Positions 1 to 35,102 of a stretch of DNA of 35,102 bases are shown one piece after another; within the stretch, counting starts at the first letter, position 1; the number at the start of each line of letters is the position of its first letter. Source of the DNA: Promethearchaeota archaeon (lineage in GTDB: Archaea > Asgardarchaeota > Thorarchaeia > Thorarchaeales > Thorarchaeaceae). Position numbers and translations under genes: made by a program. The DNA lies in contig JBHLPF010000031.1 in assembly GCA_048939765.1 (NCBI GenBank), positions 8,306 to 43,407 on the forward strand, given 5' to 3'. The notes beneath the pieces were generated by a model. It was not told the DNA's origin and did not search any database. It worked only from the letters and a program-made list of their open reading frames with translations.

Positions 1-285
1 CCTCCAAAGAATAGAACTCCAAATCGGAGTGAGATAGAGGCCTGTAGACCTTATCTTGAGCGTCAGATTGAGATAATAGATCCCCAGATCATTGTCCTTC
101 TAGGCGGAGTGGCTGTTTCATCAGTGATTGGCCCACGGAAGATGGCCGAAGCTCATGGCAAATTCTATGAAGCTGGTGACCGCACATACTTCATAACATA
201 CCATCCAGCAGCAGCCCTAAGGTTTCCAAGGTTCAAAGACATAATGAAGTACGACTTTGAGATATTGAAGCAGGAGCTCGGATGA
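1..285 (+). CDS. udg: Uracil-DNA glycosylase family 4 (5'-truncated by window edge)
   Basis: Hand translation of frame 1, absent from the ORF track: PPKNRTPNRSEIEACRPYLERQIEIIDPQIIVLLG...TYHPAAALR...ELG*. The PPxNRxP, C-x-P-Y-L and YHPAA motifs fit family-4 UDG. Confidence 0.92.
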   Translation, partial: PPKNRTPNRSEIEACRPYLERQIEIIDPQIIVLLGGVAVSSVIGPRKMAEAHGKFYEAGDRTYFITYHPAAALRFPRFKDIMKYDFEILKQELG

Positions 286-320
286 GTGGCGGTTAAATGG
301 CTTGAGCATGACAACCTTCC

Positions 321-839
321 GTGGAGTCAATGGTCCTACCTATTCTGTCACTGATGGTTCCATCTCCATTCGAGATTCCAACTTATGGACCTTGGATGGA
401 CATAGCAGGACTTATGCTCAACATGCTACTCGCATTGTTTATCCGCGGTTATCTACTGCTTGTACTTGTAGGATTCATGATTTATGTCACTGGTCTGAGT
501 GACGGACTCGGAAAGATACTTGTTGTGGCTGGTGTGGCAATTTACATCTTTGGTCCTTTTATTCTCGATGTATTTGCGGGGATAATCGGAGCCGGGCCTG
601 TTACTCTAGAGACCGCAACAAGTGCATGGCTGAGTCTTATAGGTATGACAGATGCCGAGCTCGTGTTTCTTCTAGTGACAATTGGTGACATAGTGGCAGC
701 AGTATGCATACTCTCAGGAGCAATAATGTACTTCACGCCTCTTTCAGGAAACCTCAAGTCCAGAGGCCAATCACTGATGATCAGAGCGCTCCTTTTCGCT
801 CCAATTCTTGCTTTCTTCCATGTTGCTCCATGGATATAG
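321..839 (+). CDS. Integral membrane protein with two hydrophobic hairpin repeats, VirB2/CedA1-like pilin candidate
   Basis: 172 aa with about four TM segments. The second hairpin reads ILSGAIMYFTPLSGNLKSRGQSLMIRALL. Start uncertain (GTG 321 or a downstream ATG). Confidence 0.55.
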   Translation: MESMVLPILSLMVPSPFEIPTYGPWMDIAGLMLNMLLALFIRGYLLLVLVGFMIYVTGLSDGLGKILVVAGVAIYIFGPFILDVFAGIIGAGPVTLETATSAWLSLIGMTDAELVFLLVTIGDIVAAVCILSGAIMYFTPLSGNLKSRGQSLMIRALLFAPILAFFHVAPWI

Positions 840-925
840 ATTCCGTCCCGCTACACGGTAAGTCTTAAAACGAGGAGAGTTGTACCGAGCCGACTTGACT
901 AGAAGACCTGAGGCGGCCAATTTAG

Positions 926-2326
926 ATGTCAAAGAAATCCTCCGTTGCCTATCGTACAGTATCCGATGTAAGTGGGCCACTCCTTGTGGTGGAGGGCACA
1001 CACAATGTCGGCTATAATGAAGTCGTGAAGATTAGTGCCCCGTCAGGAGAACTCCTCACAGGCACGGTACTTGAAACGGGTAGAGGAAGAGCTGTTATTC
1101 AGGTCTTCGAGGGAACAAGTGGTTTAGACACTGATGTGACAGCAGTCCGTTTTACCGGCGAAACCTTGAAGCTCCCTGTTTCAACTGAGATTCTTGGTCG
1201 TGTTCTTGACGGGTCAGGAAATCCACTGGATCATGGTCCCAAACTGACTGCTGAGGACCATTGGGACATCTATGGATCCCCAATCAATCCCTATGCTCGT
1301 CAGTATCCTAGGCAGCCAATCCAGACTGGTCTGTCGGTCATTGATGGTCTGAATACATTGGTCCGAGGACAGAAGCTACCGATCTTCTCAGGTTCAGGCC
1401 TACCCCACAATAGAATTGCAGCTCAGATAGTCAGACAATCCAAGATTCCGGGTGAGGAGGGTGAATTTGCCATTGTGTTCGCAGCCATGGGCATTACAGC
1501 CACGGAGGCACAATACTTCATGAAGTCCTTCGAGGAAACTGGTGCACTGGAACACACCTCTCTGTTTCTTAACCTAGCAAATGATCCCGCCATTGAACGA
1601 ATCATCACTCCCAGAGCTGCACTCACAGCAGCAGAGTATCTAGCCTATGAATCCGATATGCACGTTCTTGTCGTTCTGACTGATATGACAAATTACGCTG
1701 AAGCTCTGAGAGAAATCAGTGCTGCGAGATCCGAGGTACCGGGCCGTCGTGGCTATCCGGGCTACCTATACACTGACCTCAGTCTGATATACGAGCGGGC
1801 AGGCCGCATCAATGGAAGAAATGGAACCATTACTCAGATGCCAATCCTTTCAATGCCACAGGATGATATGACCCATCCAATCCCTGATCTCACTGGCTAT
1901 ATCACAGAGGGTCAGCTCCCATTGAGCCGCGGTCTTCACAGAAGAGGTGTCTATCCTCCGATTGATCCTGGCCCATCCTTGAGTCGACTCATGAAGGAAG
2001 GTATTGGAGAGGGCATGACCCGATTCGACCACAAGGAGGTTCAAGCTCAACTCTACTATGGTTACTCCGAAGGTATCGACCTGAGGGACTTGGTGGCAGT
2101 GGTTGGTTCCGAGGCACTCACAGACCGTGACCAGAAGTATCTGAAGTTTGCGGACCGTTTCGAGGCTGAGTTCATCGGTCAGGGTGAGTTCGAGGACCGT
2201 TCATTTGAGCAGACCCTGGATCTGGGATGGAACCTGCTGAGTGAATTCCCAGAGCGTGAGCTAAAGAGATGCGATCCTGATACCATTTCTTGGGCAAAGG
2301 AACGAGGCGCCTACAAGGCTGCTTAG
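926..2326 (+). CDS. atpB: A/V-type ATP synthase subunit B
   Basis: Motifs [45 protein letters not shown] and SLSRLM; 466 aa. Confidence 0.97.
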
Positions 2327-2435
2327 ACACTCTGGCTCTGACCGTCCCCAATGTGAGTATGGCTTCATATGGGACATATAGACACCCATCAATAGAATAA
2401 GCAGAATCTGCTGAGATTGGCTATGGGATTGAATA

Positions 2436-2780
2436 TCACTCGGGCTCTATACCGTGGTGGAGGTAATGGTCCTTCTCCTTCTTAGCGCCGAAGCTTCGAA
2501 GGCCATCTGCCTTGAGCTGCGACTTGATTTGTCGAGCATCTGATGGAGATATCTCAGCCCGACTGAGCATGTAGTCCACAATCTCAATCGCCTGATTAAC
2601 AGTATCACATCTCCGAATGTAGTCCACAACATCTGGTAGGAACGTCTTGTGCTCCTTTGCTTCATCAGGCTCGTCATCAGACATTGTGCGGACACCATCT
2701 ATCCTATGAGTCAATGTTCGTCTCTCACTCATCTCCTTGGCAAGCGCTGGGAAGTCCTCCTTGAACTCTTCGTCAACCAT
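2436..2780 (-). CDS. DUF2095 family archaeal protein
   Basis: EFKEDFPALAKE...PDVVDYIRRCDT...GLRSFGAKKEKDHY pattern. ATG 2780 preferred over GTG 2789. Confidence 0.8.
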   Translation of the reverse strand: MVDEEFKEDFPALAKEMSERRTLTHRIDGVRTMSDDEPDEAKEHKTFLPDVVDYIRRCDTVNQAIEIVDYMLSRAEISPSDARQIKSQLKADGLRSFGAKKEKDHYLHHGIEPE

Positions 2781-2879
2781 TGTACCCACCAGACAGCTTG
2801 CACTTGGGCTCGTGCGATGTTTTCCAAGTCTTTTTTGAAATATTCCCTTTTAACTGTAGCCAAGATGGCCTTGTGGATT

Positions 2880-4406
2880 CTAGCTGGATATGAATGACCA
2901 TGGAAGTTTCCCATCAGCATACCGTGCTTCATTCGCAAGGGCGAGAAATGGAGCTCCGGTTTCTTTCTCCGCCCTTCTCCAGCCTCCAAGTCCTCCATAC
3001 CTTGCAGCCAACTTGATTACTTTCCCAATTGAACGATCACCAATTGAGAGTGCTGCCTGAATTCTTGCATTTCTCGGGTCCACCCCCTCAACCGTCACCC
3101 TTGGGACATTACGTATCCCGGCCTCAATCAACTTGAGTTTCTCGCGGAGTGCTTCAACAGTGGGCTGCACTTCTCGTTCCCATCTTGTATGCGCCTTGGG
3201 GACAAATGGGTTGATGCTAGCTGTAATTCTGATCTCGTATGTCTGAGCCAACTGCTTGACCATTCTAGATATAGCCACAATATCCTCTTCAGATTCGTCT
3301 GGAAGCCCTATAATGAAATAGAGTTTTGCGGCTTTGTACCCTACTTCTTTGGCGATTCTGACTGCTCTGTAAATATCCTCATCGTCAAGTCCTTTGCCCA
3401 TCATCTTTCTGAGTTCCAAAGATCCTGTTTCCGGTGCTATCGTGAGTGTTCGTTGCCCTCCCTTCACAAAAGCCTCCAGAATCCTTGGCGTGATCGAGTC
3501 TGCTCGAAGCGATGGCGCTGATAGTTCAATACCTTGCGCTATGACCCAGTGTGCTAGTTCTTCCAGGCCATCGTGGTCACCAAGGGATGATCCAATCAAT
3601 GACACCTTCTTGACTGGAGATGACTCAAGCCCTTGTGCAATAATCTCTTTCAGTCTTTTGAGGGACCTGATTCTTCGCGGGCGGCAGATGTGACCAATCA
3701 AACAGAACTTGCAGGAATGTCCACATCCACGCGTGACTTCAGCCAAGAATGATTTTCCAAAAACTGGTTCAAGATGTGACCCTTCCTTGACCTCTGGAAT
3801 GATTTGAGACGTGGGGTATGGAAGGGAATCAAGGTCGTCAATGATTATCCTAGACACCGAGGATGGTCCCACGGCTGGAACATACACCCCAGGAATCTCT
3901 GACAATTCTTCCAGAGCAATCGACCTGGAAGAAGAATTCTTGACAGCATCGATGATGTCATGTATGACCAAGTCGCCTTCGCCGATGACAAAGGCATCCA
4001 CAAAATCTATGTAGGGCACAGGATTTGAGCTTACAACTGGCCCGCCGACTAACACGATGGGGCTGTCATTCTCTCTGTCTTTTGCTTCAACTGCAATCGA
4101 GCCGAGTTCTAGCATCTGAATGAGGTTGATGATGTCTTCTTCCCATGTGAGAGAGAAGGCCACGATGTGATTGTCGGATAGAGGTCTTGATGTTTCTAGT
4201 GACTGAACAGCTGATAGAACATCATATCGAAAATACCGCTCGCAAGATACATCGCTTCTATTGTTAAGGAGCGCGTAGAATAGGTGCGTTGCCAGCCCAG
4301 TCATGCCTGCTCTATATGTAGATGGGTAGCAGTATCCAACAAGAATGCTGACATCTCTAAGATCCTTAACAACGACATTGTGTTCTCTGATCCAGGTCTT
4401 AGGCAA
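2880..4406 (-). CDS. Radical SAM protein with N-terminal B12-binding-like domain
   Basis: EVTRGCGHSCKFC (CxxxCxxC), YPSTYRAGM, VGGP, GEGD, TIAPETGS, FVPKAHT. TTG start. Confidence 0.9.
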   Translation of the reverse strand: MPKTWIREHNVVVKDLRDVSILVGYCYPSTYRAGMTGLATHLFYALLNNRSDVSCERYFRYDVLSAVQSLETSRPLSDNHIVAFSLTWEEDIINLIQMLELGSIAVEAKDRENDSPIVLVGGPVVSSNPVPYIDFVDAFVIGEGDLVIHDIIDAVKNSSSRSIALEELSEIPGVYVPAVGPSSVSRIIIDDLDSLPYPTSQIIPEVKEGSHLEPVFGKSFLAEVTRGCGHSCKFCLIGHICRPRRIRSLKRLKEIIAQGLESSPVKKVSLIGSSLGDHDGLEELAHWVIAQGIELSAPSLRADSITPRILEAFVKGGQRTLTIAPETGSLELRKMMGKGLDDEDIYRAVRIAKEVGYKAAKLYFIIGLPDESEEDIVAISRMVKQLAQTYEIRITASINPFVPKAHTRWEREVQPTVEALREKLKLIEAGIRNVPRVTVEGVDPRNARIQAALSIGDRSIGKVIKLAARYGGLGGWRRAEKETGAPFLALANEARYADGKLPWSFISS

Positions 4407-4427
4407 AGCGTGTACCTCATCATGTAC

Positions 4428-5681
4428 TCATTGCCCGTCGCCATGGACCAGTTTGCCTGGCGTTACATCGCGTTCAACTATAACTCCGATGCCAGTCCTT
4501 GCACCTTGGTGAATCACAACCCCTGGTGCTAAGAGCGTGCCAATACCGGTCTTGACACCATCACCAACTATAGACCCCAGCTTTCTGCGACCTGAATCCA
4601 CTCTCTTTCCCTTGACAGTGACTTTCACAGACTGATCATCGTGTCTTAGATTGGCCGTAATTGTGCCCGCTCCAAAGTTGACCTTTCGGCCAATCACCGA
4701 GTCACCTACATAGGAGAGATGGCCAATACTAGAACCGTCCATGACCAGCGAGTTCTTGACCTCACATCCATTCCCTATCTTGACTCCTTTGCCTAGGCTT
4801 GTGTGGGGTCGAATGTAGCAGTTGGGGCCAACCACGGAGCCCTCTCCGATAAACACAGGCCCCTCGATATACGCTCCACTCCGAACAGTCGCCCCTTTCT
4901 CTACAATCACCTCTCCCTTAAGTGTCGCCCCATCCTCCACATCACCTGCGATCTGTCCTCGCATAGCGTTCAAAAGATTCTTGTTTGCCTCCAAAAGGTC
5001 CCACGGCTTTCCTACATCCAGCCACCAAGAAGGTATTGAAAATGCACCCACATTTCCTTTCCTTATTATCGCTGCGATCGAGTCCGTAATCTCATATTCC
5101 CCTCTGGGAGACGGCTCAGTATTTTCGATAGACTCCCAGAGTGAAGGTCCAGCAGCGTACATTCCTACATTGACCAGATTGCTCACCATCTGATCCTTGG
5201 AAGGTTTCTCAATGAGTTCGGTCGCCTTACCATCTGTGACTGCTACCACCCCATATGGCGAGGGGTCGTCAATTGGAAACACTGTCAGGGTAAGTTCATA
5301 CTTGCCTTTCTTGTGATATTGAATGAGCCCCTGAAATGCACCTGGCCCCATCATGATATCTCCATTCATCACAATTAGCTGGTCATCACCGGCGAAATCT
5401 TTGGCATGACCTGCTGCATGGGCTGTTCCACGTCGTTCCTTCTGCTCAACGTATGAAACAGTCATGGGACTCCAGTCTGCAGAATCAATTCCTTCCTTCA
5501 ATTCCTCCTTGCGATAGCCAACGATTATCAAGGTTTCCTTGATCCCCGCATCTCTTAGCGCCTCAAGAGTATGGAACACTAGAGGTTTCCCTGCCACCGG
5601 GAGAAGATGTTTTGGCATGTTTGCTGTCAGAGGCATCATTCGCGTCGATTCACCAGCGGCGAGTAGGGCAGCCTTTTTCAT
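4428..5681 (-). CDS. glmU: Bifunctional sugar-1-phosphate nucleotidylyltransferase/acetyltransferase (archaeal GlmU)
   Basis: LAAGESTRMMPLT..PK nucleotidyltransferase motif, SPRGEYEITD, C-terminal hexapeptide repeats, HLSYVGDS, NFGAGTITANLR. Confidence 0.92.
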   Translation of the reverse strand: MKKAALLAAGESTRMMPLTANMPKHLLPVAGKPLVFHTLEALRDAGIKETLIIVGYRKEELKEGIDSADWSPMTVSYVEQKERRGTAHAAGHAKDFAGDDQLIVMNGDIMMGPGAFQGLIQYHKKGKYELTLTVFPIDDPSPYGVVAVTDGKATELIEKPSKDQMVSNLVNVGMYAAGPSLWESIENTEPSPRGEYEITDSIAAIIRKGNVGAFSIPSWWLDVGKPWDLLEANKNLLNAMRGQIAGDVEDGATLKGEVIVEKGATVRSGAYIEGPVFIGEGSVVGPNCYIRPHTSLGKGVKIGNGCEVKNSLVMDGSSIGHLSYVGDSVIGRKVNFGAGTITANLRHDDQSVKVTVKGKRVDSGRRKLGSIVGDGVKTGIGTLLAPGVVIHQGARTGIGVIVERDVTPGKLVHGDGQ

Positions 5682-5902
5682 AGAGGTTCGAGATTTCAGT
5701 TAGTGTACCTCGTTATAGAGTTTGTCGGATGTAATAGGAATGCACCTCTGAACAGTCCAACTTCCGGAACGTCTTTCTTATAAGACGCAGTCCGCTGGGC
5801 TTGACAGGCATCGATGGGAAAATTGTAAACCATCCCTGTATCTGCCGTTCCAATGGACTGTGGAATCATAGAGGTCAACAAATACTACCTGTGGAGGAGT
5901 TG

Positions 5903-6889
5903 ATGGTGGAATCTAAAGAAAGCAAATACATCGAGATATTGCTGCTCATGTTGCTTTTTGTAGCGACTGCAATTGCTGGGATTCTGCGCTTCGGGACATC
6001 CTTTCCTGCTTTCCCTGATTCGGAGGAGTACCTGACGCTAATAGACTTCTTCAGAGGAGAGGTACCGATGTCTGAAACCAGGCCTCCGTTCAACTACCGG
6101 ATTCTACTGCCTGGCATTGTTTCAATCCTTCCACTTGATCCTGAAATCACAATACCAATCATCAACTTCTTGCTGCTATTTCCGCTCGCATTTATGATGT
6201 ATCTCATACCGAGGCACTTTGGGTATGATGTGTTTCCGTCAGTGGTAGCTGCAGGTCTTTGTACGGTTTCTCCTCCAGTCCTAGTATATGGGACAGGGGT
6301 ATTGGTGGAAACGCCTTTCGTGCTCTGTCTAGCTATCGGAATATACGGAATACTTCGCTCTTGGAAGTGGCAATATATTGCAGTAATCACGGCTATGGGG
6401 GTACTTTTCAAAGAAACCGCAATCATTCTCGTCCTAGTTCATCTGGTGACCACTCTTGTGTCCGGCAGGGATTGGAAACACAGCATATACATCGGTCTGA
6501 TCGCAGGAACTCCGCATCTTCTAGCTAGACTCGCATTCAGTGCATCTGTTGGAGGATTGGGCTGGGTTTGGCCTTTCTCTCTAAACAATCTGTTTGTAAG
6601 ACCTTGGATAACACTGGAGGCAATCATTCTCAGCTTTGTGTTGATTATCGTGCCAATACTCATGGCGCTTATCTTAAGAAATCGTGATGTCACGAGGTTC
6701 AAAGAGGCCAAGGAATGGTTTCTCTATGCTGCACTCCCTCTATCTGGGCTTGCTTGGGTCGCATTCTTTCTTGCATATTTCGACATGCGTTTCATCTGGC
6801 CAATGTATCTGGGACTGCTTCCACTCATTGCATTCGGGGTCCAAGAATTTCTTCATGTAGCACTCAGACGAGATGTCACAGCTAGCTAG
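5903..6889 (+). CDS. Polytopic membrane protein, putative GT-C fold glycosyltransferase
   Basis: About 9-10 TM helices. PDSEEY follows TM1, then PFNYR, VET, FKET and DMRF loop motifs. ATG 5903 follows GGAGGAG, so it is preferred over TTG 5801. Confidence 0.6.
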   Translation: MVESKESKYIEILLLMLLFVATAIAGILRFGTSFPAFPDSEEYLTLIDFFRGEVPMSETRPPFNYRILLPGIVSILPLDPEITIPIINFLLLFPLAFMMYLIPRHFGYDVFPSVVAAGLCTVSPPVLVYGTGVLVETPFVLCLAIGIYGILRSWKWQYIAVITAMGVLFKETAIILVLVHLVTTLVSGRDWKHSIYIGLIAGTPHLLARLAFSASVGGLGWVWPFSLNNLFVRPWITLEAIILSFVLIIVPILMALILRNRDVTRFKEAKEWFLYAALPLSGLAWVAFFLAYFDMRFIWPMYLGLLPLIAFGVQEFLHVALRRDVTAS

Positions 6890-6938
6890 AATTCAGTATG
6901 CTAAGGCAATCCTGTCCACATAGTTGGTCAGAAACATC

Positions 6939-6990
6939 ATCGCGGTGATAGACCGCGATATGCAACTCGAGGCTGCGATACATTAATAAG
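6939..6990 (+). promoter_or_regulatory. Perfect 8-bp inverted repeat upstream of a TATA-like box
   Basis: ATCGCGGT-gatag-ACCGCGAT (6939-6959), then TTAATAA at about 6983-6989, upstream of the wHTH gene. Confidence 0.45.
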
Positions 6991-7084
6991 GGTTGTTGCG
7001 AACTCATTGGGTGTTGTTTGAAGCAAGATTGAGAACTCTGCGGGCTTCAAACCTTACGAACGGAAGTAGGTGATATCGAAATTG

Positions 7085-7327
7085 ATGTCAGATGAACAAT
7101 TGAGAGAGGAACTAAAGGAACTAAAGCTCACCAAGAGCCAGATGATCGTATTGGACATTCTCCGGAGCAGTGGGAAGAACGGTGTTACACCGAAACAGCT
7201 TCTGGACAAGGTGTCTTTTGCACCAAGGACTGTCAGATACGCACTTAGGAAGCTCCTCAAGAAGAGACTAATCAAGAGAGTACCATGCCTTCAAGACATG
7301 CGTCAGTGGATATACGTCCCTGCATAA
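7085..7327 (+). CDS. Small basic winged helix-turn-helix protein (MarR-like)
   Basis: LTKSQMIVLDIL...TPKQL...APRTVRYALRKL...DMRQWIY. ATG 7085 follows AGGTGAT. Confidence 0.85.
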   Translation: MSDEQLREELKELKLTKSQMIVLDILRSSGKNGVTPKQLLDKVSFAPRTVRYALRKLLKKRLIKRVPCLQDMRQWIYVPA

Positions 7328-7448
7328 GATACGCCTTCTCAATCGAGAAGATGTATCTCAGGTGACCTTGAACAATGATATCTGCAAGTCGCCGCCTAGG
7401 CGGGGTCTTGTGGACCGATAAACAAGTCGATGGGAGTCAGCTCCTATC
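7327..7448 (+). other. Structured intergenic element (three consecutive hairpins)
   Basis: Stems AGATAC..CTTCTC/GAGAAG..GTATCT; TCTGCAAG/CTTGTGGA with apical CCGCCTAGGCGG; GATGGGAG/CTCCTATC. The stems include G-U pairs. Confidence 0.4.
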
Positions 7449-7494
7449 ATTGGGCCGTTGGAACATGAACTATTCATTGATGGAGTCTTGAGAG

Positions 7495-8166
7495 ATGGAA
7501 ACGCTTAGGATTGTAGCTGGTGAAGAAGAAACTGCTGCCGTAGTCCGTGCCCTAAACGACGAGAATCGCAGGCGGATACTCCATGCTCTTAGATCCAAGC
7601 GGATGTCCACATCCGAGGTCTGTGAGTTCTTAGAAGATGCTGATCCGAGCAAAGAGTTGAAACCTCAAACCGTCCGTTATCACTTGAAGGAGCTAGAACG
7701 GGCTGGTCTCATCACGCAGGATGGATTCGAGCCAGCAGGCAATGGTGACTCCCACATTATGACAAAGCTTTGGGTGGCCACTGCTGAGAATGTCTTTATT
7801 GCGACTAGCGACATGGATGATCTCCCTGAGAGAACCGTGAATGGTATTGACATGACGCTTGACTTAGTAGGCACAATGCACGGTCTAGGATTTGTTTTCA
7901 AAGATGAGGATGAGATTCAAGAGATAGCTGAGGATTTCGTTGAACGCGACCGCCTGTGGAAGAAGGCGAAGGCCGAGGTGAAGGAAATCCTCGATAAGGT
8001 TTCTGCTATGGATCCAGGAGTATATCTTGCTCTCAGGAGAATCCTCTGTCTTGCCAAGCTAAGCGATTCCGATTTTGAACGATATCAGAAACTGAACAAG
8101 GGTCTCACAGACAGATTCCGAAGGGCATACAAGGAAGGACTCACCAAGAACCCAGATGTTCCCTGA
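7495..8166 (+). CDS. ArsR-family HTH transcriptional regulator
   Basis: RALNDENRRRILHAL...PQTVRYHLKELERAGLI, followed by a helical C-terminal domain. Confidence 0.85.
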   Translation: METLRIVAGEEETAAVVRALNDENRRRILHALRSKRMSTSEVCEFLEDADPSKELKPQTVRYHLKELERAGLITQDGFEPAGNGDSHIMTKLWVATAENVFIATSDMDDLPERTVNGIDMTLDLVGTMHGLGFVFKDEDEIQEIAEDFVERDRLWKKAKAEVKEILDKVSAMDPGVYLALRRILCLAKLSDSDFERYQKLNKGLTDRFRRAYKEGLTKNPDVP

Positions 8167-8177
8167 AACCCTTTCCT

Positions 8178-10487
8178 CTAGCCTTTGTACGATGGATATT
8201 TGGTGGTTAGAAGAGTTCTGATTCTACCAGCTATCTTCTTTCCCACTCCTTTCACACTCTGAAGTTCCTTTTCACTGGCTGAGAAGACATTCTCCAGAGT
8301 CCCGAATTCTGAGAGAATCGCCCTTGAGATGACTGTATCTACACCCGGAAATCCCGATAGGACGTATTCTAGTGCTTCTGCATCAGTCCCTCTAGCATCG
8401 CCTGACCTGGTTCGCAAGGTCTTCTTTGCTCCTACCTGTTCAAGGTGTGCCAAACGATAGAGGACATTTGCTGTTTCTTCTGCATTCTGAGTCCAGAGAA
8501 TGGGAATTTGTATTCGAATAGCAATTGATGCCAATGCACCGTATATTGATGCGGGGTTCACCGCTCGAAGGCCTGTCAGTTGTTCCCCTTCGATTATTAA
8601 GACAGGTCTTCGATATGCTGATCGTAATGCCGAGAGCTGTACGAAGAGCCTGCCATCTATTAGCGATTGAATGAAGTCTCCCGACTCCTTTCTCTCGACA
8701 GCCACATCCTCAGAAACTATGTAGTCTCCAATCTGCAGACTCTCACCAGAGATCTCCACATCAAGCCGAGCAAGCTCCCTAGCTACAGCAGTTGGCAACT
8801 CTCTAGAGTCAACAATCATCTTGATTGCATCATCGGTCAAACTTGGAGCCACAATCCTTCTAGGTTTCTCTTCAAGCGAGTCCATAGATGCATCATCATC
8901 GCTCACAAAGTCCTCTAGACTAGTCTGCTCCTCCTCAGAGTCCTTCTCGGCCTCCTTTAGAGCATCTGGCATCTTCTTCAATTTTCTAATCACACTCCAG
9001 TGATAGAACTCATCGTGAGTTCCTCTGGCTACAAAGATCACCACACGGCCGGGTGTCTTTCGTCCCGTTCTTCCTCTACGTTGGATGTAAGGCACCACTG
9101 ATGGCACGCAGTCATAGAACACAACCAGGTTGCATTCTGGGATATCGAGACCCTCCTCCCCGACCTGTGTAGCCACCAATACATTGAACTCATTATTCCG
9201 GAAGCCCTCAAGGACCTCGACCTGTTTCTTCTGGCTGAATCCCTTATCCGTGCGGCGAGAGCTCTGTCCAACAAATCGGCTAACTCTTGCATCCTTCAGC
9301 TGCTCTAGGGTCTCTACAACTTCCACGGCTGTGTCTCGAAACCTAGTGAACACCAAAATGCGCGAGTCTAAATCAACGGACAGCTGTTCACCCACAAGCT
9401 CAAGAATGGCATCCGCCTTTGGATGTCGATGTCCTTTGTCTATGAGCGCCTTTAGAAGATTCTCGAATTGACTGAATTCCGCCTTTGCTATGAGGTCCTT
9501 GACACCCTTAGAGCTCTTCTTGTGACGGACTTCCTCGTATATCCCTTGGATGTATCTGTAGGTAGGTGTGAGGCCTTGAGTGCCTATGAACTCAACGAGA
9601 TGAACAAGCCTAAGGGCCGCCGTCAAGTTCCTGATAACTAGGAAAAGACTGGCAGGAGGTTTAGTATATGATCCAATCTCTTTCCTGACCTCCTTCTGTG
9701 CTTTCAAAATCTCTCTCCGACTCAACCGCCGGCTGTCTGGCAACGAGAATCCATGTTCCAGAATCGGTTTCTTGTATTCATCAAGCAGGCCATAGAGAAT
9801 GTCTTTCAGGACCTCGACCTCGGAGGGCAACTTGACATATCTGACATCAGTATCTATGGAAACAATGTAGTCCCTCACATCTGGACTCTTCTCAGTACGA
9901 ACCTCAACGCGATCAAGACGAAGGTTTCTGCAGACTGTTTTGATATGGTCTGCTTCATGGCCTGGTGATGCAGTGAGACCGAGCGACAAGGGCGCTTTTC
10001 CCTGCTTCTCATATATCTCTGCGACAAAGGTGTAGGCATAGTTTCCCACGCCTCTATGAGCCTCATCGTATACAATTAGAGAAACATCTTCCAGTCCATA
10101 GCTGCGCTGCACCAGATCATTCTGTAGAGCTTGCGGAGTCATGACAAAGACCCTGGCTTCATCCCACATCACACGCCTGTCATCAGGAGAGTCATGTCCA
10201 GTCATGCATACAATACGTTCCTCCTCGATGTCCAAAACCCTTCTCAGATAGCGAGCCTGTTGGTCCACAAGTGGTCGTGAGGGTGCCAGGAACAAGACTT
10301 TGAAGTCTGCATATTGCATCAGGCGTGTAGCGGCTACCAAAGCTGCAATCACAGTCTTTCCCAGTCCGGTACTCAGGACAATCATCGTGCTCTCCTTAGA
10401 GGCGATTTCTGCAAGAGCGACCTGATACTTCCTATATTCGATGCTCTCTTTGAGAATGCCCTTTGCATCGACATAGGAGATCTCCAC
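8178..10487 (-). CDS. hef: Hef (FANCM-like DEAH helicase + ERCC4 nuclease + HhH)
   Basis: STGLGKT, DEAH, TASPG, EEGLDI, QRRGRTGR; nuclease GDY..ERK...SLIDGRL; HhH VKGVG; PIP-like QTSLEDF in the linker. Confidence 0.95.
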   Translation of the reverse strand: MEISYVDAKGILKESIEYRKYQVALAEIASKESTMIVLSTGLGKTVIAALVAATRLMQYADFKVLFLAPSRPLVDQQARYLRRVLDIEEERIVCMTGHDSPDDRRVMWDEARVFVMTPQALQNDLVQRSYGLEDVSLIVYDEAHRGVGNYAYTFVAEIYEKQGKAPLSLGLTASPGHEADHIKTVCRNLRLDRVEVRTEKSPDVRDYIVSIDTDVRYVKLPSEVEVLKDILYGLLDEYKKPILEHGFSLPDSRRLSRREILKAQKEVRKEIGSYTKPPASLFLVIRNLTAALRLVHLVEFIGTQGLTPTYRYIQGIYEEVRHKKSSKGVKDLIAKAEFSQFENLLKALIDKGHRHPKADAILELVGEQLSVDLDSRILVFTRFRDTAVEVVETLEQLKDARVSRFVGQSSRRTDKGFSQKKQVEVLEGFRNNEFNVLVATQVGEEGLDIPECNLVVFYDCVPSVVPYIQRRGRTGRKTPGRVVIFVARGTHDEFYHWSVIRKLKKMPDALKEAEKDSEEEQTSLEDFVSDDDASMDSLEEKPRRIVAPSLTDDAIKMIVDSRELPTAVARELARLDVEISGESLQIGDYIVSEDVAVERKESGDFIQSLIDGRLFVQLSALRSAYRRPVLIIEGEQLTGLRAVNPASIYGALASIAIRIQIPILWTQNAEETANVLYRLAHLEQVGAKKTLRTRSGDARGTDAEALEYVLSGFPGVDTVISRAILSEFGTLENVFSASEKELQSVKGVGKKIAGRIRTLLTTKYPSYKG

Positions 10488-10581
10488 CTTGCCTCACACT
10501 CTTTATTGTACTGTCACACCCTTGATAATACTCGGTCTAAAAAGACTCCTACGACCAGAGGAAGAATAGGAGCCAGACGTG

Positions 10582-10917
10582 ATGACAAGTAGCGAGCCAA
10601 TACCTAGTATCGAAGCTGAGCTATATGAACTAAGTATGCCCGGCCGACTATTGGGTAAGGAAGTCTTGGACAGTAGGGCACGAAGGATTGGGATAGTCCG
10701 CAGCATCAGGATAGGGCTGCATCCTACCCGCTCAGAACTTATCGTAAAAGGCGCCGAAGTAGAGTTTCCAGTAGACTTCGCAAAGGTAGAAGCCGTTGGG
10801 ACTGTGGTACAGCTGAACTCAATCGTGAAAGAGGCTGAGGAGATAGAGGTCCACGACGTCATTCGCTTGCAGAAAGAAGTCCTAGACGACATCAAGTCAT
10901 ATCTCGGTACACGCTAG
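10582..10917 (+). CDS. PRC-barrel domain protein
   Basis: LLGKEVLDSRARRIGIVRSIRI...VEAVGTVVQL PRC-barrel pattern with a C-terminal helix. Confidence 0.75.
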   Translation: MTSSEPIPSIEAELYELSMPGRLLGKEVLDSRARRIGIVRSIRIGLHPTRSELIVKGAEVEFPVDFAKVEAVGTVVQLNSIVKEAEEIEVHDVIRLQKEVLDDIKSYLGTR

Positions 10918-10980
10918 ATTGCTGGCTTATGCAAGAGTTAATAGCCCCTGAAAGTGCATTCCGCGTCTGGTGGCACTACT

Positions 10981-11802
10981 ATGGACCTAACTGTCGAGGC
11001 ACTAGCAAAGACCATTGACCATACTGTTCTAAAGGCTGAAACAAAGAGGAGCAAGATACTCCAAATCTGTGAAGAGGCTCTCACTTACAATTTTGCGGCT
11101 GTTTGTATCAATCCGGTTCACGTCGCCTATGCTGCAGAGCTTCTGAAAGACTCAGATGTGAAAGTATGTGTCGTTGTTGGATTTCCGCTTGGTGCCAATA
11201 CATCCGAAACCAAAGCGTTCGAAGCCAAAGAGGCCGTTCGTGCAGGTGCTCATGAGGTAGACATGGTCATGAATGTAGGCGCTCTGAGAGATGAGAACTA
11301 TGATTTTGTCCGTAGTGATATTGAGGCGGTTGTATCCGCATCTGGTGATGCGCACACCAAGGTGATACTTGAAACTGGCCTACTGACAGACGACCAGAAG
11401 CGGAAGGGCTGTCTTTTGTCAAAGGAGGCTGGAGCTGACTTCGTAAAGACCTCCACTGGCTTTGGTCCTATGGGTGCGACTCCATATGATGTACGGTTGA
11501 TGCGAGAAACTGTAGGCAAGGATATGGGCGTAAAAGCTGCAGGGGGCATTCGGAGCTTCAAAGACGCGATCAAGATGCTAGATGCAGGTGCGGACAGACT
11601 AGGAACTAGTGCCGGTGTTGCTATTGTTGAAGATTTCCGATGGGCGCAGTATAGCGACAGCTGGATGCAGGAAGACAGACCATGCTGGGACTGTCCCAGT
11701 CGTCAGGCCAACCTTGCCAAACAACCAAAGGAGGTCTACGTCTGGTACAAGGAGCGTTGCTTGGTGTGTCCAGACAGAGCCGCAAATGTGTTCAATGATT
11801 AG
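10981..11802 (+). CDS. deoC: Deoxyribose-phosphate aldolase with Cys-rich C-terminal extension
   Basis: [36 protein letters not shown] (Schiff-base Lys), [13 protein letters not shown]. Confidence 0.96.
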
Positions 11803-11814
11803 GAGGAGTGACTG

Positions 11815-13605
11815 ATGTCGGATTCAGCCATGTCATATATTGATTCTAAGATTCTTCGTGTGTCCCTTTCAGAATCAACGATCACCACTGAGTCAATTCC
11901 AGAAGACCTGTATCGGAACTACCTCGGAGGTAGAGGTCTAGGCGTGAAGATTCTCTACGACACGCTGTCCCCAGGAATTGATGCACTCTCCCCTGAGAAC
12001 CTCCTTGTGTTCGCTATCGGCCCTTTGACAGCGATGCCTGTTCCTACTGCAGGCAGACTCGAGGTAATTACAAAGTCCCCCCTCACTGGTACAATATTCG
12101 ATTCGAATGTTGGAGGCTATATTGGTGCACAGCTCCGTCGTGCAGGCTATGCTGCAATCATTTTCGAGGGAGCCGCCACCAAACCGATGTATCTCTGGAT
12201 TAACGACGAGCAGGTCGAGATCCGTGATGCCTCGAAGGTATGGGGCAAAGATGTGTATGAAACTACAGACATGCTTCTAGAAGAAACAGATCCTAAGGCA
12301 CAGGTGGCATGTATTGGTCCAGGCGGAGAGAACAAAGTCAATCTAGCTGCCATCATGACGGACAAGCATAGAGCTGCAGGTCGTGGTGGGGTAGGGGCCG
12401 TGATGGGCTCGAAGAACCTGAAGGCTATAGTTGTGAAAGGTACTGGAAGCGTTGGAATTGATGATAAGGCCAGACTGACGGAGGCTGTCAAGCGAGCAAG
12501 ACGGCTTATCAAGAAGAACGCGGTGACAGACAAGTCGCTTCCCATCTATGGGACATCAGTTCTTGTTAATGTGACCAATGAGTTTGGTATGCTACCCACC
12601 CATAATTTCCAGGAAGGAACGTTCAATGATGCAGTGGGGGTTTCTGGCGAGAAACTCATTGAGCGACTGCTTATTGGAAGGTACAACTGCTATGGCTGTC
12701 CCATTGGATGTGGTCGCATAAGTCGGGTGGGTGACCAGGAGGTTGGCGGTCCGGAGTACGAAACCATATGGGCCTTTGGACCGCAGTGTGGAATAAACGA
12801 CTTAGAATGGATCACTCTGGCAAATCATGAGTGTAACCTGCTTGGACTTGACACGATTTCGGTGGGTGCTACAATAGGATGTGCTATGGAACTGTGTCAG
12901 AGAGGCAAAATCGACGTCCCTCTTACGTTTGGAAACACAGAGGGTCTCATTGAGATAATACGGGACATGGGACATGCCCGCGGTCTTGGAGCTGAGTTAG
13001 GGGAGGGAAGTCGAGCCTTTGCAGAGAAGCATGGCGCTCCGGAGCTAGCAATGCATGCCAAGGGTCTGGAGCTACCTGCCTACGACCCTCGGGGAGCCCA
13101 AGGTCATGCCCTTGGATATGCCACGTCCAATAGAGGCGGCTGTCACTTGAGGTCATACCTCATTGGTCCTGAGATTCTTGGGAGTCCGGTCAGGGTCGAC
13201 CGAGATAGCCCAAGAGGGAAGGCCGACCTTGTCATCCTCTATCAGAACCTCTCTGCTGTTATGGACTCGATGATTCTCTGTCGTTTCACGAACTTTGCCT
13301 GGACAGTTGATGATTATGCAGAGTTCCTTGCCGCCGGCACGGGTCTCCCTGTGAGCGGGCGTGATATCCTTGAAATTGGCGAACGCATCTATAATCTAGA
13401 GCGCATGTTCAACAACCGTGAAGGCCTAACAACTAAGGATGACCAATTACCTCCTCGATTCTTCAGTCCACTTCCAGAGGGCAACTCCAGAGATCGCGTA
13501 GTTCATTTGGATACAATGCTCACCGAGTACTATTCCCTCAGGGGCTGGGACAAAGAGGGTCGACCCACCAAAGACCGCATCAAAAAGCTGAAAATGGTCG
13601 TCTAG
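11815..13605 (+). CDS. aor: Aldehyde:ferredoxin oxidoreductase (tungstopterin AOR family)
   Basis: LGGRG, KSPLTG, AAGRGGVGAVMGSKNLKAI, CYGCPIGC, GPEYET, GLDTIS, YDPRG, RGGCH. Strong SD GGAGTGA. Confidence 0.95.
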   Translation: MSDSAMSYIDSKILRVSLSESTITTESIPEDLYRNYLGGRGLGVKILYDTLSPGIDALSPENLLVFAIGPLTAMPVPTAGRLEVITKSPLTGTIFDSNVGGYIGAQLRRAGYAAIIFEGAATKPMYLWINDEQVEIRDASKVWGKDVYETTDMLLEETDPKAQVACIGPGGENKVNLAAIMTDKHRAAGRGGVGAVMGSKNLKAIVVKGTGSVGIDDKARLTEAVKRARRLIKKNAVTDKSLPIYGTSVLVNVTNEFGMLPTHNFQEGTFNDAVGVSGEKLIERLLIGRYNCYGCPIGCGRISRVGDQEVGGPEYETIWAFGPQCGINDLEWITLANHECNLLGLDTISVGATIGCAMELCQRGKIDVPLTFGNTEGLIEIIRDMGHARGLGAELGEGSRAFAEKHGAPELAMHAKGLELPAYDPRGAQGHALGYATSNRGGCHLRSYLIGPEILGSPVRVDRDSPRGKADLVILYQNLSAVMDSMILCRFTNFAWTVDDYAEFLAAGTGLPVSGRDILEIGERIYNLERMFNNREGLTTKDDQLPPRFFSPLPEGNSRDRVVHLDTMLTEYYSLRGWDKEGRPTKDRIKKLKMVV

Positions 13606-13636
13606 ATGCAGCACTAGAAAGCGGAGTTGACTGCAG

Positions 13637-15589
13637 CTGGCTCGAAAGAAACAAAGCCGTAGAAAGTTCAGAAGGTCTCATGCACCATTCCTCACCAAGA
13701 TTCGGCTTTACTGGTGTGATGAGTGCAATGTGCCAAAGCCAGCTGAAACCAGTTGTGGCGTCTGTGGTCAAGAGCCAAGAAAGGTGGAGATATCACCGCC
13801 TGGAGACCCATATCCAGCAATGGAGGGGCATCTGCGGTCCGCAATATCTACTATTGACAGACAGTTTGGTGAAGGCGTAGGCCAGAAAGTCTTGCCAGCA
13901 GACAAGACCATAGTGATCAACAAAGTTCCCTCACTGGATGCGATGTTTGAGTATGTTGTGGATGGCCATATTATAGGTCGGCATCGTTATGACATCCCTC
14001 AGAGGGGCTACACCTTCCTTCTCTCTCTGGAAGGGGGACGAAGGATCGCAGAACATAGCAAGCAGAAATGGGTCTCATGCCATGACGGAGTCCTGCAGTA
14101 TCTGAAAGACGGTGCGAACCTGATGCTTCCAGGAGTGGCTGGGTGCGACTCAGCCATTGAGGTCGGTGATGAGGTCTGGATAGCAGATTCGAATGGAGCC
14201 GCGATAGGTGTTGGAATTGCGAGAATGAGTGGCACGGAGATGGCCAGTGAAACGAAAGGGTTTGCAGTAAAAATCCGGGAGGTGGATGATCCAAGGCCGC
14301 CATCCATCAATCACACGACTGCCACTTGGGATGATGCTGTCCAATCTAGTTCCAGCGACATTGACGCGATAGAATTCGAGGCAATCTCCTTCATAAAACG
14401 AACCGCTGAGAAGTACCACTTGCCTGTGGTTGTTGGGTTCAGCGGGGGAAAAGACTCTCTGGCCACGTATCTCCTTGTGAAAAAGGCTCTGAATGAGAGC
14501 CCCTCTCTATTCTTCATGGACACTGGGCTTGAGCTTCCCGAAACAGTAGAATATCTGAATGCCTTTGCGGACAGGCATCATGCAACTGTTGTCACTAAGG
14601 AAGCAGGTGAGCAATTCTGGGAGTCCATAGAAACCTTTGGACCCCCTGCAAGGGATTTCCGTTGGTGCTGCAAAGTCCTCAAGCTTGGTCCTGCGGCGAT
14701 GGCAATCAGCGAGGAGATTGGTGGCGATACGCTAAGCTTCATGGGTCAGAGAAAACTCGAGTCATTTCAGCGTTCGCAGGAGCCAAGAGTTTCAAGAAAT
14801 CCTTGGGTTTCTGGGCAAACGTCTGCAAACCCGATACAGAGGTGGAACGCATTGGAGGTTTGGCTCTATATATTCAGAGAAAAAGAGCCGTTCAATCCTA
14901 TGTACAATAAAGGCTACCATAGAATGGGTTGTTACCTATGTCCTGCATCACCCCTTGCCGAGATTGAGAGTCTTCGCGAGACTCATCCAGATCTCTATGT
15001 GAGATGGAAAGAGAAGATCGGCGACTGGGCAGAAAAACTAGGCTATCCCCAGGAATGGGCTGAGCTTGGTTTTTGGAGATGGAAGAGTCTTCCCCCGGGT
15101 CAACTGAAGCTGATAGAGGAACTTGAGCTAGATATTGAAGACGTTCGTCCTGGACCTGCTGACCGCCTAGAGCTAGAAGTTGTTCAGGGGGTCTCTCCAT
15201 GCACAGATTCTGGATATAGCTTGGAGGGGCAATTCTCAGAAGGTGTCAATCTAGATCGAATATCAAGATTGATGCCTATCTTTGGAAGGACTAGGGTGTC
15301 TGAAGAACTCGGAGCACTCAGAGCGATCTCTGGAGAGAATACAATCACCCTATTCAGCTCTGGTTCTTTGGTCATACGCGGGGATGATGAGTCTGAGGTT
15401 GAGGCTCTGGCCAAGCAAGTGGAGCGTGTAGTGAGGCGAGCGCTCTTTTGTCAGGCATGTGGGTCATGTGTCCCTCAGTGTGACCACAATGCATTGAATC
15501 TTGATGATGAGAAGATATCAGTTGATTCCGAAAGGTGTACAAACTGTCTGAAGTGTAACACATGGCCTTGTCCGACCTACCTCGGTTGA
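13637..15589 (+). CDS. Zn-ribbon/PUA/PAPS-reductase-like/ferredoxin multidomain protein
   Basis: In-frame upstream LYWCDECNVP pairs with CGVCG; PUA (GANLMLPGV); PP-loop FSGGKDS; RWCCKVLK and RMGCYLCP; C-terminal CQACGSCVPQC and CTNCLKC. Start extended to CTG 13637 (ORF track gives GTG 13730). Confidence 0.85.
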   Translation: MARKKQSRRKFRRSHAPFLTKIRLYWCDECNVPKPAETSCGVCGQEPRKVEISPPGDPYPAMEGHLRSAISTIDRQFGEGVGQKVLPADKTIVINKVPSLDAMFEYVVDGHIIGRHRYDIPQRGYTFLLSLEGGRRIAEHSKQKWVSCHDGVLQYLKDGANLMLPGVAGCDSAIEVGDEVWIADSNGAAIGVGIARMSGTEMASETKGFAVKIREVDDPRPPSINHTTATWDDAVQSSSSDIDAIEFEAISFIKRTAEKYHLPVVVGFSGGKDSLATYLLVKKALNESPSLFFMDTGLELPETVEYLNAFADRHHATVVTKEAGEQFWESIETFGPPARDFRWCCKVLKLGPAAMAISEEIGGDTLSFMGQRKLESFQRSQEPRVSRNPWVSGQTSANPIQRWNALEVWLYIFREKEPFNPMYNKGYHRMGCYLCPASPLAEIESLRETHPDLYVRWKEKIGDWAEKLGYPQEWAELGFWRWKSLPPGQLKLIEELELDIEDVRPGPADRLELEVVQGVSPCTDSGYSLEGQFSEGVNLDRISRLMPIFGRTRVSEELGALRAISGENTITLFSSGSLVIRGDDESEVEALAKQVERVVRRALFCQACGSCVPQCDHNALNLDDEKISVDSERCTNCLKCNTWPCPTYLG

Positions 15590-15650
15590 CCGCATGTATT
15601 GCTAGTCGTTATATACTGCCTGAGCACGTTCTGCTCACAAAACCTTAATT

Positions 15651-17057
15651 ATGGTCTCGAGCAGCCGCCATCCTATCGTGCGACTGAAGATGCTGGTGGA
15701 AACAAAAATGCTCCGCGCAATCTCAATCACAATCTGGCGATTCCGTAGAGAGCTTGTGCTGAGCTTAGTAATCTCAATGATTGCTATCCCCTTCGCTAAT
15801 TACATGGTCATAGAACGCGACCGTAATCGAAACGAGATGTATGGCGAGGCTTTCTGGATATACGGGTTCGAAGTCTATGAGATGAACGACCACGAACTGG
15901 CAGCAGCCCTTCCACCAGAATGGGGATACAATGATGGCCTACATGTGCTTCCTGATTATTTGGGCAATATCACCTATGAGTACCCCGTATTTGGGATTGT
16001 CTTCTTCTCTATAGCCACTTGGCTTTTCCCTGGACAGGGTGGCTTACAGCCTATGTGGCTAAACTTCATACTGACTCTTGTGTTCAATCTGAATCTTGTC
16101 TTGATTGCAATTCTTCTCGGTGATCGTATTTTCAAGAACCAGTGGGCACGCTTCTTCTTCGCTGGATACTATGTCTATGGCCTGATTATGTCTGCAGGTG
16201 GAGGTAAACTCGAGCCAATTGTAGACTGCCTCCTTCTCATGTCACTGGTTCTTCTTCAGGAAAAACAATATGGAAAGGCGATGTTTGCACTGGGTCTATC
16301 GGTCCAGACCAAAATCTATTCGGTGGTTGCCCTTCCAATAATATTCCTTGCAGCACCTGTGTCCATCATCTGGTTCGTTGCATCTATGATGCTAACAGTC
16401 ATTCCATTTCTGTTTCTAGGCGCTGAGTTCACCTCATTGCTGAATCATTTCCTGAACACTTCTACCTATAGCTCATATGTAGTGAACCCAATGTACCCCG
16501 GTCTATTCGTTGCCTCTCCAATTATAGAAGACAGCACAGTCATTGGCAGCTATCCATGGCCGCCCGCTCTAATTCCGCTTCTGATATATGTCGCCTTCAT
16601 GCTGTCTACTATTCGTCTCTATCTGCCTGACAGTGAGGCCTTTCGGGATGCATCTCTGTTGGGTAAGATCAATCTCTTGAAACCGTTCTACGTCTACATG
16701 CTCCCCGCAGTTCTCTTTGTCTTCAGATGGGAAATGCCGTGGTACCTGTTTTGGCTGGGTCCTGCAATATTCCTCTTTGAAGAGGATGAACACAAAGTCG
16801 GCTATCTAAAGGAGCTGACAATCGTGGGCCTTCTCTACGCATTTGGAGTAATTGTGAACTGGCCGTATCTAATAACAGGGCCGCTTCCAGATTTCTTCGT
16901 GCATTTTCCATTTGGTCTGTACACATTTTTGGGCGTGATTGGTCTCACAGCCCTTACAGGAATTGCAATCGGTATATGGAAGTGGACCATTGATAGACGA
17001 CGGAGAAGGGCTATCATGCTCCGAGATGCGAAAGCGCGCGGCGAGCTCGTCATGTGA
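15651..17057 (+). CDS. Polytopic membrane protein, putative GT87/GT-C glycosyltransferase
   Basis: YEYP, GKLE, GLSVQTKIY and PWYLFW motifs; more than 10 TM helices. Start may be a downstream ATG. Confidence 0.65.
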   Translation: MVSSSRHPIVRLKMLVETKMLRAISITIWRFRRELVLSLVISMIAIPFANYMVIERDRNRNEMYGEAFWIYGFEVYEMNDHELAAALPPEWGYNDGLHVLPDYLGNITYEYPVFGIVFFSIATWLFPGQGGLQPMWLNFILTLVFNLNLVLIAILLGDRIFKNQWARFFFAGYYVYGLIMSAGGGKLEPIVDCLLLMSLVLLQEKQYGKAMFALGLSVQTKIYSVVALPIIFLAAPVSIIWFVASMMLTVIPFLFLGAEFTSLLNHFLNTSTYSSYVVNPMYPGLFVASPIIEDSTVIGSYPWPPALIPLLIYVAFMLSTIRLYLPDSEAFRDASLLGKINLLKPFYVYMLPAVLFVFRWEMPWYLFWLGPAIFLFEEDEHKVGYLKELTIVGLLYAFGVIVNWPYLITGPLPDFFVHFPFGLYTFLGVIGLTALTGIAIGIWKWTIDRRRRRAIMLRDAKARGELVM

Positions 17058-17058
17058 A

Positions 17059-17526
17059 TCAAGTCTTGACTCTGCCGTTCTCGCGGTAGAACTTGATAAT
17101 TCGTTCACGAATCATGGTTGAGGAGCATAGACCCCCCGCTTTTTGCTGTTTCAGCCGAACGATTTTCGTAGGCATGTGCTTCTCCTGGAATTTCCTCTCC
17201 AGAGATTGAACATCGGTCACCTGATCGTAGCCAAGTGCAACGATATCTGGTTTCACATCTGCAACAATGAGGGTGTGATCAGTTGTGTCATATCCTAGGA
17301 TCGCTCTATCAACGACATCCAGCGCCTCAACAAGTTTCCTGCGTTGTTCTTGAGGAAAGACAGGCGGAGCACCTCTCTCTTTTTCAATGGTCTTGTCCAG
17401 GGCTATTACTACAATAAGCTCGCCGTCGTGACCAGCAACCTCTTTTGCCTGCCGCAGGTATGCCAGATGTCCAAGATGCAGAATGTCGAACTTGCCCGCA
17501 GCTAGAACACGTTTCCCTGGCATCAT
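17059..17526 (-). CDS. ribL: FAD synthase (cytidylyltransferase family)
   Basis: AAGKFDILHLGH (HxGH), PDIVALGYDQ, CSSTMIRERI. Confidence 0.82.
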   Translation of the reverse strand: MMPGKRVLAAGKFDILHLGHLAYLRQAKEVAGHDGELIVVIALDKTIEKERGAPPVFPQEQRRKLVEALDVVDRAILGYDTTDHTLIVADVKPDIVALGYDQVTDVQSLERKFQEKHMPTKIVRLKQQKAGGLCSSTMIRERIIKFYRENGRVKT

Positions 17527-17537
17527 CAGTTCCTCGA

Positions 17538-17798
17538 CTAGTCCTCATCAACAGCCAAGAACTCGTGACTCTCAGTTATGACTTCGATTCGTCTTTTCGT
17601 CTTTGTGATTTGGCTCACATGTACGAGACCATTAATCTCCAGCTCCATAAGAGCAGAGTTCAACTCAGCATCGCTTGGCTCTTGTCCAAGCGCCTTCTTC
17701 AACGCTCTCTCGAGTTCATCATCAAGGATGACTCCTCTTCTCTTCTGAAGTATTTCCATCACTATGTTTCTGAGAGGCATGACGCTCCACGAAGTCAT
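17538..17798 (-). CDS. Small winged-helix protein downstream of cdc48
   Basis: MTSWSVMPLRNIVMEILQKRRG...ELNSALMELEINGLVHV. ATG 17798 follows GAGGGA and avoids overlap with cdc48. Confidence 0.7.
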   Translation of the reverse strand: MTSWSVMPLRNIVMEILQKRRGVILDDELERALKKALGQEPSDAELNSALMELEINGLVHVSQITKTKRRIEVITESHEFLAVDED

Positions 17799-17811
17799 TC
17801 TTTTTCCCTCT

Positions 17812-20013
17812 CTATATATAGCCTGGCGGCGCCGCTGATGGCTTTGCTGCTGTTCTCTGGAATTCTTCATTCATCTTCTCGTAGTCTGCGATGTCCTTTG
17901 GTGTAATAGAAGCCTGCACTGCCTTCAACGCCTCCTCGAAATGTCTCCAGGAAACAACCTCGATCTCATTTGCGCGATTCTCTTTGAGGGCATGCATTCC
18001 AGCCTCCTTGCATAGATTCTCGATGTCTCCACCAACGAAATTCTCAGTCATTTCTACCAATCTCTTGACTTTCACATCTTTGTCAAGGGGCATTTTGTTC
18101 AAATATATCTCGAAAATTGCTTCGCGTCCCTGTGCAGTGGGTGGTGGGATATAGATCCATCTATCGAATCTCCCCTTTCTGAGAAGGGCTCGGTCTATGA
18201 GGTCCGGTCGGTTGGTTGCAGCAACGACCACGAGATCCTTCATTGATTCCAAGCCGTCCATCTCCGTGAGGAGTTGACTCACCATTCTTTCAGTCACATT
18301 GCTGTCTCCAGAGATTCTGCCTCTTGAGGGAGCAATTGAGTCAAGTTCGTCAAAGAATATTATCGCCGGTGCCGCAGTTCGAGCTTTGCGGAACACTTCT
18401 CTTACTGCCTTCTCACTCTCGCCAACCCATTTCGACAACAATTCGGGTCCCTTAACGCTAATGAAGTTCGCCTCACTCTCAGTAGCAACGGCTTTAGCCA
18501 AGAGCGTCTTTCCGCATCCAGGGGGTCCAAAAATCAACACGCCTTTTGGCGGCTCGATTCCAAACTTCTTGAATGCTTCTGGCGTTTTCAGTGGCCATTC
18601 AACGACCTCTTTGAGCTTCTCCTTGACCTCCTCAAGACCGCCAACATCTGACCATCTGACATTTGGAACCTCAATGAATACCTCTCTCACTGCAGACGGC
18701 TGTATCTCTCTGAGCGCATCTAGAAAGTCCTCACTATTGACTTCGAGTTGGTCAAGGACCTCTTGAGGAATCTCCTCATCCTCCAGATTGAACTGCGGAA
18801 GGTATCTTCTAAGTGCCTTCATCGCTGCTTCTCTACAGAGCGCGTTCAGGTCTGCCCCCACAAAACCATGTGTAATGTGGGCCAGGACCTGAAGGTCCAC
18901 CCGATTGTCCCCCTCAGCAGTAAGAGGCATTCCTCGTGAGTGGATATGAAGCACTTCCAAACGCCCAGTCTCGTCGGGCACCCCAATCTCTATCTCTCTA
19001 TCAAATCGTCCCGGTCGTCGTAATGCAGGATCAAGCGCATTCACTCTGTTGGTGGCTCCTATCACGACCACTTGGCCTCGCGCCTTCAGACCATCCATGG
19101 TTGCCAGTAGCTGAGCCACAACGCGTCTCTCAACCTCGCCTTGCACGTCTTCTCGTTTGGGGGCAATAGCATCTAACTCATCTATGAATATGATACTTGG
19201 AGCATTCTCCTCTGCTTCCTCGAAGATTTTCCTCAGTTTCTGTTCTGACTCTCCGTAGAACTTAGACATGATTTCTGGCCCATTTATGTGTACGAAATTG
19301 GCTTCCGACTCTCCCGCTACAGCCTTGGCGAGCAAGGTCTTTCCTGTCCCAGGTGGACCATGCAGAATCAGACCGCGCGGTGGATCAATACCGAGACGCT
19401 TGAAAATCTCCGGATGTCGCATTGGTAGCTCGACCATCTCGCGGATTCTCTGAATCGCATCAGCAAGACCACCAATCTCCTCGTAGGTCACCTGTGCGGC
19501 TCCAACCACATCTCCAGTTGGCTTCTCTGCGATTGAGAGCATTGTAGAGTGTTGAACCACAACTGTCCCGGCTGGCTTTACGCCGGTGACTTTGAAGGGG
19601 ATGGCTCGTCCTAGAATTGGAATGAAAACCGTATCATTTGTGGTGACAGGGCAATTGAGAAGTTTGCGCTTGACGAACTCTTCAAATCTAGGCTCTGGAC
19701 GAATGGGTACCGATGTTGGTGCAAGGGTGATATTACGTGCGGGTTCTTCATTCGCTCGTGAAACTGTGACTTTTTCGCTCAAACTGACTCCTGCGTTTCG
19801 TCTTATTCGACCATCCATTCTGATGATCTCTCGGCCTTTATCTCCTTGATAAGCTGGCCAAGCAATCGCAGCAGTCACACGTTTTCCTTTGATTTGGATA
19901 ATGTCTCCAGTTCTTACGCCTAGTTTCTCCATGGACATGGCATCGATTCTGACAATGAATCGACCAATGTCCCGATGCTCGGCCTCTGTTACCTTTAGTA
20001 CTATTTCGACCAA
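17812..20013 (-). CDS. cdc48: Cdc48/VAT/p97 AAA+ ATPase
   Basis: N-domain plus two AAA modules ([16 protein letters not shown]; IFIDE, IFFDE; ALRRPGRFD). C-terminus GYI. TTG start. Confidence 0.97.
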
Positions 20014-20241
20014 TGCTTGGCAACATCCTTTTGGTTGTGGATTCTGATAGCTCAGAAGCAGGACGGCTTACCGACGACCTTCAACTCTTCTCTCTCAGGT
20101 TCCCATAAAGGGTTTTTTAACACCGATATAACCAGGCTCAAAGAGAAGTTGATTTACAGAAGATTTCGATGAAAGACTAGTTATAAACCCTGAGTTCTAA
20201 TCGTTATTTCGGAACGCATTAGACAGATGGCGCGAATCTCT

Positions 20242-20508
20242 CTACATGCGCGAAACCATTTCGACTTCGACCTGAGCCACTCCCTCAAGAGATCCAATGG
20301 CCTCTTCGATATCGTCGGGGCCACCCATTGATTCCTCTCTGGCAACATTCATCCTTAGTGCCTTCAAGCCAAATGCCACTGGAACTATCTCAGTTGCTCG
20401 GACATCGGTCCCATCCGGAATATTAGACTTGATACGTTCCAATAGATTCTCGAGATTGACATCTACGTCTTCTGGCATTACCTTTAATGTGATAACAACT
20501 CTAGCCAC
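20242..20508 (-). CDS. ef1b: Translation elongation factor 1-beta
   Basis: KVMPE...PVAFGLKAL...EGV; 88 aa. Confidence 0.95.
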   Translation of the reverse strand: MARVVITLKVMPEDVDVNLENLLERIKSNIPDGTDVRATEIVPVAFGLKALRMNVAREESMGGPDDIEEAIGSLEGVAQVEVEMVSRM

Positions 20509-20530
20509 TACAAATCAACTCCATTTCTAT

Positions 20531-20707
20531 CTAGGGTCCTTCGAACGCGCAATTGGGGCAGCTATATTTGACAGAGAAGCGTCTACAGACCTCGCACCGC
20601 CAGATAATGAATTCACCGCATGATGGACACTGAAACTTCACGCTGTTCTCCTGTGGGGAGATTGAACGGTGACACGAAGTGCATCTGATAGCTCTCATGT
20701 TGGACAA
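20531..20707 (-). CDS. Small Zn-ribbon protein (DUF1610/HVO_2753-like)
   Basis: Hand translation: [58 protein letters not shown]. Four CxxC motifs; usual position upstream of EF-1beta; missing from the ORF track. Confidence 0.92.
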
Positions 20708-20873
20708 ATTATCACCAGAGGATATTATCGCTGGATGCGTTTCATGGGCCCAGCCGTGCGGTTTTTATAAACCTGTCGAAGCGTATACCCTTCACAACTC
20801 GTCACGATTGAGCTTAATCCATATATGGTTGTAGGGACTATAAAGACCTGCTAGCAAGTCTGGAGAGTATCTT

Positions 20874-21905
20874 ATGGGTACCAAACTGGGTGATATAGTA
20901 ACTGCCGAGCCAATCTCATTGAGAGAGCTGGGTGGACGCAAAATCGCGATTGATGCCTTCAATACAATCTATGCCTTTCTCGCTAGCATCAGACAGCCCG
21001 ATGGGACACCCCTCATGGATCGGCAAGGTCGTGTGACCAGTCATCTCTCTGGACTTTTCTATAGAAACTTGAACCTGCTAGAGAACGGAATCAGTCCAGT
21101 GTATGTTTTTGATGGTGAGGCTCCCAAGCTAAAAGACGCAGAGGTTCAACGACGGCAAGAGATTCGCGAGACAGCAAGAGAGGAGTGGGCGCGAGCAAAG
21201 GCAGAAGGTCGAATAGAGGACGCACGGAAAGCCGGACAAGCCAGCTCCAGACTGACCAGTCCCATGATTGAGGAGAGTAAGGAGCTGCTAGAAGCTCTCG
21301 GGATCCCAGTGATACAAGCACCATCCGAGGGTGAGGCTCTGGCTGCGCAGATGACTAGGGCTAACATCGTATGGGCAAGTGCAAGTCAGGACAATGACTC
21401 ACTGCTATACAACTGTCCTCGGATGATCAGGAATCTGAATATCTCAGGAAGAAGGAGATTTGGACGTTCCAAGTATAGGACAATCAGTCCTGAGATCATT
21501 GATCTGGACTCGAATCTCAGGCATCTGGAGATAACTCGAGAGCAACTCATTGACATCGCCATCCTCATTGGAACTGACTATAACGACAAGCTTGAGGGTG
21601 TGGGCGCCAAGACTGCACTGAAATGGGTCAAGCAGTATGGAAGTCTTGAGAAGATCGAGAAGGAACGTGAGATCAAACTGGACTGCCCCTATGAAGAGAT
21701 AAGGGACATATTTCTGAATCCCCCCAAGATGGAAGTCGAGGAACCAAAATGGGCTGATCCTGACCGTGACGCGATTGTTCGAATCCTCTGTGGGGAACAC
21801 GACTTTAGCTCAAATCGTGTCGAGAAGTCTCTAGAACGATTGGATGAAGCTCTAAAGGAAACGAGAGAGTCTACACAACAGAGTTCACTAACAGACTTCT
21901 TTTAG
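20874..21905 (+). CDS. fen: Flap endonuclease 1
   Basis: IDAFN..YAFLASIRQPDG, VFDG, APSEGEA, SQD.DSLL, GTDYN, C-terminal PIP box QSSLTDFF. Confidence 0.97.
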   Translation: MGTKLGDIVTAEPISLRELGGRKIAIDAFNTIYAFLASIRQPDGTPLMDRQGRVTSHLSGLFYRNLNLLENGISPVYVFDGEAPKLKDAEVQRRQEIRETAREEWARAKAEGRIEDARKAGQASSRLTSPMIEESKELLEALGIPVIQAPSEGEALAAQMTRANIVWASASQDNDSLLYNCPRMIRNLNISGRRRFGRSKYRTISPEIIDLDSNLRHLEITREQLIDIAILIGTDYNDKLEGVGAKTALKWVKQYGSLEKIEKEREIKLDCPYEEIRDIFLNPPKMEVEEPKWADPDRDAIVRILCGEHDFSSNRVEKSLERLDEALKETRESTQQSSLTDFF

Positions 21906-21976
21906 ATGGTTCTAATCATATAGAGAACGATAAATACTGAAGAGTGAACAAAACAAACACGGACAGGTGGATTGCC

Positions 21977-22684
21977 CTGAGTCGAGAGAGAATGACTGCA
22001 GTACGGGCTGCGGTGAGCGATATTGTGAACGGAACCTTTGGAGATGATAATGGTTCTCATGTCATATCTCCATATGGCGTAGAATTGCGAAGAGTTGCTC
22101 TAGTCGGTCTAATAGTCGATCATTATTCGAAGGAAGGCTATGCAAGCATAACAATTGATGACGGAACTGAAACGATTAGGGTAAAGGCCTGGGGTGGCGA
22201 AGCAAACTCTCTCGAGAAGGTTCAGGCGAATATTCTAGCACTCATTATCGGGAAAGTAAAAGAGTACCAAGGTGAAGTCTATGTGTCTCCAGAAATAGTG
22301 CGAGAACTCGACGACCCGAATTACATGACAGTTCATCAGCTAGAGCGATACGCTGCTATGCTTACTCGCAGTGGGGTAGCACTTGAAACGCCCTTCGGAT
22401 CAGAAGACTTCTTGGAGGAGTCTGCTCCCACTCCGAAACACGAAGTCGCAGAGAAACCTCCAGAGAAAAAAGCAACGCCCATTTCTGGCAAAATCTACAA
22501 GCAAATTATGCAGTACATTGAAGAGAATTCTGAGGAAGAAGGTGTCCCTATAGCGTCTATCGTGGATTTCTTTGGGGAGAAGGGCCATGACCCGACTGAT
22601 ATTCAGTTAAAGGTCCTAGATCTTCAAGGTCAGGGAAGTCTGGTAGAAGTAAAAGTCGGTGTCTATCGTCCGGCTGACTCCTGA
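21977..22684 (+). CDS. RPA32-like OB-fold ssDNA-binding protein with C-terminal winged helix
   Basis: RRVALVG, IDDGTETIRVKAW, IIGKVKEYQG OB fold; acidic/Pro linker; C-terminal helix-wing ending GVYRP. Start is CTG 21977, GTG 21944 or ATG 21992. Confidence 0.8.
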   Translation: MSRERMTAVRAAVSDIVNGTFGDDNGSHVISPYGVELRRVALVGLIVDHYSKEGYASITIDDGTETIRVKAWGGEANSLEKVQANILALIIGKVKEYQGEVYVSPEIVRELDDPNYMTVHQLERYAAMLTRSGVALETPFGSEDFLEESAPTPKHEVAEKPPEKKATPISGKIYKQIMQYIEENSEEEGVPIASIVDFFGEKGHDPTDIQLKVLDLQGQGSLVEVKVGVYRPADS

Positions 22685-22733
22685 ACGAAGTACAGAGCGA
22701 CAGCTTAATAGCGAATCCGGAGTGATTTGAATT

Positions 22734-23147
22734 ATGGACGACTACGAGAGTCTTCTAGAACGGGCGCGTTCTCAAGTCCCTGAGGATGCATTCAAGAGGT
22801 CTGGAGAGAGATTCCAAGTTCCGAAAGTGGAATTGATGGTTCAGGGCAGTAGGAGTTTTTGGCAGAACTTTCAGGAGATAATCAATATTCTGAACCGTCC
22901 GGGGAAAGAGGTGCTCAAATATGTGGCCGGCCAGCTAGCCACAGCAGGCAATATTGAAGGGAGCAGTGCTATCTTCAATGGTAAGTTTATGCCTGACCAA
23001 ATAGATGACGTCTTAGGCAGATATATCGAATCATATGTGATCTGTCCAGTATGTACACGTCCAGACACTAGCATGGCCAAAGCGGGTAATGCCTACTATC
23101 TAATCTGCTCAGCATGCGGAGCTCGAACCTCTGTGAGACCGGTCTAA
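22734..23147 (+). CDS. eif2b: Translation initiation factor 2 beta subunit
   Basis: YESLLERA, ERFQVP, LNRP, CPVCTRPDT...CSACGA. Confidence 0.96.
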   Translation: MDDYESLLERARSQVPEDAFKRSGERFQVPKVELMVQGSRSFWQNFQEIINILNRPGKEVLKYVAGQLATAGNIEGSSAIFNGKFMPDQIDDVLGRYIESYVICPVCTRPDTSMAKAGNAYYLICSACGARTSVRPV

Positions 23148-23161
23148 TAGGAGAAATACGT

Positions 23162-23464
23162 ATGCCTAACGTCTACATGCGTGCACGTGAAACACATGAC
23201 GGGCATTATGTAGTTGCTATGTGTGACGAAGCGCTTCTCGGAAAGACACTGACGGAGGGTGCAGTCGAGTTCAAGGTTTCTCCAGAGTTCTATGGAAACG
23301 AATTGGTCGATGTAAAGGTCTGTGTCGAACACCTCAACAAAGCAACCATTGCAAACATGGTTGGCTCAACAAGCGTCAAGACTGCAATGAAGGCAGGTTT
23401 CGTCCATGAACAAGCGGTCGCCTATATAGAGGGACATCCACACGCTCAATGGGTTCGCCTTTAG
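23162..23464 (+). CDS. DUF424 family protein
   Basis: VAMCDEALLGK...VSPEFYG...ATIANMVG...PHAQ. Confidence 0.88.
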   Translation: MPNVYMRARETHDGHYVVAMCDEALLGKTLTEGAVEFKVSPEFYGNELVDVKVCVEHLNKATIANMVGSTSVKTAMKAGFVHEQAVAYIEGHPHAQWVRL

Positions 23465-23862
23465 TGATTTCGTGATTCTCCCCTACATTCTGTCTTTGGC
23501 TTCCCGCCGCAGAGCGCGTCCCTTCCCATATCTGCTGAGATCCCTCCCAGATAGTTATTCAGAACCTCTCTCACTGTGACTCCTTCTGCCTTTTTGACAG
23601 AGATTCCTACTTGTTGAGTCACCATATACGGTCGGCCTCCCATTCCTGATACTATTAGTACCTTGACCCCTCTGTCTGCCAATGCCATCACCGGTTCAGC
23701 ACAACTGGAATGCCCTGCATTCCTCAGGATTTCCACCTCAACAACCTCTCCGTCTTCAACAGTGGAGATAACAAACATTGGGCTATGACCGAAATGCGCA
23801 CTTATTGGACTATCAAGTCCCTGCTCAGAAATCGCTGGTACAGCTATTTTGTGTAAAGCCAT
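23461..23862 (-). CDS. NifB/NifX family (FeMo-co biosynthesis domain) protein
   Basis: KIAVP...ISAHFGHSPMF...GVKVLIVSGMG. Confidence 0.88.
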   Translation of the reverse strand: MALHKIAVPAISEQGLDSPISAHFGHSPMFVISTVEDGEVVEVEILRNAGHSSCAEPVMALADRGVKVLIVSGMGGRPYMVTQQVGISVKKAEGVTVREVLNNYLGGISADMGRDALCGGKPKTECRGESRNH

Positions 23863-23868
23863 TTTGGA

Positions 23869-24300
23869 TCACTCGTTGGTTTCTTTGGACCTCTTCTTTC
23901 TGTATAGGGAGTCTGAACCACACTCGGGACAAATCCTAGGTCTAGATTGTCCTAGAGGGGCTTCTATTGTGTTCCCGCATTTTTCACATTCAAAAACACG
24001 GATATCACAGGGCAGGACATATTCTCCTCCCTCGATTCGAAGCACAATTCCACGCACTATGGTCTCTGCAATCTTCTTTCTTGCCGATGTCAAAATCCGA
24101 TTGAACGTGGGTTGGCTAACATGCATCACATCACTGGCCTCCCTCTGATTCATTCCCCCGTAATCAGCCAGCCTCACTGCCTCAAATTCATCAACTGTAA
24201 TGAAAATCTCGTCCAGCTCTTTTGCAGGAATGCCAGCAGGCTTAAAGATTGATATTACGGGCTCTTCGGAGACCTTTCTGAATTGCTTCCTTCGAGGCAT
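23869..24300 (-). CDS. DUF134 HTH protein with C-terminal Zn ribbon
   Basis: MPRRK..R...FKPAG...DEFEAVRLAD...SQPTFNRIL.SARKKIA...IEGG; CEKCG and CPECGS. Confidence 0.9.
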   Translation of the reverse strand: MPRRKQFRKVSEEPVISIFKPAGIPAKELDEIFITVDEFEAVRLADYGGMNQREASDVMHVSQPTFNRILTSARKKIAETIVRGIVLRIEGGEYVLPCDIRVFECEKCGNTIEAPLGQSRPRICPECGSDSLYRKKRSKETNE

Positions 24301-24303
24301 GAG

Positions 24304-24322
24304 GAGTTATTAATCATAATTC
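24304..24322 (-). promoter_or_regulatory. Imperfect palindrome, putative DUF134 operator
   Basis: GAGTTAT-taatc-ATAATTC (6 of 7 positions match), 3 nt from the DUF134 ATG. Confidence 0.4.
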
Positions 24323-24406
24323 AAAAAAGGCTTCCGATGACACAAAGGTGTCAACACGCTGGTGAATCCCACCACGTTTTAAGGAATCAGTAATCTATCA
24401 CGGTTG

Positions 24407-25492
24407 ATGAACTTGACTGCTCCCTGTTACGAGTGTGGAAATAAGTCCGAGATCGATGGACTCTGTGCTGACTGCTACAGAAAAGCACATCCATTAGTTG
24501 AGGTCAGGTCTTCACTCAAACTACTCACTTGCAAGCGGTGCGGGGCTGTAAAAGTACCAGGTGGATGGAAGACAATCAGTGAACAGTTGTCTGATCCTGA
24601 CGATCTTATAGAACTTCAAATAGAGATCCTTTTGCAGCAAGAGGTCAAACGGAATGTTGATGGTGTCCAGCTAGAGTACACAGAGGAAAAGGCACTGGAC
24701 ACAGTACGTGACATAATGGTAATTGCATCAGGAACTTCAAATCCATTTCTGGCTGCACATTCTGAGAGTTATCCTATCGAGGTACGATTCAGCTACGCGA
24801 CATGTGATACATGTGCTATGATGAGTGGGGGTTACCATGAAGCTATACTTCAGGTTCGAGCTAATGAGAGACCAATTACAGATGAGGAAGAGGATGGAAT
24901 AATCTCAGTCGTCACGGATTTGACTGTGGCGGAGTATGGGAAGGACATTAAGGCCTTCGTGACAGAGATGAACAGGGACAAATATGGATTAGACTTCAAG
25001 ATTGGCTCTGAGCACCTCTGCAAACGAATAGCAGATAGTCTTCAGCAAAGGTATCTTGCTGAACGCAAGGAGAACTACAAACTCATTGGCGAAGACAAAG
25101 GCGGTAAGAAGAAGTATCGGATAACTATTCTCATTCGTCTTCAGAAATTCACGCTTGGAGACTTCATACGGGTTGGCTCAAAGCCATGTCAAGTAACAGC
25201 AATGGGTCGTGGTGGTCTCAGTTGCTATAATCTCAAGAATGGGAATAGATTCACAATCAATCCAAAGAGTGCAAAGTGGAGGACTATCGAGTTTATTGCA
25301 CCAGAATCGGACAAACGCCAATTCATGGTAGTGTCGAATCTCCACGATCAACCAGTTCAAATCATGGACTCTGAGAGTTATGAAATACATGAGATTGATC
25401 GGAAAGACATGACAGTAGATGTTTCAAATGGCGATACTGCTTTTGGGCTCCAATTGGACAATCGAGTATTCCTGATTCCGCCCAATGACTGA
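24407..25492 (+). CDS. nmd3: NMD3 family ribosome maturation protein
   Basis: CYECG..CADC, CKRCG, CDTC..SGGYHEAILQVR, YRITILIR. Confidence 0.9.
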   Translation: MNLTAPCYECGNKSEIDGLCADCYRKAHPLVEVRSSLKLLTCKRCGAVKVPGGWKTISEQLSDPDDLIELQIEILLQQEVKRNVDGVQLEYTEEKALDTVRDIMVIASGTSNPFLAAHSESYPIEVRFSYATCDTCAMMSGGYHEAILQVRANERPITDEEEDGIISVVTDLTVAEYGKDIKAFVTEMNRDKYGLDFKIGSEHLCKRIADSLQQRYLAERKENYKLIGEDKGGKKKYRITILIRLQKFTLGDFIRVGSKPCQVTAMGRGGLSCYNLKNGNRFTINPKSAKWRTIEFIAPESDKRQFMVVSNLHDQPVQIMDSESYEIHEIDRKDMTVDVSNGDTAFGLQLDNRVFLIPPND

Positions 25493-25592
25493 ATCCTCGA
25501 ATGTGTGAAGAGCTACGCTTAAATGGCCACCTTCGGCATTGAGAGTCAGGTCCTAAGCACTCTATAGCATGGACCATGAACGGAGGATTATT

Positions 25593-25922
25593 TTGTCCCG
25601 TAGAGGTAAACGCAAACCACAAGGTCCCCCCACCGAAGAACTAGTCCGGGTTAGAACTCCACGACGCGATGATGGAGAGATGTATGGAATCATCATCCAG
25701 ATGTTGGGCTTTGATAGAGTCAGGGTACGATGCGAGGATGGGGAGATTCGTATCGGACGTATACCTGGTCGAATGAAGAAAAGAGTCTGGATGCGTGTTG
25801 GTGATACAGTCGTAATTGTACCCTGGGACTTCCAATCCGACCAGAAGTGTGATGTTGTCTACAGATACCGAGGCAATGAACTTGACTGGCTTCAGAAAAA
25901 GGGTCTTCTGAAGATGTTCTAG
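25593..25922 (+). CDS. eif1a: Translation initiation factor 1A
   Basis: QMLGFDRVRVRCEDG..R.GRIPGRMKKRVWMRVGD. TTG 25593 follows GGAGGA. Confidence 0.96.
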   Translation: MSRRGKRKPQGPPTEELVRVRTPRRDDGEMYGIIIQMLGFDRVRVRCEDGEIRIGRIPGRMKKRVWMRVGDTVVIVPWDFQSDQKCDVVYRYRGNELDWLQKKGLLKMF

Positions 25923-25997
25923 GCTAATCTTTTTCTGAAATTCAACCAGATTAGCACCGAGTTTAGTTCAATTGGTCCTGTCAGGAAGTCATAGCAA

Positions 25998-26786
25998 GTG
26001 AAAGACCTAGACAAGAAGCATGAGCGAATTCTATCTGAGCTCGATCGCCGTAAGATGAAACGACAGAAGGACTCAGATGAATTCAAAGTAATTGAGGGCG
26101 TAATTGACCCTCCTACCTTGAAGGCTCTATACAAGCTTCTGAATAGAGGTACAATCAATGTGCTTCATGGCACAATTAGTACTGGAAAAGAAGCCAATGT
26201 GTACACCGGTGAAGACCCTGAAGGCACGCCAGTTGCTGTGAAGATATTTCGTGTTAGCACCGCTGAAACAGACTACATGCTTGAGTATATAGTGGGTGAT
26301 CCTCGTTTCAAACGTGTCGGCCGTCGAAGCAGAACTCTGATTCCACAATGGGCTTTGAAGGAGTATAAGAACCTGAATCGGTATCACGAAGCGGGAGTTC
26401 GTGTCCCCAAACCTATTGACATTCAACGCAATGTGCTTGTTATGGAGTTCATTGGTGATTTAGATGATGGAACACCAGCTAGACTGATGAAGAATATAGA
26501 AATCGAATCTCCAGTTGACACATTCAACGAAATCATCGATATGATTCATATTGGCTATACTGAGGCAGGACTTGTCCATGCAGACCTAAGCGAGTACAAT
26601 ATCCTCTGGCAGGATGGACCCGTGATAATCGATGTGTCACAAGCTGTTCTCAAGAATCACGACCATGCAAGCCGCTACCTACTTAGAGATATTAGCAACA
26701 TCACAACCTTTTTCCAGAAGCTCGGGGTCGAGGCTCAAGACCCAAAGGAGATTGCAAAAGAGATACTATCCTCTGGTGAAGACTAG
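25998..26786 (+). CDS. rio1: RIO1 family Ser/Thr kinase
   Basis: ISTGKEANVY, AVKIFR, LVHADLSEYNIL, IIDVSQAV. Confidence 0.96.
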   Translation: MKDLDKKHERILSELDRRKMKRQKDSDEFKVIEGVIDPPTLKALYKLLNRGTINVLHGTISTGKEANVYTGEDPEGTPVAVKIFRVSTAETDYMLEYIVGDPRFKRVGRRSRTLIPQWALKEYKNLNRYHEAGVRVPKPIDIQRNVLVMEFIGDLDDGTPARLMKNIEIESPVDTFNEIIDMIHIGYTEAGLVHADLSEYNILWQDGPVIIDVSQAVLKNHDHASRYLLRDISNITTFFQKLGVEAQDPKEIAKEILSSGED

Positions 26787-27353
26787 ATGCACTTACACGA
26801 AACTGTTAGAGTGCCAGCTGAGCGTGTTGGCGTCATTGTAGGTCGTAACGGTAGAGTGAGAAAGAGAGTAGAGAAGTTAACAAACACAAGGATTGAAGTC
26901 CACTCAGAGGGCATCGTAAAGATAACCGGTCGTGAGGACACAGAGGATCCCGTCCTAGCTTGGAAGGCTAAGGACATAATTCGAGCTATGGCTCGTGGAT
27001 TCAGCCCCAAGAATGCACTGTCCCTCATTGATGAGGATGCCCGTCTGCTCGTCATCTCATTGCGTGAAGTAGTTGGCTCATCTCCTAACCAGTTGAAGCG
27101 AGTAGCTGGCAGAATCATAGGAGAGAACGGCAGAACCAGACGAGCAATAGAACAGATCACAGAGTCAAAAATCTCTATCTATGGTAGAACAGTATCGCTC
27201 ATCGGATATGATCCTGGACTGCAATATGCCCAGAAAGCCATTGATATGCTCATAGGTGGGGCGCCTCATGGTGCCGTATACGGGATGCTGGAGAGAGCCC
27301 GTAGAAACATGAGCAGAATGGAGGCAGAGCTCTGGGAAGATACCGATCTCTGA
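26787..27353 (+). CDS. KH-domain pre-rRNA processing protein (Pno1/Dim2)
   Basis: VGVIVGRNG, ARGFSP, GRIIGENGRTR, GAPHGAVY; abuts rio1. Confidence 0.93.
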   Translation: MHLHETVRVPAERVGVIVGRNGRVRKRVEKLTNTRIEVHSEGIVKITGREDTEDPVLAWKAKDIIRAMARGFSPKNALSLIDEDARLLVISLREVVGSSPNQLKRVAGRIIGENGRTRRAIEQITESKISIYGRTVSLIGYDPGLQYAQKAIDMLIGGAPHGAVYGMLERARRNMSRMEAELWEDTDL

Positions 27354-27406
27354 AGCGATGTAATACCCGAGCTAATAATGCCAAGAACCCTTTCAACTGT
27401 TGTACA

Positions 27407-28924
27407 ATGACCGTGATGGATCAATCCGCAGAAGGTTTTCGCAGTCTCTCGCCTGCCGAGTTCTTTTACAGGAATCGCCAAATGGCAGGATTTGGGAACT
27501 CAACGCAGGCTGTCTATTCTGCTGTGCGAGAGCTCGTTGAAAACAGCTTGGATGCCTGCGAAGATGCACAGCGCATTCCACACGTAAGAGTCGATATAGC
27601 TGCTCAGTCTTCTGATATATTGTATATCAGTGTTGCTGATAACGGACCAGGGCTTCCCTATCAGAACGTACCTGAATCATTTGGTAGAGTTCTATATGGC
27701 AGCAAATATGACCTCAGGCAAAAGAGAGGTACTTTTGGACTTGGAGTGACGATGGCCATCCTGTACGGCCAAATCACTACAGATTCACCAGTCGTTGTTC
27801 ACACTCAAAACTGCTCGGGACCGGGAAAGGTCTATAGCCTCCTGATTGACATCGAAGAGAACTTGCCGATCATTGAGAGTGTACGGGAAGAGGTCAGACC
27901 CACAGATGGTACAACTGTGACTCTCACGCTCCGAGGTGATTTGAAGCGGTCTTCGGAAAGGGTCGTTGAATACGCTAGACTGACCACTATTGCTTCTCCT
28001 CATGCTGTTATCGAGTTGGCCTTCAACAGCAACGAAATGACTAGAGTAGGCGGTTGGATCCAGGGCATTCCGGAAAATCCTATGCCCTCCAAGCCGCACC
28101 CCAAATCTACGGATCTGGAATTGCTGCGGAGATTGATAATAAGGAGCCCTTCCAAGAAAATCCACGATTTCCTAATCGATGAGTTTCAGCAATTGGGTCC
28201 AAGAACCGCTATAAGATTTCTGAAATTCATTGGTCTTAATAGAGATGTCAAGATGGAGTCTCTCACACGTGCCGATATCGCGCGTCTGAGTTCATCTCTA
28301 CGCCGATATGATGGATTTGGGCGTCCTGATAGCAGGTGCCTCAGTCCAATTGGTGAGGGCCCCTTCCTGGTCTCTATAGACTCTCTCTTTCATCCCTCAT
28401 GGAAGCAGTATTCGAAACAGACGACTTCGGAGTGGCAGGGTAATCCCTTCTTCGTGGAAGGAACCATTGCTTTTGGGGGCGAGTTTTCACATGTAGATAT
28501 GCCGACCCTCTATCGCTTTGCAAATAGAGTCCCCCTTCTCTATGATGCGAGCGAAGACGTAATGACCAAGATTGTGAAGCGAATCAATTGGAAGCATTAC
28601 GGGCTCTCCATGTCTCTACCCGTTGCGCTCTTCATCCATTTTGGTTCGACAAAAGTGCCGTACAGAGCAGCTGGAAAGCAGTCATTGGCGCATATGGCAG
28701 AGATTGAAGTTGAGGTCACCAGTCTTATTCGAAAGCTTGGACGTGCACTGAGGAAACACACGGGTCGCCGCGATAAAGCCAGACGAGACTCAAGAAAGAT
28801 GCGTGAATTCTCAGAGATGTTTGGAATAATTGCCAAATATGGTTCAGCTCTTGCAGATTCAGAGCCACCCCCGTCTACAACACATATGGTCGAATCTCTG
28901 TTTGAGGTAAACACTGATGTCTGA
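27407..28924 (+). CDS. top6B: DNA topoisomerase VI subunit B
   Basis: SPAEFF, RELVENSLDA, DNGPG, RGTFGLG, RFANRVPLLY, AGKQS. Confidence 0.95.
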   Translation: MTVMDQSAEGFRSLSPAEFFYRNRQMAGFGNSTQAVYSAVRELVENSLDACEDAQRIPHVRVDIAAQSSDILYISVADNGPGLPYQNVPESFGRVLYGSKYDLRQKRGTFGLGVTMAILYGQITTDSPVVVHTQNCSGPGKVYSLLIDIEENLPIIESVREEVRPTDGTTVTLTLRGDLKRSSERVVEYARLTTIASPHAVIELAFNSNEMTRVGGWIQGIPENPMPSKPHPKSTDLELLRRLIIRSPSKKIHDFLIDEFQQLGPRTAIRFLKFIGLNRDVKMESLTRADIARLSSSLRRYDGFGRPDSRCLSPIGEGPFLVSIDSLFHPSWKQYSKQTTSEWQGNPFFVEGTIAFGGEFSHVDMPTLYRFANRVPLLYDASEDVMTKIVKRINWKHYGLSMSLPVALFIHFGSTKVPYRAAGKQSLAHMAEIEVEVTSLIRKLGRALRKHTGRRDKARRDSRKMREFSEMFGIIAKYGSALADSEPPPSTTHMVESLFEVNTDV

Positions 28925-29966
28925 GCAAAATCCAATCAACATACTCACGGCAATGGGGATGCAGATTAATGAAGCCATAACCGACGGGAGATTTCCAACA
29001 ATAGATATTCCTAATCGAGGCACAGATAATCTTGAATTCGATCCAGAATTGGAGCAATTTGTGCTTGGAAACTCTCGAGTTATGAGAAACTCAAGCAATC
29101 AGAAACATATCCGAAGTTTTGCTCAACTCATATGGGTGGCATATTTCGCGAAGCAACTCTTGAAGAGTAATCGGACAAGTTCATTGAGGGACCTATATTA
29201 CTCCAGTGAAGCCTTTGGAGTAAGATTCAGTGACCAAGCGGAATCAGACCGCATCGTTACGGACCTTGAGTGTTTGACAGGTAAACCGCGTGAGGTCTTT
29301 GGTATCTTCCCGGAGGAACACTCGGCCATTTTTGGATCAGTCAAGATGAGCTACACAGTCCCTGGATATGAAGGACAAGAGGTTGACCTGACCTTGAGTC
29401 CTGATGGCTTTCCAATAGGACGGGCCCTGATGACATCTGAGCCTCTTGAAACAGATGCAGAGATGATTTTGGCGGTTGAGTCTGGTGGTATGTTCTCCCG
29501 ACTGATTGAAACCTTGGCCTGGAAACGCTACCGTGCGATTCTTGTACAACTTGGGGGCCAACCTCCAAGGTCCACACGTGCTCTGATGCGAACACTGCAT
29601 GAGGCCTTCGGACTCCCTGTGTTTCTATTCACTGACGGTGATCCCTGGGGGATGCATATAGCTCAAGTTGTGAAGAGTGGCAGTGCTAATGCCGCTCACA
29701 TCCCAGGTCTGACAATACCAGCCGCTGAGTGGATTGGAGTGACCCCAGCTGACATCCAGGACTACTCACTTCCATCTGAACCAATGACTGGCGCAGACCT
29801 CAAACGACTAGACGAACTTGCACGGGATGTCAGATATGCAAGAAAAGATTGGCAGAAACACATTACTGAGTTTCAAGGGCTGCGAAGAAAAGCTGAGCAA
29901 CAAGCCTTCAGTAGATATGGAATGGACTTTGTAGTCGACACGTACCTTCCTGACAAACTACAATGA
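28917..29966 (+). CDS. top6A: DNA topoisomerase VI subunit A
   Basis: LRDLYY catalytic Tyr, TOPRIM AVE and TDGDPWG, KAEQQA; overlaps top6B by 8 nt. Confidence 0.95.
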   Translation: MSEQNPINILTAMGMQINEAITDGRFPTIDIPNRGTDNLEFDPELEQFVLGNSRVMRNSSNQKHIRSFAQLIWVAYFAKQLLKSNRTSSLRDLYYSSEAFGVRFSDQAESDRIVTDLECLTGKPREVFGIFPEEHSAIFGSVKMSYTVPGYEGQEVDLTLSPDGFPIGRALMTSEPLETDAEMILAVESGGMFSRLIETLAWKRYRAILVQLGGQPPRSTRALMRTLHEAFGLPVFLFTDGDPWGMHIAQVVKSGSANAAHIPGLTIPAAEWIGVTPADIQDYSLPSEPMTGADLKRLDELARDVRYARKDWQKHITEFQGLRRKAEQQAFSRYGMDFVVDTYLPDKLQ

Positions 29967-31010
29967 TATCACTCTAGAGAATGCCAGCAGGAACACTGCA
30001 CTAAAGGCAATAATTGCCTGCAGTAGTATCAACAGAGCAACGTTCCTCTTCTCTGTGACATTCTCTGAAAGGTATGGCAGCAACCAATACATGGTGAATG
30101 GGCCCTCGACTTCGAGAGTGCCGTCTTCTCTTGGACTGGCAAACTTCACATACTCGATTCCTCTGCGGTGTACATGGAGTCTATAAAAGATGTATAGGAG
30201 AAAATTGAGACCGAATGGTGCATATAGGAAAATGGCCAGTCTGTCCATGTTTCCTAAGATGAGTGCCGTAGCTATGGCTGCACCCATTGGAAGTCTTCCA
30301 ACGTCTCCAGGCAGTATCCTTGCGGGATATCTGTTGAAAATGAGAAATGCAATGGATGCACCAAGAAGTGCTCCAGCAACTACTCCTGAGTCAAGAAGTG
30401 CCGGCGTGGTTTCGATTCCATCAGTGAGTGATAGGAGCACCACATATAGAATAAGAGCTGCAGAGTTGATTGACGAGAGGCCTGCCTCTAGGCCATTCAT
30501 TCCTCCATACATATTGGTGGAATCGATGATGAATGTCATCATCAGAGGAATTATCACGAGGGGATAGAGCACGCCAAGGTCAACAGTCCCAATTAATGGA
30601 ATTGACATTGTGGTGGTACCTACTTGCATGGCCATCATCGGGATGGATGCAAGCATTGGGAGTGCTACCTTGGTCCTATTCTTGAAGTCAAGATTATCAT
30701 CCAATAACCCAATCATGCCTGCAAGGAGGATTGAAACCAGTGCAGCTAAGAGTCCTGTATCGACTTCTTGACCCTGAAAGGTTGTTATTCCAATCACGAT
30801 TAGCAAAGATGCCACGATCGCAAATAGAACTACAAACCCGCCACCTTTCGGCACCTCTGGCTTGTTGGATTTATGGACATCCACTCCTACTATGCCCTTT
30901 TCTTTTAGGATCTGGATTATGCTAGGCATAGTAAAGAGTACTATCAAGAATGCAAGAATGATACCTATGAGGACGGTCAGCAATTGGGCTTTCTCCTTTG
31001 CCGGGCACAA
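29958..31010 (-). CDS. UDP-GlcNAc:dolichyl-phosphate GlcNAc-1-P transferase (DPAGT1/Alg7/AglH-like, MraY family)
   Basis: GVDVHK...VPKGGG, GLLDD, NMYGGMNGLEAG, FNRYPARILPGDVG. Confidence 0.88.
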   Translation of the reverse strand: MCPAKEKAQLLTVLIGIILAFLIVLFTMPSIIQILKEKGIVGVDVHKSNKPEVPKGGGFVVLFAIVASLLIVIGITTFQGQEVDTGLLAALVSILLAGMIGLLDDNLDFKNRTKVALPMLASIPMMAMQVGTTTMSIPLIGTVDLGVLYPLVIIPLMMTFIIDSTNMYGGMNGLEAGLSSINSAALILYVVLLSLTDGIETTPALLDSGVVAGALLGASIAFLIFNRYPARILPGDVGRLPMGAAIATALILGNMDRLAIFLYAPFGLNFLLYIFYRLHVHRRGIEYVKFASPREDGTLEVEGPFTMYWLLPYLSENVTEKRNVALLILLQAIIAFSAVFLLAFSRVISL

Positions 31011-31167
31011 CTACGCCCCTTTTTTACACTTTCGGATAGAAGAATGCAGTGGTACAACGATTCGCATGACGAAACCTATTTAACGAGTCCAGAGGTTCGA
31101 GCGCATCGTTCGCGGCCTATCTAGTAGACAGTATACCGCGAACCCTATTGAATCACGGTGATTTGGA

Positions 31168-34146
31168 TTGAGCCTGCTGCATAGACGGATAGGGACAATC
31201 GCGATAATGGCGCTATTTTTAACAAGTGGCGTCCTCGCTTTGGTTCCCTCAACAGGAACATGGGACTCTAACAATATGGCTCATGATGCAACGCAGCTAA
31301 GCTCAGTGGCCGAGTCCTCGAACCTTGTATCAGTTGCATTTGCGGACCGACACTATGGAGCTGCTGACGGGATTATTGACCCTTGGGAATATGCGTCTAA
31401 CTACACAGATCCTGTGACTGGTATAACGGCGTATCTGGAACATAACGGTACGAATCTCTATCTCGGATTAGAGGCTCCGACTTCTGGCTGGATTGGTGTG
31501 GGCTGGCAGAACTATACAGATGGCTTCACCACAGCTGGGCTGAACAACAGCGATCTAATCATTGGTTATGCGCCAGGCACTCCATCAGATGAATTCTGGA
31601 GGGCAATTGGCACCGACTCTGTGACAGTTCACTATATCTTGACTCTTCCCAACGGTACAATACTGCAGGAAAACGATTTTCCAGATGACGAATCAACAGA
31701 CGAGCTAGCTAATCTTCCCTCGCTTGCAATGTATCGAGAATCAATCTTCGGAATGAGAATCGGTGAGGTGCGTCACTTCATAATTCCTGCGACTGAGGCC
31801 TATACTGATCCGACTCACAACCTCTATGGACTTGACCTTGAATATGAAATAACTCTTACGAGAATAACTAGAGCAGGAACAACAAGGAGAGTGAATCCTG
31901 CTGATAAAAGTCAGATCGTATACAGCGATGAACACGGTGTGAGCACCCTCCAGCATATTGCCGATGTTAATCAGGATAGAATACTCTCCGCTAATGCATC
32001 AGATGATGGCGCTACTACTCAAGTGGAATACGTCATTGCCATGAATACAACAGATTCGGATGACATCCCACTCCTCAATAGCACCGATTTCATGTATCCG
32101 TTCCTCTTTATGTTCAGCAATACAGAAAACACTGCTGACCTTCCTACTCTACGCACCCACTGGTCTGCAACTCCAAGATTGCAGCTGGTTCCGAATGCAG
32201 GTCCCACCCTTATCATAGAGAGTCCTTTCTCTGGAGCGACTCTGTCATGGATTGCAGCTATTGAGGTCAACGCCACTGATAACACTCGGGTAGAGAATGT
32301 CCAATATCGATTGGATGATGAAGAATCATGGAATGATATGGCATTCAATCAAGAAACTACGTTCTGGGAAGCTCGTTTGGATCTGACCGACTACGAGGAG
32401 GGCCCTCATACTATCTGGTTCAATGCTACAGATCCATCAAATGCGACAGGCACTGCTTCTGTTGACTTCAATTTGGACCGTCCATTCATTCCTCTGCTTG
32501 GAATGCGCCTTGATGTGGATAGAACTATAGGCACAGAGTCATACATGCGAACCAGAGTTACGGACAAGTTCACTGTCACCAACAACGGCTCTTCTGTGAT
32601 ATCTGCAATAGAGATGTATCTTCCAATGGGGTGGGAATCACACCTGCTTTCAGTGTCTGCAAAGGATCAAGGCGGCATTGAACTAGAGGTAGTTCGCCTT
32701 CAAGACCTGCATGGAATGCTACGTTGGCGCATTCATTTCGCTCAGTCAGTCAACTATGAGCAGTCCTACATACTTAGCGTGACGATGCAGATACATTCTC
32801 TCTACACAATGACTGACAGCACGAGCAAGGAGTATGAATTCACCTTCCTCAAGTTTCCAGTGATGCCTTACGTCATCAGACATGCATCTCTCGCAATGTC
32901 ATATCGGACAGGTGATTCGCAGTCTGCCAATTATCCATCTCCGGACTTCACTGCATCGAATCTAGCTCCTCTCACAATTGAGGAGTTTACCAATGGGTTC
33001 ACATCCTACACGCCGCACATTGTAGCTGATCGTACAACAGTTGTCGTGGTAGACCCTTGGGAATGGCTCTCATACAAGGAAACAATTCATGTTGACAACA
33101 TTGGACTATCACCAGAAAGTCGGCTTACATTTACAGTACCTGCCTATACAACAAATATCAAGGTCTATGACCACGTTGGTTTATTGGTTCAATCAAGACT
33201 TACGATAGAAGGCGATTGGAATGTTTCCAGGCAGATAGGCATCACCCTCTTGGAAGATAGGTTTGGGCCACAGCAGTTCCTGCCCGGCTATTCCTATGAA
33301 TTCAACATAGAATACATAGTTCAAATCAGCAAGTACGAAGAACTGGCAGTAGGCGGCAATCTTCTCGATATTCCATTTGGAGCACTTGACGATATCTTGA
33401 TCCAGCACCACCGTGTTGATTTAGTTCTGCCCTATTCTGTAAATACCCTGAGTGTTTCTGGAGAATACAGGCTATTGCATGGTGTATTTGACACAACTCT
33501 GATATATAATATGTACAACACATCCAACTACAATCCAATAGAAATACTGCTCCTGTATCAGGTATCCCCCCTCATCGCCGCAAGGCCCCTCGCCCTCACT
33601 ACAATTGTAGGTCTTCTAGCTCTTGCATATGTTTCCTATAGAGGCGTGCGCCTAGATATTGAGGGAGGTGAGTTTGATAAGGAAGACCATGTAGTCGAGG
33701 AGCAGCGCCAGACCGGAGCCCCACCAGAACTACTTCGCGAATTCGCAAACCTCTACTCAAGGAAGACCGCCCTCAATATGGACCTTGAGAAATTGGAAGC
33801 TGCAAGAAGGCGAGGCAAGGTGAAGAAGAGGGAGTTCATGATTCGTGAGCGAGATATCAAGTCGCAGCTCGATACGATTGACTCCGATCTTCCTAAGGTA
33901 AAAGAGGAACTATCGGCTTATGGTGCCAGATACCGTGATATGGTATCTCAGTTGGAGCTTTATAACGAGCGGATTGAAGGTGCGAAAGCAGGACTTCGTC
34001 AGCTTCTGCTTCGGAAGAAGAAGCAGCGAATCAGTCGAGTTGCCTTCGAAAAGTCCCGTCAAGACTATCTCAAGACGATTCAGAAAGCGACAAGTGCGAT
34101 TGACCGTACTCTTTTGACCATCCAAGAGGAAGCCGGCGACCTTTAA
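31168..34146 (+). CDS. Ribophorin-I (OST1/RPN1)-like type I membrane protein with N-terminal DOMON-like, FKBP-like and Ig domains
   Basis: Signal peptide. DOMON-like GWIGVGW..DLIIGY. FKBP-like VTVHY..GMRIGEVRHFIIP..AY. Ig-like VNATDNTRVENVQYRLD. RPN1-like R..VDPW.....ETIHVDN...VP......VYDHVG...RF. One TM, then a basic helical tail. Confidence 0.7.
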   Translation: MSLLHRRIGTIAIMALFLTSGVLALVPSTGTWDSNNMAHDATQLSSVAESSNLVSVAFADRHYGAADGIIDPWEYASNYTDPVTGITAYLEHNGTNLYLGLEAPTSGWIGVGWQNYTDGFTTAGLNNSDLIIGYAPGTPSDEFWRAIGTDSVTVHYILTLPNGTILQENDFPDDESTDELANLPSLAMYRESIFGMRIGEVRHFIIPATEAYTDPTHNLYGLDLEYEITLTRITRAGTTRRVNPADKSQIVYSDEHGVSTLQHIADVNQDRILSANASDDGATTQVEYVIAMNTTDSDDIPLLNSTDFMYPFLFMFSNTENTADLPTLRTHWSATPRLQLVPNAGPTLIIESPFSGATLSWIAAIEVNATDNTRVENVQYRLDDEESWNDMAFNQETTFWEARLDLTDYEEGPHTIWFNATDPSNATGTASVDFNLDRPFIPLLGMRLDVDRTIGTESYMRTRVTDKFTVTNNGSSVISAIEMYLPMGWESHLLSVSAKDQGGIELEVVRLQDLHGMLRWRIHFAQSVNYEQSYILSVTMQIHSLYTMTDSTSKEYEFTFLKFPVMPYVIRHASLAMSYRTGDSQSANYPSPDFTASNLAPLTIEEFTNGFTSYTPHIVADRTTVVVVDPWEWLSYKETIHVDNIGLSPESRLTFTVPAYTTNIKVYDHVGLLVQSRLTIEGDWNVSRQIGITLLEDRFGPQQFLPGYSYEFNIEYIVQISKYEELAVGGNLLDIPFGALDDILIQHHRVDLVLPYSVNTLSVSGEYRLLHGVFDTTLIYNMYNTSNYNPIEILLLYQVSPLIAARPLALTTIVGLLALAYVSYRGVRLDIEGGEFDKEDHVVEEQRQTGAPPELLREFANLYSRKTALNMDLEKLEAARRRGKVKKREFMIRERDIKSQLDTIDSDLPKVKEELSAYGARYRDMVSQLELYNERIEGAKAGLRQLLLRKKKQRISRVAFEKSRQDYLKTIQKATSAIDRTLLTIQEEAGDL

Positions 34147-34217
34147 CAGTGGTTAGTCAGCTTTCGCAAGTCTTATCATAGGAACCAACAAGTGGATTTT
34201 CCCCTCGAGGGCTTAAA

Positions 34218-35063
34218 ATGAAAGAATTCCTCAATCGCGATGAAGTTAGCGTCCGCGAGCTCTTGGCTCCGAATACAAAGGCCCTGCAGATGTATCAATA
34301 TCTTGTAGGCTCTCCCAAAGTCCAATCATACCTTAAGACTGCAAATAGAATGGCCGTTTCTAGACTGGGATACACAGACCACGGACATGTTCATGCTGAA
34401 GTAGCCACTTGGAATGCACTAAAGGCCTTTGACATCTTGGACGAAACATTCCAGCCCAACATTGTAGCAGAGGAGATTGGCGACACGGATGATGCCCGTC
34501 TTGTTGTACTGGCCTCCACCTATCTCCATGATATAGGAATGGTTGTACATAGAACTGAGCATCCTCAAGCATCACTGTCGTTGGCCATCCCTGTCCTTGA
34601 ATCCAAACTGGTCGAGATATACGACGACCCCGCCAAAGCAACTGATATTCTGAGCTTCATTGCGCATGGAATTTACGCACATGATGATGACACACAGTGT
34701 TTGACATTTGAGGCTGGAGTCACTAAGATTGGCGATGGCTGCGACCTGACAAGAGGTCGTACAATCATACCTTTTCAGAAAGGAAAAGTTGACATTCACT
34801 CTGTCAGCGCCATGGCCATCCGGGACATAATCCTAGATAAGGGAGAAAAGCCGCTCAGGGTGACCGTAGCCATGGACAATCCAGCCGGGGTCTTTCAAGT
34901 CCAAGCAGTTCTCGAGAAGAAGATATCGACCTCAGGCCTTCAGGATCATGTCGAGATTCAAGTGCTTGTCAATGGTGAGAGGCTAGTTCTAACCCAAGTA
35001 AAGAGACTGTTCAGAGTCCACCAGATGGATGCATCTCCGGAGATCAGCGTGAAAGAGAAATAG
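34218..35063 (+). CDS. HD-domain metal-dependent phosphohydrolase (COG3294-like)
   Basis: RLGYTDHGHVH, YLHDIG..VHR..H, AHD, GDGCDLTRGR, IHSVSA. Confidence 0.9.
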   Translation: MKEFLNRDEVSVRELLAPNTKALQMYQYLVGSPKVQSYLKTANRMAVSRLGYTDHGHVHAEVATWNALKAFDILDETFQPNIVAEEIGDTDDARLVVLASTYLHDIGMVVHRTEHPQASLSLAIPVLESKLVEIYDDPAKATDILSFIAHGIYAHDDDTQCLTFEAGVTKIGDGCDLTRGRTIIPFQKGKVDIHSVSAMAIRDIILDKGEKPLRVTVAMDNPAGVFQVQAVLEKKISTSGLQDHVEIQVLVNGERLVLTQVKRLFRVHQMDASPEISVKEK

Positions 35064-35064
35064 A

Positions 35065-35102
35065 TGGTAGCCCCGCCAGGACTCGAACCTGGGTCTGAGA
35101 GG
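35065..35102 (-). tRNA. tRNA 3' half, probably tRNA-Gln (truncated by window edge)
   Basis: Reverse complement ...CCAGG-TTCGAGT-CCTGG-CGGGGCT-A-CCA gives a T-arm, acceptor strand and encoded CCA. CGGGGCT/U72 is typical of archaeal tRNA-Gln. The anticodon lies outside the window. Confidence 0.85.

Follow-up and report, generated by a model that had tools for sequence, protein, structure and literature searches.

An FKBP-Fold Domain Nested in a DOMON Sandwich Heads the OST1/Ribophorin I Orthologue of Thorarchaeota

What is an FKBP-like domain doing in the middle of a DOMON-like domain, and what kind of protein carries the pair? The question is raised by one ORF (31168–34146, + strand) of the window, the 35,102-nucleotide stretch of Promethearchaeota archaeon DNA analyzed here; an initial annotation, made from the sequence alone, proposed that one domain had been inserted into the other. 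The FKBP-fold domain does lie in a β-hairpin turn of a DOMON β-sandwich, and this DOMON(FKBP) module, followed by an Ig-like domain, forms an outward-facing head of ~385 residues on the 992-aa Thorarchaeota orthologue of OST1/ribophorin I. Ribophorin I counts among the eukaryote-signature proteins found in Asgard archaea; even in eukaryotes, little is understood about its accessory roles. The OST1 context is decisive for how the function of the FKBP/DOMON module is read.

A guest FKBP and its DOMON host

The peptide taken for an FKBP in the initial annotation is found at 31603–31866, residues 146–233 of the ORF. In isolation, these residues match Pfam FKBP_C (PF00254; gathering cut-off, 21.1 bits) with 25.9 bits (E 1.3e-5) over profile positions 8–93 of 94; a six-frame genome search scores the insert at 24.3 bits, above the cut-off, and homologues reach 26–51 bits. 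Compared with PDB sequences, the family profile matches FKBP2/FKBP13 (2pbc) over the entire domain (E 3.9e-5), and the insert as a single sequence finds FKBPs weakly (E 0.5–0.8). Structure prediction gives a congruent picture: in the AF2 model of residues 30–345 (pLDDT 87.6, pTM 0.83), FKBP chains match the insert and DOMON-fold chains match the flanks. An FKBP fold is an antiparallel sheet wrapped around a short helix, and VIA aligns the predicted insert best with SlyD (Z 12.2, rmsd 1.9 Å, 84 residues aligned), followed by FKBP13 (Z 11.2, rmsd 2.1 Å, 91 aligned), and FKBP2 (Z 11.0). Foldseek returns 45 matches to the head model at E ≤ 1e-3, and all those among the matches listed are FKBP-fold chains. 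Pfam FKBP_C, VIA and Foldseek support an FKBP core at residues 149–233 (31612–31866, +).

The host is less obvious: Pfam DOMON (PF03351) matches neither the whole protein, nor either flank alone, nor anything in the genome. An HMM built from 20 uninterrupted PF03351-positive DOMON proteins, by contrast, recognizes the intact region in two abutting stretches of the model, positions 28–107 at residues 51–135 (78.9 bits) and positions 110–192 at residues 248–331 (31.4 bits); when residues 139–247 are deleted, the pieces fuse into a single match that scores 126.7 bits, vs. at most 4.8 bits for 200 shuffles. Alignment by hhalign to the same 20 proteins (probability 99.7%, E 2.7e-26) contains a single gap, of ~110 residues, exactly at the FKBP. 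These HMM and hhalign alignments define an N-terminal half (residues 51–135; 31318–31572, +), which ends in the strand LIIGY and carries Leu125, and a C-terminal half (residues 248–341; 31909–32190, +), in which Arg329 occupies the haem-His column; the gap between them corresponds to a linker, the FKBP domain and a second linker (residues 136–247; 31573–31908, +), a segment missing from uninterrupted DOMON relatives. Remote matches that cover both flanks are PF03351-positive (E 1e-12 to 9e-44). The profile of the uninterrupted DOMONs finds nothing significant among PDB sequences; in VIA, the modeled fold matches the γ subunit of EBDH (2ivf_C; Z 15.9, 168 aligned, rmsd 2.8 Å) over model residues 25–313, i.e., across both flanks, followed by Nxr γ (7b04_C, Z 15.2), the DOMON of human DBH (4zel_B, Z 13.7), the CDH cytochrome domain (1d7c_A, Z 12.3), and CBM9 (Z 12.0). 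Profile alignment, excision and the AF2 model thus confirm the nesting, with the two flanks forming one β-sandwich.

Could this arrangement be an artefact, with an FKBP-like motif arising by chance, or with sequence misassembled or genes wrongly fused in a single metagenome bin? The notion could draw on the FKBP_C score of the whole 992-aa protein, which at 19.9 bits falls slightly below the cut-off, and on the failure of the Pfam DOMON and Ribophorin_I models to match it, but it has to contend with the strong fold and profile evidence above and with the recurrence of this architecture: among 77 genomes of the Thorarchaeota order, 74 encode it in one uninterrupted ORF of about 985–1034 aa, and it is also present in ~190 database homologues from independent sources (at least 54% identity, mostly 970–1000 aa). 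Because the architecture recurs across the order, an artefact has been rejected; its probability is close to nil.

FKBPs joined to a second domain by insertion are known from SlyD and archaeal FKBP17-26, in which an IF domain sits in the FKBP flap, and from trigger factor. In the Thorarchaeota protein, unlike in SlyD and FKBP17-26, the FKBP is the guest and the DOMON is the host, the IF chaperone domain is absent, and the location is extracytoplasmic. A literature search found no account of a DOMON + FKBP arrangement or of a Thorarchaeota FKBP-ribophorin, and a survey of archaeal PPIases makes no mention of Asgard.

A ribophorin I with an additional head

The protein begins with a signal peptide or N-terminal anchor (residues 1–29; 31168–31254, +; hydrophobic at 7–29, with a model helix at 4–19) and a low-confidence linker that extends to about residue 51 (pLDDT below 50 for residues 18–51 in the full-length AF2 model). 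The DOMON(FKBP) module is followed by an Ig-like domain (Big_7, PF17957, E 7.5e-10; residues 346–436; 32203–32475, +), modeled as β strands, and by what Foldseek identifies as the luminal-type β domains of OST1/ribophorin I (residues 446–800; 32503–33567, +). A transmembrane helix (residues 801–831 in the model, with a hydrophobic window at 802–820; 33568–33660, +) leads into a cytosolic four-helix bundle (residues 853–989; 33724–34134, +), modeled as four long helices. The N-x-S/T sequons, 14 in all, are confined to the region between the N-terminal signal segment and the transmembrane helix. The full-length model (pLDDT 82.1) has a pTM of just 0.48 and so does not predict how the head is placed with respect to the OST1 core.

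The eight best Foldseek matches of this model are all RPN1/Ost1 chains (E 1.5e-26 to 1.3e-17), including 8b6l_O (1.5e-26 over 601 columns), 6s7o_E (3.2e-23), yeast Ost1 6ezn_A (1.9e-19), and 6c26_1 (1.3e-17); the next match is at 1e-10. The predicted structure reproduces the RPN1/Ost1 order of two lumenal β domains, one transmembrane helix and a cytosolic helical bundle, and positions 824–970 of the family profile match 8whn_A, a “Ribophorin 1 superfamily protein” (E 1.1e-6). Pfam Ribophorin_I (PF04597) has no match at E ≤ 10 in the 992-aa protein or its genome, so the OST1 identity rests on the fold, the homology of the tail, and orthology; precomputed annotations place PF04597 on several homologues with 55–87% identity. 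The bundle of MK-D1 OST1 binds ribosomes (PMC11417166); its Thorarchaeota homologue, judged by sequence, appears to be of the same ribosome-binding type and is conserved more strongly than any other part of the protein (0.80 identity to distant members). The genome also encodes STT3/AglB (174.9 bits), and the only other FKBP found in it has no signal peptide.

How much of this protein is shared with other OST1s? The C-terminal ~560 residues have the same order as Asgard and eukaryotic OST1 (MK-D1 OST1, 607 aa, 8WHN; human RPN1, 8B6L/6S7O; yeast Ost1, 6EZN), to which the Thorarchaeota protein adds ~385 N-terminal residues, the DOMON(FKBP) and the Ig. Matches to the OST1 core are found in 268 of 301 genomes of the phylum, typically one per genome; outside the Thorarchaeota order, the ORFs are mostly 575–700 aa among the matches listed and lack the entire head, which is confined to this order among the sampled genomes. 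An OST1-attached DOMON devoid of the FKBP was found neither in the 301 genomes of the phylum nor among 1.84 billion representative proteins. Where present, the head is well preserved: identity to distant members is 0.69 for the N-terminal half of the DOMON, the best-conserved extracellular part, and 0.61 for the FKBP, vs. 0.41 for the lumenal core of OST1.

A haem-less host and a partly remodeled pocket

In the initial annotation, the DOMON was thought to have exchanged its Met ligand for Leu, kept a late His, and become non-heme. We take the two columns in question to be the haem ligands, as in CDH-type DOMONs; in the 20 uninterrupted DOMONs, the first holds Met (14) or Lys (6) and the second holds His (18). 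The Met column is occupied by Leu125 here and by Leu in 80 of 81 homologues, as had been proposed. The His claim does not hold here: at the homologous column the 992-aa protein has Arg329 (65 of 81 homologues have His and 13 have Arg there), and His331, two residues downstream, aligns with Tyr in most homologues. Thus, of the earlier interpretation the insertion, the loss of Met and the altered pocket (see below) stand, and the late His does not. In place of the Met/Lys and His that serve as axial ligands in haem-b DOMONs, the protein has Leu125 and Arg329; from these alignments, the axial ligands appear to be lost, Met throughout the family and His in the 992-aa protein, and Met/His-type haem ligation is very unlikely, in support of the non-heme proposal. 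With the ligands gone, haem binding was rejected as the main reading.

The nearest known DOMONs are haem-b domains (1D7C, 2IVF_C, 7B04_C) and uninterrupted Asgard DOMONs (e.g., Hodarchaeales P0134); the Thorarchaeota DOMON shares the β-sandwich (Z 12–16) and has clear sequence homology to PF03351-positive proteins. It is set apart from both by the residues at the ligand columns, by a ligand loop that is five residues longer and contains two invariant sequons, and by the whole FKBP carried in the hairpin after that loop. DOMON folds devoid of haem ligands are also found in human dopamine β-hydroxylase (4ZEL) and CBM9 (1I82); there is no sequence relation to either beyond the fold, and neither sugar-binding tryptophans nor a metal site can be mapped in the Thorarchaeota domain. 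Non-haem DOMON modules serve other ligands or act as scaffolds (PMC4846438).

If not haem, could the head mainly bind a ligand or a glycan? Under this explanation, a remodeled face of the DOMON would bind lipid-linked oligosaccharide, nascent N-glycans, or a cell-surface polymer, and the FKBP would be a rigid spacer. The idea has appeal because the DOMON superfamily includes sugar binders such as CBM9 (PMC4846438), the ligand loop (G124, L125, N126, N127, S128, D129) is near-invariant even though the haem ligands are lost, and the N-terminal half of the DOMON is so well conserved. A precedent exists as well: the lectin malectin, a β-sandwich accessory module on the lumenal side, works via ribophorin I in animals and plants and ties glycosylation to folding control (PMC9144812); however, malectin is a separate protein of a different fold family, and a lectin role of the DOMON is putative. 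No sugar-binding residues can be mapped, the conserved N115 and N126 (81 of 81 homologues) are sequons that may simply be glycosylated, and a spacer alone would not keep its pocket positions conserved above the rest of the FKBP (0.93 vs. 0.72). On balance, a mainly glycan-binding head is improbable.

The conservation of the pocket leads back to the guest. The pocket positions in the FKBP core are Y156, L166, Q167, S176, S185, L186, Y189, Y212, H217, and Y226. The profile alignment bears out that the equivalents of FKBP12 Tyr26 and Tyr82 are retained (Y156 and Y212) and that Phe36/Asp37 are replaced (L166/Q167), and it adds changes that had gone unlisted: F46 to Ser176, V55 to Ser/Ala185, W59 to Tyr189, and F99 to Tyr226. 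Y156, L166 (F36), L186 (I56), Y189 (W59), Y212, H217, and Y226 (F99) are retained or conservatively substituted, and this set should be enough for a hydrophobic pocket; Q167 (D37), S176 (F46), and S185 (V55) are altered. All 81 homologues have Y156, Y189, Y212, and Y226. Fold stability may account for some of the conservation of aromatic residues in the pocket.

Is the pocket still catalytic? The homologue alignment has Gln at the D37 position in 79 of 81 sequences, Ser at the F46 position in 76 of 81, and Ser or Ala at the V55 position, and the strand that bears F46 and F48 is modeled by AF2 as a loop and a short helix; one wall of the pocket is thus remodeled, and catalysis could be lost. 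This is the starting point for a different explanation, in which the FKBP does not catalyze and instead has an adaptor or structural role: a proline-containing loop from a partner would occupy its pocket permanently, and the head would help to assemble or regulate the OST-translocon, not to fold clients. Strong conservation of the whole head would suit such a fixed protein–protein interface, and precedents exist: the pocket of FKBP11 at the human translocon is buried by CCDC134, which was read as an adaptor arrangement (PMC12804085), and FKBP-fold subunits are structural in the Bacteroidota BAM machine, to which the NCBIfam BamJ match and the 9his_I and 9hjm_I matches point. Yet most of the pocket is kept, and its changes are conservative or seen in active FKBPs: TtSlyD, which is active, also has Leu at the F36 position (PMC5034536). 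Ile-Gln or Tyr-Gln at positions 36/37 occur in free-standing FKBPs too, and the OST1 of the sister family retains the canonical F36/D37 pair, along with V55/I56. The analysis also turned up no partner. A pure adaptor is possible, though not likely. AglB/STT3, OST3/6, TRAP, and a surface-layer protein would be the candidate partners. In SlyD, single pocket mutants keep 21–76% of the activity (PMC5034536). The “peptide-binding or weakly catalytic” FKBP of the initial annotation remains a fair reading of the sequence, since the pocket is altered yet mostly kept.

A putative folding helper at the translocon

What would an FKBP pocket do on OST1? The explanation that we favor, with somewhat better than even confidence, is that the FKBP-in-DOMON head would make OST1 a client-binding holdase, and probably a modest prolyl isomerase, at the translocon. 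OST1 would have the Sec translocon and the glycosyltransferase AglB/STT3 as its neighbors, and the head would hold the FKBP pocket near the exit of unfolded chains on the ATP-free outer side of the membrane. With its aromatic and hydrophobic lining kept, the pocket would most likely bind proline-containing unfolded segments; secreted and N-glycosylated proteins would then be the clients of a head that acts as a holdase and probably, to a modest degree, as a prolyl isomerase. The haem-less DOMON would be a rigid scaffold and might offer a surface for a glycan or another ligand. The same pocket could alternatively be used to dock a partner, and in this respect an adaptor role is equally possible, because the pocket of human FKBP11 is buried by its partner and the authors of that work argue against it being an isomerase in that setting.

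Membrane-anchored FKBP11, which joins the human Sec61/OST-A translocon (PDB 9N9J/9YGY; PMC12804085), is also the best Foldseek match of the head model (E 3.1e-5; VIA Z 10.6). Both proteins would present an extracytoplasmic FKBP tethered at the OST-translocon (a placement that is inferred for Thorarchaeota), with a membrane anchor and a cytosolic element that contacts the ribosome. But FKBP11 is recruited as a protein in its own right, with an FKBP of canonical, stand-alone form, whereas the Thorarchaeota FKBP is nested and covalently part of OST1; at only ~24% identity, the likeness counts as an analogy rather than as evidence of orthology.

Might the head do more? As a working station for folding and quality control fused to the glycosylation machine, it would isomerize or hold nascent chains with the FKBP and read glycans with the DOMON. 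This extended proposal is doubtful; if it is true, one archaeal polypeptide combines jobs that in eukaryotes are divided among ribophorin I, FKBP11-type translocon FKBPs, and malectin, and the coupling of translocation, N-glycosylation and assisted folding is older than the endoplasmic reticulum.

The architecture is unusual in itself, with the FKBP as an inserted guest and a host DOMON that has turned from a haem binder into something else. Residues 52–342 make a small, cysteine-free, expressible construct with which extracytoplasmic prolyl isomerization and chaperoning could be studied in relation to archaeal N-glycosylation, and the protein offers an archaeal counterpart for comparison with the recently described human FKBP11–OST-A translocon. 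Present throughout the lineage and better conserved than the lumenal core of OST1, the head would be a genetically fixed example of a folding helper at the translocon–OST: a close archaeal relative of eukaryotes likely has a protein-folding helper built into its N-glycosylation machine.

An accessory head on an archaeal OST1

The segment at 31603-31866 encodes residues 146-233 of a single 992-aa ORF (window 31168-34146, + strand), the gene for a Thorarchaeota OST1/ribophorin I. In the full-length AF2 model (pLDDT 82.1, pTM 0.48), a signal helix and a disordered linker lie ahead of residue 53; they are followed by a DOMON domain with an FKBP inserted in it (residues 53-340), an Ig domain (347-436), two β domains (446-800), a TM helix (801-831), and a cytosolic tail folded as a four-helix bundle (853-989; window 33724-34134). 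Human RPN1 and yeast Ost1 account for the best eight Foldseek matches of this model (E 1.5e-26 to 1.3e-17), ahead of a ninth at 1e-10. The best PDB sequence match of the family profile, built from 81 homologues, falls on the cytosolic tail: it is 8whn_A, “Ribophorin 1 superfamily protein” (E 1.1e-6), which we take to be the cytosolic-domain structure of MK-D1 OST1, and the four-helix tail is homologous to the ribosome-binding domain of that protein. A crystal structure of the 607-aa MK-D1 OST1's cytosolic domain has been solved, and the domain is reported to bind ribosomes (PMC11417166). The stretch from the signal peptide to the TM helix contains all 14 sequons of the Thorarchaeota protein, consistent with a head that faces outward and a tail in the cytosol; five (N115, N126, N473, N685, and N784) recur in every one of the 81 homologues. 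The protein has no cysteines. There are two candidate starts: TTG at 31168, which gives 992 aa and places a basic n-region (HRR) ahead of the hydrophobic core, or ATG at 31207 (codon 14), whose shorter product is matched by 979-aa homologues.

The neighboring genes are archaeal and eukaryote-like, encoding topoisomerase VI A and B, RIO kinase, NMD3, a KH protein, and a GT4 transferase. The last, an AglH/Alg7-type glycosyltransferase (Pfam E 9e-28; window 29958-31010, - strand), is transcribed away from the OST1 gene, 157 bp apart, so that genes for the first and the last step of N-glycosylation stand head to head. AglB/STT3 is also encoded in the source genome, as is the only other FKBP_C match, a 275-aa protein on contig C78 (L016:478-1305, + strand) that lacks a signal peptide, starts with 40 very lysine-rich residues, and is probably a cytosolic FKBP of the long archaeal type.

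How widespread is the DOMON(FKBP)+Ig module, hereafter the head? Among 300 other Asgardarchaeota genomes, it is restricted to one lineage: the complete head is present in 73 of 76 from the same family and in the only one from its sister family, in ORFs of ~985-1034 aa, and outside these two families only separate DOMON or FKBP proteins are matched. The OST1 core, by comparison, has matches in 268 of the 301 genomes; the matches listed from outside Thorarchaeales are headless, mostly in ORFs of 575-700 aa. No OST1 carrying the DOMON but lacking the FKBP turned up in these 301 genomes. A few Thorarchaeota genomes encode a second protein of ~590 aa (locus L014:1034-2821, + strand; protein P0127; G299:C125), in which the same DOMON(FKBP)+Ig head leads to a TM helix at the C-terminus, with no OST1 core; the head therefore exists outside OST1 too. 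Databases hold ~190 proteins at least 54% identical across residues 30-345, mostly 970-1000 aa long, and those with named sources are from Thorarchaeota or Promethearchaeota. They are called “FKBP-type peptidyl-prolyl isomerase,” “Ig-like domain-containing protein,” or “hypothetical”; many carry precomputed FKBP_C and Big_7 matches, and some Ribophorin_I. The head is under strong purifying selection and is better conserved than the lumenal core of OST1: against distant members, the N-terminal part of the DOMON has an identity of 0.69 and the FKBP 0.61, vs 0.41 for the core. The cytosolic tail, with long invariant runs, is the most conserved part (0.80).

An FKBP nested in a DOMON sandwich

The initial annotation proposed that an FKBP-like domain is nested inside a DOMON-like one, and this architecture is confirmed: the insert adopts the FKBP fold and the flanks form one β-sandwich. 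In a full-library HMMER search with residues 30-345, some proteins match two stretches flanking the insert and are PF03351 DOMONs; others match the insert alone and are FKBP_C proteins. Aligned directly, uninterrupted DOMONs lack ~90-110 residues between the IIGY and IVYSDE strands, and when the family profile is compared with that of 20 such DOMONs (99.7% probability, E 2.7e-26), the alignment contains one long gap, located at the FKBP. An HMM of these 20 proteins matches the intact region in two pieces, model positions 28-107 (residues 51-135) and 110-192 (residues 248-331); when residues 139-247 are deleted, they fuse into one piece of 126.7 bits, as compared to 4.8 bits for the best of 200 shuffles. 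In the AF2 model of residues 30-345 (pLDDT 87.6, pTM 0.83; built on the 81-homologue alignment), the flanks together (model 25-313) superimpose on the γ subunit of ethylbenzene dehydrogenase (EBDH) with a VIA-align Z of 15.9 (168 aligned residues, rmsd 2.8 Å), followed by Nxr γ (15.2), the human DBH DOMON (13.7), CDH cytochrome (12.3), and CBM9 (12.0). In the DOMON model, the insertion point falls at a hairpin turn two residues long.

The insert itself scores 25.9 bits against Pfam FKBP_C when isolated (E 1.3e-5; profile positions 8-93 of 94; cut-off 21.1 bits), 19.9 bits inside the whole 992-aa protein, and 24.3 bits in a six-frame genome search; more distant family members reach 26-51 bits. 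The profile of the 81 homologues matches FKBP2/FKBP13 (2pbc) across the whole domain (E 3.9e-5). Every Foldseek match listed for the model of residues 30-345 is an FKBP-fold chain, the best being FKBP11 in a human translocon structure, with FKBP13/FKBP2 at TMt 0.71-0.74; in VIA-align, model residues ~114-209 match SlyD (Z 12.2, rmsd 1.9 Å, 84 aligned) and FKBP13 (Z 11.2, rmsd 2.1 Å, 91 aligned). Among the nearest free-standing relatives of the insert are Asgard (Kariarchaeaceae) proteins of ~190-225 aa (P0165, P0216, and P0238). P0165 has a hydrophobic segment at the N-terminus, and all three combine an FKBP, a hydrophobic segment, and a C-terminal Cys-rich tail (CxxC...CxxC), a topology reminiscent of FKBP11.

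Lost DOMON ligands and a partly remodeled FKBP pocket

In the uninterrupted DOMONs, the first ligand column is Met (14/20) or Lys (6/20) and the late column is His (18/20), a pattern that would fit haem-b DOMONs, presumably as in CDH- and EBDH-type domains. Uninterrupted DOMON proteins with Met or Lys plus His (P0134, P0133, P0136, P0141, and P0144; at least one, P0134 from Hodarchaeales, is Asgard) are likely to be haem-b proteins that are secreted or sit in the membrane. The OST1 family has Leu at the first column in 80 of 81 members, Leu125 in the 992-aa protein, bearing out the proposed Met-to-Leu change. The late His, by contrast, was misplaced: the residue noticed was His331, which aligns with Tyr in most homologues, and the homologous position 329 is His in 65/81 but Arg in the 992-aa OST1 and its closest relatives. 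By alignment, this protein has thus lost both ligand positions. Compared with uninterrupted relatives, the ligand loop has five extra residues; it is nearly invariant (G124-L-N-N-S-D129), with sequons N115 and N126 present in 81/81. Since the DOMON superfamily takes in CBM9 (PMC4846438), sugar binding is possible; a further possibility is that the DOMON may be lectin-like, as is malectin, a partner of ribophorin I (PMC9144812).

Is the FKBP pocket still functional? Mapped by HMMER alignment to FKBP2 and alignment with free-standing FKBPs, and in FKBP12 numbering that we take from general knowledge of its sequence, the pocket is partly retained. The Tyr26 and Tyr82 equivalents (Y156 and Y212, both 81/81) are kept and Phe36/Asp37 are replaced, as had been judged by eye, by L166 (I/L in 71/81) and Q167 (79/81). 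The changes go further: F46 is S176 (76/81), V55 is S185 (A/S in 66/81), W59 is Y189 (81/81), and F99 is Y226 (81/81); I56 corresponds to L186 (80/81) and H87 to H217 (65/81). The strand that bears F46/F48 in usual FKBPs is a loop and a short helix in the AF2 models. Conservation is 0.93 at pocket positions vs 0.72 in the remainder of the FKBP. A sequon within the FKBP, N162, is conserved in 71/81. Position F36 is naturally Leu in active TtSlyD, and SlyD with one pocket residue mutated retains 21-76% of activity (PMC5034536). Ile-Gln or Tyr-Gln at 36/37 also occurs in free-standing FKBPs (P0148, P0191, and P0238), one of them otherwise canonical. The sister-family OST1 (P0128, 1018 aa; L013:660-3716, - strand) keeps canonical F36/D37 and V55/I56, which suggests that the ancestral insert was probably a standard FKBP; the pocket is derived and partly remodeled in the family that contains the source genome. 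In the sister-family OST1, moreover, the FD motif is followed by 11 inserted residues, and the DOMON Met column holds Phe, not Leu.

What the head may do

No paper describing a DOMON(FKBP) head, an accessory nested module, on OST1 was found in the literature. If OST1 adjoins the Sec channel and AglB, as we infer, unfolded chains on the outer face, which is free of ATP, would meet the FKBP pocket of the head. In the main rival reading, the FKBP is a non-catalytic adaptor; such a role has been put forward for FKBP11 at the human OST-A translocon, where CCDC134 buries its pocket (PMC12804085). With the pocket instead presented to emerging chains, the head's role would be that of a holdase, perhaps also of a modest prolyl isomerase.
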